From assembly GCA_048887225.1 (NCBI GenBank), contig JBHLJY010000001.1, forward strand, positions 100,335 through 164,334: a stretch of 64,000 nt of DNA. Reading direction: 5' to 3'. The position numbers and the translations under genes are program-made. A model generated the notes under the pieces. That model saw only the letters and a program-made list of their open reading frames with translations, was not told the origin of the DNA and did not search any database. This document shows, one piece after another, positions 1 through 64,000 of this stretch; within the stretch, counting starts at the first letter, position 1; the number at the start of each line of letters is the position of its first letter. This DNA is from Candidatus Hodarchaeota archaeon (GTDB taxonomy: Archaea; Asgardarchaeota; Lokiarchaeia; Sigyniarchaeales; SOKP01).

Positions 1-37
1 TTGTGCTGCGCCAGAAGATTAATGGAGGGATATTAAA

Positions 38-1264
38 ATGAGTATTGAACCAATGAGAATATTCTTTAAGGAGATTAAAGAGCCCGTTGAAACCACAATG
101 ATTGGAAATTATGCTGTTGCTGGAGGAGTTACCCAAACAGACCCAGATGTAATTTGTGCATTCCCCATAACCCCACAGACTCAGAGCGTAGAAGGGTTGT
201 CCGATGTAGTACATCATGGCAGATTAAAGGCAGCTTTTGTGAATGTTGAGTCAGAATTAGCAGCAATTAGTTATTCTACAGCAGCTTGTGCAGCTGGGGC
301 AAGAGCGTTTACGGCCACTGCGAGCCAAGGGTATTTATTGATGACTGAAGGTCTGCCAATAACAGTAGGTTGGAGACTGCCATTAACTATGATGATCAGT
401 GCCAGAGCTTTCAATTCCCCAAACTTGAATATTTGGAATACTTGGGAATTTACTGAAGTTAATTCTGAACTTGGTTGGAATATAATCGTCTCGGAAAATG
501 TTCAAGAAACTTACGACGCCGCAATTCTATCGGTAATGATCTCAGAAGATTCATTGTTTCCGACTATTTTTGTTCATGATGGATTTATAATCAGTCACTC
601 GGTCCAAAAGCTCTGGTTAACCCCTGATGAAATTGTTAGGAGATTAACTCCAAAGAAGGCAAGACACCATATTAATCCCGAGAAACCTGGAACGTGGGGG
701 GGCATTGTAACTCCTGATTTTTTCATGGAAGGCCGCAAAAACTTAGATGAAGCAAAAAAACCAGTTTTAAATATCATGAAAAATTGTTTCAAGGAATATA
801 CCTCTGCGACTGGGCGTGAATATAATCTAATCGAGACTTATAATTTAGATAATTCATCTAGAACCGCATTTCTTACCATGGGTTCAATGTGTGGGAACAT
901 AATTAGTTGGATGACCAACAATAGGGATGTTGGGCTTATTAAAGTACGAGCTTATCGCCCATTCCCCTATAAGGAATTACAAAAAATTGTTCAAGACCAC
1001 AACATTGAAAAACTTATAATTTTAGAAAAATCAGATTCTTTGAATGGACTTTTACCACCATTTTCAATGACTATTGCATCAGCATTATACCCTCTCAAAA
1101 CGTTATTTAGAAGTTTTATTGTTGGTTTAGGAGGTCGAGATGTGACTCGAGATGAATTAGATATAGCTAAGAAAAAAATAGAGGCGATTTCGGATATGAA
1201 AGGACCGTTATATATGTATTTAGGTGTAAGAGAAACTAAAACTAAAGTTCATGGGGTGGATTAA
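38..1264 (+). CDS. 2-oxoacid:ferredoxin oxidoreductase, alpha subunit (PorA/VorA/KorA type)
   Basis: 408-aa ORF. The segment GNYAVAGG...CAFPITPQT...ESELAA...AGARAFTATASQG matches the alpha-subunit signature. A GGAGGGA SD-like motif lies 8 nt upstream of the ATG. Confidence 0.85.
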   Translation: MSIEPMRIFFKEIKEPVETTMIGNYAVAGGVTQTDPDVICAFPITPQTQSVEGLSDVVHHGRLKAAFVNVESELAAISYSTAACAAGARAFTATASQGYLLMTEGLPITVGWRLPLTMMISARAFNSPNLNIWNTWEFTEVNSELGWNIIVSENVQETYDAAILSVMISEDSLFPTIFVHDGFIISHSVQKLWLTPDEIVRRLTPKKARHHINPEKPGTWGGIVTPDFFMEGRKNLDEAKKPVLNIMKNCFKEYTSATGREYNLIETYNLDNSSRTAFLTMGSMCGNIISWMTNNRDVGLIKVRAYRPFPYKELQKIVQDHNIEKLIILEKSDSLNGLLPPFSMTIASALYPLKTLFRSFIVGLGGRDVTRDELDIAKKKIEAISDMKGPLYMYLGVRETKTKVHGVD

Positions 1265-2357
1265 AAAAATGTCAGAACCAGAGAGAAATGTTCTAAAAGT
1301 TGATGATATATTAACCAGATCAGGAAAGGCTAATGTGCTGTTCCTAAATTACGATAACGAGGCATTTATGAATACAGGTATTCAAGAAAGTGGAGGAACT
1401 CCCCCATATGCATCAACTACAACTGGGCCTGCGGGTGAAAAAATACCTGGAAAAGTAGGAGTGAAACAGGATTTAGTAACTCCATTTGCATTTTATGGTT
1501 CAAATTCTCTATTTTTAGCAACTGTAAATCCTGCCTATCCCAACGATTTTATGGGAAAAATAATTGAGGCAATGAAAACAAATGGTTCTGCATTTATTCA
1601 AGCATATTCAGATTGTATGAGAGGTTGGCGTCATTCAGCAGAAAATGCTGCAAAAATCTCAAAATTAGCAACAGATTGTGGATATTGGCCCCTTTATACT
1701 ATTCGAGTGAATGATGGAATTCCTACATTTTCTTATTATAGGGGATTAGATATTGATAAGGATAAATTTGTAGAATATCTGAAATCTATGGGTCGATTTA
1801 GACATCTATTTAAGCCAATATTTAGAGAAAAAGAAATTGATGAGATTATTTATTTTACTGAACAACGAAACAAGAAGTTAAAAGGTTTAATTGAACAATT
1901 TGGTGCGGAAAAACCCGTAGATATCTACAGATTAAATAGAAAAGCACTAGAACCTCAAAAACATCTACAACAAGGTCACGGGCTATGCCCTGGTTGTGGT
2001 GCTGGAATGTTTTTAAATCAACTAGCAACAGCAGCTCAATTAGTTGCTGGGAACAACGTAATTTATGTAAATAATACCAGTTGCACCGAAGTCTCTACTT
2101 CAAAGGATTTTGTTACCTCGTGGACGGTACCGTGGGTTCACCATCTCTTCGAATCTGGGGCAACCATCGCAGAAGCAATAAGTACTGCTTATAAAATCCG
2201 TAAAGCAAAGGATGATTATAATGGAGAAGTTCCTTATGTAATACATATAGGCGGTGATGGCTCAACATATGATATCGGATTTCAATTTCTTAAAGCAGCA
2301 TTAGTAAGAACGAGCACAATGGTAGAAATGCATGAATATTTAAAAGATCAGAAATAA
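1251..2357 (+). CDS. 2-oxoacid:ferredoxin oxidoreductase beta (TPP-binding) subunit, circularly permuted order of halves
   Basis: The N-terminal part (NVLFLNYDNEAFMNTGIQESGGTP...CMRGWRH...YLKSMGRFRHL) is what is normally the C-terminal half of PorB. The C-terminal part (GHGLCPGCGAG...WTVPWVHHLFE...IGGDGSTYDIGFQFLKAAL) is normally the N-terminal half. The ORF overlaps the alpha-subunit stop by 14 nt. Confidence 0.75.
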   Translation: MGWIKKMSEPERNVLKVDDILTRSGKANVLFLNYDNEAFMNTGIQESGGTPPYASTTTGPAGEKIPGKVGVKQDLVTPFAFYGSNSLFLATVNPAYPNDFMGKIIEAMKTNGSAFIQAYSDCMRGWRHSAENAAKISKLATDCGYWPLYTIRVNDGIPTFSYYRGLDIDKDKFVEYLKSMGRFRHLFKPIFREKEIDEIIYFTEQRNKKLKGLIEQFGAEKPVDIYRLNRKALEPQKHLQQGHGLCPGCGAGMFLNQLATAAQLVAGNNVIYVNNTSCTEVSTSKDFVTSWTVPWVHHLFESGATIAEAISTAYKIRKAKDDYNGEVPYVIHIGGDGSTYDIGFQFLKAALVRTSTMVEMHEYLKDQK

Positions 2358-2368
2358 TTTTTTTTTTT
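2358..2368 (+). terminator. poly-T tract (archaeal-type terminator candidate)
   Basis: A run of 11 T follows directly after the TAA at 2355-2357. Confidence 0.4.
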
Positions 2369-2385
2369 AACATCTTATTTTCTTT

Positions 2386-3147
2386 ATGCCTATCTATGTT
2401 GAAAAAAATTATCCAGTTTTTACCGTAATTATTGATAATCCCGATGTGAAAAATGCAGTCGATGGACCAACAGCCCAAGAATTGGGGGATGAGTTCCGAA
2501 ATTTCGAAAAAGACGAAAATGCATTAGTCGCTGTTTTATGGGGAGCTAATGGAACATTTTGTGCGGGGGCTAATTTAAAGGCTATCGCTGAAGGACACGG
2601 TAATAGGGTAGATTCTAGAGGAGATGGTCCAATGGGACCTTCTAGAATGGTTCTTTCCAAACCGGTTATTGCGGCAGTGGCAGGATATGCTGTAGCAGGA
2701 GGTTTAGAACTTGCTTTATGGTGCGATATGAGGATTGTTGAAAAAAGTGCAATTTTTGGGGTTTTTTGTCGACGTTTTGGAGTCCCTCTTATTGATGGTG
2801 GAACTGTTCGTCTTCCCAGATTAATAGGTCTGAGCAGAGCAATGGATATGATACTTACAGGACGCCCTATCTCTGCTAAAGAAGCACTCGAATGGGGTCT
2901 CGCAAATCGAGTAGTTGAAGATGGTACGTCAAGAGAAAATGCTGAAGAATTGGCTCGAAATATCGCATCATTTCCCAAGATTTGTATGCGCAATGATAGA
3001 TTGTCTGCTTATGAACAATTTGGGATGAATCTTAAGGATGCGATGGCTAATGAATTCGAATGGGGCTTAAAGACCTTGGCAAGTGGAGAATATTTGATGG
3101 GAAGCGATGCTTTTACTCAGGGAAAAGGAAAACATGGAAAATTCTAA
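2386..3147 (+). CDS. enoyl-CoA hydratase/isomerase (crotonase) family protein
   Basis: 253 aa. Crotonase oxyanion-hole segments are present: TFCAGANLKA and AAVAGYAVAGGLELALWCDMRI. Confidence 0.85.
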   Translation: MPIYVEKNYPVFTVIIDNPDVKNAVDGPTAQELGDEFRNFEKDENALVAVLWGANGTFCAGANLKAIAEGHGNRVDSRGDGPMGPSRMVLSKPVIAAVAGYAVAGGLELALWCDMRIVEKSAIFGVFCRRFGVPLIDGGTVRLPRLIGLSRAMDMILTGRPISAKEALEWGLANRVVEDGTSRENAEELARNIASFPKICMRNDRLSAYEQFGMNLKDAMANEFEWGLKTLASGEYLMGSDAFTQGKGKHGKF

Positions 3148-3178
3148 AAGAAAAATTTTGAAGCTAAAAGTGATTTCA

Positions 3179-4684
3179 ATGAGCGAAAAGATGAATGTAT
3201 TATTAATTATATCTGATCAACACCGTGCTGATCATATGAGCTGCGCAGGCAATCCAGATGTAAAAACTCCAAATCTTGATGCGCTTGCTAATGATTCTGT
3301 GAGATTTACAAGTGCCTTCTGTACCAATCCCATGTGTATGCCTAATAGAGCAACAATATTTACAGGGCTCTATCCTAATGCACATGGCGTTCGGTCGAAT
3401 GGTATAAACCTTTCTGATCAATTTCCAACTTTTGTTGCTACTTTAAGAGACAGAGGTTATATTACTTCAAGTATCGGAAAGATACACCTGCAGTTCTTTG
3501 CCCCTCCCTTTAGAATAAGGACAAAATCAGCAGAGGCAATTCACGATTGGCTTGAGAATCCTAAGGCCATGAAAGAAAACTTCCCTAAACCGTATTATGG
3601 TCTCGATAATGTGGAAATTGTGTGCGGGCACGGTGATTTATGCACTGGACATTACACAGACTGGTTGGAGGAGCGTGCCCCAGAATATCTTGAAAAAATT
3701 AAAAGAGGATTTAATAATTTTTTTAGCCTGCCGTTTTATGATACTGATATACCAGAAGAACTATATAATACTACATATGTTGAGGAGAGAACGATTAATT
3801 TTCTTGAAAAATATGTGAAAGGTGATTTTGGAGATAAACCATTCTTTATGCATTGTTCTTTTCCAGATCCTCATCACCCTGTCACTCCTCCAGGAAAGTA
3901 TAAAGATATGTATGATCCCGAAAAGATTTCAATACCAGAAAGCTTTTATCATAGAGATGAATTAAAAAATCATCCATATATTGGTCCGGCTTGGAAAAAT
4001 CCGATTTTTAGAGGAGCATTGCTTCGCTATTCTACAGAGGGGGAGGTGAGAAAATTCCTTGCTGGTACTTACGGGATGATTTCTATGATGGATCATAGCA
4101 TTGGTAAAATCTTAGCTTCTTTAGAGGCACTAGGATTATCCAAGAACACGATTGTTGTTTATACAAGCGATCACGGAGATTTTTGTGGTGATCATGGAAT
4201 GATTCTTAAAGGACCTTCACCTTTTAATGGAATATTGCAAGTTCCTATGATTTGGAAGGTGCCAGCTGTAACCAAACCTTCTACTACTGATGCTTTAATG
4301 AGTTCTGTAGACATACCAATGACAATTTTAAAATTGTTAGGAATTAAAGAAAGATATTTTCCTCCACAAATGCAAGGTGTTGAGATAACACCCGTGTTAA
4401 ATGATCCTAATATAGATGTTCGGGATTCTTGTTTAGTAGAACACGACGAAGATGTAAAATCTTCTATAACCAGGTTAAGACATCTAATAACTAAAGACCA
4501 CAAGTTAACTCTCTATCAAAATCTGGAAAGTTATGGTGATATTTATGATAGAAAAAACGATCCTCATGAGTTGAATAATTTATGGGATAAAGATAAAGAA
4601 CTTAGAAATAAGTTAATTTATAAATTATGCATGGAAAATATTAAAGCTCAGAGCCATTTACCACAGAGAGTATCTCTAACATAA
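3179..4684 (+). CDS. Cys-type sulfatase (arylsulfatase family)
   Basis: LLIISDQHRADH is followed by the formylglycine motif C-M-P-N-R (CxPxR) and ATIFTGLYP; YTSDHGD occurs later. I prefer the ATG at 3179 to the ORF-track start at 3107, which overlaps the crotonase gene. No signal peptide is visible. Confidence 0.85.
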   Translation: MSEKMNVLLIISDQHRADHMSCAGNPDVKTPNLDALANDSVRFTSAFCTNPMCMPNRATIFTGLYPNAHGVRSNGINLSDQFPTFVATLRDRGYITSSIGKIHLQFFAPPFRIRTKSAEAIHDWLENPKAMKENFPKPYYGLDNVEIVCGHGDLCTGHYTDWLEERAPEYLEKIKRGFNNFFSLPFYDTDIPEELYNTTYVEERTINFLEKYVKGDFGDKPFFMHCSFPDPHHPVTPPGKYKDMYDPEKISIPESFYHRDELKNHPYIGPAWKNPIFRGALLRYSTEGEVRKFLAGTYGMISMMDHSIGKILASLEALGLSKNTIVVYTSDHGDFCGDHGMILKGPSPFNGILQVPMIWKVPAVTKPSTTDALMSSVDIPMTILKLLGIKERYFPPQMQGVEITPVLNDPNIDVRDSCLVEHDEDVKSSITRLRHLITKDHKLTLYQNLESYGDIYDRKNDPHELNNLWDKDKELRNKLIYKLCMENIKAQSHLPQRVSLT

Positions 4685-4699
4685 TTTTTATTTTTTTTT
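4685..4699 (+). terminator. poly-T tract (terminator candidate)
   Basis: The sequence T5-A-T9 follows immediately after the stop at 4682-4684. Confidence 0.4.
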
Positions 4700-4734
4700 A
4701 TTTATTCTTAATTATTATAAATCAAGGTGAAATT

Positions 4735-5139
4735 ATGATAACTTTCGAAGAATTAAGAGTGAAAACTCCAAAAAGAGAAGTTCTTGTAAATATTACTAGT
4801 GAGATTAATGATATTGTAAGAAACAATAATATTAAAGAAGGCGTTTGTCGAATTTTTGTTCCACATACTACCGCGGGAATTACTATCAATGAAAATGCGG
4901 ACCCAGCTGTAATGAAAGATATAATAAATTATTTGAATAAATTAATACCACAGAGAGAAAGTTATTCTCATATGGAGGGAAATAGTGATGCGCATATAAA
5001 GTCTTCCTTAACTGGCCCCTCTTTAGATGTTATTGTTCACAATGGTAAATTGGTATTAGGAACTTGGCAAGGTATTATGTTTGCAGAATATGACGGCCCC
5101 CGCCATAGAAAAATATATGTACAAGTTCAAGGGGAATAA
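4735..5139 (+). CDS. YjbQ/UPF0047 family protein (secondary thiamine-phosphate synthase-like)
   Basis: 134 aa. VPHTTAGITINENADP...DAHIKSSLTGPS matches the family core. An AGGTGA SD lies 4 nt upstream of the ATG. Confidence 0.8.
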   Translation: MITFEELRVKTPKREVLVNITSEINDIVRNNNIKEGVCRIFVPHTTAGITINENADPAVMKDIINYLNKLIPQRESYSHMEGNSDAHIKSSLTGPSLDVIVHNGKLVLGTWQGIMFAEYDGPRHRKIYVQVQGE

Positions 5140-5144
5140 AATAA

Positions 5145-6374
5145 TTATTCTGCTAATTGAATACTACAAGGAAAAACCGCTACCTTAGGAGAATTGCCAT
5201 GGACTTTACTTAATTCACCAATTAATTTATCCCAATCATCAAATAATTTCACGGATTTTGGATAGAAATGATATAAATCAGAATTACTAATATTGGGGGA
5301 AAAAAAATAAACTTTTCTTTTCTTTACAAAAGCTCTCCATATAATCACATCACCAAAATTCTTATATAATCTTGCACCTGTTTCAGCTATAAGACTATGA
5401 TACCCACGGCCTTCATATGAGGAAGACATTAATACTATACTACCTTTTCTTTTTAGGATATTAGTAGGAGCCGTCATTAAAAGGTTAAAGCCTTTAATTG
5501 ATTGATTTAATTCAGAATCTTCTGGAAATAAATTGAAGAAACAAATATTATTATCGAGAGTTATTTTGGTACTATACATCTGTTTAGCGGCTTCCATTGC
5601 TTTTCTGTGAGCGTTTCTAAAATGACCAGAAAAAATTCCTGCGATCTTTCCAGATTCATTCAATAAAATGTTAACTGAAAAATCTAAACCTACTTTTTCA
5701 GCAATTTCTTCAATATCTTTTCTTATATCTGTTATTCTCCCAATCCCCGCGCCAATTCCTCTAATTCCAGCAGAATGATTATCTTCAAGAGTACGAATCC
5801 CGCAAACTCCTGGCAATACAATTTTTGCTCCGCCTCCAAATCCTGCGAGTGGATGTGGGATAACACCTCCTATAGCAATTTTTAAATCAGAATTACAATA
5901 TGTTGTATTAACCTCTATTCTCGTACCTATTTTAGATTCTCCAAAATTCGTTGTATTTTCATAAGGATGATGATTTTCTATTCTTATAGTATCCACTACT
6001 TCTCTTCCTAATTTAAGAATACAATCATGTCTATTCATAGGTCGGTGGGCTCCCAATGCCAGAATAATGGTTATTTGTTCTCTTGTAATAGTTGCTTTTT
6101 CCAATTCTTCAAAAATGAATGGCAAAATTTTTGATACAGGAGTAGTCCTTGTCATATCATCCACCACAATTACTACGTTTTCCTTTCCTTTCGCTAATTC
6201 TGATAATTTAGATGTATTTATAGGATTAAGAATTGATTCTTTAATTTTATTATCATCTATTTCAGGTCCACCTTTCATTTTACATAAACTTATGTCCCAT
6301 GAGTCAGGAAATGACATTTCTAAAAATTCAGGCTCTCGCCACGCTGCCCAAGGGATTTTAAATGTCTTTACCAT
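5145..6374 (-). CDS. LarA-like nickel-pincer-dependent (lactate) racemase family protein (DUF2088)
   Basis: 409 aa. VVIVVDDMTRTTP, LALGAHRPM and PHPLAGFGGGAKIVLPG (with Lys at the cofactor-tethering position) resemble LarA. Confidence 0.7.
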   Translation of the reverse strand: MVKTFKIPWAAWREPEFLEMSFPDSWDISLCKMKGGPEIDDNKIKESILNPINTSKLSELAKGKENVVIVVDDMTRTTPVSKILPFIFEELEKATITREQITIILALGAHRPMNRHDCILKLGREVVDTIRIENHHPYENTTNFGESKIGTRIEVNTTYCNSDLKIAIGGVIPHPLAGFGGGAKIVLPGVCGIRTLEDNHSAGIRGIGAGIGRITDIRKDIEEIAEKVGLDFSVNILLNESGKIAGIFSGHFRNAHRKAMEAAKQMYSTKITLDNNICFFNLFPEDSELNQSIKGFNLLMTAPTNILKRKGSIVLMSSSYEGRGYHSLIAETGARLYKNFGDVIIWRAFVKKRKVYFFSPNISNSDLYHFYPKSVKLFDDWDKLIGELSKVHGNSPKVAVFPCSIQLAE

Positions 6375-6539
6375 GTATCTTCACTTCAATATTTTTAATT
6401 TTTATTATTATTATTATTTCAATTCTCATAATTAATTAATTTTTTAAATTTCCCTTAAAATATAAAAATCATAAAGAATGGAATATTTACTTAAACATCA
6501 AATTTCTAAGAAAATATTCCCTATTTTACATTTACTCAA

Positions 6540-7361
6540 ATGATTGATAATATAAAGATTTTTGATTCACACATGCATTACATAGGAAAATTTAAAAAAA
6601 GGGATGAAACATTAATTGATTTTTTAGACAGATTTGGAATTGATAAAGCAGTTGTTATTACGTTAAATAAGGCTGCCAATAAAAATTTGCTAATTAGAAA
6701 CGATAAAGAATTTAGCGAGAAAGAATATGCTGAGAAAATGTTTGCGAAGACTCAATATGATCACGAGGAAATTAGAGAACTAATTAAAAAAAATTCAGAT
6801 AGATTAGTAGGGGTTTATTGGTTTAATCCGAGAATAGCAGATGACGAAGATTGGAAAATATTAAAAAGGTACATTAAAGACTACAATTTTAAAGGCGTAA
6901 AAATTCAGGCCTCGCTTGATAATTTGAAAATTCCAAAAGATTTGTTTCAATTAGCAGAATTTTGTATAGATTTCGACTTACCACTATTCTTTCATTTCGG
7001 ACCATCTTTTTTTTTCCAAGAGCCATTCCACGTTAAAGATGTTTATTCCTTAGTTAAAAAATACAGAGAGCTTAAATGTGTCGTTTTACATGCAGCATAC
7101 ACTATGGAATATTGTGTCAATTGTTTGAGATATTTTCCTAAGTGTTCTAATGTATATTTTGAAACGAGTTTATCTGTCCCGTATGGGATAAATATTTTGA
7201 TTAAAGTCATGGGGAATCACCGGGTATTATATGGTTCCGATTCACCAGCAGCAACTACACCAGACATAGAAATTAATAAAATCAGAATTCTTAATTTAGA
7301 TAATAACACATTAGAAAGTGTATTTTATAACAATATAAGCAATCTTATAGGTGAAACCTAA
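6540..7361 (+). CDS. metal-dependent amidohydrolase (amidohydrolase_2 / TIM-barrel) family protein
   Basis: 273 aa. It has the N-terminal IFDSHMH (HxH) motif, HAAYTMEY, and GSDSP near the C-terminus. Confidence 0.7.
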   Translation: MIDNIKIFDSHMHYIGKFKKRDETLIDFLDRFGIDKAVVITLNKAANKNLLIRNDKEFSEKEYAEKMFAKTQYDHEEIRELIKKNSDRLVGVYWFNPRIADDEDWKILKRYIKDYNFKGVKIQASLDNLKIPKDLFQLAEFCIDFDLPLFFHFGPSFFFQEPFHVKDVYSLVKKYRELKCVVLHAAYTMEYCVNCLRYFPKCSNVYFETSLSVPYGINILIKVMGNHRVLYGSDSPAATTPDIEINKIRILNLDNNTLESVFYNNISNLIGET

Positions 7362-8221
7362 TAAATCAATTTAAAATATTTGATTCACATATGCATTCTT
7401 ATGGCAAGTTCTTAAGTCCTAATAAAGATGTACTAGAATACATGGATAGATATAATGTTGAAAAAGCAATAATTACAACAGTGAATAGAGTAAAATTTTT
7501 TTCAGAAGAAAATAAAGACCAAATGAAAAGAATGTTTGAGAGTAAAAATATATCGGATATTTTAGATAATTTCAAAAAAGTTATTTTAAGAGGACAGCTC
7601 CCTCATCACGATGTAATAGATATCGCAAATAAAGCACCTGACAGAATTTTTAAACTTTTTTGGTTTAATCCTAATTTAAAACAAGAAGAGGAAGAATCAA
7701 ATTATCAAATTTTAGAAAATCATTTTAAACAAGGATTCTGTGGAGTAAAAATTCACCCAATGTTTCATATGTTTAAAATCCCTAGAGATATTTTAAAATT
7801 GGCCTCTTTTATTCAAGAATATAACAAAAATTTGATATTGTTCGTACATTCTCTACCTAAAGTCTCACTACATAGTGGGGTTTCAAGTAAAGATATAGCA
7901 AAATTAGCAATAAAGTTTCCTGATTTGCGAATAATTGTTGGGCATGCCGCATATTCAATGGAATATAGTATTGATGTAGCCTTTATTTTAAGAAAATTTA
8001 AGAATGTTTACTTTGAAACATCTGCTTCAGCATCATATGGGATATATAATATACTTAAAGCAGTTGGCCATAAACGCATATTATTCGGTTCTGACAGTCC
8101 AGTTGTATCTCCAGTTCAGCTTGAAATCGACAAAATATTGACATTGCCAATATCTAATATGGAAAAACAAGAGATATTATACAACAATGTAAGTAAGCTA
8201 CTTGAATTTTGTCGAAAATAA
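7361..8221 (+). CDS. metal-dependent amidohydrolase paralogue (probable non-ATG start)
   Basis: This is a paralogue of the 6540-7361 gene. The ORF track starts at ATG 7391, but the conserved KIFDSH of the HxH motif lies in frame upstream of it. An ATA at 7361 is preceded by GGTGA (7350-7354). The end coordinate is secure; the start is uncertain. Confidence 0.65.
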   Translation: MNQFKIFDSHMHSYGKFLSPNKDVLEYMDRYNVEKAIITTVNRVKFFSEENKDQMKRMFESKNISDILDNFKKVILRGQLPHHDVIDIANKAPDRIFKLFWFNPNLKQEEEESNYQILENHFKQGFCGVKIHPMFHMFKIPRDILKLASFIQEYNKNLILFVHSLPKVSLHSGVSSKDIAKLAIKFPDLRIIVGHAAYSMEYSIDVAFILRKFKNVYFETSASASYGIYNILKAVGHKRILFGSDSPVVSPVQLEIDKILTLPISNMEKQEILYNNVSKLLEFCRK

Positions 8222-8379
8222 TTTTATTATTAACCAATTAATTTTTATTGGTTTTTTAATTAATTTTTGCAATCATTATTATTGATTAAACTTCTTATTT
8301 TCATTTTAATAATAAAATAATTAAAGTATGTAAATCCTTTTTATTATTAAATAATTAAAAATTATTTTATGTTGATTAA

Positions 8380-8916
8380 GTGGAATTTAATAAATCGAAT
8401 CACAAGATATTAGAAATTTCTAAAGTAGACGACAAAATCATAAAAAAGTTAATCGATAATTTGAAATTGGATTTATCTGATAACTTTTTTATTTCCTTTG
8501 AAAGTCTAATAAAGCTAGGAAAAAAGGCTGAATCTGCATTAGAAACCGTTATTCATGAAATAGACGATCATCATCAATTTAAAAAAGAAATATTTAATCT
8601 ACTTCTGAATTTTATTAAAAACAACGAAATTGAAAATCCTTTATTACTTAAATTATATCATCCTGATTTTATTGTTCGAGCAAATGCTCTAGTGCAAATT
8701 GAAAAAAATGACGCTTTAAAAAATCTTAATTTCATTTTGCCATTAATATCAGATCCAGATGATTCTGTGCGTTGGGCAGTTATGAGATTACTAGATTCAC
8801 TTAATCAATCAGAAAATCAAAATCAAATTATTTTTAAAAAATTAAAAAAGCAAGTAGAGATTGAACCAAATCCAGTAATTCAAAAAAAAATTAAAAAGAT
8901 ATTAAAAATAGCATAA
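8380..8916 (+). CDS. hypothetical protein with HEAT/PBS-lyase-like repeat
   Basis: 178 aa with a GTG start. The helical repeat DPDDSVRWAVMRLLDSL resembles HEAT-like repeats. Confidence 0.45.
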   Translation: MEFNKSNHKILEISKVDDKIIKKLIDNLKLDLSDNFFISFESLIKLGKKAESALETVIHEIDDHHQFKKEIFNLLLNFIKNNEIENPLLLKLYHPDFIVRANALVQIEKNDALKNLNFILPLISDPDDSVRWAVMRLLDSLNQSENQNQIIFKKLKKQVEIEPNPVIQKKIKKILKIA

Positions 8917-8939
8917 GAGTTTTTAAGATATTCTTTTAT

Positions 8940-9962
8940 TTAGAAAAGATTTTCAACAAATCTAAATGCAAATCCCTTTAGAACTGGCTTTAAATCATTA
9001 ACCCAAGCAGCTCCATCTAACTCTTTTATTTTATGAATAGATCTGAATTCTGTTAACACATTTGAAATTAATTTTTTCAAGACATCTAAAGAGCTAGGTT
9101 TTCTCATTTGTTCAGTTAATCCTGAGTTTATGTAATCTGCTAGAGATTGAATTAAAATATCCTTGAATTCTTCATATTTATAAAATTTACCAAATCTAAA
9201 ATATGAATGTAAAAATTGTGAAACAGCGTTTTCAATTTCGATTGATCTAATTTTCTTTTTATCGAAACAATATGTTTTAATCAATCTTTCTAATAATGAT
9301 CCATTAAATTCAAAGACTATTTTCTTTTTAGGAGCAAAATATTGTGTCGGCGTTAAGTCCTTCATTTGTTTTTCTTCTTTTCTAGATGATAATACTCCCT
9401 CATAATCTTTTTTAATAATTTCTGACAAGCCAGCGCGTAGTGTCATTATTTTTGTATCTATTCTCTCATTTTCTTTAAATATTGTTGGAACCTTATTCTT
9501 ATGCTTTTCTAAGATTTGAGAAACATTAAAGTCCTTAGCTTCAAAAGTTGCGAAAAATATATCGTAAAGCGTACTAATCTCATATTCTTTAATATTATTT
9601 TTAAGCAATTTCCTCATATAATTATCATAATTAAGGAAAAAGAGAAATATACAATCGTCAACCGCTAAGTTAAAATTAGAATATTGTGCTCTTATAAGAT
9701 ATTTCTTGTATTCCAAGCGAATTTTTTGAGCTCGGATCCATTCGAATGCAAAATCAAGTATTTTTTTTTCTATTTTTCCTTTATAATGATTAAGAATACT
9801 GGCTATTTCATCTATAGATTCTCCAATTGATTGATTATTTAGGAATTTTGCAATAATCTTTAGTGGATCTAAAAAAGAAAATTGATTTTTAATTCTTTCA
9901 TAGTAATTATATAAACGTGCCTTATCAATCTTGTAAACTTGTTCAAATTTGATTTCTTCCAT
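8940..9962 (-). CDS. hypothetical protein (mostly helical, aromatic-rich)
   Basis: 340-aa ORF lying 27 nt downstream of the 9990-11030 ORF on the same strand. I recognised no motif. Confidence 0.5.
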   Translation of the reverse strand: MEEIKFEQVYKIDKARLYNYYERIKNQFSFLDPLKIIAKFLNNQSIGESIDEIASILNHYKGKIEKKILDFAFEWIRAQKIRLEYKKYLIRAQYSNFNLAVDDCIFLFFLNYDNYMRKLLKNNIKEYEISTLYDIFFATFEAKDFNVSQILEKHKNKVPTIFKENERIDTKIMTLRAGLSEIIKKDYEGVLSSRKEEKQMKDLTPTQYFAPKKKIVFEFNGSLLERLIKTYCFDKKKIRSIEIENAVSQFLHSYFRFGKFYKYEEFKDILIQSLADYINSGLTEQMRKPSSLDVLKKLISNVLTEFRSIHKIKELDGAAWVNDLKPVLKGFAFRFVENLF

Positions 9963-9989
9963 ATCTTCTTTCTTTACAATAATCTTAAA

Positions 9990-11030
9990 TTAATCTATAA
10001 TATCAAGGCATGACTTAATTTTATTTAGATCCTCATCTGAAGATGTACACCATTTTTCATTGGAGAGCCGTGGATTAAGATTATGAATTAATTCAATAGG
10101 ATTTTTATGCTCGTCTAAAATAAATCTTAAATTTCTTTTATAAAATGATAAATTATTATTATTATCAGTAAACTCATTTTCAGGAATTAAAATACCTCCA
10201 TAACTTTTTTTTACACTATTTTCGACTGAATATTCTTCTAAATAAATCATGTGTTTATCTTGTTGACTTAATTTTATCGTTCTAACATTAGGATAAACTG
10301 TAGTCATGTTAAATAATTTTAAAGTCTCGTTTATTAGATTTTCATAATAATCTGGAATAATTGCAGTAATATAATAAGAAGGAGTATAAGATAAAAGTTG
10401 TTTTCTTAAAAGATCATCTTTATCAAAAGTAAAAAGATGAGAAATTTTTGACCCATCATCATTTATTATTCTTTCTATTACTCCAACGCAATAGTACTTT
10501 TGTTGTTCTTCCCAGTACATTTTTCTTGTAGCACCTAGCGAATATTCAATTAGATTAAGTCCACGTTCCAATTCCTTTTTAATAAAATCTTTGAAATTAA
10601 AATCTCCTCCTAATAGACTCTCATTTACGATTCTACCTTGGATGATACTAGGGTGAATATATTCAACTAATTTAGTATGTAATAATTTGACATCTTCAGT
10701 ATGAGGAGAACCAATTAAAGCGGAGAGATGAGTAGGCAACCCATCTTCGGAAATAATTGTAGAATTAAGATTGAAGAAAGATTGAATAATATCAACATCC
10801 ATTAATATATCTTGGTGTAAAGATAAAGTAGATTCTATAAATTCAATTTTCCAATTGGCTCCAGAGGTGCTGGCTGAAGTTAAAAATAATGGCCCTAAAT
10901 ATTTATATGAAGTCATTTTTAAATTTGAAATTGCATCTTCGGATAATCCCTCTGAAAATTTAATATTGTCGAAAACTAAATTATTTTCGTCAGAAAAAAA
11001 CAATCCTAGGATAAATTCTGAGTTTTTCAT
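9990..11030 (-). CDS. hypothetical protein
   Basis: 346-aa ORF, first gene of a two-gene minus-strand unit. I recognised no motif. Confidence 0.5.
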   Translation of the reverse strand: MKNSEFILGLFFSDENNLVFDNIKFSEGLSEDAISNLKMTSYKYLGPLFLTSASTSGANWKIEFIESTLSLHQDILMDVDIIQSFFNLNSTIISEDGLPTHLSALIGSPHTEDVKLLHTKLVEYIHPSIIQGRIVNESLLGGDFNFKDFIKKELERGLNLIEYSLGATRKMYWEEQQKYYCVGVIERIINDDGSKISHLFTFDKDDLLRKQLLSYTPSYYITAIIPDYYENLINETLKLFNMTTVYPNVRTIKLSQQDKHMIYLEEYSVENSVKKSYGGILIPENEFTDNNNNLSFYKRNLRFILDEHKNPIELIHNLNPRLSNEKWCTSSDEDLNKIKSCLDIID

Positions 11031-11274
11031 AAGCTAGTAAGAAAGTTTTATTTTTAGCGGCATTAAGTCCGTTTATTAGACAAATCCTAGACAAATAATA
11101 AAATATAAATTTATAAGTTTTAGGTTTTCAAAAATTTTCGTTCCTTTCTGTCAAATGATAATTTTTTTTAGTTTTTTACAATAATTATTCTTTTTCACAA
11201 TAAAAATTAATTCAATAGGTAATTATGAGAACTTATGAGTATTAATATTAATTGTTATAAAATGTTTTATTGCA

Positions 11275-12102
11275 ATGATTAAATTAGCTATAAATCAAAA
11301 TTCGTGCAAAAATCTTTCATTGTTAAGATTTATTAAATTTTCAAAAGATTTTAAGGGAGTAGAATTAAATTTTAAAGAGATTAAAAAAGAGGTCTCTGAA
11401 AATGTTAAATTAAAAGACATTTTAGAAACCTTAGAAAGATACAATCTTAAAGTATATAGCATTTTTAGTCTAAAGGATTTTTCATTATGCTCAGAAAGAG
11501 ATTTTAAAATTAAAATCCTTAGTAATTTAATCCAAATGTTTAATTTCTGTCATAAATTAGAATCAGAGTTAATAATTGTCAATCCTTCTAAACTTGAATT
11601 TTCCTTAGAATCTGACATAGTACCAAAATGGAGAGTTATTAATAAAACAAGAAAAAGACTTGAAGAAATTTTAAAAAAAGCAAATAGTGAAGATATTAAT
11701 ATAGGCTTTGAATTTTTATCTGATAGTTCAATATCAACCTTAAGCGATGCTAAAGAAGTTTTAGAACCTTTTGAATCGCATGAAAATTTAGGGTATATTA
11801 TAGATTTATTCCATGTAGTTAAAAGTGGATCAGATCATAATCAGCTTAAAATTATTAAAGATTTTATCTTTTTAATTCAATTATGTGATTTAGAATACGA
11901 TAAAGAAAACATAACAGATACATCCAGCTCTTTAGTAAAAAGAGTTTTCCCAGGAGAAGGTTATTATGAATTAAAAGATTTTATAAAATTTTCTCAAAAA
12001 ATAGGGTATCTCAAAACATATTCTCTAGAATTATCGAAATATGAATGTTCAGATAATTTATATAAAAAATTGCATATTTATTATCTAAACAATATTCAAT
12101 AG
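11275..12102 (+). CDS. xylose isomerase-like TIM-barrel protein (sugar phosphate isomerase/epimerase family)
   Basis: 275 aa. The pattern NIGFEFL...LGYIIDLFH...IQLCD is typical of the AP-endonuclease-2/xylose-isomerase-like barrel. Confidence 0.5.
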   Translation: MIKLAINQNSCKNLSLLRFIKFSKDFKGVELNFKEIKKEVSENVKLKDILETLERYNLKVYSIFSLKDFSLCSERDFKIKILSNLIQMFNFCHKLESELIIVNPSKLEFSLESDIVPKWRVINKTRKRLEEILKKANSEDINIGFEFLSDSSISTLSDAKEVLEPFESHENLGYIIDLFHVVKSGSDHNQLKIIKDFIFLIQLCDLEYDKENITDTSSSLVKRVFPGEGYYELKDFIKFSQKIGYLKTYSLELSKYECSDNLYKKLHIYYLNNIQ

Positions 12103-12168
12103 CTTAAGATTATATTATAAAATTCCTATTATATCATAATAACCAATTAAATAGTTTTATGATCTTTA

Positions 12169-12693
12169 ATGACTACTTATGACTATACGTTTAAGATCTT
12201 GTTGTTAGGCGATGCTTCAGTGGGAAAAACTTCGTTCACTAAGAGGTATTGCTATAATGTCTTCAATCCTAGCGAACGTTTGACGATAGGAGTCGATTTT
12301 CACGTAAAAACCATCGAGTTGCATAATAAAAAAATAAAATTACAAATTTGGGACGTTGGTGGAGAAGAGCGTTTTAGATTCCTGCTACCTACGTATTGCC
12401 TTGGCGCGAACGCGGCGTTTCTGTTGTATGATATTACGAGAGCTCCCACTTTAGATAATATACCAGAATGGACTTCTATAGTAAGGGAAAAGGGAGGCTC
12501 AATCCCTATTATGTTAGTTGGTTCAAAAGTCGATCTTGCTGAATCTCAGCGGGAAATTCCTACAGAACATGGTGTTCAAATTGCCGAGAAAAATAATTTT
12601 TCTGATTTTGTCGAGATTTCAGCAAAAGAAAATCTTAACGTTAACAATGCCTTTAAAGATCTAACTGAGTTTACTATTCAAAATATGAAATAA
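12169..12693 (+). CDS. Rab-like small GTPase (Ras superfamily)
   Basis: 174 aa. Motifs: G1 GDASVGKT, switch I TIGVDF, G3 KLQIWDVGGEERFRF, YDIT, G4 GSKVD, G5 SAK. There is no C-terminal Cys prenylation motif. Confidence 0.9.
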   Translation: MTTYDYTFKILLLGDASVGKTSFTKRYCYNVFNPSERLTIGVDFHVKTIELHNKKIKLQIWDVGGEERFRFLLPTYCLGANAAFLLYDITRAPTLDNIPEWTSIVREKGGSIPIMLVGSKVDLAESQREIPTEHGVQIAEKNNFSDFVEISAKENLNVNNAFKDLTEFTIQNMK

Positions 12694-12712
12694 AAAATAA
12701 ATAGATTATTCT

Positions 12713-13678
12713 ATGACCACACAAGACGAATTTATTCAAATATCGAATTTATTCAATTCATTAGGCATAATTGAAAAAGGTATTGAACGAGTTTATCATT
12801 ATTTGTTAAAAAATAAAAGAATTGATAATTTAAAAGAAGTCTGTGATCAGTATGATCTATCTTTAAAAAGAGGTTATAAAATCTGTTCTGTATTGAACGA
12901 TTTAGAATTAGTTCAAATTTACGATAGACCAATGAAAGTCAATTTAACAACTCCTCTTGTCTCGATTTGGCAAAAATTGATCAACAAGCGTATAGAAGCC
13001 TTGAAATATGAATTTGAGGACGAAAAGCAGCGATGTTCTGTTTATCTTGACGAATTTATTAAACAATATAATTTGAAATCCTTAGAGGCTCCACAAGAGC
13101 CTGTAGAATTGCTTCTTTTCGATATTAAAAAAATCGATGAGATGTATTATCCATTTTTAACCCGCAGTGAATGTAAAATTGCGGCAGGTATTAGATACGA
13201 AAATCCATTAATTTCTTTCATCAGGACCAATTCGATAGAAGAGATCGGAAAGAACTTAAAAAAGTCTATAATAGAAAGTATGAATAAAATTAAAGAAAAC
13301 CTCAGTAATATTAATATAAAAGTTGTTTTTAATAACGAGTTAATTATTGAATTGCTAACAAGTAAAGAATTTGCGGTTTTATACGAACAAATCGAACCTG
13401 TTGAATTTGAATTTAAAAGCCTTAAAGTTCATATAACAGAAGAACACTTTAGTAATTTTATTTTAACCGATGAAGAGTTAATCCAGCCAAGTTTCGATCC
13501 TACCAACAAGCTAATGGGTTCTTTTATATCTCGCAACGAAAATATTTATCACATTTTTTATGCTAAATTTAACGAGTTATTTGAAAAAGGAATTCCGATA
13601 AATAATTTTATCTCAATATCTGATATTTCAATTAATTCCCTATCGGAAAAACAAACATTTACCTTGTGTTTATTGTAA
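12713..13678 (+). CDS. TrmB-family winged-helix transcriptional regulator-like protein
   Basis: 321 aa, 19 nt after the GTPase stop. The N-terminus (LGIIEKGIERVYHYLLKNKRIDNLKEVCDQYDLSLKRGYKICSVLNDLELV) fits the TrmB wHTH. A coiled segment and a C-terminal domain follow. Confidence 0.6.
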   Translation: MTTQDEFIQISNLFNSLGIIEKGIERVYHYLLKNKRIDNLKEVCDQYDLSLKRGYKICSVLNDLELVQIYDRPMKVNLTTPLVSIWQKLINKRIEALKYEFEDEKQRCSVYLDEFIKQYNLKSLEAPQEPVELLLFDIKKIDEMYYPFLTRSECKIAAGIRYENPLISFIRTNSIEEIGKNLKKSIIESMNKIKENLSNINIKVVFNNELIIELLTSKEFAVLYEQIEPVEFEFKSLKVHITEEHFSNFILTDEELIQPSFDPTNKLMGSFISRNENIYHIFYAKFNELFEKGIPINNFISISDISINSLSEKQTFTLCLL

Positions 13679-13763
13679 AAATCATTCAATTAACTATTGT
13701 TTAAATAATAGCCCCAGCACTAATTTTTAAAAATAAAAAAGAAAGCAAAAATAGTGATAGATT

Positions 13764-14498
13764 ATGTCAGAAAAAGTATTGTATGTAGAATTAACACCTC
13801 GAGAATTTAAGGAGCGATTATTAAAGGCTCCGATTGCATATTTACCTTTAGGTACTCTTGAATGGCATGGTAGGCATATGCCATTGGGAGCAGATGGATT
13901 GATATCTTCTGGATTTTTTATAGAACTTGCGAAGAAGGTTGGTGGAATAGTTCTTCCAATGCTCTTTTTAGGACCCGACAATTCAAGAATTGTTGATGGA
14001 AAAGAATATTATGGGATGGATATTAAAAGTTATCCTTCGCAGCACCCTCAAAAACTTTTAGGTAGTGCTTATTGGATAAATAAAAAGCTTTTTAGGGATG
14101 TCCTTATAGAAATCTTAAAACAACTTAAAAGGGCAAGTTTTAAAATTGTTGTAGCACATGGCCATGGTCCATCTACATTGGTTTTCTATAAGAGTATTAA
14201 AAAATGGAGGAAAGAATTTGGTCTTGAGCTTTTTATATGCTGGAGAGATAAAGAAACAGATGGGCTTGGAATACAAACGGATCATGCTGCTGCAAATGAA
14301 ACATCCCTTATGATGGCTTTAAGACCAGATCTCGTCAAAATTGAAAATCTTTCAAAGGAAAAGGATAAAAAACCACTTGGACTTCAGGGCAAAGATCCCC
14401 GTGAATTTGCGAGCTCTGAGAAGGGAAAGAGAATAATATCTTTACAAATAGAGCGAATAGCAGAAATTCTTAAAGAAACATTAAATAAAATTAATTAA
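13764..14498 (+). CDS. creatininase family amidohydrolase (ArfB/MftE-like)
   Basis: 244 aa. It carries LPLGTLEWHGRHMPLGADG and HGHG...TDHAAANETS. Confidence 0.8.
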   Translation: MSEKVLYVELTPREFKERLLKAPIAYLPLGTLEWHGRHMPLGADGLISSGFFIELAKKVGGIVLPMLFLGPDNSRIVDGKEYYGMDIKSYPSQHPQKLLGSAYWINKKLFRDVLIEILKQLKRASFKIVVAHGHGPSTLVFYKSIKKWRKEFGLELFICWRDKETDGLGIQTDHAAANETSLMMALRPDLVKIENLSKEKDKKPLGLQGKDPREFASSEKGKRIISLQIERIAEILKETLNKIN

Positions 14499-14567
14499 GA
14501 GATCATAAGTTATAGTATGATGATATTTTTGATTCTTTTAAATATTTAATTATAAAAGTATATTGTC

Positions 14568-17219
14568 ATGAAAAAAAACAGTCGGAATATTGCATTAATA
14601 ATAATTTTAATTTTGGGACTTCAAATCTTCTCAATTCTTATATCTAATTTCTATAATAATGATTATTATAGAGCCTTTAAAGAAACTGAATATATTTCCG
14701 ATAAAATACCAAAAATACAAAATGGTTATCCCAAAACTCTTTTAATAGATGATATGGAAAACATAGATGATTGGGTAAATCTTAGCTGCGAAAAATCTCT
14801 CTCAACTGACTGTACGCAAGGATCTTATTCGTTGAATATGACGGTTAATTCAACTAATGGACAACAATCAGTTGTAAAGGATGTTAATTCTACATCATTA
14901 GGATTTAATTTTTCGCTTTATGATACTCTCGAATTTGACCTAAAAATCACAGGATCAAATTTCACAGCATTTTCAGTCGCATTAAACCAGAGGCCTCAGT
15001 TTGAATTTGTGATATGGTATCGTAGTTATCGAGATTCTCAATGGCACCATGTAGTCATCAATTTAAAAAAACCAGCAAAAGTTAATATGGCATACTTCGA
15101 CTTACACGTTCTAGTACTCTCTTTATGGGGTCATGAAGATTATGAGGAAGAAATTTTTTCCATTTTAATAGATAATATGTATTTATCGTCATCGGGGATT
15201 AGATTAACACCTGATTTAGATTATAAGGATATTTCACCAGGGAATTCTGTGAACTTTGTAGTCGAATTAGAACATATACATGGTACGGCATCTGAAGATT
15301 TTTCAATTACTCTTAATAAAAATAATCTAATTGAATTTGACGCTAATCTCAATTGTTCTATTCTTTCAATCTTACCAAACAAGAGTAAAAGTTTTACTGT
15401 AAATTTCACGGCTCCCATTCCTGCTAGTGTAGACGTATGTGAATCTGTAAATGTGTTTGTCCAATCTCAATCCCAACCAGGAAAGAATTATTCAATTACT
15501 TTAACATGTGGCGTCCAAACGAATAGAGATCGCATATACTTTATGTCTGATTATTATAATGGAAGTTATGAGTTATTCTCAATGAATCCCGATGGAACTA
15601 ATGTAACGAGATTAACGTATAATAAAGATGACGAACATACAGTAGTGTGTTTATCACCTGATGGAACATTAATAGCATTTACTCGCTCCAATGAATCTAA
15701 TAATGCTAATTATAGAGAAATTTGGGTATTGAATCTTACCGATATGACAGAATGGCAAGTTACGCTTAATAATTGTTCTGATTCCCATCCTGATTTCTCC
15801 CCTGATGGAAAAGAATTATGCTTTTTTTCTAATAATCGATTTCCAGGAGATAACGCTTCAGTTTATATAATAAGTATTAACGGATCTAATGAACGACAAT
15901 TAACTCCAGAGAATTATCTTTGTGCCGATCCATCTTGGTCAAGAAAAGGAGATAAAATTGCTTTCAATGCATTGCCACCCGGCGGAACTAATACATGGGA
16001 TTTTGAAATTTTTACTATAAATGCGACAGATGGAACTAATTTAACACAAATAACTAACGATAATTTCTGTGAGACCGATCCCTATTGGTCTAAGGACGAT
16101 GAATGTATCTTATACGATCGTTATGTTGGTCCTGGCGATTGGAACGATTTAAATAATGTTTTCGCAGATTGGGAACCTTGGGAAATACTTGAGTTCAATA
16201 GAACCTCCACTTTGGAAGAAAAATTACTTGAAACCATCGGTGATAATGAGGCTAAATATGCAATCATCCCTACTTATTCTCCCGATAATAAAAAGTATAT
16301 GTATTCTCGATATATTGACGAATATGGAATTTTCCGTTGTTTTATTGACGATCGCAAAGGAAATACAGTTGAATTAGACTTACCATATAATGTTTTATGG
16401 GCAGATTGGGGTCCTCGTAGGGATTATGTCCCTCGCCCAGACTTAGCCGTTGTAAATATTTCTTCTAATCCAGCGTATAATCCAACAAATCCGGCATGTA
16501 ATGAAATAACAGCAACAATTAGAAATGTTGGAGATACTCATTTGACTTCTGCAAAAGTAATATTTACAGATGGACATCCAAAATTTGGTGGTACCTCAAT
16601 TGGAAGTGTAAAAACAATATCTAATTTGGCACCGGGTCAATCTATAGAAGTATCATCCGATTTATGGTTAAACCCAATGCTTGGAGAACATTTTGTATAT
16701 GCAACTATTTTAAATTCAACTCCTCAAGAAAATAATATTTTAAACAACCGTAACTTCACAAAATTTTACTTTAAACCACCAATGAGTTTTATATTAAGCT
16801 CTAATGCAGGAGAACCACATAAAAATGGAGCTTTTATGTTAAATTGGTCAATTTCCATTGGTGCTGATAATTATTCGGTTTATATTTACAACCGCAATAT
16901 AACTATCTTAAACGATAGTATTACATTAGTACAAGAAGGAATTACTAAAATCAACTATTCAACTTTAAGATCTAACGGAAATTATTATTTTGTTGTTGTT
17001 GCGGTTAATAAAACTGGTCGCACACTATCTAATTGCATTTTAGTTTCAATTCAAATTCCATCTATCGGTGAAGGTGATGATGATGACGATGATGAAAAAG
17101 TTATTGATATGGGGGTTATTATCGTAGTCATACTTCTTGCTAGCATCGGCGGTGGTGTTGCTGTTGTTGTATTAATTAAAAAGGGAATATTTAATATCTC
17201 TAAACTGAAAAGAAAATAA
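14568..17219 (+). CDS. large surface glycoprotein candidate: N-terminal anchor, TolB-like beta-propeller repeats, CARDB-like domain, C-terminal TM anchor
   Basis: 883 aa. It has an N-terminal hydrophobic helix and repeated SPDG/W-S blades (SPDGTLIAFTR, FSPDGKELCFFS, DPSWSRKGDKIAFN, DPYWSKDDECILY, YSPDNKKYMY). DLAVVNISS...ATIRNVGDT looks CARDB-like. I count about 30 NxS/T sequons. A D6 acidic tract precedes the C-terminal TM helix. Confidence 0.75.
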   Translation: MKKNSRNIALIIILILGLQIFSILISNFYNNDYYRAFKETEYISDKIPKIQNGYPKTLLIDDMENIDDWVNLSCEKSLSTDCTQGSYSLNMTVNSTNGQQSVVKDVNSTSLGFNFSLYDTLEFDLKITGSNFTAFSVALNQRPQFEFVIWYRSYRDSQWHHVVINLKKPAKVNMAYFDLHVLVLSLWGHEDYEEEIFSILIDNMYLSSSGIRLTPDLDYKDISPGNSVNFVVELEHIHGTASEDFSITLNKNNLIEFDANLNCSILSILPNKSKSFTVNFTAPIPASVDVCESVNVFVQSQSQPGKNYSITLTCGVQTNRDRIYFMSDYYNGSYELFSMNPDGTNVTRLTYNKDDEHTVVCLSPDGTLIAFTRSNESNNANYREIWVLNLTDMTEWQVTLNNCSDSHPDFSPDGKELCFFSNNRFPGDNASVYIISINGSNERQLTPENYLCADPSWSRKGDKIAFNALPPGGTNTWDFEIFTINATDGTNLTQITNDNFCETDPYWSKDDECILYDRYVGPGDWNDLNNVFADWEPWEILEFNRTSTLEEKLLETIGDNEAKYAIIPTYSPDNKKYMYSRYIDEYGIFRCFIDDRKGNTVELDLPYNVLWADWGPRRDYVPRPDLAVVNISSNPAYNPTNPACNEITATIRNVGDTHLTSAKVIFTDGHPKFGGTSIGSVKTISNLAPGQSIEVSSDLWLNPMLGEHFVYATILNSTPQENNILNNRNFTKFYFKPPMSFILSSNAGEPHKNGAFMLNWSISIGADNYSVYIYNRNITILNDSITLVQEGITKINYSTLRSNGNYYFVVVAVNKTGRTLSNCILVSIQIPSIGEGDDDDDDEKVIDMGVIIVVILLASIGGGVAVVVLIKKGIFNISKLKRK

Positions 17220-17232
17220 GGATAAATATAAA

Positions 17233-17255
17233 TTTTTTATTTTTTCTTTTTTTTT
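17233..17255 (+). terminator. T-rich tract (terminator candidate)
   Basis: The sequence T6-A-T6-C-T9 lies within 40 nt of the stop at 17217-17219. Confidence 0.4.
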
Positions 17256-17448
17256 AATTTTGTCTTAGATTGAATCATATATCCGTTCTAAGATATAAGA
17301 TTTATCATTTTAATCATTCATAATCTTCAATATTGGATAATAATTAAATAAATAATTCATAGATGTAAATCTTATATATAGCATATGATTCTACTAGATT
17401 ATATTATCATATCGTTTTTAATTATTAAAACAACTTGTACTTTAACTT

Positions 17449-18333
17449 ATGAAACGCAGATATAAAATTATTATTGAACTTCTGCTAATTATAATTCTTG
17501 CTTATGTTGGATATTGGTTCTACTTTTATTCTGGTTTAAATCAAATCTTAATTAATTTAATTTTATTAAATATTTTAATTTATATCGTACGCACTTTTCT
17601 TATTAATTTTGTAAACGCAATAATAAAAAATCGCATATTTAAATTCACATTTTCTCTTATTGTTAATCTTATTTGGATTATATTTCTATTTACACTATTA
17701 TTTTTCATCTCACCTACATTCACAATTTCAATTATTTCTTTCTTAATCATAGCAATCTCTTTAACATTTCAAGATGTTATCAACAATATTGCTTCAGGCC
17801 TTATGATAATCTCGAAAGAGGATGTTGAAATTGGTGATTTAGTGGAAATTAATGGTATACAAGGAATAATAAAGGAAATAAATCTAAATTATACAGTTAT
17901 AGAAGATTTTGATGGAACTTTAACATATATTCCTAATAGAATAGTTTACAATGCGTCAGTGGTTAAATTTACGCATAGAAGATTAAAAATAGGTAAATCA
18001 GCAGATGAAAGAAGAAAGTTAATGAGATACGTTAAGGATTTTAGCAAATTTCTTTCACGTGGAAAAAAATTAACAAACTATACTAAAATTGTTGAAATTA
18101 CATCGGCTGTAAATCCTGATGAATTAGAAGCTCTATTATCCTCCGTTTTCGATAAATATCAGCCAATCTTTGGAATAAGACCCGATTATGTAATAGAAAA
18201 AACAGCTTTGGATAGATGTGTGATAACATTACTAGTCATGTCAAAAGAGCCAATTTTGGTTATTAAATACTTAGATAATTTCTTAAAAGATATCGTTTAT
18301 AAATTATATTCTAATAAAATCGCTGGGGGATAA
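17449..18333 (+). CDS. mechanosensitive ion channel (MscS family)
   Basis: 294 aa with N-terminal TM helices, then NIASGLMIISKEDVEIGDLVEINGIQGIIKEINLNYTVIEDFDGTLTYIPN, which is the MscS pore/beta domain. Confidence 0.8.
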   Translation: MKRRYKIIIELLLIIILAYVGYWFYFYSGLNQILINLILLNILIYIVRTFLINFVNAIIKNRIFKFTFSLIVNLIWIIFLFTLLFFISPTFTISIISFLIIAISLTFQDVINNIASGLMIISKEDVEIGDLVEINGIQGIIKEINLNYTVIEDFDGTLTYIPNRIVYNASVVKFTHRRLKIGKSADERRKLMRYVKDFSKFLSRGKKLTNYTKIVEITSAVNPDELEALLSSVFDKYQPIFGIRPDYVIEKTALDRCVITLLVMSKEPILVIKYLDNFLKDIVYKLYSNKIAGG

Positions 18334-18384
18334 CATAATTTAAAATTAGGTGATAAATTGAAAAAAAAAGAGGTTCCGTATTAA

Positions 18385-19257
18385 ATGGCACTTTTTAATT
18401 CTGATATAGAAGCAATTATATATATCATAATCATTGGCATAACTTTATTCATCATAAGTAAAACCGCAACATATCTCATGAGACATGTTAAAAAAATATC
18501 TATAAAGACAGAGAATAAAATCTCATTCATATTGAGTCTTATTTTTTTTGTAATCATAGTTTATTTAGTTATTGAAGGATTTCCTTCATTTGAGCAAATT
18601 GATCCGACATACGCAGCAATTCTTACCGGTGCCATTAGCACGGCTTTAGCATTTGCCTCTAGTGGAGTTTTCAAAAATTTGGTGGCAGGAATTGTTTTAA
18701 TGTTTGTGGGGCCATTTGATATTGGAGATATTGTAAAAGTTGAAGATAATAAAGGAATCATACGGCATATTACTCTCTCTAAAACAATATTAGAAACGTT
18801 TGATGGAAAATTTATTGAAATCTCAAATACAGAAGTTTTCTCATCTTCTATTGTAAATTATACAAAAAAGTTATATAAAGTTCGTAATTTTGAACAATTC
18901 TTGAAAAAAATTCAAACCCCTCAGGTTAAAGCAATGGCGGAATTAAAGGAATTGGACGAGACGTATTTAAGAAAATTATTTGAAGATTGTAAAAAAATTC
19001 GTAATCCGATAATTCATAAATATACATTTAGAATGGAATATCCTATAGAACGATTTCGTAAGAAAATGGAGGAAACTCATGAATTATGTCTAAAATATAG
19101 AGAAAATTTTGGAGCACGTCCATGGTACGATATTGTAAATTTTGGAGCTGAAATTCACGTTAAATTTACAATATTAACATTAGATTCCAATACAATTCTT
19201 GAAGATCAACCGAAATTTGCCCATGATCTCTATAAAATTATACTTCAACATAATTAA
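18385..19257 (+). CDS. mechanosensitive ion channel (MscS family), second tandem copy
   Basis: 290 aa. NLVAGIVLMFVGPFDIGDIVKVEDNKGIIRHITLSKTILETFDGKFIEISN matches the MscS core. Confidence 0.8.
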   Translation: MALFNSDIEAIIYIIIIGITLFIISKTATYLMRHVKKISIKTENKISFILSLIFFVIIVYLVIEGFPSFEQIDPTYAAILTGAISTALAFASSGVFKNLVAGIVLMFVGPFDIGDIVKVEDNKGIIRHITLSKTILETFDGKFIEISNTEVFSSSIVNYTKKLYKVRNFEQFLKKIQTPQVKAMAELKELDETYLRKLFEDCKKIRNPIIHKYTFRMEYPIERFRKKMEETHELCLKYRENFGARPWYDIVNFGAEIHVKFTILTLDSNTILEDQPKFAHDLYKIILQHN

Positions 19258-19425
19258 TATCCATTTCATTAATCATACTAATAACTACTTTATATTTCTC
19301 GAAATGCATAGCTTAATGAATTTCTTTGAGATCTACAGATTAATATTTTATTAAGATCAGATGTTTATATTAATCGGCATTTATCCGTTTACAAACTAAG
19401 GAAATAATCTCTAAGGGTGAATAAA

Positions 19426-19822
19426 ATGATAAATATATGGGCAATTTTAGTTTTTATTGCGATATATTTTATATTGGGTGCTCTTTGATACTCGCCACTT
19501 CTTTTTGGTAAAATATGGGCTAAAGCGATGAACTATAATATTGATGAGTTAGAAATGAAACTAATTAATTTTATAGGGGGCTGCGATTGCTGCTTTCGTT
19601 GCTAGGTTTTTCCTTGCTCTTCTCTTAGAAATAATTGGGACTTATAATATTTTTATAGGGATTCTTGTAGCATTAGTCGTAGGAATAGGTTTCGTTTTAA
19701 CAATAGGATTTTATGACGTATCATATGAAAATAAAAATATTAAAGTATATTTAATTGATGCGGGATACCATATAGTAGCTCTGATAATTGCGGGATTAAT
19801 TCTCGGATTTTGGCAAATTTGA
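19426..19822 (+). pseudogene. DUF1761-family membrane protein pseudogene (in-frame TGA plus frameshift)
   Basis: It is absent from the ORF track. The ATG at 19426 is preceded by a GGGTGA SD. The translation MINIWAILVFIAIYFILGAL*YSPLLFGKIWAKAM has TGA (19486-19488) where the family has Trp (GALWYSP). The reading frame shifts at the G5 run 19576-19580. The hydrophobic C-terminal part continues in another frame to the TGA at 19820-19822. Confidence 0.65.
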
Positions 19823-19957
19823 ACTCATATCTATTGTACGAATTGTTTTTAATAGTACTAAAGCTCATAGTTTTCAAGTTCATATAGCCATTAAAAATAT
19901 AACTTATATCTCAATTTAATTAAAAATAACATAACATTTCCCTAAATTATTTTAGGC

Positions 19958-21745
19958 TTATGCTGGAATTAAAACAATAAAATTAGAACCTTTCTTATAA
20001 TCATCTTTTATTCTATTGTCTATCCAGATTTTTCCATTATAACTGTCTATTAGTTGTTTTACAAGTGATAATCCAATTCCCATACCTCTGGTCGAGTTTT
20101 CATCGTTGCTTCTCCGCTGAAAAATTGCTACTTTTCTTTCATCATGTATTCCTACACCATTATCAATAAATTCAATTTTACAATATTTTTTATTCTCTAA
20201 TTGCATCTCAGAAATTCTTATTTGAATTTCTATTACTAGATTAATATTATGTCTTACTGAATTCATTAAGATATTTTCGAAAAGATCTAAAATAAGCTCG
20301 TTCGCTATTGCATAATGATCTTCTTCAATTGCCTCTACATTTATATGGAGGTTTCGATTTTGATAAATTTCGTCAATAAATACAATTGCATCCATTAAAT
20401 TTTTATTAATGTTAACTAACTCTAATGGCATTTCAGTTTCTTCGAGTTTAGACAATTTAATAACATTCGAAACAAGTTTTGAACCTCTGAAAACATTTTC
20501 TGTTATAGAACTTAAAAAATCCTTTTTGTCTTCGAACATTTCTGGCCTTTTTTTAGATAATTTATACAATTCTACGGAAGATTTTATTGATTGAAGTATG
20601 TTATTCATGTCATGAGCAATTAGTTCTTTATAAAAATTCGCACGGTTATATGCCTCTCGGTATCTTTTTTCTGATTCCTTAAATTTTTGTTCCGCTTTTT
20701 TTCGCTCAGTAATATCCCTTCCAATCGCTACAATTAGAAGATTACCATCAAAACTCCTAAAAGTTTTTCCAGTATATTCAAATGGAATAGTGCGACCTTC
20801 TTTTGTAATAAGAGACATTTCAACAGTTGTTTCTCCCGTGCTTAATGCCTTTTGTGTTGCTTCTGCTGCTTTCTTTAAATCTTCCTCGCTATAATAAGAA
20901 TCAGGAGCTTTCAGTGAAGCTATCTCATCATCAGTATAGCCAGCAACTTTGCGAAAAGCCTCATTCCACCTAATTGCTTTGCCAGTTTCGGGTTCAAAAA
21001 CAAAAATTGTATCGATTGATGTATTTAAAATATTATCAGTAAATTCTTTTACGTTTTTTAAAGCTTCCTCTGAGATTATTCGTTCTGTGATGTCAATTCC
21101 ATAAATATTTATATATTTTTCTTCTTGAATTGGTGTAATATTAAATGTATAAATTCGATCATTTAGTCCTATTTCTATAATTTTAGTAGAGTTTTTTGAA
21201 ATTACACTATTAACGCCTTCCATTAATAGATATGGAATTTTTTTACCTTCGGTTATATTAAATAATTTTTTACCAGCTTCATTGATATACAAGATTTTTT
21301 CACTATCAACTCTTAAGACGGGGTTTGGATTTTCAGAAGGAAACCTTGCAAGATCGGCAATTTTTTTTTCAGATTTTTTGCGCCCTGAGATATCTATAAC
21401 CATTGAACGTGATTCAAGTACATTTCCATTATTATCTATGATTGGATTTACTGATAAACTAATCCAGATAATATCCCCATTTCTATGTTTAAATTGTAAT
21501 TCTTCGTCTTTTATTTGCTTACTTTCTAAGAATCTTTTAAAAAGCCTCTTCGCTTTCTGTAAACCATTCTCTGTGTTAGCATATAAATCAAAAACTTTCA
21601 TATTTAAGAGTTCTTCTTTACTATAACCTAAAAGTCTTTCTGCTGCTTTATTACACCTTATAATTGATTTATCAGGGCTTATAGAGAAATAGGCATTTGG
21701 AGCTTCTTCATATAGATCTTGATATTTATTCTTCGATTCTTTCAA
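19958..21745 (-). CDS. PAS-domain sensor histidine kinase
   Basis: 595 aa with a TTG start. It has several PAS modules, the H-box ELIAHDMNNILQSI, and a HATPase_c region (NSVRHN...DNGVGI...GMGIGLSLV). Confidence 0.85.
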   Translation of the reverse strand: MKESKNKYQDLYEEAPNAYFSISPDKSIIRCNKAAERLLGYSKEELLNMKVFDLYANTENGLQKAKRLFKRFLESKQIKDEELQFKHRNGDIIWISLSVNPIIDNNGNVLESRSMVIDISGRKKSEKKIADLARFPSENPNPVLRVDSEKILYINEAGKKLFNITEGKKIPYLLMEGVNSVISKNSTKIIEIGLNDRIYTFNITPIQEEKYINIYGIDITERIISEEALKNVKEFTDNILNTSIDTIFVFEPETGKAIRWNEAFRKVAGYTDDEIASLKAPDSYYSEEDLKKAAEATQKALSTGETTVEMSLITKEGRTIPFEYTGKTFRSFDGNLLIVAIGRDITERKKAEQKFKESEKRYREAYNRANFYKELIAHDMNNILQSIKSSVELYKLSKKRPEMFEDKKDFLSSITENVFRGSKLVSNVIKLSKLEETEMPLELVNINKNLMDAIVFIDEIYQNRNLHINVEAIEEDHYAIANELILDLFENILMNSVRHNINLVIEIQIRISEMQLENKKYCKIEFIDNGVGIHDERKVAIFQRRSNDENSTRGMGIGLSLVKQLIDSYNGKIWIDNRIKDDYKKGSNFIVLIPA

Positions 21746-22152
21746 TTTTAGTTCTACCTTTTTGTGTATATCTTACTATTAAATAAAAAATTGACTTCAA
21801 GTTTTTAAGAATTGTTTTTATATTCCATAAAAACTCAATCCAAACTTAAGATTTAGAATTATTTTAAATAAAAATTATAGATATATCTTTACTTAGTTGT
21901 AAAAGAGTCTTTATATTTGATAAGTCCTCTTTTATTAATATTAATTTTATATATAGTGTTAGGATTGAGGATAAAAACATAACCTATATCTCGATAAATT
22001 TATAAATTAATTTAGCCATTTTTTATTTGTTTCTATTATACTTCATGGTATAATTATATAAGATAAATAATAAAATCAGAAAATATTTGATTCTCATTTA
22101 TTAATGAGACAGTTTTTATTTCTTATAATTTTAAAAAATAAAATGATTTAAC

Positions 22153-25100
22153 TTGAATGCTATAGAAAACCAGCTTAAGGAATTAAATAAAAAATTAATT
22201 GAATCAGAAGAGAAGTTTAGAGCTATTGCCGAACAATCAAATTTGGGTATTTGTATTCAGCAAGATGACAGGATTAAATATATAAATCAACGATTGGCAG
22301 ATTTAGTAGGATATACAATTGAAGAATTAAAAAGTTGGCAACCAAGAGAGTATGCAAAAGTAATTCATCCAGATGATAGGGAATATGCAATAGAACAAGG
22401 AAGAAAAAAACAGTTAGGGAGCAATAATGTTGATACTAATTATCAATTTCGTTTAATTAAAAGCACTGGTGAAATTATATGGGTTGATAATTATTCAAAT
22501 GCAATTATTTACAAAGATAGCCTAGCTAATTTAGCTACTATTATTGATATTACAGAAAAAAAAAAGGCAGAGATAGAGTTGAAAGAATCCGAAGAAAAAT
22601 TTAGATTAATTTCAGAAAAAGCAGATGACTTAATTTCAATTTTAGATAAAAAAATGAAATTTGAATATGTTAATGAACCAGTTCATTATCGATTGATGGG
22701 ATATTCAAGAGAAGATCTAATTGGAAAAACTGGGTTAGAACTTATACATCCAGAAGATCGTGCAAAAGTTTTACAAGAATTTAATAAAGCTTTTAAAACC
22801 GGTGAAGCAATCGCAGAGGCAAGAATTAGAAATAAAGATGGGCAATATATCTGGACAGAAACTAAAGGTAAATCTTTTATCGATAAAAATAATGAACCAA
22901 AAGCTCTATTAATCACAAGAATTATTACAGAGCGTAAAAATGATGAAAAAAAATTAAAAGAATCCGAAGAAAAATTTAAAGCTCTTTTTAAAGGAGGACC
23001 AGTTCCTACATATGCATGGCAAAAAGTAAGAAACGATTTTAAATTAATTGATTATAACAATGCCGCCGAAGAGTTTACCTATAGAAATGTGAGAAATTAT
23101 TTAGGATTAAAAGCTTCTGAGATGTATAAAGATCGACCAGATATCTTAAAAGATTTACATAGTTGCTTTGACACAAAATTCAATATTACTCGTGAGATGA
23201 AATATTACATCAACATTTTAAAAGAAGAAAAAGATCTTATAGTGAAATATAGTTTTATTCCTCCAGATCTGGTCTTAGTTCATACAGAAGATATAACTCG
23301 TAGAAAAATAGCCGAAGAAAATTTGAAAGAATCAGAAGAAAAATATCGATTAATTATTGAAAATGCTCATGAAGGAATCTGGGCTATTGATAAAGACGCC
23401 AATATTACTTTTGTTAATCCAAGAATGGCAGAAATATTGGGTTATACTACTGATGAAATGCTTGGAAAGCATTTATTTGATTTTATGGATGAAAATCTTA
23501 TAGAAATTGCTAAACAATATCTTGAACGCAGAAAAAGAGGTATAAAAGAACAACACGATTTTGAGTTTCTTCGAAAAAATGGAACAAAAATTACAACAAG
23601 CTTGAATACCTCGCCTATTATAGATAAAAACGGGAATTATGTTGGAGCTGTTGCGTTCATAACTGATATAACTGTTCGCAGGAAAGCAGAATATGAATTA
23701 AAGGAATCCGAGGAAAAATATCGACATTTATTTGAAAACTCACCATTCATTATAGTAATACTGGATTTAGAGGCTAATATTATAGATCTAAACTCAGCCG
23801 TCAATAATTTTCTCACTTCGCGTACGAAAAATGATTTAATCGGAAAAAATATAAGAGAAATCTTTTCTATACGTGAAGAGGAAAAACCAATAATCCCAAT
23901 AATACTAGATCAAATAAAAAGAACGGTTAATGGAGAAACTACAGAACCATTTGAATTTCCTTTAATAAGGTCAGATGAAAGTATTCAATGGATACGTTTC
24001 CAAAGTTCTTTAATAAATTTAGAAGATCAAAACTTAATACAATTTATAGGACAAGATATTACCAAGCGGAAGAAAGATAGAGATGAATTACGTTTACATA
24101 GTCAAATCATGAAAAATATGGCTGAGGGCGTGTGTCTTATTCGAGCCGACAATGAAACATTTGTCTATATAAATCCCAGATTTAAGAAGCTATTTGGTTA
24201 TGAACCTGATGAGTTGATAGGTAAGCATGTTTCAATTATAAATGCTCCAACTGCCATAAGTCCTATGGAAACAGCAAAAAAAATAACAGATATCGTGGAA
24301 AGAACAGGAGAGTGGCATGGGGAAGTTAAAAATATCAAGAAAGATGGTACAACATTATTTTGTCATGCTAATATCTCAACCTTTAAACATCCTGAGTATG
24401 GTAAAGTTTATGTCAACGTCATTATTGATATGACCGAAAGCAAGAAATCAGAACAAAAATTAGAAGAATCAGAAAAAAAATATCGCTATATTTTCGAGAA
24501 CTCACGCAATGCTATACTTTTAATTAATCCTGATGGAATAATTATTGATTGTAATCCAAGTACAGAAAGAATAACTGGATACAAGAAAACAGAACTAATA
24601 AACAGGAATTTTAAAGATCTCTCAGTAATTCGTAAAAAATACTTAAATTTGAGTGTTAAACTTTTTAGAAAACTTTTCGATGGAGAGATTGTACATCGTG
24701 TAGATGTAGAATTTATAAAAAAAGGTGGTAGTTTGATCTGGGTGAGTATACACGCATCTATAGTTAATATCAGCGAAGAGAAATTTATGATTGTGCTAAT
24801 TTATGATATCACAGAGCGTAAAAGAGCCGAATTTCTTGTTGAAGAAGAATTAAAAAAATTGAAAGAATTAGAGCAAATTCGAAAAAATCTAATTCTTAGA
24901 GTATCACACGAGCTTAAAACACCATTGATACCTGTATGTAGTGGAACTGAATTTCTTTTGTATAAATATGAAAAACAATTAGAAGAAGAAGTAAGCGATA
25001 TACTTAAAATGATAGAAAAAGGAGGCAAACGGTTGAAAATGCTGGTGAATAAATTACTTGATGTATCTCGATTAGAATATGATATGCTTTTATTAGAAAA

Positions 25101-25575
25101 ACAAACAAAGGATTTATGTGAAATAATAAAAGAATGTTGTAATGACATGATGCATTTAATTAAAGACAGGGGTCTTACACTTAATCTAGATATTCCTAAC
25201 AATTTTTATCTCGATATAGACGCTATGAGAGTTGAACAAGTAATTATAAATCTATTGTCAAACGCTATAAAAAATACTCCACCTAAAGGAAAAATTTCTA
25301 TTGGTTTGCGAGAAGAGAATAATTGGGCTACATTAGCTGTAACTGATACGGGAGTTGGTTTTACTAAGGAAGAAATGAGTAAAGTTTTCACTAGATTCGG
25401 TAAAATAGAAAGACTTGATAAAGGACTTGAATATATGGATATCCAAGGTTCAGGATTAGGACTATATCTCTCTAAAGAAATTGTTGATTTACATGGAGGT
25501 AAAATCTGGGCAGCGTCTGAAGGTCGAAATAAGGGTTCTACATTTTACTTTTCTCTGCCTATCATTAAAAAATAG
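22153..25575 (+). CDS. multi-PAS sensor histidine kinase
   Basis: 1140 aa with a TTG start. About seven PAS modules are joined by recurring LKESEEK(F/Y)R linkers. It has the H-box RVSHELKTPL and a HATPase_c region (LLSNAIKNTP...DTGVGF...GSGLGLYLSKEIV). Confidence 0.9.
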   Translation: MNAIENQLKELNKKLIESEEKFRAIAEQSNLGICIQQDDRIKYINQRLADLVGYTIEELKSWQPREYAKVIHPDDREYAIEQGRKKQLGSNNVDTNYQFRLIKSTGEIIWVDNYSNAIIYKDSLANLATIIDITEKKKAEIELKESEEKFRLISEKADDLISILDKKMKFEYVNEPVHYRLMGYSREDLIGKTGLELIHPEDRAKVLQEFNKAFKTGEAIAEARIRNKDGQYIWTETKGKSFIDKNNEPKALLITRIITERKNDEKKLKESEEKFKALFKGGPVPTYAWQKVRNDFKLIDYNNAAEEFTYRNVRNYLGLKASEMYKDRPDILKDLHSCFDTKFNITREMKYYINILKEEKDLIVKYSFIPPDLVLVHTEDITRRKIAEENLKESEEKYRLIIENAHEGIWAIDKDANITFVNPRMAEILGYTTDEMLGKHLFDFMDENLIEIAKQYLERRKRGIKEQHDFEFLRKNGTKITTSLNTSPIIDKNGNYVGAVAFITDITVRRKAEYELKESEEKYRHLFENSPFIIVILDLEANIIDLNSAVNNFLTSRTKNDLIGKNIREIFSIREEEKPIIPIILDQIKRTVNGETTEPFEFPLIRSDESIQWIRFQSSLINLEDQNLIQFIGQDITKRKKDRDELRLHSQIMKNMAEGVCLIRADNETFVYINPRFKKLFGYEPDELIGKHVSIINAPTAISPMETAKKITDIVERTGEWHGEVKNIKKDGTTLFCHANISTFKHPEYGKVYVNVIIDMTESKKSEQKLEESEKKYRYIFENSRNAILLINPDGIIIDCNPSTERITGYKKTELINRNFKDLSVIRKKYLNLSVKLFRKLFDGEIVHRVDVEFIKKGGSLIWVSIHASIVNISEEKFMIVLIYDITERKRAEFLVEEELKKLKELEQIRKNLILRVSHELKTPLIPVCSGTEFLLYKYEKQLEEEVSDILKMIEKGGKRLKMLVNKLLDVSRLEYDMLLLEKQTKDLCEIIKECCNDMMHLIKDRGLTLNLDIPNNFYLDIDAMRVEQVIINLLSNAIKNTPPKGKISIGLREENNWATLAVTDTGVGFTKEEMSKVFTRFGKIERLDKGLEYMDIQGSGLGLYLSKEIVDLHGGKIWAASEGRNKGSTFYFSLPIIKK

Positions 25576-25685
25576 TTTTAATCTCTTTTTAGATCCTCTT
25601 AGTTTAATTTAAATATTTTTTAATTATTTCGAAGTTTATTTGCTCATAATCCAAAAAGAATTTCTATGATTAATACTCCAATATT

Positions 25686-26135
25686 TTATTTTTTTAAATC
25701 TATTTTAACTTTATCTCTGTCCTCAAACTTAAGTTCGAGAATTATTCTACCCCATCCCCCACATTTTAATCCTATATCGAAACAACCAACTCTTTTAATA
25801 CGCATTTCATTAGGATCAACACCCGCGTAAAATAGCTCTTGAGCAGCAAAAATTAACCTTTCCATCTCACTTAATGCATAAATACAAATTCGCTTAGGAT
25901 TTAATTTAGTAAGAAGATTTCCAGGACCATCAAAATAAAATTTATGACCTACTTTATGTAAACTACTACATCCATGTGATTGAACTACTTCAATAATGAT
26001 CGTTTTTTGCAATAAAGCTGGCGCTTTCATAATTGCTTCCTGATTTCTCGGATTTTTCATCCAAAGCTCCATTTCTTCATCTGAATAACCTAAATGTTTT
26101 TGGATAAAACGAGCATAATTTTTTATAGATTTCAT
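25686..26135 (-). CDS. hypothetical Cys-containing protein (distant TIGR04076-like pattern)
   Basis: I prefer the ATG at 26135 (MKSIKNY), because the upstream extension to 26204 is low-complexity K/I/N. Conserved-looking segments are SHGCSSLHKVGHKFYF and VGCFDIGLKCGGWG. The family assignment is weak. Confidence 0.45.
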   Translation of the reverse strand: MKSIKNYARFIQKHLGYSDEEMELWMKNPRNQEAIMKAPALLQKTIIIEVVQSHGCSSLHKVGHKFYFDGPGNLLTKLNPKRICIYALSEMERLIFAAQELFYAGVDPNEMRIKRVGCFDIGLKCGGWGRIILELKFEDRDKVKIDLKK

Positions 26136-26360
26136 TTTCTCTCCATCCTTGTTTTTTTTCTTAATATTATTTATTATTTTTTTTATTATAGATATTTTAA
26201 TCAAATTATATTTTTAAGAGGAATGAATTTTACTAAATATTATATTTAGTTCAAAATATAAGATTCTCTAAGTTTTAACATACAAGAAAGCTAAAATTCA
26301 AACGATATTTTCAAACTAAAAAAGAAAGTTAGAACCTTAAATAAAAAAAAGTTGAAAAAA

Positions 26361-26750
26361 TTAGATAAAAGCTAAAATTCCGAATATGAGCACGACTAAG
26401 GCAATGAGGAACACTATTCGACCAGCCATAATGTGCATCTTTCGCATATTTTTATCCTGCTTTTTAGACGCAATATACCCCCCAAAAATTTCGCCAATTA
26501 CCCAGATAATGACAATTAATCCAAAAACTGCATGAATTAAAATTAAATTTAATCCACTCAAGACAAGAAGGCCGATTAGAGTGAGTATTATTCCAGCAAC
26601 GGCAAAAATTTTATGGAATAAAAACCATTTTTCCGGTTTATGGATGGTTACTACAATGATTGAAAGTGCCAAAAGCGAGATTCCAATCAGCATGACCCAA
26701 AAATGGGGAAACGTTAAAAGGGCTGTTATAGACATCTTTTTTATACACAC
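26361..26750 (-). CDS. four-TM membrane protein with one His per helix (possible b-type haem-binding protein)
   Basis: 129 aa with four hydrophobic helices, each carrying a His (FPHFW, LFHKIF, LIHAVF, KMHIMAG). Confidence 0.5.
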   Translation of the reverse strand: MCIKKMSITALLTFPHFWVMLIGISLLALSIIVVTIHKPEKWFLFHKIFAVAGIILTLIGLLVLSGLNLILIHAVFGLIVIIWVIGEIFGGYIASKKQDKNMRKMHIMAGRIVFLIALVVLIFGILAFI

Positions 26751-26868
26751 TTCTTTTTAATAATTTTTTATTGATTTTTACGCATGTTCATTATTAAAAT
26801 TTACTTAACTAAAGTAAAAATATAAAAAAAAAAATAATAAATAAATAATGAGTAATAACTGAGAATTA

Positions 26869-27642
26869 ATGATCGAAAAAAAGATTTTGATTACTCGAAG
26901 TGTCGGTGGGCATTTGCACGCAGTTCATTTTTTAAGTCGCGGTGAAAAATCTTCTGAAAAAAATGAAAGATATCCATTTGTAATACTCTGCCATGGATTA
27001 ACAGGTGATAAATATGAGTGGGGGCGTTTCACTAAGACTGCGAAATCTTTAAATGAAGTGGGATTTGACGCATTAATTTTTGATTTTTCTGGTTCTGGTG
27101 AGAATGAACGTGAATCCATAACATTATCTAAGCAGGTCAAGGATCTTGAAGATGTATATACATGGGCAAAAAATAAAGGTTATACAAAAATTGCTGTTAT
27201 AGGGCTTTCGTTTGGTGGACTCACAGCTTTAGTGGCACACCTTCCAGGGATTAAAACATATGTATTTTGGGCTCCTGGTTTCTATGTAAAAGAAGAATTT
27301 TTTAAAATGACAGCATTACAGAAAACTCTTGAAAAAGGAGTTCTAAAATTACCTTCCTCTGGGGATTATGAACCTATAATGATAGATAATTCGTTTTTGG
27401 AGGCTCTTGCCAATTATGAAGTTAACTCTTATCTAAAAAAATTATTGACCCCTACATTACTAATACAAGGTACTCGTGATATGGTTGTTAAATGTAATTC
27501 TACAAAAGAAGCATTCAAACAATTGCCACAAGAGGACTCTCATAAACTCGTTGAGATTGAAAAAGCAACTCATAATTTTGACGGAGTCTATTTAACAAAA
27601 TTTATTGATGTTTCTATTCATTGGTTAAAAAAATATCTCTAA
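26869..27642 (+). CDS. alpha/beta hydrolase
   Basis: 257 aa. It has the nucleophile elbow GLSFGG, CHGLTGDK, and a late HNF His. Confidence 0.75.
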   Translation: MIEKKILITRSVGGHLHAVHFLSRGEKSSEKNERYPFVILCHGLTGDKYEWGRFTKTAKSLNEVGFDALIFDFSGSGENERESITLSKQVKDLEDVYTWAKNKGYTKIAVIGLSFGGLTALVAHLPGIKTYVFWAPGFYVKEEFFKMTALQKTLEKGVLKLPSSGDYEPIMIDNSFLEALANYEVNSYLKKLLTPTLLIQGTRDMVVKCNSTKEAFKQLPQEDSHKLVEIEKATHNFDGVYLTKFIDVSIHWLKKYL

Positions 27643-27815
27643 AAAAATAAATTAATGTTCCGTTAATATCTTCCCAATAGCATCCATTGGAATTTAGAAT
27701 TAGTGTTTATTATTTCTTTTAGATTAGTTTAAAAATCTTTTTTTTGAGTCATAAATACTGGTTATTTAAGATATAATTAACAAAAACGAAATGATAATTT
27801 AGTAATGAGGATGAA

Positions 27816-28247
27816 ATGACAAAAGAAGCACCTTTAACGATGTGTTGGTTTGGTTTGTACCAACCTTATGCTACTTCAATAGTTCATGTTCCTGAACAGG
27901 AAATTAGTCCAGATGAAGTTGATGAGAAAGATTTAGTTTTTATCTGGGATAAATATATGAAGGCTGATATACTAAGTGAATTTTTAGGAACACCAGTGCC
28001 GTGGTCACCTGCTTTGATTAAAGGGTATTCTCGTGAATGGAAAAAGCAAGATGATGGAAGTTTCATTTGCGAATTGGTTCAAAAAGAATATGGGGAATGT
28101 CTTGGTGCAGTATTATTGGTATCGAGATTAAGCAACGAAAAATTAATTCCCCTTGTTGAGGATTACAAAAAGCGAGGTTATTCTTTAAAAAAAGCTAAAG
28201 TTCTTATTGGAGATTTAACAAGAGATATCTTGGCCTTTTTACCCTGA
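27816..28247 (+). CDS. hypothetical protein
   Basis: 143-aa ORF with a GAGGATGA SD adjacent to the ATG. I recognised no motif. Confidence 0.5.
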   Translation: MTKEAPLTMCWFGLYQPYATSIVHVPEQEISPDEVDEKDLVFIWDKYMKADILSEFLGTPVPWSPALIKGYSREWKKQDDGSFICELVQKEYGECLGAVLLVSRLSNEKLIPLVEDYKKRGYSLKKAKVLIGDLTRDILAFLP

Positions 28248-28569
28248 TTATGCTTGTTTGATAAGGTGATTTTAAGGATTTTAAGATTAGTTAATGTCTT
28301 CCCCAATCGTAAGAGAGTCGTCAAGTCTCGGGTCCCCTCTTAAAAAATAAATTGAGAAATATTGCTATCAGAGATATAATCAGTATCAGAAAAAAGATTT
28401 TTAAAAAAAGGGCGGAATCAAGAATTTATTATAATATTAGATGATTTCTATTAAAAAAATATAGAAAGAAATATCTTTAATTAACTGTGGTTTTCTTTAA
28501 TTATATTTTCAGTTTTTTAAGATTAATCAATTCTTTAAATAAAATAATACTAAAACAAAAATTTAATTG

Positions 28570-29433
28570 ATGAATCTGAATTACAATAAAATTGTAAAAG
28601 AGAATCTAGTGAAGAGAATCGGCGCGAAGAATATTACACCAGGAAATAAAATTATTCTAATAGGCGGAACACATCAAAATGAAGAGCCACATAGCATTTT
28701 CAGTATAAGAAAAGCGTTAAGTCGTAGAAATAATAGAGATTTTATCAATTTTTTACAAAAATATAGTTTTCAAGTTGTCCTTTTCTCATATCCGCAAGAA
28801 CTGGTGCTTGAGAATTTTTCTGAAAAAAGGCAAAAAGATAAAAGAAGAGAATTTAAACTTAAGATTATTCAGCAAGAAGGCCCAAGCATAATTCTAGCAG
28901 TGCACAACAATCATTGGGCAAAATCGGCAGAGGTCTATACATTAGCCGGTGAATATGGCGAAGATGGAGTCCTCGAAATACCTGACTCCGAAAAAATCTG
29001 TCTCAACCCTGCTCCTTTAATATTTGAATCAGAAACACAAAAATGGGTTAGGCGACATGACCCTATGCTAATAATAGTTTCTGATGGAATGGATTCAGAA
29101 ATAGATATTGGCAAAGCCTTAATAGATCACTCTATGATCCCTACGAACATTGTTAATATTAAACTTATGTGGTGGAAAGACTTTGAAATCCGCAACTCCT
29201 TTTGCTTAGAATTGCCATATCTAGGGAAAGACTGTTACAATCAGGATGCGCAAAAATTGATTGAATACGGCAAAAAAGTGCTCCAAGACGTAATTAAATG
29301 CATCATCCGACATAAACTTAAACTCCCTCAATCATCAGAGAAGATTATGCTTACATTAGGAAAGAAAAAGCCTCTGGCCTGGTATACTGGAAAAATTTAT
29401 TATAAAACGCCTCCAATGAAGAGGTTTAGATAA
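28570..29433 (+). CDS. hypothetical protein (weak HxxE zinc-hydrolase-like motif)
   Basis: 287 aa from ATG 28570. GGTHQNEEPHS resembles the GGxHxNE motif of M14/AstE-AspA-type deacylases, but the similarity is weak. Confidence 0.4.
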   Translation: MNLNYNKIVKENLVKRIGAKNITPGNKIILIGGTHQNEEPHSIFSIRKALSRRNNRDFINFLQKYSFQVVLFSYPQELVLENFSEKRQKDKRREFKLKIIQQEGPSIILAVHNNHWAKSAEVYTLAGEYGEDGVLEIPDSEKICLNPAPLIFESETQKWVRRHDPMLIIVSDGMDSEIDIGKALIDHSMIPTNIVNIKLMWWKDFEIRNSFCLELPYLGKDCYNQDAQKLIEYGKKVLQDVIKCIIRHKLKLPQSSEKIMLTLGKKKPLAWYTGKIYYKTPPMKRFR

Positions 29434-29586
29434 AAGAGATTTACTGATCAATAAAATAGATATTAGGATTATGATTAATTAATTTAGGATTTAACACCTA
29501 TGTAGATTTAAGAAAAAAATTCAGAATATAGTTTAGTTTGTATTTAATAGAACAAAATTTATAACTATCTTAAATTTAATTTTATT

Positions 29587-31191
29587 ATGACCCATAATTT
29601 TGATATTAATTCTTTTGATTTAACAAGTAGAAGGATTTATGAAAAAGCTAAGAGGGAAAATAGGCTAATAGAAAACCCTCCAATGAAAGAATTAAGAAGA
29701 TTAACTGAAAATGAACCGGGTATTAAAATATCAAAATTTAATAACATTATAGCTAATTCTGAGCCAACATCGCGGAGTGCAATGTTCACCAAAAACAGCA
29801 TTGACGATGAATTTGGTTCAAACGAAATTGAATTGTTGAGGCATTGCGAAGATGCCTTAGATAAAGAAGAATTAGTTAGCATTGATAGGATAGTAGGTAA
29901 TTTACAAAGTAATATTACCGTAAGACTAATTGTTCCTTTAAGATTTGTTCATGTTGCCTATGGTGGAGGATTGTTATTTGCCCCTACAAAAAAAAAACTG
30001 GAAGTCCCAACCTATGTAGTAATAATGTTTACAGATGGAAGTTGGGAATCAAATAAAACTAAAGATCTACCTAATAAAGATATCACCATTAGGTTAGCAA
30101 TGTTAAATAATGGAAGAATGATAAAAATATGTCGTAATTCAAACTATATTGGAGAATTTAAGAAGGCTGTTTTTGCAGCAGAAAATTGGAGGGCAAAATT
30201 TGAAAATATTGGAATATTTTTACATGCAGGATGTCGTGAAGATTATCTTCAATCGGCTCAAGGTGATTATCAATATGTTCATTCACTTTTCATAGCGTTA
30301 AGCGCCAATGGAAAAACTTCCACGACTTGTAAAGTTATAGGAAGAAAAGATAAAGAGAAATCTTGGCTTATTCAAGATGATGGTGGTATTTTAATGAATG
30401 ATGGGTCATTTAAAGGGTTTGAATATGGAGGTATTTTTATTAAAACAGAAGCTGTGAATCCTTCAAACCAAATTGAATCATATTATGGACTTTTAAAACC
30501 AAAAACCTTTTTAGAAAACGTTTACGTTGATGATGATGGCGATTTTGACTTTTTTAATTTCGAACGAACCTCAAATGGTCGAGCGATAGTACGTAGAAAG
30601 GATTTTATGCACGCTAGTTCAAAGATAGATGTACCAAAGATAGATAACATAATTCTAATTACTCGAGGGACAATAATTCCTGCGATTTCAAAATTAACAA
30701 CAGAGCAAACTGCTGCATTCATGATATTAGGACAATCAATGGAATCATCAGCCGGTGATCCAACGCAAGCAGGAAAAATTAGAAATATATTTTTCTATGA
30801 TCCATTTGTTGCTGGTGATCGTGTTGATCATGCTAATAGATTCTATGAGATTATAAGAAATTTACCTCATATTCATTGCTATTTGTTAAATACAGGGGGA
30901 ATAGGAGAAGGGAGGCATTATAATGAGATTACTATTAAGCATACAATGGGTATCCTTGACTCTTTATTAAGAGGAGGCCTTACTAACTGGGAGAAATCTC
31001 CAACTGGGTTATTAGTTCCAACTGCGATTAGAAAAGTCGATAAATTATATGTCCATCCAGAAAGATTGTACACTAGTCAAGAATTTGAGGAAAAACAAAA
31101 TCAACTAGAAAATATGCGATATGAAACAATAAAAAAATATGGAGAAAATTTACATCCAAATATAAGGTCAGTATTTAAAAAGATTATCTGA
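29587..31191 (+). CDS. pckA: phosphoenolpyruvate carboxykinase (ATP)-family protein, divergent
   Basis: 534 aa. It is collinear with ATP-PEPCK motifs: LSANGKTSTT (kinase-1a), DDGGILMNDGSFKGFEYGG, LENVYVDDDGDFDF...TSNGR, ISKLTTEQTAAFMILG and YLLNTGGIGEG. Confidence 0.6.
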   Translation: MTHNFDINSFDLTSRRIYEKAKRENRLIENPPMKELRRLTENEPGIKISKFNNIIANSEPTSRSAMFTKNSIDDEFGSNEIELLRHCEDALDKEELVSIDRIVGNLQSNITVRLIVPLRFVHVAYGGGLLFAPTKKKLEVPTYVVIMFTDGSWESNKTKDLPNKDITIRLAMLNNGRMIKICRNSNYIGEFKKAVFAAENWRAKFENIGIFLHAGCREDYLQSAQGDYQYVHSLFIALSANGKTSTTCKVIGRKDKEKSWLIQDDGGILMNDGSFKGFEYGGIFIKTEAVNPSNQIESYYGLLKPKTFLENVYVDDDGDFDFFNFERTSNGRAIVRRKDFMHASSKIDVPKIDNIILITRGTIIPAISKLTTEQTAAFMILGQSMESSAGDPTQAGKIRNIFFYDPFVAGDRVDHANRFYEIIRNLPHIHCYLLNTGGIGEGRHYNEITIKHTMGILDSLLRGGLTNWEKSPTGLLVPTAIRKVDKLYVHPERLYTSQEFEEKQNQLENMRYETIKKYGENLHPNIRSVFKKII

Positions 31192-31277
31192 GAATTTAAA
31201 AAGTTCTTATAAACTTAAGCTATTAATAGTAAATTATGCTTTATTTGATTCATCATTTATGATTTGAGCAGAATAAT

Positions 31278-33110
31278 ATGGGAATAAATAGAAATCAAGA
31301 CATAAATCCATTTCAGCAGAAAGATGAATTTTATTTTCAACCGCGATTTAAAGATTTTTCCGTCAGTTCTACTTATATTACAATGAGAGATGGGGTGAAA
31401 ATTGCCTTAACGATTTGTTTACCAAAAGGCTTAGCACCTAAAGAGAAAATCCCAACATTACTTTATCAGACCCGTTATCATAGGACTCACCATCTTCGGT
31501 TACCTTTTAGATGGATATGGAACGAGACAATAGATCATTATCCAAAAACGGAGTTAATTACTGCCAATGGATATGCATGTATATATGTTGATGTAAGAGG
31601 GAGTGGGGCTTCATATGGTTTTAGATTAGGGCCCTTTTCTGAAGATGAGGTAAAGGATGGGAGTGATATTGCAGATTGGATTATCAATCAACCATGGTCA
31701 GATGGTAATATAGTATCTAATGGTATATCTTATACGGGATTTACATCAGAATGGTTAGCAACTAATAATCATCCTGCTGTAAAAAGTGTAATGACGGGCC
31801 ATAGCGGTTGGGACCCTTTTATAGATATGATTTTGCCAGGAGGCTGTTATAATACAGCATTTATACAATTATGGTCCTTTTATGGAAAACAGCTTGATAA
31901 AAATATTATGAAACAAATGAAAATGTTAATGCCATATCGTTGGATACTAATGAAGGGGGTAAAACATATCCATTCAGATAATGATTATACTCATTTAAAA
32001 GAGGCCATAAAAGAACACAGCAATAATCAAGCTGTTTATGATAATATTAGTGATGTAAATTATCGCGACGATGTTATCAAAATTGACAATGAAGAAAGTT
32101 CATTTAATTCTAGGAGCATTTTTCAACGTCAACAAGAATTGCAAAAGTTAAATATCCCCATTTATAGCTGGGCTTCGTGGTTGGATGCTAACTTTGCGGA
32201 TGTCGTCATAGAACGTTTTATAAATTTAAATAATCCTCAAATTGCTATAATAGGTGATTGGAATCACGGTGCCCATCTTCCCGCTAATCAATTTGATCCC
32301 TCAAGACCAAAAGTAATTCCTTCTCCACATGATCGTATTAAAACTGAGATAAGTTTTTTTAATAGATGTCTAAAAGGAGGTGGATTAAAGAGTAAGACAA
32401 TTTATTATTATACAATGGGGGAGGAAAGGTGGAAAAAATCTCACATATGGCCCCCAATAGGTCACTCTTTGCAGAGATGGTATTTTCAAGAAAACAATAG
32501 TTTAGCTAAAGAGGAACCTGAAGCAAATGAAGGAGCAGATGATTATAAGATAAATTTTCGAGCAAGTACCGGTTTTTTTAATCGTTGGATGGGTCCACTT
32601 GCTACGCCTATTGATTATAGCAATAGAACAAAAGCAGATGAAAAATTACATTTGTATACGAGCCTTCCTTTCGAAGATGATTTAGAAATTACCGGAAATC
32701 CTATAATTACTTTATATCTTTCTTCGACACACGAAGATGGAGCAGTATTTGTATACTTAGAAGATATTGATCAGAAGGGCAACGTAATTTATGTAACTGA
32801 TGGAAACTTGCGACTCACCCATAGAAAAATATCGTCAGATAATCCCCCATATAAAACACTCATCCCCTATCATACATTCTTAAAAAAAGATGCTCTTCCC
32901 CTTGTTCCGAATGAGGTTTCAAAAATAAAATTTGGATTACATGCAACATCTGTTTTAATTAAGAAAGGTCATAGAATTCGTGTAGCAATCGCTGGGGCAG
33001 ATAAAGAGACGTTTATGCGTTATCCTGCTAAAGGAAAACCCATAATTACTATTGAACGGAATAAAAAATATCCATCTTTTATTGATATTCCAATTATACT
33101 TAGGGAGTAA
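31278..33110 (+). CDS. CocE/NonD family hydrolase (S15 X-Pro dipeptidyl-peptidase-like)
   Basis: 610 aa. It carries MRDGVKIALTICLPKG, DVRGSGASYG and GISYTGF (GxSxG), and has a C-terminal beta-sandwich-length extension. Confidence 0.8.
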   Translation: MGINRNQDINPFQQKDEFYFQPRFKDFSVSSTYITMRDGVKIALTICLPKGLAPKEKIPTLLYQTRYHRTHHLRLPFRWIWNETIDHYPKTELITANGYACIYVDVRGSGASYGFRLGPFSEDEVKDGSDIADWIINQPWSDGNIVSNGISYTGFTSEWLATNNHPAVKSVMTGHSGWDPFIDMILPGGCYNTAFIQLWSFYGKQLDKNIMKQMKMLMPYRWILMKGVKHIHSDNDYTHLKEAIKEHSNNQAVYDNISDVNYRDDVIKIDNEESSFNSRSIFQRQQELQKLNIPIYSWASWLDANFADVVIERFINLNNPQIAIIGDWNHGAHLPANQFDPSRPKVIPSPHDRIKTEISFFNRCLKGGGLKSKTIYYYTMGEERWKKSHIWPPIGHSLQRWYFQENNSLAKEEPEANEGADDYKINFRASTGFFNRWMGPLATPIDYSNRTKADEKLHLYTSLPFEDDLEITGNPIITLYLSSTHEDGAVFVYLEDIDQKGNVIYVTDGNLRLTHRKISSDNPPYKTLIPYHTFLKKDALPLVPNEVSKIKFGLHATSVLIKKGHRIRVAIAGADKETFMRYPAKGKPIITIERNKKYPSFIDIPIILRE

Positions 33111-33141
33111 AAAATATAAAATTAATAATTAAAAAGAATAG

Positions 33142-33531
33142 ATGATTGTAATGGAAGAATTATTACCAAAATTGAGTAATTTATTAAATGATGCGGTAGA
33201 AATCAGAGAAAATAAAGAACAATTACTAATTGAGTTGAAAATAAGAAAAAAAGATCTTATTCTTGGAGATTTAGGGAAACCAAATGAAGTAAAAGAAATG
33301 ATAAAAGTATTTGGTGGAGTTAAACAGGATATACCGATAGATGTTGCTGTTGATGAGAAAACCAATATCATCACTTTAAAATTACTGTACAAAGAAGATT
33401 TTAAATTAATAAGTACTGCTATTAAAAATCTCTGGGAGCGTGTATCTGCTCTTTTAATAGAAGCTTTTAATGCGGAACCAGGAAAAATTGGAAAATTTAA
33501 AGATCTTGGAGATTTTGATGAAACTTATTAA
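33142..33531 (+). CDS. hypothetical protein
   Basis: 129-aa ORF with no recognisable motif. Confidence 0.4.
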   Translation: MIVMEELLPKLSNLLNDAVEIRENKEQLLIELKIRKKDLILGDLGKPNEVKEMIKVFGGVKQDIPIDVAVDEKTNIITLKLLYKEDFKLISTAIKNLWERVSALLIEAFNAEPGKIGKFKDLGDFDETY

Positions 33532-33626
33532 ATACCAAGCAATTAAAATTAAATAGAATTATTAATGAATATTCTAAGATAGTAAGTATAAAATAACACG
33601 TATATAACAATTTGAATGATAGAATT

Positions 33627-34796
33627 ATGGCAGAAAAATTTTCAATGTTTAATTTCATTAAAGAAGTGTGCGATAAGATTGGCCCTCGATTTGGAACGAC
33701 TGAACAAGAGTTAAAGGCAGGAATGAAAATTAAAAGTATCTTGGAGAGCCGAGTAGATGATGTAGTTATGGAGGAATTTACGTGCCATCCAAAAGCGTTT
33801 TTAGATTTTACAAGGATTGCATTTATCGTCGCTGTAATAGCTACTATTTTATTTATATGGGTGCCCTTAATTAGTTTCTTTCTGTATCTTTATGGGATCT
33901 CCATATTTGCGTTTGAACAAATGTTTCTGAAGGAATATGTAGATTTTTTCTTTCCAAAAAGAACGGGTTCAAACGTGATTGGTAAGTTAAAACCTACAAA
34001 GGAGCCTAAGCAAATTATTATTTGTAGTGCACACCACGATAGCGCTTACCAATTTCCACTGTTCGAAAAGTTCAAATCAAAATTCCGCATAATTGCGTAC
34101 TTTACGGTTGGTTTAGTATTCCTAGCGGCAATTTTATCTCTCGTAAAATTTATTCTTGATATCTTAGGCATCACATCGATAATGATAACTTTAATATTAC
34201 TTATCGTTCCTATCCTTTCGGTTGTGATGGTGGGTTATATCACTCTCAATCTTCATTCCAAAAACGTAATTCTTGGCGCAAATGACAATTTATCAGGTGT
34301 CGCTGTTGTATTGGCCCTTGCTGATCATTTTTCAACCCGAAAACTTCAAAACATTGAACTCTGGTGTATTTCATTTTCGTGTGAAGAATGCATGAGAGGA
34401 TCGAAACGATTTGTGAAAAGGCATCTGGACGAATTAAAGGATTCAAAAACCATTAATTTGGATATGGTTGGTGAGGGAGCAACACTTTCTATTATTTCTG
34501 CTGAACCGTATTATGTAACAAAACATTCTATGGAATTGGCAAAAGAATTCCAAGAATCTACTAAACGTGCGAATGTAGAAATGCCTATTAAAGCGGTAAT
34601 GTTTGGCGGAACGGACGCTGCTTCTTTTAGTAAAAAGAAGCTCAAAGCCATTTCAATTATCGCTTTGACTCCACAAGATCATCCGAGTACTTGGCATGAA
34701 TTAAAAGATAAACCTGAAATTATTGATGAACAACTTCTCGAAAACACGTTGAAGGCAATTATTCAATACTTACAAGATCTTGACGCTAAATTATAA
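33627..34796 (+). CDS. M28-family membrane-associated metallopeptidase
   Basis: It carries CSAHHDSAY and GANDNLSGVAVVLALA (M28 zinc ligands) with internal TM helices. I prefer the ATG at 33627 to the TTG at 33612. Confidence 0.75.
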   Translation: MAEKFSMFNFIKEVCDKIGPRFGTTEQELKAGMKIKSILESRVDDVVMEEFTCHPKAFLDFTRIAFIVAVIATILFIWVPLISFFLYLYGISIFAFEQMFLKEYVDFFFPKRTGSNVIGKLKPTKEPKQIIICSAHHDSAYQFPLFEKFKSKFRIIAYFTVGLVFLAAILSLVKFILDILGITSIMITLILLIVPILSVVMVGYITLNLHSKNVILGANDNLSGVAVVLALADHFSTRKLQNIELWCISFSCEECMRGSKRFVKRHLDELKDSKTINLDMVGEGATLSIISAEPYYVTKHSMELAKEFQESTKRANVEMPIKAVMFGGTDAASFSKKKLKAISIIALTPQDHPSTWHELKDKPEIIDEQLLENTLKAIIQYLQDLDAKL

Positions 34797-34868
34797 TTTT
34801 TATAATTTTAGCTTTCTTCTAATATAATAATTTTTTTCTTTCTCGGTTAGCATGTTTTTTCAACCCAT

Positions 34869-35762
34869 TCAAGGATTATTTTTAATAAATTCTATAATGA
34901 CTTCAGCCAGTTCAGGACCTTTATCCTCCTGTACAAAATGGCCTGCGTTTTTAATTGTGGTGTGATTTTGTCCTCGAGCACCTGGAACAAGTTTTTGCCA
35001 AGGGATATACCCTCCTGCAGTTATACGATCTTTATCGCTAAATGCCGTTAAAAATGGTTTTTCCCATTGTCTAAATTTTTCCCATGCGCTTGTATTAGCT
35101 TCGAACTCTGGATCATCTTTACTAATTGGAACTAATGACGGCATAATTCGGGCCCCAGCTTTATAAGTATCGTCAGGAAAGGGAGCATCATAACCTCTTA
35201 AAATATCTTTCGATAATTCTGTGATTGTTCCACCTTGGATAATCCGTTTAATATCAAATCTAGTTGCCGTTCGAGAAAACTCGCGCCATCGTAAAAATGC
35301 TTCAGGCATGCTTTGCGCTCCTGTTGGTAAGCCTCCATTTGACAAAAGAATTCTATTGAATCGCTCCTGATTTTCAATAGCAACTCTTAATCCTATTAAA
35401 GAACCCCAATTTTGGCAAAATAAAGTAATATTTTGAAGGTCAAGTAATTTTACCCATTTTGTCATCCATTCTACATGTTTACGGTATGTATGATCGCTTT
35501 TTTCAGTGGGTTTGTCAGATCGACCGAATCCTACTAAGTCTGGTGCCACCGTTCTATAGCCGGCTTTCACGAGAAGGGGAATCATATTCCTATATAAAAA
35601 GGACCATGCGGGTTCACCATGCATTAATAAAATAACGTCCCTATCTTTTGGTCCTTCATCCACGTAATGAATCCTGATATTATCCACTTCTATATAATTA
35701 GGTTCATAAGAAAAATCGGGGAGATCTTCAAATCTTTCGTCAGGTGTTCGCAATAATTTCAT
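34869..35762 (-). CDS. haloalkane dehalogenase (HLD-I, DhlA-like) homologue with Asn at nucleophile position
   Basis: 297 aa and collinear with DhlA: RTPDERFEDLPDF, HGEPAWSFLYRNMIP, APDLVGFGRSDKP, GHFVQE. The nucleophile motif reads QNWGS rather than QDWGG. GC content is visibly higher than in the neighbouring genes. Confidence 0.8.
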   Translation of the reverse strand: MKLLRTPDERFEDLPDFSYEPNYIEVDNIRIHYVDEGPKDRDVILLMHGEPAWSFLYRNMIPLLVKAGYRTVAPDLVGFGRSDKPTEKSDHTYRKHVEWMTKWVKLLDLQNITLFCQNWGSLIGLRVAIENQERFNRILLSNGGLPTGAQSMPEAFLRWREFSRTATRFDIKRIIQGGTITELSKDILRGYDAPFPDDTYKAGARIMPSLVPISKDDPEFEANTSAWEKFRQWEKPFLTAFSDKDRITAGGYIPWQKLVPGARGQNHTTIKNAGHFVQEDKGPELAEVIIEFIKNNP

Positions 35763-35897
35763 TTTTTTCCTTCCTTTTTTGAATTTAAATATTTAATTTT
35801 AATATTAAGATTATTTTTTTTAATATTTATTCATTCAATATTTTCTATTTTTTATTGTGAATATGAAAAATTGCAAATAAAAAAAGAAAAAAGAGAT

Positions 35898-37001
35898 TTA
35901 ATTAGTCGTAAGTTTTGGGGGCGGAACAAACACCTTTCTAGGTTCGATTCTTACTAGCGTCATTGCTTTCTCAGGGCAGAAATGAGCACAGATACCACAT
36001 CCAATACATCTATCTTCGTTTACAACGGCAAGAGTATCTTCAAGCTCTACAGCCTCTGCGTTACACATTTCAACGCATGTACCGCACCCTATACAGTCAT
36101 CTTCGTTCACATTTGCCACATGGGAAGCCAAACTCATTAAAGGGATCCCACCAGCATAATGGATGTCAAAAGTTCCACAGCAACATTTACAACAATTACA
36201 CATTCCGTCAAGTTCTCTTTCTGGATCCAGATGAACGTGAAATCCTTTATGAACAAGGCCGTCATCTTCGCATTGTTTCAATATTGTTTTTGCTTCTTCT
36301 TTTGAAATTTGTTCGGCAAAACCTTCTGAGATGAGAAATGAAGCGGCTTTACCAAAAGAGAAACAATTTTTTCTATCTTTTGTCTTTTTACAAGGATCGT
36401 TAAGAAGATCTTTTCGATGTCTACAATAACAAGTCATTAATCCTATAGGATCATATTTTTCTATAACTTTGGAGATTTCTTCAAAAGTAAACACTTTTTC
36501 TTCCTTTATTTCGACTTCTTCTTCAACAGGAATAATTCTATCAATTGGATTAGCGTTCTTTAACGCTTTCATTATTCGATCGTAATTACCTTGAGTCATT
36601 TCGACTAACTCTTTAAAAAATTTATCGAATAATTTTGCTAATTTCTTCTCTTTTTCTCCCGTTTCACCTCGCATTAAAGTAAACTCAAGTACACCAGGAA
36701 AGAAAGGCGTTAATCGATACACCATTATTCCTGTACTTCTACTAGGAATTCCAGTAATTGCCCCAATGTGCATAAGATCTTTTAACATTTTCATAAGCGA
36801 ATCTTCGTCTAAATTGCTTATAGTTTTTACTTCATCAATGTTATATGATGATTTTTTAAACAACAGAAGGAATTTTGCTTGTTCTTCGGTCATTATTGTT
36901 TTCATTACCTCAATAACAGTGTCATTTATAGGGAATGGAAGTTTCGCAGCGTTGATAAAATTACTCGCAACCTCATACCAAATTTTTTCGGACATTTTCA
37001 A
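35898..37001 (-). CDS. Fe-S protein with C-terminal 2x[4Fe-4S] ferredoxin domain
   Basis: 367 aa. It has CIGCGTCVEMC and CIGCGICAHFCP, plus the upstream Cys clusters CYCRHRK...C and CNCCKCCC. It is a paralogue of the 39523-40371 gene. Confidence 0.7.
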   Translation of the reverse strand: MKMSEKIWYEVASNFINAAKLPFPINDTVIEVMKTIMTEEQAKFLLLFKKSSYNIDEVKTISNLDEDSLMKMLKDLMHIGAITGIPSRSTGIMVYRLTPFFPGVLEFTLMRGETGEKEKKLAKLFDKFFKELVEMTQGNYDRIMKALKNANPIDRIIPVEEEVEIKEEKVFTFEEISKVIEKYDPIGLMTCYCRHRKDLLNDPCKKTKDRKNCFSFGKAASFLISEGFAEQISKEEAKTILKQCEDDGLVHKGFHVHLDPERELDGMCNCCKCCCGTFDIHYAGGIPLMSLASHVANVNEDDCIGCGTCVEMCNAEAVELEDTLAVVNEDRCIGCGICAHFCPEKAMTLVRIEPRKVFVPPPKLTTN

Positions 37002-37195
37002 ATTTTTCCTAACTTTTTTTAATTTAGAATATATTACTTATGTTTTTTATTTTTGCTAAGAAAGTATTTTTTTTATTTTTTAAAACCAGATGGGAGACAT
37101 CCCGCTCCTTTACTAGACCAAGAAAATTCTCTAAATAGAAGTAAAACCTAATTATAAGAGCGAATTAAAAAAAAGCAATAATCCATTATTGATTT

Positions 37196-38548
37196 CTATT
37201 TTAAATTATTTTGAATTTTTTGAATCCTAAGATCTAGTTTCTGTAATTGTTTATCATGTTTTCCATCATCATTTTCAGCAGATAAAATATTCTTAATTTG
37301 AAACAAATATTTTAGCGCAATTACATAGTCTTTTTTCTTTTCTGATTTGTTTGCTTGCTCCATGGCGAATTTTAATTCAACTTCTTTGTTGAGTTTAATA
37401 ATTTCTAAAATTTTAAACGAGATTTTACCCATCTCCACATCTAAATTGAATTCTCTTGCGTAATTAAGTGCCTTTTGATATTCAGTTAACGCCTCTTGAT
37501 ATGCAGCATTTTTTTCTGCGATTTCACCTTTCTTCACTGAAGAATGAATTTTTATATGAGCTTCTTCAAGACTCATATCATGACATTCAAAAATTATATC
37601 TTCCATATCTCTTATTTCCATGATTTTTTCAATTACATATTCCCTACTTTGTTTTTCTTGTCTTTCAGATTCTAATTCTTCCTTTTGATATTCAAAATTT
37701 TGCCAAATAATGATATTTTCTCTTATCATCTGATATATATTCCAAAGAATTTCTTCATTCGATATCACTCCTAATAGTTTTGAAGTTGTATCTATAAGTG
37801 GTGATATAAAAAAATATGTATCTTCTTTTAATAAATCCTTAGCACATTCATATATGGCTTTTTGAACTATAGAAAAATTTTCGATTTTATTTGGTGGTAT
37901 TTGAGTAGAGAGGGTGTGAGGATTAATCAGAGTTATTTCAAAAGTTTTTCCTACTAAGCTTCTAACTGGGTCTAGTATACTTAAATCACTTTTTTGCTCA
38001 AATTCCTTTAATTCATCTTGATAGTTATATTCACATATATTCGTGAAATTTAAGAGTAATTCTCTTAAATTATTTGAAGCTCTTCTATCAAGAATTAAAC
38101 AAATTCTGCATAATTCACCATTACACAAAAGAATATGAAAATTTTTATACTCAAACTCGTAAAATTTTTTATCTGGATTAATTTTATCTATTAACGTTAG
38201 TTCTTCGGACGAAAATGCTATATTTGCATGGATAAAACCAGATATTAGAGTAGCATCAATAGGTAAATCGCTTACAGCCATATTAAATGCGGGTACGCCT
38301 CCTTTAGTAAGAATTATTACATGTCTTATACTTGTTATATCTTGGTACTTCCTCCAAATATGTTTATATAATATTTTTTTTCTTTTTTGTTCTGAATCTT
38401 GTTCAATAGCTTCAATAATATCCACTAAAAAATTAGCGTCGCTAAATTTTTTCGATAAACACCTAAAGCAGTTTTCTGGATATCCCTCTTGACAAACCGA
38501 TTTGTCCACTCCGCAATCAAATCCCGAGATCAATTTAAAATATGTCAA
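37196..38548 (-). CDS. hypothetical protein: N-terminal Cys cluster, longin/roadblock-like alpha/beta domain (IDATLISGF), C-terminal TPR-like/coiled region
   Basis: 450 aa with a TTG start 7 nt after an AGGTGG SD. It has a CX6CX7CX2C cluster at residues 12-30. Residues about 75-185 share a domain with the C-terminus of the 48970-51324 protein. The C-terminus (AAYQEALTEYQKALNYA) is TPR-like. Confidence 0.6.
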   Translation of the reverse strand: MTYFKLISGFDCGVDKSVCQEGYPENCFRCLSKKFSDANFLVDIIEAIEQDSEQKRKKILYKHIWRKYQDITSIRHVIILTKGGVPAFNMAVSDLPIDATLISGFIHANIAFSSEELTLIDKINPDKKFYEFEYKNFHILLCNGELCRICLILDRRASNNLRELLLNFTNICEYNYQDELKEFEQKSDLSILDPVRSLVGKTFEITLINPHTLSTQIPPNKIENFSIVQKAIYECAKDLLKEDTYFFISPLIDTTSKLLGVISNEEILWNIYQMIRENIIIWQNFEYQKEELESERQEKQSREYVIEKIMEIRDMEDIIFECHDMSLEEAHIKIHSSVKKGEIAEKNAAYQEALTEYQKALNYAREFNLDVEMGKISFKILEIIKLNKEVELKFAMEQANKSEKKKDYVIALKYLFQIKNILSAENDDGKHDKQLQKLDLRIQKIQNNLK

Positions 38549-38812
38549 ATAACCACCTTATGCTTAAAATTAAATATCTAATTACTTAATAATTTAATAA
38601 AAGTTTTTTTTATACTGTATCTAATAAAAAAATCCATATATTTAATTCTTAATAGTTATATTAGCATCTTTTAAAATTTTAATGAAAAATTCCCTAGGAC
38701 CTGATTCTCGCCTCTATTAAGCTGTTAATGCTTTCACCTTGAAAAAAATATAAATATAGAGCTAGATAAACTTTAAGTAATACTCATTTTACAAAAAGAG
38801 GAGATACTGAAA

Positions 38813-39328
38813 TTGAAAAAAAAATTACAATTTGGATTTATGTTGACAATTTTTTTAGTCTCAGTTGTAACAGCAATTATTTTGTTCTCAAGCGCAAATA
38901 CAAACATCACTAATAATTCTGCTATTGATGATGAAGCAAAATTAACAGTAGAAGCTGAAATCGACAATAGAAAGGAGCCAAACACGGCACTAACTGAACC
39001 ACAAGAGGGTGAAGTTGACGTTGTATTTAATCTTACAGTTGATGTTGGATGTAAGATAGGACTTGGAAATGATAAAAAAAAAATAAATCCATCCAAGCAA
39101 TGGCAATATCATTTAGAATTCATAAATATTCCCGGAATATACGATACAGAAGCTAAAGAGATTAAAGATTTGGACATAATTATTGAAGAGTTCGTTGAAA
39201 ATTGGCTTGAAAATAATGTTAAGAATAAGGGAAGAAAAAAGAAGATGCTTGAACGATATGTTATCATTGATTATGAGGTTATAATGGAATTGCTACCGGA
39301 GCCACCAGAGCCACCAGGACCCGCATAA
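38813..39328 (+). CDS. small membrane-anchored/secreted hypothetical protein
   Basis: 171 aa with a TTG start after a GAGGAGA SD. It has an N-terminal hydrophobic helix and a C-terminal PEPPEPPGP tail. Confidence 0.5.
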   Translation: MKKKLQFGFMLTIFLVSVVTAIILFSSANTNITNNSAIDDEAKLTVEAEIDNRKEPNTALTEPQEGEVDVVFNLTVDVGCKIGLGNDKKKINPSKQWQYHLEFINIPGIYDTEAKEIKDLDIIIEEFVENWLENNVKNKGRKKKMLERYVIIDYEVIMELLPEPPEPPGPA

Positions 39329-39343
39329 TTTTTAATTATTCTC

Positions 39344-39359
39344 TTTTTTTTTATTTTTT
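39344..39359 (+). terminator. poly-T tract (terminator candidate)
   Basis: The sequence T9-A-T6 follows shortly after the stop at 39326-39328. Confidence 0.4.
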
Positions 39360-39522
39360 AAGGAGTCTAATAATTAGAGCAAGTATAATACTGAAAATTT
39401 TAAAATTTTATTGAAATTAATTCTCTTCCGTCGAAGTTAATAATTAATCCTAAGAAATTTATACTATGTATTTTTTATATTAAATTACTTACTTCAAGTT
39501 AATTTTTAAAGGTGGGATATCT

Positions 39523-40371
39523 TTGTGTAAAATCTGTAGAATGCATGCTGAGGGTCATGGTAAGTGGTATTTAAATCCCAAGGGCTATTCAGAGGAATTA
39601 TTTTATAAATTATCATTACTTGATCGTATTTTAGGCAGAAAATCCAAAAAAGTCAGAGTTGCGCTTAAAGACAATGATTCGTCTTGGTTTCCTCTTGGTA
39701 TTTCAAAACTTATGGATCAGGTTGACTTGGTGAGTAAGCCTCTAATTGGCCGCTTAGTTAGAATGATCGGAAATCGTGTCGCTCTCCGTTCTCACTCAGG
39801 TCAGGTTGTTCCATTAGAAGATGCGTTTAAAATTGTGGATTTGAGTTACGATCACGTTGTTTACCCTTGCATGTGTAAAAGACTTTTTAAAGGTCATGAC
39901 GAATATAAATGCCTTAATTTTGCTCCACTCACAGAAGAAAATAGAAAAAGTCCGAGAGCTTGGAAGGAAAAACATCTCAGTCCTGAAGAAGCAAAAGCAA
40001 AGTTAGAAGAATTCTCAGAAAAAGGATACGTTCATGCGGTTTTCTGGTGGTATGGAATGCCCCAGGCAGTTTGCATCTGTAACTGTGATAACAAGTATTG
40101 TTTTGCGGCGAGACCTAGATTGTGGTATGATGTAGAAAATACATACAGAAGGGCAGAGTATGTAGCCAAAGTTAATGGTGATGAATGTATCAGTTGCGGC
40201 AATTGTATAGAACGCTGCCAATTTGGGGCAATATCCTTAGGAAAGGACGACCGGGCTATAATAGAACCAACAATTTGCTTTGGTTGTGGGCAATGCAGAG
40301 TTGTATGCGAGCAGAACGCCATAAAGCTTCTTGATAGAAACACTCATTTAGTAGCGCAAAAAATTTGGTAA
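39523..40371 (+). CDS. Fe-S protein with C-terminal 2x[4Fe-4S] ferredoxin domain
   Basis: 282 aa with a TTG start after a GGTGGGA SD. It carries CISCGNCIERC and CFGCGQCRVVCE, plus the upstream Cys clusters CMCKR...C and CICNCDNKYC. Confidence 0.7.
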   Translation: MCKICRMHAEGHGKWYLNPKGYSEELFYKLSLLDRILGRKSKKVRVALKDNDSSWFPLGISKLMDQVDLVSKPLIGRLVRMIGNRVALRSHSGQVVPLEDAFKIVDLSYDHVVYPCMCKRLFKGHDEYKCLNFAPLTEENRKSPRAWKEKHLSPEEAKAKLEEFSEKGYVHAVFWWYGMPQAVCICNCDNKYCFAARPRLWYDVENTYRRAEYVAKVNGDECISCGNCIERCQFGAISLGKDDRAIIEPTICFGCGQCRVVCEQNAIKLLDRNTHLVAQKIW

Positions 40372-40387
40372 GAGGGAAGCATATAAA

Positions 40388-40651
40388 ATGGTAAAATTCT
40401 ATTATGATAACAAGAAATGCGAATTACTTTACGATCAAGCAGAATATCGACCCACAAAATGTTTAAAATGTCTTGATATCTGTCCTTATTCTCTGTTAAT
40501 GTTTGTACCAATGAAGGAAATGCGTAAGGATGGAGCCCCTTCAAAATTTAAAATTCACCTAACTTTCAGGTCCTATGCTGATAAATTTTGTCCTGAATGC
40601 TTGAAATGTGTTGAAGAATGCCCCTCCAATGCTATAAAAATAAAGATTTAG
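40388..40651 (+). CDS. small ferredoxin-like protein
   Basis: 87 aa. CLKCLDICP and CPECLKCVEECP form a dicluster-like arrangement. Confidence 0.6.
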   Translation: MVKFYYDNKKCELLYDQAEYRPTKCLKCLDICPYSLLMFVPMKEMRKDGAPSKFKIHLTFRSYADKFCPECLKCVEECPSNAIKIKI

Positions 40652-40716
40652 ATCTAATTCTTGTATATTCAAATATTATACATATTAATTATTTAGTCAA
40701 ATTAGTAAAATATAAT

Positions 40717-40878
40717 ATGAGCAATAAAAAAAAACACATTGATGATTGTGGTTGCGAGCATCATCCGCGTGGAAAAAATCCCTCACACCACATAGATGAT
40801 AAATGTCCTACTGATTTAGTTTTTGATAATCTAATAGAGACCTTAAAAAAGGAATTTAAAAAAGATTTCGAAGATTAA
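40717..40878 (+). CDS. small Cys/His-rich hypothetical protein
   Basis: 53 aa from the internal ATG (MSNKKKHIDDCGCEHHP...). The longer track ORF from 40618 overlaps the preceding gene. Confidence 0.3.
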   Translation: MSNKKKHIDDCGCEHHPRGKNPSHHIDDKCPTDLVFDNLIETLKKEFKKDFED

Positions 40879-40975
40879 TAAGTTCAAAATAAGTTAATCT
40901 TTAAAGGACTGAATAAAACGTATAGAAACACTGGAATTGAAAAAGTAAAAAAATTTAATTTTAAGAGCTTTTTAC

Positions 40976-41560
40976 TCATAATGAGTAAGAAGTTGAAAAT
41001 TCAGGGTAAACTAACTTTTCTTCATGCATTTGCTGTAATGCTAACTCAAATACGAGTCTGAAAACATTATTTACATTATATCCCGTTTTAGAAGATGCTT
41101 TTATGTAATATTCTTTTTTTATTTCGCACATTTCTGCTATCTCAAAAACTACATCATCTTGAATCCCAGGATAATAATTTTCATTAATAAGATCGTGTTT
41201 TGTACCGACTAGAATTAAAGGAAGTCTATTATTCTTTGAACGAAACATGTTTGCCCAGTACGGTATGTTTTCTAAACTGTGTATACTCGTTAAATCAAAG
41301 AGTAATACGCCAACATCTGCCCCATTTACATGGCATTCGTGTAAAAAACGAAATCTTTCTTGCCCTCCCAAATCCCATATTTGCAGCTTACAATGTGTAG
41401 AGTTAAAACTCCATTCTTTTACAAAAAAATCTAAGCCTATTGTCATAATCATATTTTCTACGAATATTCCTTTGGTATATTTATTGAGCATTGTCGTTTT
41501 ACCGACTCCTCCGTTACCGCCCATTATTATTTTAAAAAGGTAATTTGTCATAGACGACAT
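40976..41560 (-). CDS. Rab-like small GTPase (Ras superfamily)
   Basis: 194 aa. Motifs: G1 GGNGGVGKTT, switch I TIGLDF, G3 KLQIWDLGGQERFRF, G4 GTKHD, G5 SSK. There is no C-terminal Cys lipidation motif. Confidence 0.9.
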   Translation of the reverse strand: MSSMTNYLFKIIMGGNGGVGKTTMLNKYTKGIFVENMIMTIGLDFFVKEWSFNSTHCKLQIWDLGGQERFRFLHECHVNGADVGVLLFDLTSIHSLENIPYWANMFRSKNNRLPLILVGTKHDLINENYYPGIQDDVVFEIAEMCEIKKEYYIKASSKTGYNVNNVFRLVFELALQQMHEEKLVYPEFSTSYSL

Positions 41561-41805
41561 TTTTGACTAAAGATATATTCTTATTAATAAAAAAAAAATA
41601 ATCTTCATATTTAAATAAACGGTTATTTCCCTTATGTCGCAAGACAAAAGGAAAAATTAACTAACTTAAAGAATAAATATAATCAATAATTTCACTTAAT
41701 ATATTTTATTCGGTTTAGTAATACAACTTAAAAAACATGAAATCGTATTTTAGATTATACGTTCTAATTTGAAATATTTAAAAACACTATGTTTAAATTT
41801 GGAAA

Positions 41806-43713
41806 TTATAGGTATTTTTCTAATCCAAGGGTTTTAACTTTCTCTTGAGTAGGGAGACCATTCTCTTTATCCCACCCCCGCTCGTCATAATAATCGTTGA
41901 GCAATTGATTTGCGATTTCAGGTGTTATCTTAGTTTCGCCAAAAAAATCCAGAAAGTTAAGCGTATTTTTTCCAAATTGTAATGGTTCAAACCATCCTTT
42001 TGGAAAATTATCATCATTTCGAGTAAAACCTACTTTTGCGTTCAATAATTTAAGTAAATTCCAAGTGCGTTCGGCAGCTAACATCAAATCTTCAGGGAGC
42101 ATATCAAAACTAGTCACAGCATTAAAAAATTCTGTAGCAGATTCCAGACTATAGAAACGATTTATTTGAGCCCTAGCACATAGTCCAAGGGAAGTTAGCA
42201 CAGTATACCAATCCTCTGAGTAGCGAGTTAATCGTCCAACATTAATGACCATTTCTTGCATAGGAGGAGAGAAAATTCTATTTATAGCAGGATCAGGAAT
42301 GCCCATTCGCTTGAAATGAGACTTGAATTTCTCTGGGGAGGAACCTGCGCCAATATAAGTAGGGGAGCCTCCTGATGCTACATGAGCACCTTTAGGATTC
42401 ACTACTTGTTCAAATTCCATCGTGCCAAGGTGTAATAATCTTGGTTCAAAGACGATGTCTAAACCTTTTATAGCAAGTATTTTATCAGAAAGATCATCGT
42501 AAGCTTTAGTCAATTTACTGAATCCATCAGCCAAAATATCTCCAAACCCTTTTCTACGCGCAATCATTTCAATTGCTCGGATTAAAGTATTGTAATCCTG
42601 TTTAAATTCCATATTGGTGTTTTTTTTGGTTAAGATTCCGGTTTCATATAATTTGGTACATAAATCTAGAAGCGCTGTTACCATCATGTAATCTAAGCCA
42701 TATCTATTGCATAGATCACACGCTTTAATTGCCTCATAGTTATAATTTAAATCTTCAAGCTCCGTAAACAATAAAAAGGGATTAATAATCGAAGAGGTAT
42801 AATGAATAAGCCCTTTAAAATCACCCTCTTTAAGTTCAAGAATATCTTTATCACCCATTGGGCAAGATGGACAAGCTATGCGCCGTTTTTTCAATTCTTT
42901 AAGGTAAATACGTTCACTACATTGTCGAGCCTTTTGATTTTGTCCTGATGCTTTGAAGAGCATTCCTACTGGCAGACTTCTTAGCATTCCAAGGTCGTGC
43001 CAAGATTTTCTATGCGGGTAATTTCTGATGCGCTCAAAAAGCTTTTTATACAATTTATTAAATTCCTTTGGGCGTGCGATGGAAATGCCTTTTGTTCCTT
43101 TCGCAACAATTGCCTTAAGGTTCTTAGAACCCAAAACAGCTCCAAGTCCACCACGACCTAATGTTGAAGTTTTATCAATTAAAGCCATAGAAATTTTAAC
43201 TAAATTTTCTCCCGCTTGACCAATTGCAATAGTTCCGCAAGAGTTAAATTTTTTTCTGAGGGCGTTGTGCGTTTCTATGATATCTTTACCCCATAAATTT
43301 TCAGCATCGCATAGTTCAATGTGGTCGTTCCATATTAGCAAATATACTGGTTTTTCTGCTTTTCCCGATAATATCACATGGTCATATCCAGCGTGCTTTA
43401 AATTGAATCCGAAACTCATACTACCACAAGAATAGGCAATTGCCCCTGTCGAGGGGAATTTAGTGTTGCCAACAATTCGAGAAGAGCCAGGCGTAATAGT
43501 ACCGACTAAAGGACCTGTGCCTATTACAATAAAATTTTCAGAAGAAAGAGCGTCGATCTTGGGTTTAATCAATTCAGTGATAAGCTTAGTATTTATTCCG
43601 AGGGCCCCAATAAATTGTTTAACGTCGTCGAGGCCTAGTTGAGCGATTGAAATTTTGTTATTTGTTAAATCTATATTAAGAATATTGCCTGTATAACCGA
43701 ACCATTCCCTCAA
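41806..43713 (-). CDS. aor: aldehyde:ferredoxin oxidoreductase (tungsten/molybdopterin AOR family)
   Basis: It has the canonical N-terminus FGYTGNILNIDLT, plus GGLGAVLGSKNLKAIV and a CPSCPMG cluster region. I place the start at TTG 43713, directly after a GGAGGTGGAGG SD and overlapping the upstream ferredoxin stop (TTGA). The ORF track uses TTG 43752. Confidence 0.85.
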   Translation of the reverse strand: MREWFGYTGNILNIDLTNNKISIAQLGLDDVKQFIGALGINTKLITELIKPKIDALSSENFIVIGTGPLVGTITPGSSRIVGNTKFPSTGAIAYSCGSMSFGFNLKHAGYDHVILSGKAEKPVYLLIWNDHIELCDAENLWGKDIIETHNALRKKFNSCGTIAIGQAGENLVKISMALIDKTSTLGRGGLGAVLGSKNLKAIVAKGTKGISIARPKEFNKLYKKLFERIRNYPHRKSWHDLGMLRSLPVGMLFKASGQNQKARQCSERIYLKELKKRRIACPSCPMGDKDILELKEGDFKGLIHYTSSIINPFLLFTELEDLNYNYEAIKACDLCNRYGLDYMMVTALLDLCTKLYETGILTKKNTNMEFKQDYNTLIRAIEMIARRKGFGDILADGFSKLTKAYDDLSDKILAIKGLDIVFEPRLLHLGTMEFEQVVNPKGAHVASGGSPTYIGAGSSPEKFKSHFKRMGIPDPAINRIFSPPMQEMVINVGRLTRYSEDWYTVLTSLGLCARAQINRFYSLESATEFFNAVTSFDMLPEDLMLAAERTWNLLKLLNAKVGFTRNDDNFPKGWFEPLQFGKNTLNFLDFFGETKITPEIANQLLNDYYDERGWDKENGLPTQEKVKTLGLEKYL

Positions 43714-43955
43714 ACCTCCACCTCCTTTAGTTCTAAAGCACCATAAAGACAATGTTTAGCACACTGACCGCAACGAAGGCAGCTATTTAAAAAAGAGATT
43801 TTCGGACTTAAACCATGTCCATTTACCACTTGAATATGCGCTTCAGAGAGATTAAATTTTTTCGAGTGAAAAAGAGAACATGTTAATTGGCAAATCAAAC
43901 ATCCTGTACAATTATTTTCGTGGACAATAATAACTATGGAAATTTTTTTTGCCAT
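43710..43955 (-). CDS. 4Fe-4S ferredoxin-like protein (AOR-associated)
   Basis: 81 aa. It carries CTGCLICQLTC and CLRCGQCAKHC, and its stop overlaps the AOR start. Confidence 0.7.
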   Translation of the reverse strand: MAKKISIVIIVHENNCTGCLICQLTCSLFHSKKFNLSEAHIQVVNGHGLSPKISFLNSCLRCGQCAKHCLYGALELKEVEV

Positions 43956-44090
43956 AGTAATAATTTTTCTTAAATATTAAATAAGTATTTTTTTAAAGAA
44001 AATAAATTTTGCTGAAATTATCTTTTTGTTTTCCTTACTTTCTAAAAACCGCTTTTTTCCTTAAATTATTAAAAAAGGATAAAATGATAT

Positions 44091-45164
44091 CTAACGCCAC
44101 TCACAGCCACATTCGCCGCATCTCAATTTCTTGCCGTAAATTCGTGGATAAACCGAAATAAGGTTAGTTTTATCAAGGATTTCGTGAATAAATCTTCTAT
44201 TTGTATTACCACATTTAGGACAGCTTTTTCTCCCTACAGAGGATTCAATTGGTGTTTCTTTTTCCATTAGTAATGCTGATCCCGTTCCATATTCTTTATC
44301 GTAAAATGGGGTCGAGATTTTTGGTTTCTCCATTGATCTTTCTCTGATCATTCTTGCTACAATCCCTTTTGGAATTTCAGGAAATTTTTCAAAAGACCTT
44401 CTTTTCACTTTTACGCTTACAATTTCTTTTTCTTTCCGTTGGGTGATTTCAGGAGTCACTTCCACAATTCCTTTAAGGTTTAAATTTTCGATCTCTAATT
44501 CAGTAATTTTTTCGTTTAAGTCAATAATTAGTTTTTCTAATTTAGCAATGATAAATCTATCACTTTTTAGTTTTTCGCAATATTTATTAACTCGTTTGTT
44601 CTCCTCTTCTAAATTGGAGATTTTTTCGTTTAAACCAAGAATATGTTCTTCGAGATCAACAATATCTAACTGGTAATGCTTTTTGGCCTCATCACTTTTA
44701 GAAAGTAATTCTTTCTCCTTTTTAAGCTCTAATATTTCTTGGTTTATTGTTTCTTTGCTTTTAAGTAACTCTCTATTTTCCACTTGTAACTTACTAATTT
44801 GTTTTTCTAAATTAGCAATTTCTTCGTTTAACCAATCAATTTCTCCTTGTAGCTCTGTTTTTTCGTCCTTTATCTTCTCTATTGTATCGGATTTAATTCC
44901 TAAAACTATTAGATCATCAATATCTTTGCTTTTTTCTAATTCTGTAGCTAATTCATCGATTCTTTCTTTAAAAAGTTGTTTCTCGTGTTCTTTTTGAGCT
45001 AACTCTCGTTTTTGTGAAGCTATAATACTCTTAAAATTTAAAATCTCGTCGTTTTTTAATTTATTTATCACGTTGCGCAGTTTTTTAATAGTATTTTCCA
45101 ATTCAGAGCGAGTTTTTTGTTCGCTATCGTAAGAATCAAGCAAGTTTTCTATATCCTTAGTCAT
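44091..45164 (-). CDS. long coiled-coil protein with C-terminal zinc ribbon
   Basis: 357 aa. About 240 aa form heptad-rich E/K/L/N sequence (LEKQISKLQVENRELL, ISNLEEENKRV, ITELEIENLNLK). The C-terminus reads CPKCG-x28-CGECGC. Confidence 0.6.
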   Translation of the reverse strand: MTKDIENLLDSYDSEQKTRSELENTIKKLRNVINKLKNDEILNFKSIIASQKRELAQKEHEKQLFKERIDELATELEKSKDIDDLIVLGIKSDTIEKIKDEKTELQGEIDWLNEEIANLEKQISKLQVENRELLKSKETINQEILELKKEKELLSKSDEAKKHYQLDIVDLEEHILGLNEKISNLEEENKRVNKYCEKLKSDRFIIAKLEKLIIDLNEKITELEIENLNLKGIVEVTPEITQRKEKEIVSVKVKRRSFEKFPEIPKGIVARMIRERSMEKPKISTPFYDKEYGTGSALLMEKETPIESSVGRKSCPKCGNTNRRFIHEILDKTNLISVYPRIYGKKLRCGECGCEWR

Positions 45165-45331
45165 AATCCTAAAGCCCAGATTATTTTATAATTTTATAAA
45201 ATTAACCTTGTTTAAAAATTAATCAAGCTTATATTAAAAACTTAAGGAAACTAATCTAATTTTTAATTTCAACTTTTTTATTTATTTGGGCAAAATTACA
45301 GATAATATACGGGCAAAATTAATTATTAATG

Positions 45332-45775
45332 CTATTTTTCTAATATTTTTTTCAAATTTTCTCCTTCTTCAATCATATGCTGAGTAATAGATCTTACTGA
45401 CTTCTTAGCTAGTTTTGAAAGCAGCTTGCCTATACGAAAATCAAGAGTAGCAGTGAAAATACTACCATTTTCAGTAGGTTCTATTTCAAAGGTTCCGCCA
45501 TAGAGTAATAATTTTAATGATCCAACTGTCTTAAACTCAAATAATTTATTAGAGATAAGTCTTTTTAATTTAGCCCTTAGTTTAAGTAATTCACCTTTAA
45601 CTTCTTCTTCAGTATACATTATTGAACCGACTTCATTTGGTTCTCCTTTTTCCCAATTTGCTTTTATATGTGCTGGATGCCATTCGCAATAATTATCAAC
45701 AAAATTTAATAACCAATTCCAAATTTTTTCCGGCTGGACATTTATTTCAATAGATTCTCTAAGTGTTTTAATTAT
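45332..45775 (-). CDS. SRPBCC (START/polyketide-cyclase-like) family protein, probable non-ATG start
   Basis: The track ORF (95 aa from ATG 45619) lacks the N-terminal half of the fold. The in-frame upstream sequence IIKTLRESIEINVQPEKIWNWLLNFVDNYCEWHP is open back to the stop at 45779-45781. It contains no ATG, GTG or TTG. GGTGA precedes ATA (45775-45773) and ATT. Confidence 0.55.
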   Translation of the reverse strand: MIKTLRESIEINVQPEKIWNWLLNFVDNYCEWHPAHIKANWEKGEPNEVGSIMYTEEEVKGELLKLRAKLKRLISNKLFEFKTVGSLKLLLYGGTFEIEPTENGSIFTATLDFRIGKLLSKLAKKSVRSITQHMIEEGENLKKILEK

Positions 45776-45790
45776 TGTTCACCAAATATA

Positions 45791-46954
45791 TTATTTTTTC
45801 AATAATCCTTTATCTTTTCTTAATTTTCTTTTTTCTAAGCGTTTTTTGACAACACAATATACCTCGCCTGTCATCATTGTCATAAGACAAGAATTACAAC
45901 TAATACAGAGGGCTGGTGAAAGATCGCCGTTCTTCCAACGATTTGGGAGATCCGGCTCGTAAATCAATGGTCTACACATCGATATAAAATCTGAGTGATT
46001 CTCTTTGAGAATTTTTTCGGCAGATATAGGATTTTTAATTCCTCCTACGAGAATTAACTTACAATGATTCATTATCGGCTTTAATTCTTTAGCGGTTGGT
46101 AGAAAGTAATTCTCATCCTCTGGTGTTTTAATCATTTTGCTGGGGATTGCGTTTCTTACCTCTGTCATCATCTCACTACCTCCTCCACTCGGCTCAATCG
46201 CATCATATCCCGTGTCTACAAGAATTTTAGTAATTTTTTTTGCTTCAGTTATGGTGAGACCACCTGGAACAAAATCATCAGTTTGTAATTTGATAATAAT
46301 AGGAAAATTTTTTCCAACCTCGTCTCTAAGTTGATTGTAAATATCAACGAAGATTTTTGTTCGGCTTTTAGTATCTCCTCCATATTTATCTTCCCGTCTG
46401 TTTATGTGAGGTGAAATAAAATTGTTTAGTAAATACCCATGAGCGGCGTGTAATTGTACCATATCATAGCCAGTTTCGTAAGCCCTCATTCCTGCTCCTA
46501 CAAATTTTTCAATAATTTCTCCAATTTCTTCGGCTGTCAATTCTCGTGGTATTAAATTTGTTGCTTTATTTAGTATTGGTGAGGGGCCTACAGGAGGATA
46601 TTTAGGATGAATCCCTTGACGACCAATATGAACTAATTGGGCTGCAATTTTTACGCTAGAATAATTGTGAACCGCCTCAACTAATTGTTTTTGTCCTGAA
46701 ACATAAGAATCTTCATATAAATAAGCCTGATTTTGGCTACCTGAACTTTTAGGATCTACAGCAATAGCACCCGTGATTATTAATCCTGTGCCACCTTGAG
46801 CTAAGTCGGTATATAATTTTATAAGTCGATCGGTAACGTAGCCATCTTTAGTCGCCCTTTTTTCGTACGTCGCAGACCGGACAATTCTATTTTTAATTTG
46901 GACGTTTCTTATTTTTCCAGGACGAAAAAGATATTTTAATTCTATTTTAATCAC
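45791..46954 (-). CDS. Old Yellow Enzyme family NADH:flavin oxidoreductase (2,4-dienoyl-CoA reductase-like) with C-terminal Cys motif
   Basis: 387 aa with a GTG start. It carries IKNRIVRSAT and HAAHGYLLNNFISPHINRREDKYGG, with CISCNSC...C at the C-terminus. Confidence 0.85.
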   Translation of the reverse strand: MIKIELKYLFRPGKIRNVQIKNRIVRSATYEKRATKDGYVTDRLIKLYTDLAQGGTGLIITGAIAVDPKSSGSQNQAYLYEDSYVSGQKQLVEAVHNYSSVKIAAQLVHIGRQGIHPKYPPVGPSPILNKATNLIPRELTAEEIGEIIEKFVGAGMRAYETGYDMVQLHAAHGYLLNNFISPHINRREDKYGGDTKSRTKIFVDIYNQLRDEVGKNFPIIIKLQTDDFVPGGLTITEAKKITKILVDTGYDAIEPSGGGSEMMTEVRNAIPSKMIKTPEDENYFLPTAKELKPIMNHCKLILVGGIKNPISAEKILKENHSDFISMCRPLIYEPDLPNRWKNGDLSPALCISCNSCLMTMMTGEVYCVVKKRLEKRKLRKDKGLLKK

Positions 46955-47050
46955 CTAAATAAATTTATATACTAATATTTTTATTGTTTTTTGATTTATA
47001 ACATTCATATTTCAATAAAGTCAATACTTACAATTATAAAGGAAAGATAA

Positions 47051-47974
47051 ATGCCAAAATTCGAATATAACGATTATTGGTTTAATTACGTTCTTAACGC
47101 TGATCCTCATGAAATCAAAAATATTATTAAAGAAGAATACATCACTTCTGATGGCTTAAAAATCCACATAGATATTTACGATAAAGAAGAGTCATTAAAT
47201 AAAACAGTTATTTTTATCCACGGGACTTCAGTTTATAGCCGATTTTATGCCGAGTTTTTGTATAATCTTTTTCAAAAAGGATTTCGTATCGTTGCGCCCG
47301 ATATGATAGGACATGGGTTAAGTGAAGGAAAAAGAGGGCACTTTACTATGGAAAAATTCACGAACACAATTTACGACGTAAATAATTATGTTAGAAAAAA
47401 TTTTGGAGAGAGCGTTGCGGTTATGGGTTCGAGTTTGGGTGGTATCACTACTCTCTATAGTGTTGCTTATGATAAGAGGTTTAAAGCAGGAATTTGTCAT
47501 AACGCAGCAATATTTAATGAGGAAGCATATAAAAAAATTCTTAAAATCGAAGGTAAACTGAAGGATTTGGCTTCAGAAGTTCCGATGTTAGCAAAAAGTG
47601 CCCCAAAATCAAGATTAAGTGTTTTTACTTATTTAGATTTCTATAAGTTAGCGAAATCAGAAGATATAATTAAAAGGATTGATTTGCTGATGAAAGACAA
47701 GATACTTTCTGATAAATATTCTATGACTGCTATTTATACTCAAATGAGTGCACCATTAGCAAGACAAATTGAAAAAATTGATACCCCAATAATGATAATT
47801 AACGGAGATGAAGATGTATTATTTACGGTCGATTATATGCAAGAAATTTACGATAGATTAAAGTGTAAAGATAAAAAATTGGAAATTTTAAAAGGAGCAT
47901 CTCACTTAATTCTGCATGAAAACATTGAAGAAGTTATAAAACGTATTATCCCGTGGTTAAAAATACACCTATGA
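47051..47974 (+). CDS. alpha/beta hydrolase (lysophospholipase/monoacylglycerol lipase-like)
   Basis: 307 aa. It carries HGTSVYSRFY, GHGLSEGKRGH, GSSLGG and ASHLILHE. Confidence 0.75.
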   Translation: MPKFEYNDYWFNYVLNADPHEIKNIIKEEYITSDGLKIHIDIYDKEESLNKTVIFIHGTSVYSRFYAEFLYNLFQKGFRIVAPDMIGHGLSEGKRGHFTMEKFTNTIYDVNNYVRKNFGESVAVMGSSLGGITTLYSVAYDKRFKAGICHNAAIFNEEAYKKILKIEGKLKDLASEVPMLAKSAPKSRLSVFTYLDFYKLAKSEDIIKRIDLLMKDKILSDKYSMTAIYTQMSAPLARQIEKIDTPIMIINGDEDVLFTVDYMQEIYDRLKCKDKKLEILKGASHLILHENIEEVIKRIIPWLKIHL

Positions 47975-47979
47975 TTTTT

Positions 47980-48864
47980 TTATTTCATTTTAGCGATTTC
48001 TTCGTTTACTTGTCGTATGCGCTCATCAATATCTTCAATACCTAATTTTTTCGCAAATTCCTCGAGCTTATCTTCATCTTGGTCCAAAATCTTTCTCCAA
48101 ATCAAACCTCCATCAACAACAAGAGCGTGTCCAGAAACAAAATTGGAATCATCACTGGCTAGCCATAGAGCAGCTTTGGCAACATCCTCTGGGAGGCCGG
48201 CACGTTTAATTGGTTGTATGTCAGCTAAAAAAATTTTCGCTAATACACCCAATCGTTCCGCCATATCTTGTGGCATTCCGAGCCCTCTTCCAAATATAGC
48301 AGTCGCAATTCCTCCGGGGCATATACAATTCACACGAATATCATATTCACCTAATTCTACAGCGACTGTGCGAGTTAAATGGATGATAGCTGCCTTAGCA
48401 GCACTATAAATATGAGGAGCCATGCCTGTTCGGAGACCTGCAACACTTGCGGTGCTAATAATACAGCCTGAACCTTGTTTTTTCATCACTGGAATAGAAT
48501 GTTTCATTCCGAGAAATACACTGCGAAACATAACTTCCATAGTCACATCGAACGCATCTGTGGGTATCTCTTCAATCGGCCCTCCAGCACCTCCAAAACC
48601 TGCGTTGTTAAACATAATATCTAGGCGTCCGAATTTTTCTACAGCGAGATCGATAGCAGCCTTGATTTCAGATTCATTGCGTACATTCATATGAAAATAC
48701 ATTGCATTTTGTCCTAGCTCTTCTGCGAGGGCCTTGCCTTTATCGTCTTGGATATCACCGAATATAATATGAGCCCCCTCTTCAATAAAGAGGCGAACCG
48801 AGGCATTACCGATACCACTTGCCCCACCCGTAATTACTCCAACCTTTCCATCGAGTCTTCCCAT
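47980..48864 (-). CDS. short-chain dehydrogenase/reductase (SDR)
   Basis: 294 aa. It has TGGASGIGNA, NNAG, and YSAAKAA (YxxxK). A charged 45-aa C-terminal extension follows. GC content is visibly higher than in the flanks. Confidence 0.85.
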   Translation of the reverse strand: MGRLDGKVGVITGGASGIGNASVRLFIEEGAHIIFGDIQDDKGKALAEELGQNAMYFHMNVRNESEIKAAIDLAVEKFGRLDIMFNNAGFGGAGGPIEEIPTDAFDVTMEVMFRSVFLGMKHSIPVMKKQGSGCIISTASVAGLRTGMAPHIYSAAKAAIIHLTRTVAVELGEYDIRVNCICPGGIATAIFGRGLGMPQDMAERLGVLAKIFLADIQPIKRAGLPEDVAKAALWLASDDSNFVSGHALVVDGGLIWRKILDQDEDKLEEFAKKLGIEDIDERIRQVNEEIAKMK

Positions 48865-48969
48865 TCTAACACATCCTTTTTAATATTAAATTGTCTTAAT
48901 TTTTTTTATTTAAAATATTATTAGAATTTTAGAATTTTTATAGATTTAATTTTTATTAACTGATGTGGA

Positions 48970-51324
48970 TTAGAAAGAGGTTGTAGTAGTTGGTTGAAAG
49001 ATTTTTTTTTTGATTAAATCTAAGATAATTTCAACATCACGCGGCTTAAACTTTTGTTCAGAGATAAGAAAAGTAGAATGGATATAATTTAAATTAAAAT
49101 CTTTCATGATTTGTTTTGCTTTATCTATCATTGCTCTTTCGCCTATAGTAAGTTTGACATCTATTTTCTCCACAACTTTTAATGGGGAAACAAACGATGT
49201 GTGGAGGTGTTCTTCAATTAACTCACGTATCCCTGCAAATTGACTTTTAATCCCCTTAAAACGCTTTATTTCTTCGCCAAATCTACTTTCAATACTATAC
49301 GATAAAGCTGTAACTGATCTTAACAATTCTTCTGAGGGACGTTCTTTCAAAATAAGTATTATTCTAAAATTTTTAAATTCTGACATTAAAACCTTTGATT
49401 CTTTATATTCTAACGAAATAGTCTGAGACTGATCGAAAGATTTCGTAAGTTCAATTCCAAAGGCACGAATAGCTTCCAAAAATCCGGATATCAATGTGGC
49501 ATCAATCTCTTTCCCAGCGATATATTGCTCATAAATATTTAATCCACTTTTCTTCTCTATTACCATAATATAATTTAAATTAATTATATCTCTAATTTTA
49601 TTGGTGAGATTTTCTCTACGTTCATCGCGTGTTCTCTTTAACATTTTAACACTTTTATAAGATATAATACTTCCTGCTGAAATTATACCACCAATTAAAA
49701 CAATAGCAAAAATTAACAGTGGATCAATACCTCCAGCTTTTTCTGTATCATCACCATTATCGTCTCCAATAATTAAAATGGAAACACCAGTAATCTGAAA
49801 CGATTGTAATTGAACACCTGCATCAGTACTATTCGTCCAAAACACGAAGCATTTCCAGGTTCCAGAAATAGCTGCAGAAGATAACGTTAAGTTAAAATCA
49901 AATTCAGATGTTGTTGTTCTTTCTTTTGTCTCTTGGTGGATTTTAATTGATCTACTATCGATTAAAATAAATGTATATTTACCTAATTTTGCTGGAGCCT
50001 TTACAACAAATCCTAAGTCATCACCTGCATTATAATCTGTTTTTGAAACGGTTAATGCAATTGGAAGTTCATTTGAATTAGCGGTAATTATCAATTGCCT
50101 TCCTCCGATTGTGGAATTATTACCTATAAATAATGTATTTCCATCATTTAAAATGGACGGTTCTGATGTTACATTTATAACTCCGTCAAATACACTAACA
50201 TGGAACCAATTATCGGGATAATCATAAAATAGTGAATAATTATATCCAAATCTATTAAAAGGTGGTTCAAACGTCCAAATATTATCTTGATTTTCCTTAA
50301 TATAAACCGTTCCATAACATGATAATGAGTTATTTAGTTTGATATAATAACTTAAATTAAGGAGCAATACATCAGATGTATTGTGTATAAATTGAATATT
50401 TAGACTAGAACTATTGGGAAAGTAATCTGTAAATGTTAAGGTTAAATTACCGGTTCCAAATATGATACCATCTTGGATAGAATAATCTGTTTCGTTTATT
50501 TCAGCCTTCAGATCAAGATTTGAGGGTTTAACAGTTCCGAGTGTTTGTGATTCTAATTTATAGAGAAACGTTTCATTGACTATTCCCGCTTCCCATCCAA
50601 TTCCGTTCCATCTCCAATTTAACAAATCTGGATATTTAGGAAAAATATCATTATAATACCAAAAAAAAGTTCCAGGATCGGGTGGAGGACCCGTCATTTC
50701 TGTACAATTAAATACTAACGAATAATACCCCGGAGAAAGAATTACTGGTGTAGAAAAAGTATGATCCCACCATAGTGGATTCGCTGATGTTACATTCAAA
50801 GAAGCATTAGCGTAAAGGATATTGTTTGGTCTTTGAGTTCCTGGATTATAACCATAGATTTGAAGATAACATTGAGCATCCGGAACTTTTGTTCTTAAAG
50901 CATATATTTTAACACCATATATTTTAGTAGAGGCCGTAAGATTAATCTGAACAGCATATGCTTTATCAGTAAATTTTATCTGTTTTGAGGAGATTGGGAT
51001 ATCCTCAATTACCTTAATCCCTCTTTGGAAAAAGATATTACTTATATCAAGGTGTAGTTTTGAAACATTCCATGTTGACCTTCCTAAATTTATATCAAGG
51101 AAATTGATGTTTTCCTCTGTTCCATTATTTTCCGCAATTTCAACTAAAGAAAAATTTTTAGTTATGGTTAAAGCTTCATTACTATATACGACTTGAGAGT
51201 TACTTGGATTTTTTTTTTCTATTGGAAACTCTGAATTTTTTGAATTAATCCCTGAAAAAACCAGTGCACTAAATAGAAAAATTAATCCTAAAAGAAAAAC
51301 AAAACCCAATCTCTTATTTGTCAT
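48970..51324 (-). CDS. single-pass surface glycoprotein candidate with cytosolic longin/roadblock-like domain (IDATLISGF)
   Basis: 784 aa. It has an N-terminal signal/anchor helix and a roughly 520-aa ectodomain with about 19 NxS/T sequons. A TM helix (IDPLLIFAIVLIGGIISAGSIISY) and a basic stop-transfer segment follow. The roughly 230-aa cytosolic region is homologous to residues 75-185 of the 37196-38548 protein. Confidence 0.7.
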   Translation of the reverse strand: MTNKRLGFVFLLGLIFLFSALVFSGINSKNSEFPIEKKNPSNSQVVYSNEALTITKNFSLVEIAENNGTEENINFLDINLGRSTWNVSKLHLDISNIFFQRGIKVIEDIPISSKQIKFTDKAYAVQINLTASTKIYGVKIYALRTKVPDAQCYLQIYGYNPGTQRPNNILYANASLNVTSANPLWWDHTFSTPVILSPGYYSLVFNCTEMTGPPPDPGTFFWYYNDIFPKYPDLLNWRWNGIGWEAGIVNETFLYKLESQTLGTVKPSNLDLKAEINETDYSIQDGIIFGTGNLTLTFTDYFPNSSSLNIQFIHNTSDVLLLNLSYYIKLNNSLSCYGTVYIKENQDNIWTFEPPFNRFGYNYSLFYDYPDNWFHVSVFDGVINVTSEPSILNDGNTLFIGNNSTIGGRQLIITANSNELPIALTVSKTDYNAGDDLGFVVKAPAKLGKYTFILIDSRSIKIHQETKERTTTSEFDFNLTLSSAAISGTWKCFVFWTNSTDAGVQLQSFQITGVSILIIGDDNGDDTEKAGGIDPLLIFAIVLIGGIISAGSIISYKSVKMLKRTRDERRENLTNKIRDIINLNYIMVIEKKSGLNIYEQYIAGKEIDATLISGFLEAIRAFGIELTKSFDQSQTISLEYKESKVLMSEFKNFRIILILKERPSEELLRSVTALSYSIESRFGEEIKRFKGIKSQFAGIRELIEEHLHTSFVSPLKVVEKIDVKLTIGERAMIDKAKQIMKDFNLNYIHSTFLISEQKFKPRDVEIILDLIKKKIFQPTTTTSF

Positions 51325-51576
51325 TTTTTTAATAATTTTTTAGGAATTTAACAATAATGATAATCATTTAGACTCAGATCAAAATTAATTAGTTTAATTA
51401 TTTAAATTTTTATCGTTGGGAATCAAATTTAGTATTTGATTTAATGGTTTTTTATTAGAAAAACTTGAAATCGTAATCATCATAATTGAACATAAATTAT
51501 ACCCATATCAAAACTAAATAAAACCAATTATTTAAGCTTTGATTCTATCATTTAAAAAATAAAAAAAAATAATGTA

Positions 51577-52161
51577 TTAACTCTTAAGTTTTTGGAGCAA
51601 GAAAGCAAAATTTTTTCCTAAATTTTTAAAAGTTTCTAGTCCTTCTTCGTCTTTCTTGATGTCTTCTGGATCCCTTACATTAGGATTCACCCCTAAATTC
51701 CAATAGCTAGAACCAACAACAAACATTTGATTAATTAAGAAAAAATAATTTAAACTCGAGAACACATGAGTTGCTCCTGCTCGCCTCACAGCAACTACTG
51801 CTGCGCCGACTTTATGTTTAAGAAGGTCCCCATTAACTTTACTTACAAGACCAGCTCTTTCAATTAAAGCTTTCATTCTAGTAGAAGTATCTGCAAAGTA
51901 TGTAGGAGAGCCTAATATTATTCCATCTGCTTCAAGCATCTTTTCAATATATTCATTCATTTTATCAGTTTTGACTGCACATCTCTTATCTTGATTTTGT
52001 TTACATCGATAACAAGAGATACATCCTTGGAGTTTATCCATACCAATCCAATTATAATCCACTTCAACTCCAGCAGCCTTCAATTCGTCCATTACAATAT
52101 TTAAACATTGATGGGTAACCCCTTCATTCCTAGGACTTCCATTAAACAAAGCAACTTTCAT
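51577..52161 (-). CDS. iron-sulfur flavoprotein / NADPH-dependent FMN reductase family
   Basis: 194 aa. It carries FNGSPRNEGVT, a compact CX2CX2CX7C motif (CISCYRCKQNQDKRC), and GSPTYFADTS. Confidence 0.75.
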   Translation of the reverse strand: MKVALFNGSPRNEGVTHQCLNIVMDELKAAGVEVDYNWIGMDKLQGCISCYRCKQNQDKRCAVKTDKMNEYIEKMLEADGIILGSPTYFADTSTRMKALIERAGLVSKVNGDLLKHKVGAAVVAVRRAGATHVFSSLNYFFLINQMFVVGSSYWNLGVNPNVRDPEDIKKDEEGLETFKNLGKNFAFLLQKLKS

Positions 52162-52495
52162 ATCTAAAATGATCTCATCAGTATTTAATTTTTAATTTAT
52201 AAAAACAATTTTATTGTTAATAAGCTTTTTTTTATATAATAAAGATTATAATTGAGAAGATCAATTAATAATTAGTGGAAAAGGTTCATACCGTACTGAA
52301 AACATAAAAAAAATAATATTTAACGGAGAAAAAGTTAAATCAGTAATTAGAGAAATAAACGACAATCCTATTAAAATTAATTTATCCTTAAAAAAGGAGT
52401 GTTCTTCGAACGAAAAAATATGTATCATTTCCAAAACCTAACTCTAATCATTTTAATTAAGAATGTTTTAATTAGGGTATAATTTAAGATCCAAA

Positions 52496-53167
52496 ATGAG
52501 TTTTAAAGAAAAAAGAAAAAAATTAGTGGAAAGCCTAATTAAAAGGAAAATTTTAATTTCACAAAAAGTAATTAACGCAATGCTTAAAGTCCCAAGAGAC
52601 AAATTTTTACCAGAAAAAGCGAAATCATCAGCATATTTGGATACACCATTATCAATTGGTTTAGGACAAACAATAAGCGCTCCTCATATGAACGCTATGA
52701 TGTGCGAATATCTTGAGCTTAAAGAAGGTGATAAAGTTTTAGAAATTGGAACAGGTTCGGGGTATCACGCTGCTTTATGTGCTGAGTTAGTTGCGCCAAA
52801 GAATTCTAAGAATCCTGGTCACGTTTATACTATTGAAAGACATAAAGAATTAGCAGAAAGAGCGAATAAATGTATAAAAGAAAATGGTTATGATAGCTCT
52901 GTTACAGTTATTCATGGCGATGGTACCTTAGGATACGAGGAGTCAGCACCTTACGATAAAATTTTAGTTACTGCTGCATCTCCAGAGAAGCTCCCTCCAC
53001 CTTTCAAAAAACAACTAAAAGATGGGGGTATTCTTTGTATTCCTGCTGGTTCTAAATCATTTGGGCAAAATTTATACGTAATTACAAGAAATGGGAAAGA
53101 ATTTAAAAGTAAAAAAATTACAGGGGTTCGCTTTGTCCCTCTTATTGGAGAATTTGGATTCAATTAA
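52496..53167 (+). CDS. pcm: protein-L-isoaspartate O-methyltransferase
   Basis: 223 aa. It carries PRDKFLP, GQTISAPHMNAMM, VLEIGTGSGYHAA and VRFVPL. Confidence 0.9.
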   Translation: MSFKEKRKKLVESLIKRKILISQKVINAMLKVPRDKFLPEKAKSSAYLDTPLSIGLGQTISAPHMNAMMCEYLELKEGDKVLEIGTGSGYHAALCAELVAPKNSKNPGHVYTIERHKELAERANKCIKENGYDSSVTVIHGDGTLGYEESAPYDKILVTAASPEKLPPPFKKQLKDGGILCIPAGSKSFGQNLYVITRNGKEFKSKKITGVRFVPLIGEFGFN

Positions 53168-53183
53168 AGAATTAGAAAAAAGG

Positions 53184-53330
53184 TTAATTTATCAATTTTT
53201 GATTGATTTTTTTTTTCATTAATTCGGTTCTCACTTTTTTAACAAATTTACTTCTTCTGATACAATTTATTAAGGCTTCCTCATCACCATTCCAGCAATA
53301 CCATTTTTCAATATTATCGCACGCAGCCAT
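53184..53330 (-). CDS. candidate micro-ORF (48 aa), basic C-terminus
   Basis: Translation: MAACDNIEKWYCWNGDEEALINCIRRSKFVKKVRTELMKKKINQKLIN. It is not in the ORF track because it is under 60 aa. It shares a C-terminal motif with the 53519-53659 ORF. Confidence 0.3.
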   Translation of the reverse strand: MAACDNIEKWYCWNGDEEALINCIRRSKFVKKVRTELMKKKINQKLIN

Positions 53331-53518
53331 TATATTTCAACACCTTAATTTTTACAATCTTTCATATTTACCCATATAAAATATAAAAAAAGACAATATG
53401 AACTTAATACTTATAATTTCTGATATTTTTCATAAAAAAAAATTACAAAAGATAAGGAATTCAATGCTTAAGATTATAAAAAGTAAAATAAAATTTTGTT
53501 AAAATAAAGAGGATTAGT

Positions 53519-53659
53519 TTAGGGAGGTGTCTTTTTATTTTTTTTTTTAAGTAGTTTTGCTCGCACATTACTTACGAATTCGTTTTTTTGAATGTTTTCA
53601 CGGACGGATTTGTTTGAGTAAGACCAAGAATTACGTTTTTGGATTTTAATGTTTCTCAT
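53519..53659 (-). CDS. candidate micro-ORF (46 aa), basic C-terminus
   Basis: Translation: MRNIKIQKRNSWSYSNKSVRENIQKNEFVSNVRAKLLKKKNKKTPP. It shares I-x4-FV-x2-VR-x2-L-x-KKK with the 53184-53330 ORF. Confidence 0.3.
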   Translation of the reverse strand: MRNIKIQKRNSWSYSNKSVRENIQKNEFVSNVRAKLLKKKNKKTPP

Positions 53660-53779
53660 AAGATCTACATTTTTCCAATGATATTAGTACATTAATAATA
53701 AAGTTACATTTAAAGTATATAAAGATAGTTAATTCCGACAAAAAACCTATCAGACTTACAATATTGTAAAAATTAGAAT

Positions 53780-55954
53780 TTATTCAATTTTTAATTTAAG
53801 ATTAATTTTAAAATTTTTATCAAGTTTAAAAAGAGGAGCTACGTTTATTCCTTGATAAATACTCTTATATCCCATATCGGTGTACACATATGCAGATATT
53901 GGGAATTTATTAATATTTACTAAATCTGTATTACTTGAAAGCAATAGTTCAAAATTTAAATCGTAGGTCTCGTCGTAAGCTTTAAAATCTGACCCTTTAT
54001 ACTGAAACGGTTCCATTAAATCTTTTTCTTTTTCGTCTTTAAATTCGACTTCCACACTCTCCCACTGAAATTTTTTTGTGTCTCCATTAAAAAAAAAAGG
54101 TATGTCAGCGATAATACATATATTTTCGATAATATTTTTCAAGATTTCTTCCTTACCAGGGATCTCCTTAAATCTGCCGTCAATGGTTATTAAGATAGTA
54201 TTTGCTTCGATATCTATATTTTTGGACATTTCGCAGGTTATCCTCTCATTAGAATAGGGATCTTTTATGCTTCCAACTTTTTTAAGCTCAATAATAGCTG
54301 ATGTTCCGTATTTTTCGTTTTTGGTAACTTTAAAATCACCCTCAACAAAATCTCCAAATTCATAATAGGTGTCTTCTTGAATTTGTTTGAGAGTCACGTT
54401 CTCGTGTAAAAATCTTAAGCGTAGCATACTTCTTCTATATCTATCAATAACAATTTCTTGTGTTTTGATTTTCTCGTCTTTATGATATGCTTCATGCCAT
54501 CTTGTTAAAGTATTTAACAAATTATAGGATTTTGGTTTGTAATCTAATTCAAATATTGTTCCTCCATCAGAAGGATCAAAATACACGTTAAGAACATTTG
54601 ATTCAATTAAAACGTCCATTTTACTATTTTTATTAAAATCTATAGGAGTTATTGTTATATAGGGACTTAGAATAGGATAAATAACAGGCATTAGTTCGTC
54701 AATTATTTTTTCAGCATTTATTAAATGCGTATATACGGAAAATCGTAAGAACTGTAGATATACTCCTCCAAACAATCCATGCCAATAACAATCGTTGCAT
54801 TGCGCTTTATAAATTTCGTCCCACGCCTCGTTTATTTTTACTGTAATGTTTGAATCGAAAGCTACATTTTGCAGTTTTTTTAACTGTTCTTCAACTTGTA
54901 TTAGTTTTTCTCTTACATAAAGCATTTTTTTATGCATGTTATTTGATTCTGGATATTTTACCAAAAAATACCGCCAAAAGCCTCCCGATAAAAATTGATA
55001 CGCTTCCTTCCAATTTTCATCCTTTTTAATGTTTTTTCTTATTTTTTTAAATTTTTTCCTAATGTGTGTTGGTAACACCCATTCTTCCATTTTATCGTAG
55101 CTTGCTGTTGGAATGTACAATAAACTTTTCGCGGGATATTGTTGCATATATTCAGATAAGGTTATGGATTTAATCCAATCATTTTTTACTATTTGTTCAA
55201 AAAAAGCGGGAATAAAAGGTTTGTTATCATCCCCATCCCAATGCCCTTGTCCTTCTACATAGCATATTTCGTGAGTAGATCCCCAAACACCCATTTTTTC
55301 AGCATCAGATATTAAAAGTGCAATTCGATCTCCATTATTATCAGCTGCATTTCTTAAATAATCAATTGATAAATAGGTGGGTTTCCACGGAGTTAAATAT
55401 CTTAACTCTTCGTTGATTGGAAATATCCTCAAAGTCTTTCCTTCATCTTCAGTAACATAGGTATAAAAAGTATCCTCTTCTGTTAATCCACAGGACCTAA
55501 GATGATTATCGTCAACAATAATATATTTTAATCCAACTTCGTTTAAAAAAGAAGGATAACTCGGTTCCCACACTCTTTCCGACAGCCATGCTCCTTTAAC
55601 ATCTAAACCAAATTCTTCTTTAATAAGAATAGAGAGCTTCTTCATTTGAGCTATTCGATCTCTATGTGGAATAATTGCAAACATAGGTTCGTAGTATCCG
55701 CCACCTATTATCTCGATTTGTTCTCTTTTAGCCATGGTTTTTAATTTATTAATGAATTCTGGTTTGTTTTTTAAAAACCATTCTAGTAAATTTCCAGAAA
55801 AATGCAGTGTTACTTTGATCTGAGGATAATTATATATATTATCAATTAAAGGACTATAAGCTTTTTTAAAACAATCTTCAAATACCCATTGAAAGTTATC
55901 GACTGGTTGGTGAAAATGAAAAACTATGGGTAGATAAATTGTTTTTTCAGCCAT
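53780..55954 (-). CDS. glycoside hydrolase family 57 enzyme (alpha-amylase / 4-alpha-glucanotransferase type)
   Basis: 724 aa. It carries VFHFHQPVDNF, EIIGGGYYEP, WLSERVWEP and ISDAEKMG, in the canonical GH57 order. Confidence 0.85.
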   Translation of the reverse strand: MAEKTIYLPIVFHFHQPVDNFQWVFEDCFKKAYSPLIDNIYNYPQIKVTLHFSGNLLEWFLKNKPEFINKLKTMAKREQIEIIGGGYYEPMFAIIPHRDRIAQMKKLSILIKEEFGLDVKGAWLSERVWEPSYPSFLNEVGLKYIIVDDNHLRSCGLTEEDTFYTYVTEDEGKTLRIFPINEELRYLTPWKPTYLSIDYLRNAADNNGDRIALLISDAEKMGVWGSTHEICYVEGQGHWDGDDNKPFIPAFFEQIVKNDWIKSITLSEYMQQYPAKSLLYIPTASYDKMEEWVLPTHIRKKFKKIRKNIKKDENWKEAYQFLSGGFWRYFLVKYPESNNMHKKMLYVREKLIQVEEQLKKLQNVAFDSNITVKINEAWDEIYKAQCNDCYWHGLFGGVYLQFLRFSVYTHLINAEKIIDELMPVIYPILSPYITITPIDFNKNSKMDVLIESNVLNVYFDPSDGGTIFELDYKPKSYNLLNTLTRWHEAYHKDEKIKTQEIVIDRYRRSMLRLRFLHENVTLKQIQEDTYYEFGDFVEGDFKVTKNEKYGTSAIIELKKVGSIKDPYSNERITCEMSKNIDIEANTILITIDGRFKEIPGKEEILKNIIENICIIADIPFFFNGDTKKFQWESVEVEFKDEKEKDLMEPFQYKGSDFKAYDETYDLNFELLLSSNTDLVNINKFPISAYVYTDMGYKSIYQGINVAPLFKLDKNFKINLKLKIE

Positions 55955-56222
55955 TAGTTAGAACACCAATTATTTGAGAATATAAACAAAAGTAAGATTT
56001 GGTAACATTTAAGATTTTAAATTATTTTTGAACTAAAACTTTTTTTCGAGATTATACATTTTCTACTAATTTTTTTTAAGTTAATTTAATTATCTTAAAG
56101 GATTTTTCTTAATAAATTTATAAAAATAACATATTTTTTCTTATTAAAAAAGTTCTATAATGGAGAAAACCTATAATTATTTGTAAAAAATTACTAATTA
56201 TTAAGAGAATAGAACCTCACGA

Positions 56223-57953
56223 ATGGTTAAAATGTTAGAAAATTTAGATAAAAGTCTTATGCAAAATATTTTCAATTCTAACGAGTTTAAAGGATGGCTT
56301 ATTTCGAGAAGATGGTTCGGATATAAGTCAGCCTTGTCAAATTTAGAGTTTAAAGTATCTATTGATTATTTTGTAATTATTTCGGAAAGGATTTTTATTA
56401 CAGTAATAAAAATTATAACTGAAATTTACTCCAAATCTTATTATTTGCCCTTGATTTTTTATAGAAAAATTCAAGATATTCTCGAACAAAGCGAAAATAA
56501 TAGAAATAATATTATAAGATTGACTGAAATTACATTTAGTAAAAAACTTGCTCTTACTATAGGAAGCACCCAAAAAGTTTTTACGCTAAACTTGGTAGAA
56601 GCAGAATATTGTATATTCTTCTGGAAAAACATATTATTTAATAAAGATGTTATTGAGAAATTTCCTTCACTTTCTTTGGAACTAACCTTATATAGTGAAC
56701 AATTTCAAGATGATATTAGAATGAGAGAAGTTCAGACCTTAATAGAGGCCAGTCTTTTTCCTAATAGATATGCATTATCGATGCAGCAATTAGGTGGAGG
56801 GGATACGACTAATTCACTATTTTTATTAAATTTAATTGACAAGAGAATCCCAGATCAGAATGCAATTTCATTTGTTTTAAAATCGTATAAGGAATATCTA
56901 GAAAGTTTAGAGCCCTCTATTTTATTTGTTTTAGTTAAAAATAACTTTCCTAACGCCCCAAAAATCTATGGAACGATAAAAATAAAAGGAATCGAAACGG
57001 TTGGGATAATTGAAAACGTCCAAAATATTGGAAATATAGGAGATGTTGTATGGAACGAACTCAACGACATGATTTACGATGTATTCAGTAACATTAAAGC
57101 GGATTATTCGCATCTTTCTGAAAAAAGCGAGATCTCAAACTTAACAAAAAATTATTTCGTCGAAACTATGAAAGTTTCTGAGGAAATTGGCACCTACATT
57201 AGTAAATTACACGAATCGTTAATATTACCTGATGAACGAGATTATAGCATAGAAACTGTAAAAAGCACGAATTATTTAAAAAATTATACAGATAAACTTA
57301 ATTCAATTATATCAGATCTCCAAAATAACATAAGTCAACAATCTGAAAAAACTTTTTATAATCTACCAAAAATAAATTCTATATTAATTGATATAAAAGA
57401 AATCATGGAAAAATTCCGCTCCGAATTTCCAGAAGATAAAATAAAAATCCAACCGGTTCACCAAGATTTACATATGGAACAGGTATTATATAACAAAATT
57501 AATGAGCAATACCAGTTTTATTTTATTGATTACGAAGGAGATCCGCAACTTACTGTTGAAGATAAAAAAGGAAAATTTCCAATTGAAAAAGATGTAGCGT
57601 CATTTCTGAGATCTTTAAGTTATATTAAGTTTAACACATTTTTGAATTTTATAGAGAAAAAAATTATTCAAAGAGACCGATACGAAGTACCCGAAGAGAT
57701 CCTATATAGCCTTTTTTTCCGAAAAGCTGTTATTAGCAAAAATAAAGTTTTAGACGTAATTTTAAAAGTACTTAATGTGTGGGAGGAAAAATTAATGGCA
57801 AAACTTATTAGAGGTCTTAAACCAAATATTATATTAACTAATTATTTCACTATAGAAAGAGCTTTATACGAATTAAACTACGAACTACTATTTAGACCGA
57901 ATAAAATTATTGTCCCAATTCTAGGCTTAAAAGAAATTATTGAAAAATATTGA
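56223..57953 (+). CDS. maltokinase-like (Mak/Pep2) protein kinase-fold phosphotransferase
   Basis: 576 aa. HQDLHMEQVLY...FYFIDYEGDP...EKDVASFLRSLSY parallels the maltokinase motif HGDLHLGQVL...DFEGEP...RDVAGMLRSFDY. Confidence 0.65.
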   Translation: MVKMLENLDKSLMQNIFNSNEFKGWLISRRWFGYKSALSNLEFKVSIDYFVIISERIFITVIKIITEIYSKSYYLPLIFYRKIQDILEQSENNRNNIIRLTEITFSKKLALTIGSTQKVFTLNLVEAEYCIFFWKNILFNKDVIEKFPSLSLELTLYSEQFQDDIRMREVQTLIEASLFPNRYALSMQQLGGGDTTNSLFLLNLIDKRIPDQNAISFVLKSYKEYLESLEPSILFVLVKNNFPNAPKIYGTIKIKGIETVGIIENVQNIGNIGDVVWNELNDMIYDVFSNIKADYSHLSEKSEISNLTKNYFVETMKVSEEIGTYISKLHESLILPDERDYSIETVKSTNYLKNYTDKLNSIISDLQNNISQQSEKTFYNLPKINSILIDIKEIMEKFRSEFPEDKIKIQPVHQDLHMEQVLYNKINEQYQFYFIDYEGDPQLTVEDKKGKFPIEKDVASFLRSLSYIKFNTFLNFIEKKIIQRDRYEVPEEILYSLFFRKAVISKNKVLDVILKVLNVWEEKLMAKLIRGLKPNIILTNYFTIERALYELNYELLFRPNKIIVPILGLKEIIEKY

Positions 57954-57967
57954 AATTTCCTTAATAT

Positions 57968-58618
57968 TTACTCTTCTTTTTCTAATTTCGCAAACTCAAA
58001 CGCATAATAAGATTTAGTTCTATCAATAGGACCTATTTTTTTAACGTAATCTTTTTTTTTCTTGCTGTCTTTGTTAATCGCTTCTGTTGTAAACAATGCT
58101 ATTTCATATTCATCTTCAGGAGTATAATTTATTAGTTTATATACAAATCCTTCAACAAATTTCGCCGGACCGAACTTATTTGAAAATAAGATATAATTCT
58201 CTTTATCGATAAATTTTGGAAAAAAACCTAAATGTACACATAAATCAAGCTTATAATCTAAATTTTCTAATTGATTTTGAACCCTCGCTATATCATTTAT
58301 AAGGCGTGCAAACTTTATTCCCAACTCCATTTGAGCTTCTTCTTCTAAGTTTTCGAGAAATTTCTTAAATGTGGATCTTTTTATAACTATTAAATCCCTA
58401 TCGTCTAATGATCTAATAGAGCTTTGATCTATTATCAAATATTTTGCCATTTCCAAATAGTTTCTAATGACATTAGCTTTAGTTAAGTGCTTTCTGTCTT
58501 TTATTTCTTCTAAGATTTGATCCAATCCTTGATCAATTCTAACTGTTAAAACATTAGTTACCTCTTTTTTTTCAGAATTTTTACCCTTTTCATCAATACT
58601 CATTCTTTTATCCTCCAT
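57968..58618 (-). CDS. ribbon-helix-helix (CopG-like) domain protein with uncharacterised C-terminal domain
   Basis: 216 aa. LTVRIDQGLDQILEEIKDRKHLTKANVIRNYLEMA fits an RHH fold. Confidence 0.5.
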   Translation of the reverse strand: MEDKRMSIDEKGKNSEKKEVTNVLTVRIDQGLDQILEEIKDRKHLTKANVIRNYLEMAKYLIIDQSSIRSLDDRDLIVIKRSTFKKFLENLEEEAQMELGIKFARLINDIARVQNQLENLDYKLDLCVHLGFFPKFIDKENYILFSNKFGPAKFVEGFVYKLINYTPEDEYEIALFTTEAINKDSKKKKDYVKKIGPIDRTKSYYAFEFAKLEKEE

Positions 58619-59184
58619 GCTTGAAATATAATTCTAGATTTTTAATATTTAATCTCTAATTTATAGATTTTATATAGTAATATTTGTATTCATTTTTATT
58701 CATATATAAATATTATTGACAAAAGAATTTAAATTTAAGTAGTAATATATTGAAGGATCCATGATTGTTTAAATAACTTACGAATAGAAGCCGTATATTC
58801 CTAATTTTTAAGAATTATTTTATCTCAATCCCAAATTATTAATGGTTGGATATTTCTTTTAAATCAAAAAGAAATCCATATTGAATCTCTTTATCTATTT
58901 TTTACCTTAATTGATATAATTGGATGAAATTTAATAAGATATTCCTACAAATTTACATAATTTTTAAAAGTATAAGAAATCCAATTACCTTTTAATCAAA
59001 TATTTGTTTAATTAAATACAATTTCGTAAATACAAATGCAATTTTTATTCAAATTGCGACTACAGATGAATATAAAGTAATTTTTTACTTTAATTTTCAA
59101 CATTTGTTACAGTATAATGTTATTTAAATTACGAATTCTATTCTTATATTGTTAAGTTAAATAAAAAATAATGGCATAATAATA

Positions 59185-59508
59185 ATGGAAATTTCAGAAA
59201 GCGATATATTGGGGGTTGAGTTAGTAAACAAAGATCATTCCATTATAATTCATACCGATAAACAAATAGAAAATATTGTAAAAGCTCTATCCAGTCAAAC
59301 CAGACGAAAAATTTTACAACAAATCCAAAACAAGCCCATGGATGTAAGTAATATTGCCTCGAATTTAGGCATGACTGAGGCAAATATCTCTGCCCAAATT
59401 AAAAAGTTAGAAAAAGCGGGATTAGTAATTTGTGAATATAGCTCAGGGCAGCATGGAGTAAGAAAAATTAGTCGGTTAAAATATGATGAGATAAATATCA
59501 AGATCTAA
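59185..59508 (+). CDS. ArsR-family winged-helix transcriptional regulator
   Basis: 107 aa. It carries ALSSQTRRKILQQIQNKPMDVSNIASNLGMTEANISAQIKKLEKAGLV. Confidence 0.8.
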   Translation: MEISESDILGVELVNKDHSIIIHTDKQIENIVKALSSQTRRKILQQIQNKPMDVSNIASNLGMTEANISAQIKKLEKAGLVICEYSSGQHGVRKISRLKYDEINIKI

Positions 59509-59597
59509 ATTTTCTTGATTCTTGTTTACGTTAATCTTAATTAAACTTAACCTTTTATGATCACTTGAAGGGCGAATTTTTTAAACAAATATTAGGT

Positions 59598-59870
59598 TTA
59601 CCCCTTAATCAATTTTAATAAGACTTCTTTCAAATATAATTTCATAAGATATCTTTCAAGGGAACAAAAGTCTATTTTTTGCTTATTAGTCAAATCTTTG
59701 TAATTCAAAAAGATAGAACGATTTTTTTTGAGTAATTCAAGATAAGTTTTTTTCTCATTTCTAAGACCCTGATCAATAAAATCTTTCTTTATAAAGCTAG
59801 ATGATAATTTTAGTGTGGTATTACTCTCTAAAATAGCAGGATAATTTTCCTTAACTATACGTGAACTCAT
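59598..59870 (-). CDS. hypothetical protein
   Basis: 90-aa ORF with no recognised motif. Confidence 0.35.
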   Translation of the reverse strand: MSSRIVKENYPAILESNTTLKLSSSFIKKDFIDQGLRNEKKTYLELLKKNRSIFLNYKDLTNKQKIDFCSLERYLMKLYLKEVLLKLIKG

Positions 59871-60040
59871 ATAGAATTGGGGGGCTTTTCTATTTTAGTA
59901 AAAAATTATTTTTTGATCCTATTAAAAAAGGACTCCCTTTTGGTTTAGTATTTTTTAAGGAAAATAAGGTAAATCTAATAAGACGATAAAAAAATAGATA
60001 ATAAATGAGACGAATTTTATTTTTCGGGGGTTAATATAAC

Positions 60041-61570
60041 TTATTCTTGAGGTGTTAATATTGGAGGGCCATTTACAATTTTTTCCATATTTTCTTTATG
60101 ATTTTTCATTTGTCTTAATTCGTCAGAAACGACGTGGTGAGACATTCCATTAGTATGGAGCATTGTAACACCGCCTTTAATTCCTTGTTTACACAATCGA
60201 AATATACAGTTAAGCATCCAATTAAATTTGCCGAATGGATTAAGATACTCCTTTACTCTTCTTCTAAACCAACCGCTGTCCAAATAATAGTAAGAATATG
60301 CTTCTGCAACTAGACGATACATTTCGATATTTGTTAATTGCTCGGTCTTCATCATAGTATGAAATAGATCGTAATGTTTATAATTATGGCTCGTGACCAT
60401 ACCTTTTGCATTCATCTCGTCGTAAAAAGGAGTTCCAGGGAAGGCAGTTATTGGAGTAAATTGCACGACATCCATATCGAGTGATTTAGCATAATAGATA
60501 TTTTGTCGTACCATTGTCTTAGTTTCACCTGGAAAGCCAATTATTACGCCTCCAAAAATTGAGATACCTCTATCTCTTAGCATTTTTATTACTTTTCTTA
60601 CCATAGTTGGTGTAAGGTTTTTTTTATTCATCGCATTGAGGCTTTTTTGATGAACCGATTCAATTCCAAGGAAAACTTGCCTAAAACTCGCTTTTTCTAA
60701 TAGATCTATTAGCCAAGGATTGCGATATAGGGTGTCGACGCGAGATTGACAACTAAATCGCATTATATTATTAACTCCTGACTGTATGATCGCATCCAAT
60801 ATTTTTTTAGTGCGTTTAACATTAATAGTAAAATTATCCTCGCAGAAAAAGATAAAATTATTTCGCCAATCGACATCGTAAACTTCTCTCATTATTCTTA
60901 TTAGGCTCTTAGTTCGATACACAATATGTTGCTTTGGATCTTTCCACATTTTAATAATACAACAAAACTTACAGTTATGCGGACACCCTCTTGAAGTTTC
61001 TACTTGTCTTGTGGTTGTACCAAGATAAGTATAAAGTTTACCCTCTAAAAGATCTCGGCGTGGCATGGGAAATTTGTCTAAATTACATTCTAATCTTCTA
61101 TCGTTGTTATGAATGACTTTCCCTTCTTTATTTTTATACGAAACGCCATCTATATCTTTTAAAGACACATTATTCTTATTGCCATCAATATAATCTATAA
61201 TTTCTTTAAAGGTATGCTCACCCTCTCCTCTAACTGTATAATCCACAGCAGGATGATTGGCTACATATTCTGGAACCAATGTGGGATGATATCCTCCGAG
61301 AATTGTAGTGCAACCATGTTCTTTAGCCATTTCAGCTACTTCAAAAGCGTGATAAATTTGAGGTGTCATACTGGTTATAGCAACTACATCATATCGATTT
61401 AATTCGTTATGGAATCGTTTTTCTCTATATTTATCGACTTTAAAATCAAATAATTTTGCTTCGTGTTCAGGAACCATAGCTGCAATTGAAATAAGACTTA
61501 ATGGGGCACCTGTAATTATTGAATCCATTCCCGAGTCAATTCTCGCGGGATTAATGTAAAAAATTTTCAT
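60041..61570 (-). CDS. B12-binding-domain radical SAM protein
   Basis: 509 aa. It has an N-terminal cobalamin-binding-like Rossmann segment and SRGCPHNCKFCC (CX3CX2C). Confidence 0.85.
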   Translation of the reverse strand: MKIFYINPARIDSGMDSIITGAPLSLISIAAMVPEHEAKLFDFKVDKYREKRFHNELNRYDVVAITSMTPQIYHAFEVAEMAKEHGCTTILGGYHPTLVPEYVANHPAVDYTVRGEGEHTFKEIIDYIDGNKNNVSLKDIDGVSYKNKEGKVIHNNDRRLECNLDKFPMPRRDLLEGKLYTYLGTTTRQVETSRGCPHNCKFCCIIKMWKDPKQHIVYRTKSLIRIMREVYDVDWRNNFIFFCEDNFTINVKRTKKILDAIIQSGVNNIMRFSCQSRVDTLYRNPWLIDLLEKASFRQVFLGIESVHQKSLNAMNKKNLTPTMVRKVIKMLRDRGISIFGGVIIGFPGETKTMVRQNIYYAKSLDMDVVQFTPITAFPGTPFYDEMNAKGMVTSHNYKHYDLFHTMMKTEQLTNIEMYRLVAEAYSYYYLDSGWFRRRVKEYLNPFGKFNWMLNCIFRLCKQGIKGGVTMLHTNGMSHHVVSDELRQMKNHKENMEKIVNGPPILTPQE

Positions 61571-61725
61571 TTAAATACGCATTTTAATTAGTAAAAAATT
61601 TCTATAATTAATTTTATTTATCGGAGGAATTAATTGATAACAATTTAAGAAATCCCTAAAATTCATATGTTAGATTTATTGAATTTAAATTGATTTATAA
61701 ACTTGCATATAAAAAAAAGAGGTTC

Positions 61726-62871
61726 TTAGGCTTCTAGAAAGTAAGTAACTAAAGTATTTTTAATTTCCTCGAAATGTCCTAAATGCACCTTTGAAAGGTC
61801 GATTAGAGATTCGCGGAGGCCTATTTTTTCAATTCTTTCTGTAATCTTGAAATATGGCGTTTCTTTAAGCTTTTTAATTAATAATTTGTGTTTTTCGCTC
61901 TCTGCTAAAAGTAATTCAATGGGATTGATTTCTTCAACTCCTAATATTTTTTGAACAAAGGACAGCAACATTGTGTCAAAAGTTATTCTCATTATGACTT
62001 CTTTATCAAATTCGGCTTTTTTATAAAATAAATAGGTTTTAAGAAGGGATATCGATTCTTTAAATAGTTGAATAGAATCATTACTGAGTTCTTTTATTTT
62101 CTCATTGTAAGCTCGATTTTTAGAAACTCTCAAACATATAACAGCTAAAGTTTGATATTCAGCTACAAAATGAATAAATCGCGCTTTAGCGTTAAGCATT
62201 GTCTCTTTTGATTTTTCCTCATCTAATATTTCTCCAAGATTATCAAGAGATCTTCTAAAATAAGTAGCAATATCGTAAAATTTATTTGCAGCAGCTTCAT
62301 ATTCTTTCATAATTAATAAATTAAGCGCCCTTTTTTCTTCTACCTCGTAAAGCTCGTCAAATTTATTGATTTTCATCACAGCCTGTAAAATCAGTCTTTT
62401 ACCTTTATCTTTTGTTAAACTAGAGCGTTCATAAGTTTGTCCTGCTTTTAGCAATAAAAAAGAAGAAAGTTTATGAAATTCTTCGGGATCAGCCTTGTAT
62501 AAATAAGAAGAAGCCTTTTCCCAACTTTCTCCAGCAGACTCCCAGTCATTCATCTTATATAATATATTCGCTAGACTCATGAGCAATTTGGCAGAAATTT
62601 CGTATAATTTTAATTGTTCCGTCTTTCTAATGATTAAATTTAGACGGTGAATCGCATGAATATTATTTTTAAATTGCGAAATTATTTTAGCAATTTGAAT
62701 ATAAAGCTCATCTAATTTGATATAGCTTCCAAAATCAAGATATATTTGAGCAGCTTTTTCATAAAGTTTTAAAGCTTTTTCTCCTTTGCCTTTATCGACT
62801 AGATTTTCTGCTTCGTCTATTAATTGTATTGCCTCGATTTCTTTCTGTTCTCTATCGCGATTATTGATCAT
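61726..62871 (-). CDS. TPR-like all-helical hypothetical protein
   Basis: 381 aa with repeated A/Y/L helical hairpins (ALKLYEKAAQIYLDFG, WESAGESWEKASSYLYKA). Confidence 0.5.
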   Translation of the reverse strand: MINNRDREQKEIEAIQLIDEAENLVDKGKGEKALKLYEKAAQIYLDFGSYIKLDELYIQIAKIISQFKNNIHAIHRLNLIIRKTEQLKLYEISAKLLMSLANILYKMNDWESAGESWEKASSYLYKADPEEFHKLSSFLLLKAGQTYERSSLTKDKGKRLILQAVMKINKFDELYEVEEKRALNLLIMKEYEAAANKFYDIATYFRRSLDNLGEILDEEKSKETMLNAKARFIHFVAEYQTLAVICLRVSKNRAYNEKIKELSNDSIQLFKESISLLKTYLFYKKAEFDKEVIMRITFDTMLLSFVQKILGVEEINPIELLLAESEKHKLLIKKLKETPYFKITERIEKIGLRESLIDLSKVHLGHFEEIKNTLVTYFLEA

Positions 62872-62959
62872 TTTTAATCTATTCGGAGTGTTTTACTATA
62901 ATTGATTATAAAAAATTTTTATTATATTATAATAGATCCATTAAATAAATTTAATTTTT

Positions 62960-63844
62960 CTATAGATTATCAAGGAGTTTTATATTTTTACTTTTTAAAA
63001 TATTTCTAAACTCTAAAGCTTGGGAAGTTGAAGCAAAACATTCTTTAGCGTCTTCAATGGCTCCGTAAAAAATAAAATTTGAGAACCATGAAGCAATAAA
63101 CATAATGCTTGCTCTTCTATAGCGAGTGTGAAATTTTACGTTTAACCGAGGTGAGGAATATTTATAAAGAAATAGATTTGGAGCTGTACCAACCGGTAGT
63201 TTTAGCGAAGTACAGATTATTTGTTGAGTCTCTAAAATGTGAGCTAGGCTCTCTAAAGTTATGACACCCCCATCAATCCAGATTTTCTCAATACCTAAAT
63301 TATTTAATCCTTCTAACAAACTGATGTTATTAGGTTGGTTTTTATCAGTTAAATACGCATATCGTTGAGTGGATGTCATATTATCTGAGCCAAGAATTAG
63401 CACTACAACTGAATTAATTTTATATTTTTTAAGAATTTCCAGTTCTTGTTTGTTTTTAAGATTTGAAATGGCATTATATATATATTCATCTGGTTTAATG
63501 CCCCTTTCTTTAAGATATTTTATTCCTTCAACCCGCGCATCAAAAGTTCCACCTAAGACTAATGGAGTTTCAAAGTGATCTAAATAAAATTCTAGATATT
63601 TTATCATAGCTTTTTGTGTGTTTCCCGAAATCTCTATTAAATTTGGCAATTTATATTTTTCAGCTAAAGACTTTTGGGTTAAAATCCGCTTTTTTGCTTT
63701 CTCTTCATTGAAAATTTCTTCATTTTTTCGATTGATAAAAACCTGACCTTGATAAAATAGAGTTCCAATCATAACGGGAGGTAAATTAAAATTTCCTCGA
63801 CCAAGTTTTATATTTTTATAAATATATGGACTATTATTCGTCAT
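62960..63844 (-). CDS. MtrH-like methyltransferase (tetrahydromethanopterin S-methyltransferase subunit H family)
   Basis: 294 aa and collinear with MtrH: GTLFYQG...IFNEEKAKKRI...ISGNTQKAMIKYLEF...TPLVLGGT...IYNAIS...VVVLILG...WIDGGVITL...LPVGTAPN. Confidence 0.65.
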   Translation of the reverse strand: MTNNSPYIYKNIKLGRGNFNLPPVMIGTLFYQGQVFINRKNEEIFNEEKAKKRILTQKSLAEKYKLPNLIEISGNTQKAMIKYLEFYLDHFETPLVLGGTFDARVEGIKYLKERGIKPDEYIYNAISNLKNKQELEILKKYKINSVVVLILGSDNMTSTQRYAYLTDKNQPNNISLLEGLNNLGIEKIWIDGGVITLESLAHILETQQIICTSLKLPVGTAPNLFLYKYSSPRLNVKFHTRYRRASIMFIASWFSNFIFYGAIEDAKECFASTSQALEFRNILKSKNIKLLDNL

Positions 63845-63927
63845 AACAAATTTTTAATATTCTTTGATTTACTGTTATTAAAAATTATTAGATAATGTTT
63901 GAGAATTAATATTTATGTACAAAAATA

Positions 63928-64000
63928 GTATATATGTTTAATACAGATGTAATTTATTCCCACAGCTCTTACATTGTCCATTCTCTAATTTTTGAAAACA
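63928..64000 (-). CDS. 3' end of a gene running off the window (C-terminal CxxC motif)
   Basis: The reverse-strand frame reads ...CFQKLENGQCKSCGNKLHLY then a stop (TAA, complement of 63928-63930). The gene is partial, so it cannot be identified. Confidence 0.3.

Follow-up and report, generated by a model that had tools for sequence, protein, structure and literature searches.

Eukaryotes, whose closest relatives among archaea are the Asgard archaea, also initiate at near-cognate codons (CUG, ACG, AUA and others), with eIF1 policing the process. Bacterial genes with AUU, AUA or AUC starts, which belong to the alternative initiators of table 11, reportedly include infC and pcnB of E. coli. Overlapping gene pairs couple via termination and re-initiation at ATGA or TAATG. 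In archaea, such overlaps of stop and start are a recognised means of coupling, and in other systems re-initiation is less strict about the start codon.

Reviews give the archaeal start codons as AUG, GUG and UUG (PMC7531240), and archaeal polycistronic re-initiation has been mentioned (PMC12993045). The role of eIF1 in start-codon policing has been described (PMC6237735). The aIF1 of Sulfolobus and Pyrococcus reportedly acts against non-canonical start codons, which counts against an ATA start. Asgard archaea carry eukaryote-type start-codon proofreading factors and are described in reviews as seldom using Shine–Dalgarno (SD) sequences. The P. abyssi aEF1A mRNA reads GGUGA-UUUAA-AUG. Ribosome profiling of Haloferax volcanii assigned approximately 30% of putative alternative initiation sites to AUG near-cognates (PMC7261190), and archaeal ribosomes thus appear able to start on such codons. 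A literature search, incomplete in its coverage, did not turn up any description of Asgard genes starting at AUA, AUU or AUC.

The window considered here is the whole 64-kb stretch of Asgard DNA that was analysed. Comparison of one of its genes, ORF2, with orthologous loci argues that ORF2 is a functional amidohydrolase_2 gene that is very probably translated from ATA 7361-7363, rather than from the ATG at 7391. Like the infC and pcnB type of bacterial gene, ORF2 is SD-led and has a third-position near-cognate of AUG, which would be read by the initiator tRNA and is conserved among relatives.

The ORF1/ORF2 junction and the predicted ORF2 product

ORF2 follows a paralogue, ORF1, whose N-terminal start reads MIDNIKIFDSHMHYIGKF (Table 1). 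The ORF1 stop codon, TAA 7359-7361, shares one base with the ATA of ORF2 (TAATA). From position 7352 the ORF2 frame runs TGA AAC CTA ATA AAT CAA TTT AAA ATA TTT GAT TCA CAC ATG CAT, which translates as stop-N-L-I-N-Q-F-K-I-F-D-S-H-M-H. The TGA at 7352-7354, inside AGGTGA, is an in-frame stop that bounds ORF2 on its upstream side, and neither ATG, GTG nor TTG occurs in the frame between this stop and ATG 7391. The first histidine of the DxHxH motif is encoded by CAC 7388-7390. An earlier sequence-only reading had placed the ORF1 start at 6540, the Met of ATG 7391 inside the HxH motif, KIFDSH upstream of that ATG with no canonical start available, and a GGTGA core 6 nt before the ATA with no SD-like sequence before ATG 7391; the frame translation agrees on every point, with ten codons lying after TGA 7352-7354.

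Table 1. Positions of the features discussed, numbered from the first letter of the window.
Feature	Position	Strand	Remarks
ORF1, upstream amidohydrolase_2 paralogue, 273 aa	6540..7361	+	canonical ATG, without SD; PF04909 E=7.9e-17
SD motif AGGTGA	7349..7354	+	within the last codons of ORF1
ATA, proposed initiation codon of ORF2	7361..7363	+	6 nt past GGTGA; homologous to the ATG of SD-less orthologues
Ten-codon stretch I/M N Q F K I F D S H preceding ATG 7391	7361..7390	+	β-strand 1 (predicted) and first His of DxHxH
First ATG of the ORF2 frame	7391..7393	+	middle residue of HxH; without SD; public-annotation start
ORF2 as proposed, amidohydrolase_2 TIM-barrel protein	7361..8221	+	286 codons plus stop TAA 8219-8221
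GGTGA SD of SRPBCC gene	45779..45783	-	TGA of the motif is again the in-frame upstream stop
SRPBCC (Polyketide_cyc2) gene, proposed start ATT 45772-45770	45332..45772	-	6 nt past GGTGA
OYE-type flavin oxidoreductase, possible third case	46943..46955	-	GGTGA (46955-46951), ttaaa, ATA (46945-46943)

Use of the same SD elsewhere in the window had also been claimed. GGTGA-aatt-ATG at 4735 does precede a window gene with a canonical start, and GGGTGA-ataaa-ATG at 19426 is likewise real as a sequence but opens an ORF of merely 23 codons. The spacing from AGGTGA to the ATA of ORF2 is 6 nt, versus 4-5 nt in the canonical SD-led genes of the data. The DNA of the window is AT-rich (30% G+C) and isoleucine (ATH) codons are common; no tRNA genes or structured RNAs were found within it.

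The tandem arrangement of the paralogues, their 1-nt overlap and the -1 frame of ORF2 relative to ORF1 would suit a single protein, joined by programmed frameshifting or stop readthrough. However, the junction sequence, GGT GAA ACC TAA TAA, holds no X XXY YYZ slippery heptamer and places two consecutive TAA stops in the ORF1 frame, and the ORF2 frame is blocked at TGA 7352 and again, before that, at TAA 7328. Furthermore, most loci with the same start anatomy lack the tandem arrangement, and each of the three stop codons is represented, across the loci, among the in-frame stops before the start. With both frames closed by stops and the slippery site absent, a fusion was rejected and has next to no likelihood.

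Both proteins match the PF04909 profile above its gathering score (E=4.5e-16 for ORF2), and thus share a family with the amidohydrolase_2/ACMSD-type TIM-barrel hydrolases (PF04909; 3cjp, 2dvt, 4ofc), some members of which are metal-independent. In these hydrolases strand 1 ends in DxHxH, which comes a few residues into the chain, as it would in ORF2. The AF2 model of ORF2 has a mean pLDDT of 89.7 (86 and 93 in the first and second 10-residue blocks) and predicts a strand at residues 8-14, so that the modelled (β/α)8 barrel has DxHxH closing strand 1. The best Foldseek matches of the model are 3cjp_A (E=2e-13), 2dvt and 4ofc; 3cjp_A, the nearest solved relative, carries DGHTH at its residue 6, aligned with the ORF2 motif. 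ORF2 therefore appears, from profile and predicted structure, to be an amidohydrolase_2; this assignment bears on the nature of the product and not on the start-codon finding. The motif itself is present in the product only if translation begins upstream of ATG 7391.

Start codons of orthologous loci

The comparison set comprised 81 orthologous loci of ORF2 from Asgard genomes, the window locus included. A canonical start is missing in 41 of the 81, and GGTG(A/T) is present in 40 of those 41. Altogether, 40 loci have GGTG without a canonical start, 37 have a canonical start without GGTG, three have both and one has neither (Fisher p=2e-18 for GGTG versus canonical start, a value that ignores shared ancestry). 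The codon 6 bases past GGTG(A/T), termed SD+6, is ATA in 25 of the 40 loci, ATC in seven, ATT in three, GTA in four and TTA in one.

The same SD motif occurs in the same register in 43/81 loci. The distance from the end of the pentamer to the D codon is 33 nt in all but five of these 43, the exceptions being 27 nt in the window and L001 and 36 nt in L002-L004. Where this distance is 33 nt, SD+6 coincides with the ATG of the SD-less orthologues, 30-odd in number; for example, L015 reads 'aatAGGTttatt ATG atc tct aga' where L017 reads 'aatAGGTGtatt ATA ata tcc aga'. A comparison of orthologues had been proposed as a check on the ATA start, and it supports that start: SD-less orthologues carry ATG at the codon homologous to ATA 7361, and SD-bearing ones carry ATA, ATC or ATT.

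ATH codons are common in AT-rich DNA and a single ATA is consequently weak evidence. By count from the locus listing, an ATH codon also stands at SD+0 or SD+3 in 30-40% of loci, so it is spacing and homology that single out the exact start codon, and not its being the sole candidate. In L011, L012, L020, L021 and L024, in-frame stops at SD+0 or SD+3 rule out an earlier start, and the first possible start is the ATT or ATC at SD+6. L041 has no near-cognate codon whatsoever before the motif. The recurrence at one fixed position in 40 orthologous loci, and in two other families described below, is not explained by chance. On a rough neighbour-joining tree, at least nine switches are required between the state with SD and non-canonical start and the state with ATG and no SD.

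A start at ATG 7391 would yield 276 residues without strand 1 and without the first histidine, leaving the upstream similarity as a relic of duplication. ATG 7391 is the first canonical start in the frame, and NCBI annotates ORF2 in this way (MFX0186194.1, 276 aa, without DxHxH); the catalytic motif is similarly missing from 36 of the 120 closest listed database entries of the family. Such truncated calls are expected, however, of a gene finder limited to ATG, GTG and TTG, and ATG 7391 lacks an SD. Most orthologues have HLH instead of HMH, and with their next Met at least 17 residues further on they would lose even more of the protein. The codons upstream of the internal Met (F-K-I-F-D-x-H) are conserved at the protein level among sequences of just 50-75% identity, their codons varying synonymously (TTT/TTC, AAA/AAG, ATT/ATA/ATC, GAT/GAC, CAT/CAC), and in the predicted structure they form strand 1 of the barrel. 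Initiation at ATG 7391 is accordingly judged highly improbable. The sequence-only reading had left open that this copy has lost its first metal ligand, which the HLH orthologues, their distant next Met and purifying selection make unlikely; the upstream conservation that it asked for in orthologues was found.

A G-to-A change in a start codon is a common inactivating event, the genome is AT-rich, and ORF2 might be in decay, its ATG having become ATA and its translation having ceased. Against this, the reading frame is uninterrupted for 286 codons and retains the family-invariant columns, and the same state recurs in 40 species-level genomes and two other families. Across seven orthologue pairs with non-canonical starts, dN/dS is 0.08-0.26 (ORF2 against L001, 0.26; ORF2 against L002, 0.19; five other pairs, 0.08-0.12), which indicates that genes with such starts are functional and under purifying selection. 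These values and the intact ORFs led to rejection of the pseudogene reading, which has only the slightest probability. For initiation at the ATA, ORF2 thus offers the absence of a canonical start, a homologous position, an SD at working distance and purifying selection.

The ATA might also have been made cognate by reassignment of AUA to Met, by A-to-I editing (AUI) or by a second initiator tRNA; AUA does encode Met in a number of mitochondrial codes. The conserved Ile of K-I-F-D, however, is written variously as ATA, ATT and ATC, so ATA encodes Ile and the code has not been reassigned; the reassignment was rejected on this ground. ATT, ATC and CTG also occur at the start, and neither editing nor one extra tRNA covers them all. 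Any such cognate pairing can be given almost no weight.

It has further to be considered that the ATA works only via translational coupling, with ribosomes ending at TAA 7359-7361 re-initiating where free small subunits would not. Stop and start do overlap on the same strand in the window and L001 (TAATA) and in L002-L004 (ATAA). The paralogue lies directly upstream in only 8 of the 81 loci, however, and among those without a canonical start only in the window, L001-L004 and, weakly, L017; most other loci have a 50-200 nt gap or a divergently oriented upstream neighbour and still keep the SD+6 ATH codon. The overlap found in the window is therefore not found wherever the start anatomy occurs. 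Moreover, the SD is kept whole inside the coding sequence of ORF1, where pure re-initiation would not need it. Once upstream neighbours had been mapped in all 81 loci, coupling was rejected as a general cause, and as the sole explanation it is improbable. Initiation at an SD-positioned ATA remains the preferred reading, to which coupled re-initiation may contribute in the window, where the ATA overlaps the ORF1 stop.

Other families with the same start anatomy

Rab-like GTPases show the exchange of start codons behind an unchanged SD: AGGTGttaaag-ATG in L047, L054 and L058 versus AGGTGttaaag-ATA in L042, L053 and L062 and AGGTGtttaag-ATA in L064, at 95-97% tblastn identity to a common query. 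Twenty loci have the SD and an ATH codon without a usable canonical start before the P-loop, the Ras domain beginning at residue 9.

In the SRPBCC gene of the window, the first canonical start is ATG 45619, 51 codons downstream of the proposed ATT, and the domain spans residues 5-130. The majority of 120 listed homologues start MKTL(R/K)ESIEI, with M at the position of the window ATT. The NCBI annotation of the same contig already gives this gene a non-canonical start, ATA 45775, one codon before the ATT (MFX0186228.1). Its orthologue in L082 reads AGGTGA-attaaa-CTG at the start position. The predicted SRPBCC peptide spanning the first canonical start is TLRESIEINVQPEK.

An OYE-type flavin oxidoreductase of the window is an ambiguous candidate for a further ATA start. 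Its only canonical start is a GTG embedded in the SD. By a regex count, 65 of 120 listed homologues have an LFxP-type motif at offset 5 (MELKxLF form), and the window ATA aligns with the M of that form.

Two other candidates were discarded. The truncated SRPBCC homologue P0219 (L081) has a 1-nt frameshift behind a normal ATG, so truncation of a database entry does not always signal a non-canonical start. A LarA-like gene of L001, flagged in the SD scan, has an ordinary ATG.

Initiation in Lokiarchaeia-type Asgard archaea

From these families, it appears that SD-led genes of Lokiarchaeia-type Asgard archaea commonly use AUA, AUU, AUC and once CUG, where SD-less orthologues use AUG. The codons at the SD-defined start site also include GUA and UUA in a few loci. 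The start anatomy of ORF2 is a lineage-wide pattern and not a single-gene oddity.

In the proposed mechanism, AGGUGA base-pairs with the 16S rRNA 3′ terminus, which would put the codon 6 nt downstream into the P site. The initiator Met-tRNA (anticodon CAU) would pair with the A and U of AUA, with the third-base mismatch being tolerated. The product would have 286 residues, presumably Met first, with a complete β-strand 1 and DxHxH. In the window, the TAATA overlap may additionally let ribosomes that finish ORF1 re-initiate at the ATA. The start anatomy, its homologous position, the conservation at the protein level, the purifying selection and the recurrence are observed, whereas the SD/anti-SD pairing, the role of initiator tRNA, the Met at residue 1 and any effect on expression level are inferred.

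The pattern differs from each described system. Genes of the infC and pcnB type are isolated bacterial genes, whereas the Asgard pattern extends over at least three unrelated families, in which the choice of start codon correlates with whether an SD is present. The infC codon is tied to IF3 autoregulation, whereas the Asgard host is an archaeon with eukaryote-type aIF1, aIF1A and aIF2. GUG and UUG initiation is likewise non-AUG initiation on archaeal ribosomes, with and without leaders, but these codons vary the first base; AUA, AUU and AUC vary the third and are unlisted in archaeal reviews. The Haloferax volcanii sites were discounted as potentially false positive (PMC7261190) and are alternative sites, not sole starts of conserved genes; unlike the Asgard loci, they come with no SD rule and no demonstrated evolutionary conservation. 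Eukaryotic near-cognate initiation involves the same initiation-factor family and the same kind of codon-anticodon mismatch, but eukaryotes locate the codon by scanning and sequence context, whereas in the Asgard genes an SD lying 5-6 nt before the codon fixes the position. Coupled overlapping pairs resemble the window, where the ORF1 TAA overlaps the ATA, and L002-L004 with their ATAA; such pairs use ATG, however, and the Asgard start is not ATG and most loci have no overlapping upstream gene.

Gene finders accepting only ATG, GTG and TTG truncate such genes, and many Asgard proteins appear, on the sequence comparisons, to be annotated too short. ATH-start Rab-like GTPases would be given a start at a TTG 1-3 codons ahead of the P-loop, at a GTG inside the SD or, in four loci, 70-110 codons downstream. 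Truncation of this kind introduces errors into domain inventories, predicted structures and phylogenies of Asgard proteins. The seeming scarcity of SD sequences may in part be an annotation artefact, if near-cognate starts are frequent among SD-led Asgard genes. The repeated switching between SD with AUH and AUG without SD is also a natural experiment on the shares of the SD and of codon-anticodon pairing in start selection.

A broader reading, which is offered tentatively and is rather doubtful at present, holds that SD-led initiation in the Lokiarchaeia type is defined mainly by position, 5-6 nt past GGUGA, and is loose on codon identity, such that start codons would decay behind a strong SD, and SDs ahead of an AUG. 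If this were true, a sizeable share of SD-led Asgard genes would be mis-annotated at their N-termini, including small GTPases counted as eukaryotic signature proteins, and the closest archaeal relatives of eukaryotes would have a distinct mode of initiation.

Initiation region of ORF2

The window has a G+C content of ~30% and carries two tandem amidohydrolase_2 paralogues, ORF1 followed by ORF2. NCBI annotates ORF2 in a short form (MFX0186194.1, 276 aa), and the sequence-only reading had proposed that translation instead begins at an upstream ATA. Re-reading of both frames confirmed its description of the locus. ORF1 opens as it had stated, and the first ATG of ORF2 encodes the Met within the metal-binding HxH motif, leaving the conserved KIFDSH upstream, in a stretch that contains no ATG, GTG or TTG between the in-frame TGA and position 7391. 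A Shine–Dalgarno (SD) motif precedes the ATA at the proposed spacing, and no SD-like sequence lies ahead of ATG 7391. Given the position of the AGGTGA, the SD supplies through its own TGA the in-frame stop that lies upstream of ORF2.

Coordinates of start-region features in the window and in fetched loci
Feature	Position	Strand	Sequence or arrangement
ORF1	6540–7361	+	opens ATG ATT GAT AAT ATA AAG ATT TTT GAT TCA CAC ATG CAT = MIDNIKIFDSHMH
SD of ORF2	7349–7354	+	AGGTGA; core GGTGA; ATA exactly 6 nt after
In-frame stop of ORF2	7352–7354	+	TGA, then AAC CTA
Proposed start of ORF2	7361–7363	+	ATA, then AAT CAA TTT AAA ATA TTT GAT TCA CAC; frame from stop: N L I N Q F K I F D S H M H
First ATG of ORF2	7391	+	ATG
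Small ORF	19416–19497	+	GGGTGA-ataaa-ATG; MINIWAILVFIAIYFILGAL, then stop
SRPBCC gene	45332–45772 (with SD to 45783)	−	GGTGA-acaata-ATT
OYE-type flavin oxidoreductase	45791–46955	−	GGTGA-ttaaa-ATA
Amidohydrolase locus L041	2470–2520		AGGTGA ttt aac TTA caa aaa caa aac tac aga att
Membrane-protein family (reverse-strand index)	L069 3727; L070 1536; L071 3652	−	(A/T)GGTGA, 6 nt, ATT aga aaa ata ATG
SRPBCC entry P0219	L081:1340–1400		AGTGA-attaaa-ATG, then 1-nt insertion (gggaaatc)

The codons upstream of ATG 7391 are part of the ORF2 protein. The family profile aligns D-x-H-x-H to DGHTH at residue 6 of 3cjp_A, the closest solved relative. The AlphaFold model of the extended protein has a mean pLDDT of 89.7 and places residues 8–14 (IFDSHMH) in the first barrel strand; its best Foldseek matches are 3cjp and ACMSD-type decarboxylases and hydrolases. 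On this model, initiation at ATG 7391 would cost ORF2 strand 1 and the first His.

A chance match must also be weighed. Ile codons are frequent, and ATA, ATT or ATC (ATH) also occurs immediately after the GGTG(A/T) pentamer (SD+0) or 3 nt beyond it (SD+3) in 30–40% of loci, as counted from the locus listing. A single ATA after an SD thus proves little taken alone, and the case for non-canonical starts draws its weight jointly from fixed position, homology with ATG, bounding stops and recurrence. Taken together, the comparisons make it highly probable that translation of ORF2 begins on a near-cognate codon, ATA 7361, with the SD setting the position.

Re-initiation after ORF1 possibly assists this start. 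The ATA overlaps the ORF1 stop in the window (TAATA), the overlap reads ATAA in L002–L004, and re-initiation by ribosomes ending the upstream gene is plausible from this layout. A paralogue lies directly upstream only in the window and in L001–L004, L067, L074 and L075, so coupling is at most a local helper; most other non-canonical-start loci have a 50–200 nt gap or a divergently oriented neighbour.

Alternation of start codon and SD among orthologues

Of the 120 top-scoring database homologues, 84 have their N-terminus a few residues ahead of F-K-I-F-D-A-H-x-H; in the remaining 36 the call starts at an internal Met (MH.., MSP.., MDR..) and the motif is missing. Eighty orthologous loci were taken from species-representative genomes, Asgard MAGs in almost every case, walked upstream in frame and considered with the window (81 in total). 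GGTG without a canonical start (ATG, GTG or TTG) was found in 40 loci, a canonical start (mostly ATG, few TTG) without GGTG in 37, both in three, and neither in one (L034, motif GGCGA). Fisher's test, which takes loci as independent of phylogeny, gave p = 2e-18 for the association of SD with non-canonical starts. Fitch parsimony on a neighbour-joining tree required at least nine switches between the two start states, and the association is therefore not a single inherited event.

Of the 43 loci with GGTG, only five depart from a distance of 33 nt between the end of the pentamer and the Asp codon downstream: the window and L001 (27 nt) and L002–L004 (36 nt). In the 40 GGTG loci without a canonical start, the codon at SD+6 (6 nt beyond the pentamer) is ATA (25), ATC (7), GTA (4), ATT (3) or TTA (1). 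The sequence-only reading had asked whether orthologues carry ATG at this point: in the 33-nt loci, SD+6 does correspond to the ATG of SD-less orthologues, as in the homologous flanks aatttaatAGGTttatt-ATG-atc-tct-aga (L015) and aatttaatAGGTGtatt-ATA-ata-tcc-aga (L017). In-frame stops follow the SD in five loci (TAA at SD+3 in L020 and L024; TAA at SD+0 in L012 and L021; TAG at SD+0 in L011), and translation there cannot start ahead of the SD+6 ATT or ATC.

Codons after the start (Ser-Arg-Asn-Asp-Phe-Lys) conserve their amino acids through synonymous changes. Similarly, motif codons vary synonymously across non-canonical-start loci (TTT/TTC, AAA/AAG with AGA, ATT/ATA/ATC, GAT/GAC, CAT/CAC); the alternation of ATT, ATA and ATC indicates that ATA encodes Ile in these genomes. 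Seven orthologue pairs with non-canonical starts gave dN/dS values of 0.08–0.26, by which measure these genes are functional.

Across the 43 SD-bearing loci, an intact GGTG is never followed by ATG at SD+6. In ATG-bearing orthologues, a comparison of the 40 nt upstream of the start shows that the counterpart of the SD is eroded (AGGTT, AGATT, GGATT, ATTAT). Together, these features suggest that the SD and the start codon have traded strength against each other during evolution.

In L041, where TTA occupies SD+6, the ORF is intact and no near-cognate of ATG lies ahead of the conserved motif; its sister loci L040, L050, L057 and L062 carry GTA at SD+6 and ATT or ATC at SD+3. The 287-aa ENA protein P0364, which shares the 90% cluster of ORF2, joins the ORF1 N-terminus (MIDNIKIFDSHMH) to an ORF2-type body. 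It is either a collapsed assembly or a natural recombinant of the two tandem genes, with the crossover in the KIFDSHMH stretch that they share. Some taxon labels conflict: the window contig is labelled Hodarchaeota and L001 Thorarchaeota, yet their ORF2 orthologues are 93–94% identical in protein, and L053, labelled Nanopelagicaceae (Actinomycetota), closely resembles Asgard locus L042. For L077 (Desulfobacterales, 42% identity), a genuinely bacterial homologue is possible.

The same arrangement in other genes

The window and all loci were scanned for SD motifs followed by long ORFs. A Rab-like small GTPase gene adjoins many amidohydrolase loci. It reads AGGTGttaaag-ATG-tcg-tcg-tat in L047, L054 and L058, AGGTGttaaag-ATA-tcg-tcg-tat in L042, L053 and L062, and AGGTGtttaag-ATA-tcg-tca-tat in L064, all seven being 95–97% identical to a common query by tblastn. 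Twenty loci (L011, L040, L042, L044, L046, L048, L050, L051, L053, L055, L056, L060–L062, L064, L065, L069, L071, L072 and L078; ~3.1–4.4 kb into each locus) have AGGTG(T/A), 5–6 nt and then ATT, ATA or ATC, and lack any usable canonical start ahead of the P-loop; in 17 loci, a copy lacking an SD has a canonical start, usually ATG. If translation begins at ATH, the Ras domain opens at residue 9. Gene finders restricted to canonical starts would begin these GTPases at a codon further downstream or at the GTG that lies within the SD.

In the window, 51 further codons separate the ATT of an SRPBCC gene from its first ATG, the first canonical start, and the Polyketide_cyc2 domain spans residues 5–130. 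Most of the 120 homologues listed begin MKTL(R/K)ESIEI, with Met at the position of this ATT; orthologue L082 reads AGGTGA-attaaa-CTG-aaa-acg-ctt. NCBI starts the gene at ATA (MFX0186228.1), one codon before the favoured ATT. Just upstream, the flavin oxidoreductase is a possible third non-canonical start in the window. An ATA lies 5 nt beyond its SD and matches in position the Met of the MELKxLF form that most homologues have; the case is ambiguous because its sole canonical start is the GTG inside its own GGTGA. A membrane-protein family (L069–L071), in which SD spacing suits ATT and not the ATG four codons on, is possibly another. The shortened database call P0219 was rejected: an insertion follows a normal start, and some shortened calls are thus frameshifts or sequencing errors.

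The SD is also used in the ordinary way, since it leads canonical genes, among them a 320-aa family (AGGTGA-ttga-ATG) and, in the window, those at 4735 and 38548. The example cited by the sequence-only reading at 19426 has the motif and ATG, but the 'gene' is a 23-codon hydrophobic ORF, perhaps for a small membrane peptide translated from a strong SD. Most window genes have AT-rich upstream regions, no SD and an ATG or TTG start, and look like leaderless or short-leader transcripts. SDs occur at only about nine starts in the window, two or three of them non-canonical.

Relation to known initiation

Reviews give archaeal start codons as AUG, GUG and UUG (PMC7531240), and describe SD sequences as seemingly rare in the annotated Lokiarchaeon genome. 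Ribosome profiling in Haloferax found ~30% near-cognates among putative alternative starts, which were set aside (PMC7261190). Non-canonical codons are reportedly disfavoured by aIF1. No report of AUA, AUU or AUC starts in Asgard archaea was found in the literature searched. As a principle, near-cognate initiation is established elsewhere: bacteria and organelles have well-known AUU and AUA starts, and eukaryotes well-known near-cognate ones. New, as far as found, are the probable near-cognate starts in Asgard archaea, their occurrence in unrelated families, and the repeated replacement, over evolution, of an SD with AUH (AUA, AUU or AUC) by AUG with no SD or the reverse.

Follow-up and report, generated by a model that had tools for sequence, protein, structure and literature searches.

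A Rab-like GTPase with a fixed Glu at the catalytic Gln position is strictly linked to a TrmBL2-fold partner in Lokiarchaeia-type Asgard archaea

Introduction

The genomes of Asgard archaea contain dozens of genes for Ras-superfamily GTPases, proteins usually seen as forerunners of eukaryotic membrane trafficking. Almost none of these GTPases has a partner that can be assigned, because their genes do not generally lie in operons with regulators, as described for MK-D1 (PMC10933270). One conserved Asgard operon combines a Rab-like GTPase with candidate regulators, a LAMTOR1-like protein and DENN (Liu et al., bioRxiv 10.1101/2020.10.19.343400); these partners, roadblock and DENN, are of the trafficking type.

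Operons that associate a Ras-like GTPase with an HTH-containing protein are conserved in actinobacteria. These conservons (CvnA-D; MfpB-E) are built on a core of four proteins, among them a sensor resembling a histidine kinase and a GAP of the roadblock type. The HTH-containing MfpC (DUF742) was shown to be the GEF of the GTPase and was suggested as a possible DNA-binding effector (PMC11343762; PMC13343842). The bacterial MglA Group 3 and Rup Group 1 GTPases are likewise linked to a wHTH protein, composed of a receiver-like part and a C-terminal winged HTH and predicted to act in transcription regulation; as in the GTPase studied here, the G3 motif of Rup Group 1 is devoid of the catalytic Gln, presumed in that group to come in trans (Wuichet & Sogaard-Andersen 2015, PMC4316618).

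Here, we analyzed a stretch of 64,000 nucleotides (hereafter the window) from a Candidatus Hodarchaeota archaeon (assembly GCA_048887225.1, contig JBHLJY010000001.1, positions 100,335 to 164,334, forward strand), in which a Rab-like GTPase gene is followed by a gene encoding a 321-aa partner (Table 1). The pair is an exception, one of the few Asgard GTPases with an identifiable partner, and the fold of this partner points towards DNA and away from membranes. Instead of the roadblock and DENN proteins of the trafficking-type operon, the GTPase is accompanied by a protein with a DNA-binding fold. Compared to conservons, strict linkage is limited to two genes, the GTPase is Rab-like rather than MglA-like, and the partner has no DUF742 similarity in Pfam. 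The GTPase also belongs to a different family from those of MglA Group 3 and Rup Group 1, its partner has another architecture than theirs, and the Gln thought to be provided in trans to Rup is replaced here by a potentially catalytic Glu. In the literature on Asgard GTPases with TrmB, E2F winged-helix or HTH gene neighbors, we found no description of the pair.

Table 1 Position and basis of the features of the GTPase-partner locus within the window
Feature	Position	Strand	Basis or remark
Xylose-isomerase-like TIM barrel (AP_endonuc_2), loosely associated	11275..12102	+	66 nt upstream; Pfam 5.9e-21
Rab-like small GTPase, Glu66 variant, without lipidation Cys	12169..12693	+	174 aa; Pfam Ras and PDB matches
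G1/P-loop GDASVGKT, residues 14-21	12208..12231	+	Read from the sequence
G3 motif DVGGE	12352..12366	+	Aligned to Rab3B DTAGQ
G4 motif SKVD (tca aaa gtc gat), replacing NKxD	12523..12534	+	Read from the sequence
Intergenic spacer, 19 nt, without oligo-T terminator	12694..12712	+	Unusually long for the family
TrmB-like (TrmBL2-fold) partner, 321 aa, unnamed family	12713..13678	+	AF2 model and Foldseek
Winged helix-turn-helix, residues 24-78: three helices and beta-hairpin wing	12782..12946	+	AF2
Long helix, residues 82-118	12956..13066	+	AF2; counterpart of the TrmB-family linker helix between wHTH and C-domain
C-terminal alpha/beta domain, residues ~133-321, PLD-like	13109..13675	+	Foldseek: Zucchini, PLD3, PLD1

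Results and discussion

The first gene encodes a Rab-like GTPase with near-frozen switch regions

The GTPase is a strong match, well outside what chance would give, to the Ras family HMM (Pfam PF00071, E 4.6e-46, 156.8 bits vs a cutoff of 21.6), matches Roc more weakly (E 2e-30), and is recognized by NCBIfam as TIGR00231 (E 3.5e-24, 85.4 bits vs a cutoff of 42.5). HMMER retrieved 869 matching PDB sequences, with Rab3B ranking first (E 2.9e-41); the closest solved relatives are Rab3 (Rab3B), Rab8, and Rab11, and the best 60 PDB matches are all Rab or Ypt proteins. The protein carries the RabF-type motifs IGVDF, KLQIWD, RFR, and LLYDIT. The Rab-like nature that the original prediction, made from the DNA sequence, had deduced from TIGVDF, KLQIWDxxGxE (here KLQIWDVGGEE), RFRF, and LLYDIT, all of which are present, is backed by both Pfam and the PDB. 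With eukaryotic Rabs (Rab3, Rab8, Rab11) and the archaeal Rab-like GTPases described from Lokiarchaeota (Surkont & Pereira-Leal 2016, PMC4915359), the match extends over the full-length G-domain (E ~1e-41). The GTPase departs from these proteins in that its catalytic Gln is replaced by Glu and its G3 displays DxGGE, with an Arf/Roc-like double Gly, in place of DTAGQ; further differences are a [S/A]KxD motif at G4 in the Loki clade, the family-specific switch II LLPTYCLGA, and the invariable placement of the gene in one operon with that of a wHTH protein.

Its 120 orthologues share 76-97% identity. In the P-loop, G14, A16, G19, K20, and T21 are invariant, sister clade included, as are among relatives the G2 Thr (T39, within TIGVDF) and the DxxG of G3 (D62-V-G-G65). 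The G5 SAK is present. At G4, the reading of SKVD instead of NKxD proved accurate (Table 1): Lys and Asp are retained, and Asn is changed to Ser. SKxD occurs in 85/120 orthologues, AKxD in some other sequences, and the canonical NKxD in the GTPases of the sister clade. The C-terminus (...TIQNMK) ends without Cys, as originally proposed, and no Cys at all, and hence no prenylation motif, is found within the last 8 residues in any of the 120 orthologues, as is the general rule for archaeal Rab-like proteins (PMC4915359). Neither clade shows any variation in switch II (GGE-RFRFLLPTY-LG) or switch I (FNP...LT-GV-F); judged from the alignment, such near-frozen switches are as expected for a face that would bind a partner.

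A Glu is fixed at the position of the catalytic Gln

Residue Glu66 (codon GAA, 12364-12366) lies opposite the Gln of DTAGQE in the HMMER alignment with Rab3B, in agreement with the assignment of WDVGGEE to the position of Ras Gln61 in the original prediction. The motif WD[VIM]GGE is found in 120/120 orthologues, Glu also occupies this position in the divergent sister clade, and the paralogues of the GTPase keep Gln. This sequence distribution marks Glu66 as a trait fixed throughout the family.

The notion that Glu would do away with hydrolysis finds no support, since the Q61E substitution in Ras raises the intrinsic GTPase activity above that of the wild type (PMC2987813, PMC10515638). Because Ras Q61E hydrolyses GTP faster than wild-type Ras, Glu66 does not imply a dead enzyme. 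By analogy, the Gln-to-Glu replacement argues for a different catalytic regime rather than for a locked switch: Glu66 would most likely serve as a built-in general base, rendering hydrolysis independent of a Gln-positioning GAP and turning the GTPase into a self-timing switch.

The GTPase and its partner form an obligate, co-translated gene pair

The 19-nt gap first noted between the two genes is exact (Table 1). Their adjacency, once extended to relatives, is conserved: in 78/80 loci from species representatives, the GTPase gene shares the strand of the partner gene and directly precedes it, and the other two loci are cut by contig ends, leaving 78/78 testable loci. For the weakest full-length member of the partner family (P0288), the contig stops at a distance of 278 nt, which leaves the upstream neighbor out of sight. 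In the reverse check, starting from GTPase orthologues, 3/3 were followed by a gene of 320-322 aa without Pfam match. The pair is single-copy and universal within the lineage, and the GTPase-then-partner order is kept in the sister clade (31% identity for the partner, 52-59% for the GTPase), where the flanking genes differ.

Over 79 pairs, the median gap between the two genes is 4 nt, with values from -14 to 27, and in 73/78 loci a Shine-Dalgarno-like AGGTGAT is located 4-8 nt before the partner ATG, overlapping the GTPase stop codon; the locus in the window and another locus (L001) lack this motif. The short median gap and the AGGTGAT at the stop codon strongly imply, from the sequence, that both genes are co-transcribed. 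The strict order, the 4-nt gap, the AGGTGAT overlap, and the survival of the arrangement in the sister clade therefore define an obligate, co-translated two-gene module. Natural fusions of the two proteins were not found among the 54 representatives of the partner family, the longest of which is 353 aa.

Could the two genes be merely co-expressed neighbors with independent functions, their adjacency reflecting the generally high synteny of the lineage? Other neighbors are also widely kept, namely a HEAT protein (64/81 loci), an HpaB-like gene (57/81), and an Amidohydro_2 gene (48/81), and this high synteny lowers the weight of adjacency alone. However, it does not affect the 4-nt coupling: only the GTPase-partner pair reaches 78/78, the ribosome-binding site of the partner is embedded in the last GTPase codons, and the pair persists in the sister clade among different flanks. 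We thus consider independent functions very improbable.

Upstream of the module, within the 130 nt 5' of the GTPase gene at 43 loci, no inverted repeat suggestive of an operator (arms of at least 8 nt, spacing 20-70 nt) scored above composition-matched shuffles. Apparent 'covarying' arms spotted by eye in this region were dropped, as their scores did not exceed those of the shuffles.

The partner escapes sequence-based family models

The partner has no sequence match in Pfam, NCBIfam or the PDB. It fails both TrmB Pfam models, with no match to TrmB (PF01978) at E <= 1, and TrmB is detected below threshold in 4/26 partner orthologues (best score 20.3 bits vs a cutoff of 25.6). E2F_TDP (PF02319) reaches 25.2-27.3 bits (cutoff 25.7) in 5/26 orthologues, the protein of the window itself being without match, and the partner family profile retrieves E2F8 from the PDB at E 0.037. 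The recognition motif is KRGYK in the partner and KRIYK in the sister clade, to be compared with RRxYD in E2F/DP proteins, and for this KRGYK recognition helix the E2F_TDP score exceeds that of TrmB in some orthologues. The partner has 528 homologues, and a set of 1.84 billion proteins contains no more than 54 representatives of its family. Taken as a whole, the partner is acidic (pI 5.2), with a winged-helix region (residues 20-80) that is only mildly basic (pI 8.6). The proposal that the N-terminus fits a TrmB winged helix is hence not upheld by the Pfam, NCBIfam, and PDB sequence searches, but it stands at the level of the AF2 fold and its Foldseek matches.

The partner adopts a TrmBL2-like fold

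In the AF2 model of the partner (pLDDT 81.7), a winged helix is followed by a long helix and then by a PLD-like domain. The 8 highest-ranking Foldseek matches of the model are all TrmBL2 (E 2.4e-10 to 3.3e-9, 280-293 columns), at 15-18% identity. TrmBL2, deposited as an archaeal chromatin protein, is a closer structural match than the sugar-sensing TrmB. The TrmB-type architecture initially suggested is thus supported over ~290 columns (E 2.4e-10 for the best match). The succession of wHTH, long helix, and PLD-like C-domain is shared with TrmBL2 of Thermococcales (PDB 5BOX, 5BPD, 5BQT), and the full-length alignment to TrmBL2 supports the assignment of the long helix as counterpart of the linker helix. 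Compared to the TrmB family, no sugar-binding subdomain was identified in the partner, which is always paired with a GTPase. To our knowledge, such a pairing is not a feature of TrmB proteins.

The N-terminal domain matches MarR-type and archaeal wHTH structures in Foldseek; K52, R53, Y55, and K56 are invariant in its recognition helix, and D71-R72-P73-M74-K75 in its wing. The C-terminal domain resembles PLD-type enzymes (Table 1), but an active PLD/Zucchini-type nuclease was rejected: the HxK(x)4D(x)6GSxN catalytic motif (HKD motif) is absent, and the sole candidate His, H239, is an Arg in several orthologues. We also rejected a split Roc-COR (ROCO) system, given that the best 50 Foldseek matches of the partner include no ROCO or COR structure. 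The C-domain contains an invariant loop, FSNF...ELIQPSFDPxNxLxG (invariant columns 246-269), and pLDDT falls below 50 at residues 262-270. Invariant segments with low pLDDT are typical of stretches that become ordered upon binding. In the model, loop 255-269, invariant and yet of low pLDDT, hints at a candidate docking site.

The extreme C-terminus of the partner reads LCLL, LCVM or LCIL in about 77/79 sequences. That it could be a CaaX box compensating for the Cys-less GTPase was rejected, as the Cys stands at position -3 and not -4; partner C-termini of the sister clade (…LILALI, …LLVLF) have no Cys. This segment is confidently modeled as a helix and probably plays a structural role.

Winged helices also act as protein-binding modules. 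The partner could be devoted to regulating the GTPase, as an exchange factor or as a GAP/co-GAP that does not bind DNA and uses its winged helix for protein interaction or dimerization, the real effector being encoded elsewhere. Mycobacterial MfpC (DUF742, predicted HTH) is such a GEF, acting on the Ras-like MfpB encoded in the same operon (PMC11343762), and a GTPase without Gln may need residues provided in trans, a scheme put forward for the Group 1 Rup GTPases (PMC4316618). The strict 1:1 co-translation signals would suit a stoichiometric regulator, the wHTH is weakly basic, and no operator was detected upstream of the GTPase. By contrast, the fold match over the whole protein is to a DNA-binding TrmB-family protein, the invariant K52, R53, Y55, K56, R72, and K75 fit a DNA contact, and the best 50 Foldseek matches do not include known GEF or GAP folds. 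We regard a dedicated regulator as rather unlikely; even if the partner were a GEF, no GTPase of Asgard archaea would have been matched with its regulator in a pair of such type before.

Since the best structural match is specifically TrmBL2 and not the sugar-sensing TrmB, one may also envisage that the partner is an architectural chromatin protein of little sequence specificity, whose loading, oligomerization or release is controlled by the GTPase. This scheme, in which the GTPase cycle is coupled to chromatin and does not switch specific genes, would agree with the universal, single-copy nature of the pair in the lineage and with the failure to detect an operator upstream of the GTPase. However, it leans on a fold similarity at 15-18% identity, and the partner is acidic overall; we regard the architectural role, and likewise the chromatin-coupled cycle, as quite improbable.

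A proposed link between a Rab-like GTPase and DNA

We tentatively favor, in a judgment that falls just short of balanced, a co-transcribed, translationally coupled module in which docking of the GTPase on the partner C-domain modulates the engagement of the partner with DNA. In this mechanism, two obligately associated genes of Lokiarchaeia-type Asgard archaea would be expressed from one transcript with coupled translation. The first product is a soluble, non-lipidated Rab-like GTPase with its Gln permanently swapped for Glu, and the second a divergent TrmB-family-like protein whose long helix stands between the winged helix and a PLD-like C-domain. In TrmB regulators, the C-terminal domain is the sensory, ligand-binding part. 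In one of its nucleotide states, the GTPase may dock onto the corresponding domain of the partner and thereby shift how the winged-helix domains engage DNA, so that the GTP/GDP state would stand in for the sugar ligand of TrmB regulators. Physical binding of the two proteins, the domain involved, DNA binding by the partner, and the kinetic effect of Glu66 are each predicted rather than observed steps of this scheme. The pair may act as the nucleotide-state-dependent transcriptional switch put forward in the original prediction. A bolder version, which we hold as doubtful, is that of a universal chromatin- or promoter-coupled G-protein switch in Lokiarchaeia, in which a DNA-binding protein of TrmBL2 fold, with a recognition helix similar to the E2F/DP RRxYD motif, would be under the direct control of a soluble Rab/Ran-like GTPase whose Glu is self-catalytic.

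If the GTPase indeed gates a DNA-binding partner, part of the Asgard GTPase repertoire would signal to the genome and not to membranes, and a prokaryotic precedent would exist for GTPase-DNA coupling of the Ran-RCC1 kind. As both proteins are small and soluble and a single residue is the target for mutation, the pair constitutes a directly testable system, raising the questions of what the actual role of an Asgard Rab-like GTPase is, whether a G-domain with a natural Gln-to-Glu change works as a fast timer that needs no GAP, and whether GTPase-to-genome signaling is older than eukaryotes.

A loosely associated TIM-barrel gene

The AP_endonuc_2 gene that precedes the GTPase in the window has orthologues adjoining the pair in 13/81 loci. 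In the sister clade, a non-orthologous member of AP_endonuc_2 is located downstream of the pair.

Table. Features of the window and of related loci. L numbers are loci from other genomes that carry the pair of GTPase and partner; up346 and up340 are genes upstream of it.
Feature	Locus	Position	Strand	Remark
Small HEAT-repeat protein	window	8380-8916	+	HEAT_2 23.4 bits, below cutoff
up340	window	8940-9962	-	340 aa, unnamed, Loki-restricted
up346	window	9990-11030	-	346 aa, unnamed, Loki-restricted
Xylose-isomerase-like TIM barrel (AP_endonuc_2)	window	11275-12102	+	
GTPase	window	12169-12693	+	174 aa ORF
Partner	window	12713-13678	+	321 aa ORF
Creatininase-family gene	window	13764-14498	+	downstream of pair; Pfam 2.9e-27
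883-aa ORF	window	14568-17219	+	downstream of pair
Second Rab-like GTPase	window	40976-41560	-	194 aa; 38% identical to paired GTPase
TIM barrel (AP_endonuc_2)	L081	3156-4154		
TIM barrel (AP_endonuc_2)	L083	5093-6058		
TIM barrel (AP_endonuc_2)	L086	2100-2921		
TIM barrel (AP_endonuc_2)	L087	2049-2873		

A Rab-like GTPase with a fixed Glu at the catalytic Gln position

Judging from database searches, the first ORF of the pair is unambiguously a Ras-superfamily GTPase: it matched Pfam Ras (E 4.6e-46), Roc (2e-30) and Arf (9e-10) as well as TIGR00231 (3.5e-24), and its best 60 matches among solved structures were all Rab or Ypt, with Rab3B at the top (2.9e-41). WDVGGEERF aligned to WDTAGQERY of Rab3B, placing Glu66 (GAA, 12364-12366) at the catalytic Gln position. 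G4 is SKVD and G5 is SAK; the C-terminus, TIQNMK, has no Cys. All that the original prediction had described in this protein, including the Glu, the SKVD and the missing terminal Cys, was correct, and the HMM search that it had suggested recovered the Ras family. Archaeal Rab-like proteins generally lack a prenylatable Cys (PMC4915359); the GTPase is a member of this group with a variant catalytic site.

All 120 best homologues (76-97% identical) carry WD[VIM]GGE, and none of them has a C-terminal Cys. In the sister clade, a divergent group with its own GTPase and partner, the GTPase is 52-59% identical and combines WD[LM]GGE[NER]RFRFLLPTY with a canonical NKxD at G4, so the Glu change is older than the G4 change. 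These alignments make the Glu a fixed feature of a single orthologous group. Paralogues keep the Gln: WDIAGQD is found in second GTPases close to the pair in other genomes, and the window's second GTPase reads WDLGGQERFRF, with TKHD at G4 and no TrmB-like neighbour seen. The latter serves as an internal control, showing the Glu to be a peculiarity of the paired GTPase. Since the Q61E substitution increases the intrinsic GTPase activity of Ras (PMC2987813; PMC10515638), a switch carrying Glu need not be dead for hydrolysis. Both clades have the same invariant residues in switch I (FNP..LT.GV.F) and switch II (GGE.RFRFLLPTY.LG), and such freezing of the switches would be expected if a fixed partner held that surface.

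The GTPase and partner genes are linked across clades

The partner locus was scanned in one genome per GTDB species, and 80 of the 97 loci found were retrieved and examined. Of these 80, 78 have the GTPase orthologue directly in front of the partner gene and in the same orientation; in the remaining two, only 25 and 101 nt lie between a contig end and the start of the partner gene. The median gap is 4 nt (exactly 4 in 47 of 79 pairs, range -14 to 27), and AGGTGAT stands 4-8 nt before the partner ATG in 73 of 78 loci, where the last codons and stop of the GTPase gene (..AAT AGG TGA) constitute the partner's ribosome-binding site, a signal of co-translation. The window and L001 depart from this: their genes are separated by a 19-nt spacer that has neither AGGTGAT nor an oligo-T tract. 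L001, from a metagenome-assembled Asgard genome, is the nearest public relative of the AT-rich window (30.6% GC), with a protein identity of 95-97%. The other relatives almost all bear the label Promethearchaeota, Promethearchaeia or Lokiarchaeota; for a few MAGs from a single submission series, the label is Thor, Hod, Hermod or Odin, taken here as deposited.

A reverse search from GTPase orthologues gave the same arrangement in three cases out of three, and in the sister clade, whose partner is 31% identical, the GTPase precedes the partner in all three informative contigs, amid different surrounding genes. The adjacency on which the original prediction relied is thus conserved among relatives. 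Other neighbours are conserved as well: a HEAT-repeat gene directly upstream on the same strand (64 of 81 loci), a convergent HpaB-like gene downstream (57/81) and Amidohydro_2 (48/81). Because synteny is generally high in this lineage, adjacency alone is weaker evidence than it looks, and the two proteins might merely be co-expressed, a reading to which we give very little credence. The GTPase and its partner are the only neighbour set that is universal, 4 nt apart and kept across clades.

The partner belongs to a new family with TrmB-like architecture

The partner had no match in Pfam, NCBIfam or PDB sequences. Its family comprises 528 homologues in a collection of 5.8 billion proteins. In a set of 1.84 billion proteins, it is represented at 50% identity by only 54 sequences, the longest of which has 353 aa, indicating that none is a fusion. 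By these searches, the family is small and sharply bounded. An AlphaFold2 model, computed from an alignment of 26 family members (mean pLDDT 81.7), predicts a winged helix-turn-helix at residues 24-78, made up of three helices with a beta-hairpin, then a single 37-residue helix (82-118) and an alpha/beta C-terminal domain. The top eight Foldseek hits in the PDB were chains of TrmBL2, an archaeal chromatin protein of the TrmB family (E 2.4e-10 to 3.3e-9; 280-293 columns, 15-18% identity), with low TM-scores, as expected where domain orientations differ. Below these, the C-terminal domain matched Zucchini and PLD enzymes, and the N-terminal domain MarR-type or archaeal wHTH proteins. A TrmBL2-like chromatin role of the partner is conceivable, yet we regard it as improbable. 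The TrmB model PF01978 did not match the window's partner; among orthologues, 4 of 26 scored against it, reaching 20.3 bits at best (cutoff 25.6). The DNA-binding fold anticipated for the second ORF is present in its predicted structure, and the TrmB-type label holds for the architecture but not as a sequence definition. We conclude that the partner represents a new family, divergent in sequence, whose architecture is that of TrmB/TrmBL2. Its C-terminal domain lacks an HKD motif, the only candidate His being Arg in several family members. As in TrmB proteins, this PLD-like module is non-catalytic.

Within the family, K52, R53, Y55 and K56 of the recognition helix and D71-R72-P73-M74-K75 of the wing are invariant. 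The same is true of FSNF...ELIQPSFDPxNxLxG; its core, residues 262-270, has pLDDT <50 in the model. Being both invariant and disordered, this sequence suggests a docking segment. Residues 51-56 (LKRGYK, 12863-12880) align with the E2F/DP DNA-contact motif RRxYD, the helix reading KRGYK in the window and KRIYK in the sister clade. Pfam E2F_TDP scored 25.2-27.3 bits (cutoff 25.7) in 5 of 26 orthologues, above their TrmB scores, and a PDB search with the family profile reached E2F8 (E 0.037); this likeness could be generic wHTH similarity. About 77 of 79 partners of the Loki clade, the main orthologue group, end in Cys and two hydrophobic residues (LCLL in the window, 13667-13675; elsewhere LCVM, LCIM, LCIL or LCVL). 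As a lipidation site this Cys was rejected, since it stands at position -3 rather than the -4 of a CaaX box, has no counterpart in the sister clade and belongs to a terminal helix that is modelled with confidence; a structural role is probable.

A possible GTPase-controlled DNA-binding switch

The sequences and models establish the family and fold assignments of both proteins, the fixed Glu, the co-translation signals and the frozen switches; the mechanism built on them is an inference. The C-terminal domain of TrmB regulators is their sensory domain. We propose, tentatively and at a little under an even chance, that the GTPase in one nucleotide state would bind this domain of the partner, that docking would change DNA engagement by the winged helices, and that Glu66 might act as a built-in general base, making a self-timing switch without a Gln-positioning GAP. 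The wHTH region is only mildly basic (residues 20-80, pI 8.6; whole protein, 5.2) and no inverted repeats upstream of the module exceeded shuffled controls, which counts against a classical gene-specific regulator. The main rival, which we judge rather unlikely, is that the partner would be an exchange factor or co-GAP of the GTPase. It has a direct precedent in MfpC, an HTH-containing DUF742 protein that is the GEF of Ras-like MfpB in a mycobacterial conservon (PMC11343762). Bacterial GTPases of MglA Group 3 likewise have a linked wHTH protein, and those of Rup Group 1 are without the catalytic Gln (PMC4316618).

GTPase-plus-partner operons are an already known kind of system, exemplified by MglA/MglB, conservons and the Asgard LAMTOR1-like/Rab-like/DENN operon (bioRxiv 10.1101/2020.10.19.343400). 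In the literature searched, no account was found in which a Rab-like GTPase is tied to a TrmB-fold protein in this way. In the cultured Asgard strain MK-D1, GTPase genes generally lie outside operons with regulators (Tran et al., PMC10933270), making partners hard to assign.

Genes surrounding the pair

The window's HEAT-repeat gene is displaced from the GTPase by the inserted up340, up346 and TIM-barrel genes; in the sister clade, too, HEAT_2 proteins are found close to the pair. No counterparts of the creatininase gene and the 883-aa ORF were detected in the 80 related loci, L001 ending just past the partner, and most relatives have the HpaB-like gene at their position. In the window and in 13 of 81 loci, the TIM-barrel gene precedes the GTPase by 66-127 nt; in the sister clade, the partner is closely followed by a non-orthologous AP_endonuc_2 member (24% identity over 109 aa). 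A sugar-enzyme fold beside the TrmB-like protein is thus a recurrent association.

up346 and up340 had no Pfam or PDB sequence matches, apart from a weak COG2_N match of up340 (E 0.0085). In about 20 of 81 loci, covering the whole diversity of the module, both are encoded upstream of it on the other strand, up346 being divergently transcribed from it. The AlphaFold2 model of up346 (pLDDT 73) has two tandem beta-beta-alpha-beta-beta-beta-alpha-alpha units, the longin element order. Its Foldseek search returned nothing significant (tandem PAS best at E 1.5e-3, CPLANE at 3e-2, then TagF and GATOR1). From this model, up346 is possibly a tandem longin-like protein and could be a GTPase regulator. 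In one relative, two tandem copies of the up346/up340 pair stand upstream of the module (L005, 505-3314).

Follow-up and report, generated by a model that had tools for sequence, protein, structure and literature searches.

The gene under study (Table 1) lies on the minus strand of the window, the whole stretch of 64,000 nucleotides analysed. It encodes a soluble product of 450 amino acids, with no transmembrane (TM) segment by hydropathy, in which a four-cysteine cluster (Cys4), a predicted roadblock (RB) domain, a winged-helix-like (WH-like) subdomain, a charged linker and a TPR/MIT-like tail follow one another. The open reading frame, the TTG start and the AGGTGG Shine-Dalgarno motif that the original prediction had read from the sequence were all confirmed. 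Two paralogous subfamilies, A and B, retain the full architecture, and at 80 loci the match spans HMM positions 1-448; the 450-aa protein belongs to subfamily A. A Shine-Dalgarno-like motif is present at 10 of 15 subfamily-A loci and non-ATG starts at 12 of the same 15 (TTG at nine, GTG at three); the annotated TTG start is supported by conservation of the N-terminus MT[YH]FKL across 29 aligned orthologues. More than 70 full-length orthologues were found, every one from Asgard (Promethearchaeota) MAGs and every one annotated as "hypothetical". This is a real, conserved and selected gene.

Table 1. Features of the 450-aa gene and of related or Ras-family genes in the window.
Feature	Position	Strand	Basis
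Complete gene of the 450-aa protein, including stop codon	37196..38548	minus	ORF list; 72 full-length homologues, 49-90% identity
Shine-Dalgarno-like AGGTGG	38553..38558	minus	4 nt upstream of TTG start (38546-38548), read from sequence
N-terminal region, residues 1-52, putative metal site	38393..38548	minus	CX6CX7CX2C cysteines invariant in alignment
Predicted divergent RB domain, residues ~53-186	37991..38392	minus	AF2 model and Foldseek
WH-like helical subdomain, residues ~187-285, packed on RB	37694..37990	minus	AF2
Charged helical linker, residues ~286-322	37583..37693	minus	pLDDT 40-58; net charge -7
TPR/MIT-like helical domain, residues ~323-450	37199..37582	minus	AF2 helices, pLDDT 82-90
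Ras-family small GTPase, 194 aa, 2.4 kb from the 450-aa gene	40976..41560	minus	Pfam Ras E=1.6e-35
Second Ras-family small GTPase, 174 aa, 25 kb off	12169..12693	plus	Pfam Ras E=4.6e-46; phmmer
Paralogue, 784-aa single-pass membrane protein	48970..51324	minus	BLASTP E=5e-10; family profile E=2.4e-19; hydropathy

The N-terminal cluster, CX6CX7CX2C, comprises C12, C19, C27 and C30 (38459-38515), exactly as the original prediction had placed it. The four cysteines are present in 79 of 79 N-terminally complete members of the two subfamilies, with the spacing CX6CX6-7CX2C, and are also retained in more divergent clusters. AF2 confidence is low in this region (pLDDT <50 for residues 8-25) and Pfam holds no zinc-finger or Fe-S family matching it. 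Four conserved putative ligand cysteines within the short span of residues 12-30 may bind a structural zinc, an Fe-S cluster being the less likely alternative.

Residues ~53-186 are predicted to form a divergent RB domain. The AF2 model has the element order of the roadblock sandwich, alpha-beta-beta-alpha-beta-beta-beta-alpha(-alpha), with elements in the domain model at H2-23, E25-32, E37-42, H50-65, E80-85, E88-94, E98-104 and H110-126 (pLDDT ~90), and in a two-domain RB-WH model (pLDDT 88.5, pTM 0.81) the RB domain packs rigidly against the WH-like subdomain. Nearly all of the top 50 Foldseek matches in the PDB are roadblock proteins and a few are longins; the list is led by Asgard Roadblock3 (9jue), MglB, LAMTOR2/3 and dynein LC7 (for example 9jue, 6hjm, 6ehp and 3l7h, with E from 4e-5 up, probability 0.99-1.0 and TMt 0.5-0.65). 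These matches bear out the original suggestion of a roadblock/longin-type fold. The longin order is beta-beta-alpha-beta-beta-beta-alpha-alpha, without an N-terminal helix. A longin identity was rejected, as the model has a confident N-terminal helix before beta1 and longins (AP2 sigma, COPZ, Mon1-Ccz1) rank below roadblocks. The family signature, LxSGFxxAxxxF, sits in helix alpha2, and over 243 diverse members G104, A108 and F112 are conserved at 99%, F105 at 96% and L101 at 94%.

This resemblance does not extend to sequence similarity with Robl_LC7 (PF03259). The isolated RB domain returned nothing from Pfam at E<=10, this family included, and 50 members compared with Robl_LC7 gave the same result. 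HHalign, comparing the 243-member module alignment with one of Asgard Robl_LC7 proteins, reached a probability of 25% (P=7.7e-4, 30 in-register columns). Sequence-level Robl_LC7 membership was dropped in the face of non-significant Pfam, PDB-profile and HHalign comparisons and, with an HHalign probability of only 25%, the roadblock assignment is therefore based on fold alone. Judged by its predicted fold, the module bearing the IDATLISGF motif is a highly divergent roadblock domain.

The following ~100 residues had been described as a second alpha/beta-looking region. A distinct region is indeed present at residues 187-285, but it is mostly helical with short strands, in the order strand, helix, helix, bridge, helix, helix, strand (AF2, pLDDT >90). 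The winged helix has the topology H1-S1-H2-H3-S2-wing-S3. Faint matches to the APAF-1 WHD occur in four of the 50 members searched against Pfam, and these sub-threshold matches, together with the order of secondary-structure elements, suggest a winged-helix-like subdomain.

The charged segment expected after this region was recovered at residues 286-322, although it is predicted with low confidence. Beyond it, AF2 places five confident helices at residues 327-449, and an alignment spanning both subfamilies resolves the tail into two three-helix units with the repeated motif AEKxxAYQxAxxEYxKAL. The TPR-like C-terminus of the original prediction is upheld as regards these helices and a motif resembling the consensus TPR, although none of the repeats reaches significance on its own. 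Pfam TPR_2 matches the tail at E=0.4 and 5 of 50 members with a best E of 0.21, all below threshold, and the tail profile gives i-E 0.17-3 per repeat against designed consensus TPRs and E 0.19-0.95 against natural TPRs. Matches to MIT are likewise sub-threshold, with a best Pfam E of 0.05 in 3 of 50 members and a weak match between the tail profile and the archaeal Vps4-like MIT 2v6y (E=1.2), so that a specific MIT identity, inseparable from TPR on this support, was not adopted. The tail motif (E/K)K.xDY..A(I/L).(Y)YQKAL equals the helix A/B signature of the consensus TPR and AF2 gives helical hairpins; it differs from known domains in having only two units and in that no Pfam TPR or MIT model reaches threshold. 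The secondary-structure order and the sub-threshold matches point to a TPR/MIT-like tail.

The original prediction did not recognise this domain combination from any described family, and curated libraries agree: no family was found for the whole protein in Pfam or NCBIfam, for its four regions in Pfam at E<=10, or for 50 members in Pfam. PDB sequence searches with a single sequence and with a profile gave no match for the RB-WH module and no roadblock. The architecture is not described in the Asgard roadblock literature searched, itself abundant, and an asCOG number for the family may exist, the asCOG supplementary tables lying outside the search. The 450-aa protein adds a new domain architecture to the roadblock superfamily and represents an Asgard-specific and so far unannotated family.

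The RB-WH unit is shared with the 784-aa paralogue, as had been claimed, but it covers residues ~53-285 of the 450-aa protein and not 75-185. The original contrast between a soluble and a membrane protein also stands. The paralogue has an N-terminal signal/anchor, an ectodomain rich in N-x-S/T sequons, a single TM segment at ~529-560 (49645-49740) and the RB-WH module at ~576-756 (49057-49599), which is cytoplasmic by topology. The number of 50%-identity clusters that contain the unit is at least 302, the count at E<=1e-30, and may be as high as 1,609; the match lies mostly at the C-terminus of proteins of 750-1750 aa. Hundreds of single-pass surface proteins in Asgard archaea carry the RB-WH unit as their cytoplasmic C-terminus.

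The proposal that the 450-aa gene, the 784-aa gene and both Ras-like GTPase genes constitute a local GTPase-platform module was not supported by gene order. Unrelated metabolic genes lie between the four genes, both genes flanking the 450-aa gene (35898-37001 and 39523-40371) encode 4Fe-4S ferredoxin-domain proteins, and an aldehyde:ferredoxin oxidoreductase gene is nearby. Orthologue neighbourhoods are unconserved. Across 16 subfamily-A loci there is no conserved neighbour, a GTPase gene lies within 3 kb at 0 of 16, and a conserved operon for this subfamily was rejected by the neighbourhood analysis, which sampled 80 loci. In subfamily B, a Ras gene lies 136-228 bp downstream at 9 of 61 loci, all from one sub-clade. 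At five further loci a stand-alone module gene precedes a Ras gene; these come from a second sub-clade, which shares 50-59% identity with the first. Downstream of one receptor-type member lie genes for RagA-like and Arf-like GTPases. GTPase density is 0.74 per 10 kb near family genes versus 0.71 per 10 kb farther away. The Ras adjacency of the paralogues, a weak sign of a GTPase link, is lineage-restricted, without enrichment over background density. No ESCRT genes were seen near any examined locus.

To our knowledge, every characterised roadblock protein dimerises (MglB, LAMTOR2/3, Rag C-terminal domains, dynein LC7 and the crystallised Asgard RBs). Crystal structures of Asgard RB proteins show dimers, and dimers of RB or longin domains serve as platforms for GTPases (PMC10933270). 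The predicted fold suggests that the 450-aa protein is most likely a dimeric scaffold or adaptor. By analogy with characterised roadblocks, the alpha2/beta3 edges of two RB domains would meet to form a two-fold platform, with the near-invariant alpha2 motif as a common dimer interface. This platform may dock a Ras-superfamily small GTPase, another RB-WH unit (from the subfamily-B paralogue or a receptor tail), or both, while the TPR/MIT-like tail could bring in a further partner by binding one of its peptides or helices. The full reading, a soluble cytoplasmic scaffold or adaptor of an Asgard-specific family that combines an RB dimer platform, GTPase or RB-WH docking, recruitment by the tail and a metal-binding Cys4 site, is given a probability of about 0.5.

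It is possible, though on balance doubtful, that the protein is instead a GTPase-independent assembly scaffold, in which the RB-WH unit only dimerises or binds cargo, as in dynein LC7, and the tail connects this unit to a different machine, such as one of ESCRT-III type through MIT-MIM contacts. The lack of GTPase association in subfamily A, the weak MIT signals in the tail and the place of dynein LC7 among the best fold matches agree with such a role. However, these MIT signals are non-significant and the consensus TPR fits at least as well, paralogues in two sub-clades adjoin Ras genes, and ESCRT genes are absent near all loci examined.

The partnership first envisaged, in which the 450-aa protein heterodimerises through its RB domain with the 784-aa tail and the two form a joint platform for both Ras-like GTPases in the window, is unlikely. 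The two proteins have the RB-WH unit in common, one being soluble and the other membrane-anchored, the alpha2 motif is conserved in both families, and paralogous heterodimers are common among RB domains (PMC10933270). Against this, the four genes are scattered among metabolic genes and the orthologues lack synteny; moreover, with hundreds of membrane proteins carrying the module, there is no feature that marks out the 784-aa protein as the partner. A wider receptor-adaptor system, specific to Asgard archaea, is a comparably speculative extension of the scaffold reading. Single-pass surface proteins with hypervariable ectodomains would carry roadblock-platform tails, and the soluble A and B proteins (Cys4-RB-WH-TPR-like) would act as common hubs, pairing with these tails or with each other and leading to small GTPase switching or recruitment of TPR/MIT ligands. 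Such a system would be the prokaryotic equivalent of Ragulator-like membrane-anchored platforms for GTPases and perhaps their forerunner.

Two further readings are highly improbable. A redox sensor, with an Fe-S cluster held by Cys4 and functionally tied to the flanking ferredoxin-type genes, would suit those neighbours, the nearby oxidoreductase and four invariant cysteines in an anaerobic host, but ferredoxin-type neighbours are conserved at 0 of 16 orthologous loci, the cysteines span 19 residues and end in a CxxC where a helix begins, which appears more zinc-knuckle-like, and no Fe-S family matches in Pfam. A transcription regulator, binding DNA through an N-terminal zinc ribbon and a winged helix-turn-helix with RB as sensor or dimeriser, would account for the WH-like element order, the Cys4 cluster and a faint match to 'Transcriptional regulator SEHBP' (E=0.009 over 14 residues), but it was rejected on charge (putative recognition helix at 262-280 with net charge -2, family median -1, in a neutral to acidic WH-like region) and on the occurrence of the RB-WH unit in membrane-tethered tails of hundreds of large surface proteins, and no HTH family matched in Pfam.

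The roadblock fold regulates small GTPases from bacteria to humans, membrane identity and nutrient signalling in eukaryotes are built around roadblock/longin platforms and small GTPases, and no prokaryotes are more closely related to eukaryotes than the Asgard archaea. The present results point to a large, sequence-invisible branch of the roadblock fold in Asgard genomes, absent from the models of Pfam and NCBIfam and unconnected by sequence to any solved structure, which takes the form of two conserved soluble Cys4-RB-WH-TPR-like proteins and of tails on hundreds of surface proteins. If these tails do couple extracellular domains to GTPase switches, they would be a concrete case of receptor-to-GTPase signalling before eukaryotes; even otherwise, this branch would escape censuses of Asgard roadblocks built on PF03259, since none of the members tested matches this model.

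Among known systems, the best fold match is to the Asgard roadblocks (MKD1-RB, Thor-RB and Roadblock3 of Ca. Prometheoarchaeum syntrophicum, PDB 9jue; E=4e-5, TMt 0.62-0.65), which come from the same phylum and have the same alpha-beta-beta-alpha-beta-beta-beta-alpha order with N- and C-terminal helices. They are single-domain proteins of ~120 aa recognised by Pfam Robl_LC7, whereas the RB domain of the 450-aa protein is undetectable by sequence and embedded in a Cys4/WH/TPR-like architecture. MglB, the bacterial GAP of the Ras-like GTPase MglA, also matches in fold (6hjm, 3t1r and 6izw, E~5e-5, rmsd ~4 A), and the mglB-mglA gene order has a parallel in some paralogue lineages, where a Ras-like gene comes directly after a module gene; the 450-aa protein differs in lacking sequence similarity, in its extra domains and in the absence of a GTPase neighbour in subfamily A. 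The longin GEF/GAP subunits (Mon1-Ccz1, AP sigma/COPI zeta, NPRL2-like) are lower-ranked fold matches (8c7g_C, 8jbe_C, 6uri_S and 5mc7), with faint, non-significant and non-recurring Pfam matches in single members to Intu_longin_1 (E=0.049) and Fuz_longin_1 (E=0.036), but the module has the roadblock-typical N-terminal helix and roadblocks outrank longins. The Ragulator subunits LAMTOR2/LAMTOR3 (p14/MP1) and the Rag C-terminal roadblocks match in fold (6ehp, 6b9x and 3cpt). Sequence homology to them is not demonstrable and the anchor is a covalent TM segment and not a lipidated subunit, yet the concept of a membrane-anchored RB platform is common to both, LAMTOR1 anchoring Ragulator as their own TM helix anchors the paralogues.

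The target, a 450-residue ORF, encodes a soluble protein in which an N-terminal four-cysteine site (Cys4) is followed by a roadblock (RB) domain with a predicted winged-helix-like (WH) subdomain and by a TPR/MIT-like tail, an architecture conserved across two paralogous subfamilies, A (orthologues of the target) and B; the RB-WH unit (the module) is common to many membrane-anchored tails. The 72 homologues at E≤1e-80 are 49-90% identical to the target and nearly all full-length, and all those with names are "hypothetical" proteins of Asgard (Promethearchaeota) MAGs. The predicted TTG start with its well-placed Shine-Dalgarno (SD) motif was confirmed, the start site being supported by the conserved N-terminus MT[YH]FKL among homologues (29-sequence alignment). 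The predicted cysteine cluster also held: C12, C19, C27 and C30 (CX6CX7CX2C) are invariant in this alignment, present in 79/79 N-terminally complete members of both subfamilies (CX6CX6-7CX2C) and kept in more divergent clusters. The absence of a transmembrane (TM) segment agrees with the predicted solubility.

Coordinates of the target and of other features discussed in the text (L-numbers label other loci bearing family genes)
Feature	Position	Strand	Remarks
Target ORF	window 37196..38548	minus	450 aa, TTG start (38546-38548)
AGGTGG SD	window 38553-38558	minus	4 nt 5' of target TTG
784-aa ORF	window 48970..51324	minus	membrane paralogue with module
FMN reductase gene	window 51577-52161		L088 counterpart 70% identical
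Ras-family GTPase gene	window 12169-12693
321-aa ORF	window 12713-13678	plus	begins 20 bp past the GTPase gene
171-aa ORF	window 38813-39328	plus	divergent from target
Multi-PAS histidine kinase	window 19958-21745	minus	595 aa
Multi-PAS histidine kinase	window 22153-25575	plus	1,140 aa
Two MscS-like channel genes	window 17449-19257		tandem
Stand-alone module and Ras genes	L049:6009-7069, L059:5425-6484, L051:6165-7319, L037:7358-8555, L042:7253-8356		same strand
Ras and zinc-ribbon protein	L062:5551-7323		~590 aa
Membrane-anchored module protein and GTPases	L086:6001-12163		same strand (module and RagA-like genes)
FMN reductase and membrane protein	L088:1814-6587		window equivalent 48970-52161
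Tandem membrane proteins	L087:413-5090		762 and 750 aa
~437-aa module protein	L025:1170-2480, L036:5135-6448, L039:3673-4998		7 similar loci

A family scan of one genome per species recovered 80 loci, and every contig but L060 (DATKTW010000013.1, labelled 'Candidatus Nanopelagicaceae bacterium') bears an Asgard label. L060 carries a subfamily-B gene together with the neighbouring Ras gene characteristic of Asgard loci and is probably a mis-binned Asgard contig. Subfamily A comprises 16 loci (53-72% identical) and subfamily B 64 (31-38% identical); both match profile positions 1-448, and several MAGs hold one member of each. Non-ATG starts, mostly with an SD-like motif, occur in 12/15 subfamily-A loci (TTG 9, GTG 3; L005-L019); in subfamily B the start is ATG at 59/59 loci, most of which lack an SD.

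Searches of Pfam, NCBIfam and PDB sequences returned no match to the target or any of its regions, as expected if its domain combination lies outside described families. The full-length AF2 model was moderate (pLDDT 70): confidence is high in the C-terminal helices (327-449), and definition is poor in the cysteine region and linker 286-322. A second model of residues 50-290, based on a 50-sequence alignment of the soluble family and membrane-protein tails, was confident (pLDDT 88.5, pTM 0.81) and has the order alpha-beta-beta-alpha-beta-beta-beta-alpha; next comes a helical subdomain that includes short strands, and its modelled element order fits a winged-helix-like assignment. The alpha2 motif is near-invariant (G104, A108 and F112, each 99% conserved). 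Foldseek searches of the PDB with both models returned almost purely roadblock proteins, including Roadblock3 of Ca. Prometheoarchaeum (9jue), MglB, LAMTOR2/3 (MP1/p14) and dynein LC7 (best E=4e-5, probability 1.0, target-normalised TM 0.5-0.65), ranked above the longins AP2 sigma, COPI zeta and Mon1-Ccz1, bearing out the original prediction of a longin/roadblock-type fold. A PDB-sequence profile search with the module found nothing, and the HHalign probability of a match to an alignment of Asgard Robl_LC7 proteins was 25%, over 30 aligned columns that are in register over alpha1-beta1-beta2; a sequence-level link is not demonstrable. Fold, rather than any detectable sequence similarity, thus identifies the module as a roadblock.

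The predicted sharing of a module with the 784-aa protein proved real (BLASTP E=5e-10, target residues 67-242; family profile E=2.4e-19, positions 62-251), but these spans make the shared unit about twice as long as proposed. The profile detected it in these two window ORFs and in no other. The 784-aa protein is a membrane protein, as anticipated, with a hydrophobic N-terminal segment and one TM at ~529-560; its module is cytoplasmic, because a basic stretch and then the module come after the TM. HMMER, run exhaustively against 1.84 billion representatives, retrieved 1,609 clusters with E≤1e-3, of which 302 reach E≤1e-30. Among the top 150, the majority are proteins of 750-1,750 aa that end in the module. 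Where names exist, they are those of hypothetical Asgard proteins; in the members tested, Pfam recognised nothing beyond an occasional bacterial Ig-like domain. At L088, as in the window, an FMN reductase gene lies directly 5' of the membrane protein; TM and tail are 49% identical (1052-1289 of 1,291 aa vs 536-778) and the ectodomains do not align. The two appear to be positional orthologues in which the cytoplasmic tail is conserved and the ectodomain is hypervariable or has been replaced. The single-pass pair at L087 suggests local duplication within a receptor-like family. The ~437-aa proteins, ~5 kb from subfamily-B genes, bear the module at residues ~228-360 behind an unassigned N-terminal half.

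The tail can be aligned between subfamilies A and B and is internally repetitive (AEKxxAYQxAxxEYxKAL, then AEKxKDYINSIxYYQKAxKIL). Designed consensus TPR proteins match its profile; their high summed scores stem from many identical repeats, each of which reaches only i-E 0.17-3. Natural TPRs match at E 0.19-0.95, an archaeal Vps4-like MIT domain at E=1.2 and, in Pfam, TPR_2 at E 0.2-0.4 and MIT at E=0.05. The predicted 'TPR-like' label is justified as a description of the motif, but the two assignments, TPR and MIT, are not separable.

The GTPase-platform module proposed around the target was not borne out. Unrelated metabolic genes separate the target, the 784-aa gene and both window Ras-family GTPases, neighbours are entirely different at three orthologue loci on long contigs, and clustering of all neighbours in the 80 loci found no recurrent neighbour of subfamily A, in which a GTPase lies within 3 kb at 0/16 loci. 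In subfamily B, a same-strand Ras gene lies 136-228 bp downstream in 9/61 loci, all of one sub-clade (67-93% identical). Another sub-clade, sharing 50-59% identity with that one, contributes five loci in which a protein of 143-155 aa that consists of the module alone, without a Pfam Robl_LC7 match, directly precedes a ~170-aa Ras-family GTPase gene by 96-218 bp, a pairing like mglB-mglA. RagA-like and Arf-like GTPases follow one of four membrane-anchored members examined: at L086, the clearest receptor-then-GTPase arrangement seen, a 1,447-aa protein is followed 177 bp downstream by a 178-aa Gtr1/RagA-like protein and then a 355-aa Arf/Ras-like GTPase. GTPase density near family genes (0.74 per 10 kb) equals that farther away (0.71). 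The GTPase link thus rests on fold plus suggestive, lineage-restricted paralogue adjacency, with no support in the target's own subfamily. At about 20 subfamily-B loci (L062 and equivalents), a recurrent protein that begins with a Ras domain and ends in a zinc ribbon is encoded some kilobases downstream of the family gene. In the window, neither the 321-aa ORF nor the 171-aa ORF matches Pfam or the PDB. The former is a candidate operon partner for the Ras-family GTPase gene before it; the latter, with a hydrophobic N-terminal segment and Pro-rich C-terminus, is absent as a conserved neighbour of target orthologues. The two histidine kinase genes are divergent.

Since roadblock proteins are dimeric platforms binding small GTPases in a conserved orientation (PMC10933270), we infer that the target RB domain would dimerise via alpha2/beta3 and provide the platform on which a small GTPase and/or another RB-WH unit docks, with the tail binding a peptide or helix ligand and the Cys4 site putatively holding zinc. 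A rival is the originally predicted, specific heterodimer of the target with the 784-aa protein. The target could also act as a scaffold independently of GTPases, with MIT-like units as a possible link to ESCRT. A further rival makes it an Fe-S sensor connected with the ferredoxin genes on either side of the target; against this, those genes are not conserved at orthologue loci. A transcription factor is unlikely, given the acidic putative recognition helix and the location of RB-WH units on membrane-tethered tails.

No description of the RB-WH architecture, soluble or membrane-anchored, was found in the literature examined. About 130 roadblock-superfamily asCOGs have been published in Asgards, so an asCOG number may already exist for the family. 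A wider receptor-adaptor reading of the family is possible, though unproven. Among known proteins, Asgard RB proteins, MglB and LAMTOR2/3 come closest: they share the module's fold and probably its logic, with undetectable sequence similarity; unlike them, the target fuses its RB domain to a WH-like subdomain.

Follow-up and report, generated by a model that had tools for sequence, protein, structure and literature searches.

A candidate ATT start codon for an SRPBCC-family gene of an Asgard archaeon, and a probable ATA-started amidohydrolase gene in the same stretch of DNA

We analysed a stretch of 64,000 nt from contig JBHLJY010000001.1 (assembly GCA_048887225.1, Candidatus Hodarchaeota archaeon), here called the window; coordinates are positions in it. 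Its minus strand carries a gene for an OYE-type flavin oxidoreductase followed by a co-directional reading frame of the SRPBCC family, in which the only ORF with a canonical start is 95 aa long. The features of the locus are:

45791 to 46954, minus strand: OYE-type NADH:flavin oxidoreductase gene (PF00724, E 8e-61), upstream of the SRPBCC gene
45779 to 45783, minus strand: Shine-Dalgarno (SD) motif GGTGA, whose last three bases form the in-frame TGA marking the upstream limit of the open frame
45773 to 45775, minus strand: ATA, alternative near-cognate codon, 3 nt from the SD and used as the start in the GenBank annotation
45770 to 45772, minus strand: ATT, proposed near-cognate start, aligned with the orthologue ATG and 6 nt after GGTGA
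45620 to 45769, minus strand: N-terminal 50 codons after the proposed start (strand 1, helices 1 and 2, strand 2, loop to strand 3)
45617 to 45619, minus strand: internal ATG, start of the 95-aa ORF and Met52 of the 146-aa product, within strand 3
45332 to 45772, minus strand: proposed full SRPBCC coding sequence of 146 codons, from ATT (45772-45770) to TAG (45334-45332)

Upstream of its ATG, the frame of the 95-aa ORF contains 53 open codons and is closed by the TGA at 45781-45779; directly after this TGA come ACA, ATA (45775-45773) and ATT (45772-45770), and from ATT to the first downstream canonical start there are 51 codons. The 53-codon segment translates as TIIKTLRESIEINVQPEKIWNWLLNFVDNYCEWHPAHIKANWEKGEPNEVGSI, then M. 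Direct reading agreed with the preliminary description on the extent of the open frame, on this translation, on the lack of an in-frame ATG, GTG or TTG across the 53 codons and on the GGTGA at 45783-45779, with 3 nt between it and ATA and 6 nt between it and ATT. It agreed also that the internal ATG (45619) has no SD, neither a GGTG nor a GGAG motif being found ahead of it. GGTGA is complementary to the 3′ end of archaeal 16S rRNA (UCACC). In the window, 84 copies were counted on both strands against 52 expected, which corresponds to a copy every 1,500 nt or so on each strand; that one should lie at a start-compatible distance from the SRPBCC frame by accident is therefore unlikely. The OYE stop codon (TAA 45793-45791) lies 18 nt before ATT, and the spacer reads TAA-TAT-ATT-TGG-TGA; the two genes are in the same phase by chance. 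The OYE protein is 100 % identical to the NCBI protein P0236. The window contains no rRNA genes, and a scan of it for tRNAs found no tRNA genes.

The 148-aa read of the open frame matched PF10604 (Polyketide_cyc2) with an E value of 2.9e-12 and 47.5 bits, the match spanning profile positions 4-129 of 142. Pfam sets the gathering threshold of this family at 27.4 bits, and the 95-aa ORF, with 17.4 bits, falls below it; the START/SRPBCC assignment made at the outset was thus recovered for the long form. The AlphaFold2 model of the long read, built with the orthologue alignment, reached a pLDDT of 91.6 and a pTM of 0.85 and has the complete helix-grip topology. The predicted order is strand, helix, helix, six strands and a long C-terminal helix, with strands at residues 2-12, 37-44, 53-60, 63-75, 79-85, 92-101 and 106-116 and helices at 16-24, 26-33 and 118-147. 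In the modelled read the internal Met has number 54 and lies within strand 3. Upstream of it are two of the seven strands, two of the three helices and five invariant residues (W20, Y30, W33, H34 and W42).

Foldseek searches of the model against the PDB returned SRPBCC/Bet v 1-type structures only (among them 7tmu, 7wa9, 2rer and PR-10; TM 0.7-0.82), with TM up to 0.82 to 2rer and 7tmu. The topology matches that of TcmN ARO/CYC (2rer), YPO0625 (7tmu), MSMEG_5634 (7wa9) and PR-10/Bet v 1 proteins at TM 0.79-0.82, although sequence identity to the solved structures is just 12-21 %. Fold prediction and family match together indicate that the long form is a real protein with a complete SRPBCC domain. 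The aromatic and His residues conserved in the orthologue alignment (W20, Y30, W33, H34, W42, Y55 and H134) hint at a possible hydrophobic ligand-binding cavity, but are only suggestive of it.

A search of 5.8 billion proteins yielded 103 relatives of the long read. About 80 of them are 146-149 aa long, share 62-73 % identity with it and cover 98-99 % of its length. These orthologues come from Asgard MAGs labelled Promethearchaeota, Loki-, Thor-, Hod-, Odin- and Hermod-, and the subfamily is essentially Asgard-specific at an identity of at least 60 %. Searches for closer relatives gave nothing above 70 % identity in metagenome contigs and a best match of 73 % in reference genome contigs; the additional close strains L102 and L103, described below, came solely from a protein cluster listing. 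The orthologue alignment, which had been proposed as a check, showed that the upstream 51-53 codons are strongly conserved as protein among the relatives. The roughly 80 orthologues start with MKTL[RK]ESIEI, and in the alignment ATT 45772-45770 is the exact counterpart of their Met (I-K-T-L-R-E-S in the window, M-K-T-L-R-E-S in the orthologues). The start codon is ATG in each of the 22 orthologue loci that were read as DNA (14 from reference genomes and 8 from metagenomes), and many of these have aGTGA or GGTGA 5-6 nt ahead of it. The window, with GGTGA, acaata and ATT, has the same SD spacing.

Three contigs carry close relatives of the window locus:

L001, from a JGI metagenome: gene order as in the window, to which it is 91.1 % identical in nucleotide sequence across 3.9 kb; start region TGGTGAACAAAAATTAAAACG
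L102, SRA run SRR24270839: a third strain; start region AAA-ATT
L103, SRA run SRR30758841: of the L102 strain, with an identical gene; start region AAA-ATT

Together with the window, these are four contigs from four samples and represent three strains (window, L001 and L102/L103). All carry TGGTGAACA-N3-ATT, and the GGTGA is identical in the four. The order of the OYE and SRPBCC genes is the same in L001 and L102, where the OYE stop also lies 18 nt upstream. The codon that is ATA in the window is AAA in L001, L102 and L103, and this indicates that ATA is a recent change private to the window strain and that ATT is the retained codon. Since ATT aligns with the orthologue ATG, stands at the 6-nt SD spacing and is conserved across the clade, it is likely that ATT rather than ATA is the SRPBCC start codon. 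The preliminary description had left the choice between the two codons open: its near-cognate start is supported by these comparisons, with ATT favoured, but ATA as a conserved start had to be rejected, the codon being AAA in the two other strains of the clade. In the window strain itself, ATA stands immediately ahead of ATT, and the sequence alone cannot fix which codon is used.

Selection on the upstream codons was estimated as dN/dS by the Nei-Gojobori method (NG86) between the window and L001, Sd and Nd being the synonymous and non-synonymous differences:

N-terminal 51 codons of the SRPBCC gene: Sd 4, Nd 1, dN/dS 0.05
C-terminal 95 codons of the SRPBCC gene: Sd 7, Nd 4, dN/dS 0.14
OYE gene: Sd 43.5, Nd 30.5, dN/dS 0.17
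Hydrolase gene: Sd 29.5, Nd 35.5, dN/dS 0.27
Coiled-coil gene: Sd 22.5, Nd 51.5, dN/dS 0.53

For the whole SRPBCC gene the value is 0.11, below those of the neighbouring genes (0.17-0.53). When the N-terminal segment was read in the other two frames, all counted changes (4) were non-synonymous. Among the three strains, the 51 codons from ATT (45772-45620) contain seven variable sites, one at a first, none at a second and six at third codon positions; six are synonymous and one is non-synonymous. At least six of seven sites at third positions has a probability of about 0.007 under uniformity, the counts being small (7 sites). Neutral decay at a dS of about 0.15 over 125 non-synonymous sites would be expected to leave roughly 20 non-synonymous differences, against the one seen. 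The non-coding stretch directly downstream of the SRPBCC gene is identical at 97 of 167 positions between the window and L001 and includes a large deletion; between the two, then, neutral sequence is not conserved. This pattern of substitutions indicates that the N-terminal codons encode protein in the SRPBCC frame and that purifying selection acts on them there. As the segment is coding and has no canonical start, it must be entered from a near-cognate codon, and on these comparisons no reading other than near-cognate initiation agrees with the way the sequence is conserved.

ATT is found at the orthologous start in two further SRPBCC lineages, represented by L099 and by L100/L101. L099, from the P0081 cluster, reads GGTGttttacaaATT AAA ACT CTA AAA GAA and lacks canonical starts in frame over the whole interval from the upstream stop to the internal ATG; all four members of the cluster are called at the same truncated 137 aa, the DNA having been read for L099 alone. 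L100 and L101 (P0080, GCA_019058355.1) read GGGTGAtatacATT AAA ACG CTT with the start region GGGTGA-tatac-ATT, and here the gene caller chose a GTG inside the SD. A neighbour-joining tree, which was built from an alignment of about 120 residues and is not robust, pairs every ATT lineage, three in all, with a sister that starts with M (P0011, P0066 and P0079). This tentatively suggests three separate ATG-to-ATT changes in the SRPBCC family. The GTG in L100, in frame and three codons upstream of ATT inside the SD, could serve as the start instead.

The preliminary description had connected this locus to an earlier case in the window, the second of two tandem amidohydrolase genes, with its proposed start region here:

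7350 to 7363, plus strand: start region of the second amidohydrolase (PF04909), with GGTGA at 7350-7354, six bases and ATA at 7361-7363

One base of the ATA at 7361 is shared with the TAA stop codon of the first paralogue. Gene calling starts the second gene at ATG 7391, the codon for the central residue of a conserved motif, D-[SA]-H-x-H. At about 60 % identity, the more distant orthologues reach 285-293 aa and have a Met about 10 residues ahead of KIFD[AS]H; members of the nearer clade (72-93 % amino acid identity) are called at 269-276 aa. The argument for the N-terminus rests on this orthologue alignment. In all six loci read (the window and L094 to L098), ATA is invariant and follows GGTGA or GGTGG at a distance of six bases. 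The codon before it is CTA in the window, CCA in L094 and L095, CCC in L096 and TAG in L097 and L098. None of the six loci has a canonical start ahead of the essential HxH; their first ATG comes after this motif or falls on it, and L097, with H-L-H, lacks the internal ATG. The local Pfam match to PF04909 starts at profile position 66 and is uninformative on the HxH region. The conservation of ATA in six diverged loci supports the idea that the two genes reflect the same phenomenon. Both have GGTGA, six bases and a near-cognate codon, and callers that accept only ATG, GTG and TTG truncate both. The amidohydrolase differs from the SRPBCC gene in using ATA, not ATT, and in that its codon is conserved over a deeper clade.

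Candidate near-cognate starts were found for 2 of the roughly 50 genes in the window, and on the basis of these two their occasional use across the organism is plausible. Among the SD-led genes of the window, weak starts are frequent: the start codons are TTG at 38548, 39523 and 43713, the proposed ATA at 7361 and ATT at 45772, and ATG at 38, at 58603 and at the start of the 4645 ORF. We also scanned the 5′ ends of long ORFs in the window and the Asgard loci for GGTG[AG] followed by 4-7 nt and a codon. The set is biased, since most of the loci were fetched for the SRPBCC and amidohydrolase genes themselves; its single independent hit is a subtilase ORF in L093, for which Pfam cannot show that the first 61 codons are needed.

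The explanation we favour, with a probability of about 0.77, is that the locus encodes a normal SRPBCC protein of 146 residues whose ancestral ATG mutated to ATT and which is translated from this ATT behind the SD. The mRNA would probably be bicistronic with the upstream OYE reductase gene. Its GGUGA would pair with the 3′ end of 16S rRNA, and this pairing would set the AUU, 6 nt downstream, in the P site. Initiator Met-tRNA would then read AUU despite the mismatch at the third position, leaving Met as the N-terminal residue, and output would be expected to be well under the AUG level. Ribosomes that finish translating OYE, 18 nt upstream, may contribute by re-initiating. Such coupling would not be required, as other ATT- or ATA-started relatives are the first genes in their units: the ATT-started SRPBCC copy in L100 follows a divergent intergenic region, and so do the amidohydrolases in L097 and L098, neither of which has an upstream gene in the same direction. 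The weak start may be an adaptive lowering of SRPBCC output relative to OYE, or it may be merely tolerated.

Other explanations have to be set against the ATT start. The 95-aa ORF from ATG 45619 has the sole canonical start, and 95-aa products are also called in two relatives (P0226 and P0227), but we consider it very improbable that it is a genuine stand-alone product. Its ATG has no SD before it, and its first Met would sit inside strand 3, at a position where orthologues show I, L, M or F and which is therefore not a conserved start. The product would miss the two strands, two helices and five invariant residues named above and fails the Pfam threshold. L102 and L103, the relatives called at 95 aa that were read as DNA, keep the same open upstream frame, and the frame-specific selection on the upstream codons finds no account in this reading. 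Conservation of the 95-aa form as a stand-alone protein, which would have spoken for it, was not seen; the forms of 95-99 aa in the database are gene-caller artefacts. The short entries were considered as stand-alone proteins and rejected, on DNA read for three of them. The DNA behind P0226 (95 aa; L102/L103) and P0001 (126 aa; L001) has the same ATT-started open frame, and in P0086 (98 aa; L002/L003) the ATG is normal and one extra base follows it, either a frameshift or an error. P0227 (95 aa) and P0225 (126 aa) are calls on close relatives of the window strain. A start-loss pseudogene, in which the ATG-to-ATT change silenced the gene and left a decaying relic or no protein at all, is also unlikely, if somewhat less so. 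The loss of ATG is derived, given the 22 other loci, and near-cognate starts are inefficient in model systems. Against this stand the intact frame in four contigs, including L001 at about 9 % divergence over 3.9 kb, a dN/dS for the whole gene lower than those of its neighbours and the concentration of substitutions at third positions. Moreover, the SD and ATT are invariant while adjacent non-coding DNA is heavily diverged, and the ATT state persists in two further lineages.

Initiation at ATA 45775-45773, alone or alongside ATT, is the strongest of the competing readings, although still an improbable one. It would give the 147-aa protein deposited as MFX0186228.1 (P0224, 'SRPBCC family protein'), whose sequence, MIKTLRES..., is the window translated from ATA. 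This codon is also the first near-cognate codon past the stop, and for the amidohydrolase of this window the support for a start at ATA is good. However, a codon that is AAA in the two other strains of the clade cannot be a selectively maintained start. Its distance of 3 nt from GGTGA falls short of the family norm of 5-6 nt, and the orthologue Met lines up with ATT. We give next to no weight to read-through from the OYE gene into a fusion protein, or to ATT being an assembly or sequencing error for ATG. The shared phase and the short spacer would permit a fusion, but two different stop codons, TAA and TGA, would have to be read through, and the SRPBCC orthologues are stand-alone proteins with often unrelated neighbours. 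An error is excluded by the presence of ATT in four independent assemblies from four samples.

If ATT is the start, the long form in GenBank probably begins one codon too far upstream. The GenBank form of the amidohydrolase (MFX0186194.1, 276 aa) is still truncated and lacks the first His of the metal-binding HxH. SRPBCC relatives are recorded as fragments of 95, 126 and 137 aa, and the amidohydrolase as 276 aa (269 aa in two loci). Truncation of such genes by callers limited to ATG, GTG and TTG could mislead structure prediction, family building and metabolic inference in Asgard archaea.

Some published work weighs against an AUU start: reviews of archaeal initiation name only AUG, GUG and UUG as starts (PMC7531240), and aIF1 discriminates against non-canonical starts (PMC8211752). 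SD motifs are reported to be rare in Lokiarchaea (PMC7531240, PMC12993045). In ribosome profiling of Haloferax volcanii, about 30 % of the putative alternative start sites were near-cognate and were set aside (PMC7261190). In E. coli, AUU and AUA yield only 1-2 % of AUG output, a further point against, and the confirmed AUU genes are infC and pcnB only (bioRxiv 10.1101/063800). The two cases described here are comparative and backed by selection, and they come from the archaeal group closest to eukaryotes. If the frequency of 2 in about 50 held genome-wide, the stringency of start-codon choice in Asgard archaea would become a concrete, testable question. A bolder proposal, which we hold to be doubtful, is that Lokiarchaeia-type Asgard archaea have a generally relaxed start rule for SD-led genes in which AUU and AUA are regular, selected starts in about 1-4 % of genes and act as expression throttles, this eukaryote-like tolerance predating eukaryogenesis. 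Usage of AUU and AUA would then be far above that of E. coli with its two genes, and most Asgard MAG annotations made with ATG, GTG and TTG only would hold systematically N-terminally truncated proteins.

As for known systems, a termination-reinitiation start may apply at the SRPBCC locus, where the OYE stop is 18 nt from ATT; the ATT-started copy in L100 and the ATA-started amidohydrolases in L097 and L098, with their divergent upstream regions, show that coupling is not a general requirement. The AUU of E. coli infC is part of an autoregulatory loop in which the product, IF3, itself rejects AUU. The SRPBCC product would be a ligand-binding protein and not an initiation factor, and autoregulation of the infC type does not describe it. 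What infC and pcnB would share with the SRPBCC gene is a conserved AUU behind an SD, use of the initiator tRNA and a low expected output (bioRxiv 10.1101/063800); they are bacterial, whereas the SRPBCC host is an archaeon with the eukaryote-type factors aIF1, aIF1A and aIF2.

The closest parallel within Asgard archaea is the tubulin AtubA of a Kariarchaeaceae MAG, for which a rare ATT start was inferred from the fold and the ribosome-binding site (Sci Adv 2026, PMC13394414). The argument there ran along the same lines, the deposited protein being without its first strand, and an upstream ATT both restores the fold and brings a ribosome-binding site to a plausible distance; it is a single gene from one MAG with no comparative test (PMC13394414). 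Beyond AtubA, the SRPBCC ATT brings conservation across strains, frame-specific purifying selection, occurrence in three lineages and a second gene, with ATA. In eukaryotes, codons with one mismatch to AUG (AUU, AUA, CUG and others) are used at reduced efficiency and are policed by eIF1. The archaeal homologue of eIF1, aIF1, likewise discriminates (PMC8211752), but eukaryotic near-cognate starts need scanning and a Kozak context, whereas the SRPBCC AUU would be positioned by an SD-antiSD duplex as in bacteria. Taken together, these comparisons indicate that the SRPBCC ATT is a further, better-supported case of a known exception and calls for no new mechanism.

The second of two tandem amidohydrolases offers a probable near-cognate start, at the same distance from GGTGA as the one proposed for the SRPBCC gene:

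7350-8221, plus strand: amidohydrolase no. 2 of the tandem pair (PF04909), with GGTGA followed by ATA 7361

The start of this gene is most likely ATA 7361, which lies 6 nt past GGTGA and shares one base with the TAA that closes the preceding paralogue. The ATA codon shows no variation across six diverged loci. In GenBank (MFX0186194.1) and by other callers the protein is truncated, its start being placed at a Met within the HxH motif. One variant of this second amidohydrolase (P0234, in the cluster of the database protein P0104) is 287 aa long and carries the N-terminus MIDNIKIFDSHMH, identical to that of the window's first paralogue (6540); the tandem copies may have undergone gene conversion, or the variant may be a chimera produced by assembly.

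Regarding the NADH:flavin oxidoreductase (OYE) gene directly upstream of the SRPBCC gene, the true start is ambiguous:

46940-46957, minus strand: OYE gene start region, with the called GTG 46954, GGTGA 46955-46951 and ATA 46945

The called GTG is contained in the GGTGA motif itself, and ATA 46945 comes 5 nt after the motif. The orthologues have two types of N-terminus, M[IV]KIELK... and MELK..., and the Met of the latter type aligns with ATA 46945, which may be a third near-cognate case. The region is identical in L001, a contig from another strain of the clade. A candidate ATA start was also found on the unrelated Asgard contig L093:

L093:3540-5356, plus strand: subtilase (PF00082) ORF of 601 codons, opening with GGTGAaaaaaaATA immediately past a stop

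Its earliest in-frame canonical start is a TTG 61 codons downstream of the ORF beginning.

The SRPBCC orthologue P0086 and the region downstream of the SRPBCC gene comprise the following features:

L002/L003:2848-3000: SRPBCC orthologue P0086, called as 98 aa, frameshifted copy
about 45288-45322, minus strand: repeat, two copies of TAATTTTGCCC about 20 nt apart
44091-45164, minus strand: coiled-coil-like protein gene, 357 aa
43713-43730, minus strand: apparent start of a putative aldehyde:ferredoxin oxidoreductase-like gene, TTG 43713 behind GGAGGAGGTGGAGGT

The P0086 gene opens with a normal ATG AAA ACC CTT AGG GAA, after which one additional A puts the remainder out of frame. Either the gene is a pseudogene disrupted by this frameshift, or two assemblies have the same homopolymer error. 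The repeat pair, sitting directly past the SRPBCC stop, may act in termination or regulation, and the entire stretch is deleted in L001. The highly charged 357-aa product resembles a coiled coil, with a zinc-ribbon-like motif, CPxCG...CGxCG, at its C-terminal end. Its gene is fast-evolving, with a dN/dS of 0.53 between strains; in L001 the copy matches Prefoldin_2 weakly.

The gene at 43713 is probably aldehyde:ferredoxin oxidoreductase-like, judging by its N-terminus, LREWFGYTGNILNIDLT, and by AFOR_N/AFOR_C in the syntenic gene of L102, from another strain of the clade. It appears to start at TTG 43713, and the SD-like run ahead of this codon is unusually long. Of the two TTG codons, the one farther upstream, with which the ORF opens, is the less likely start. 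Weak start codons are frequent among the SD-led genes of the window.
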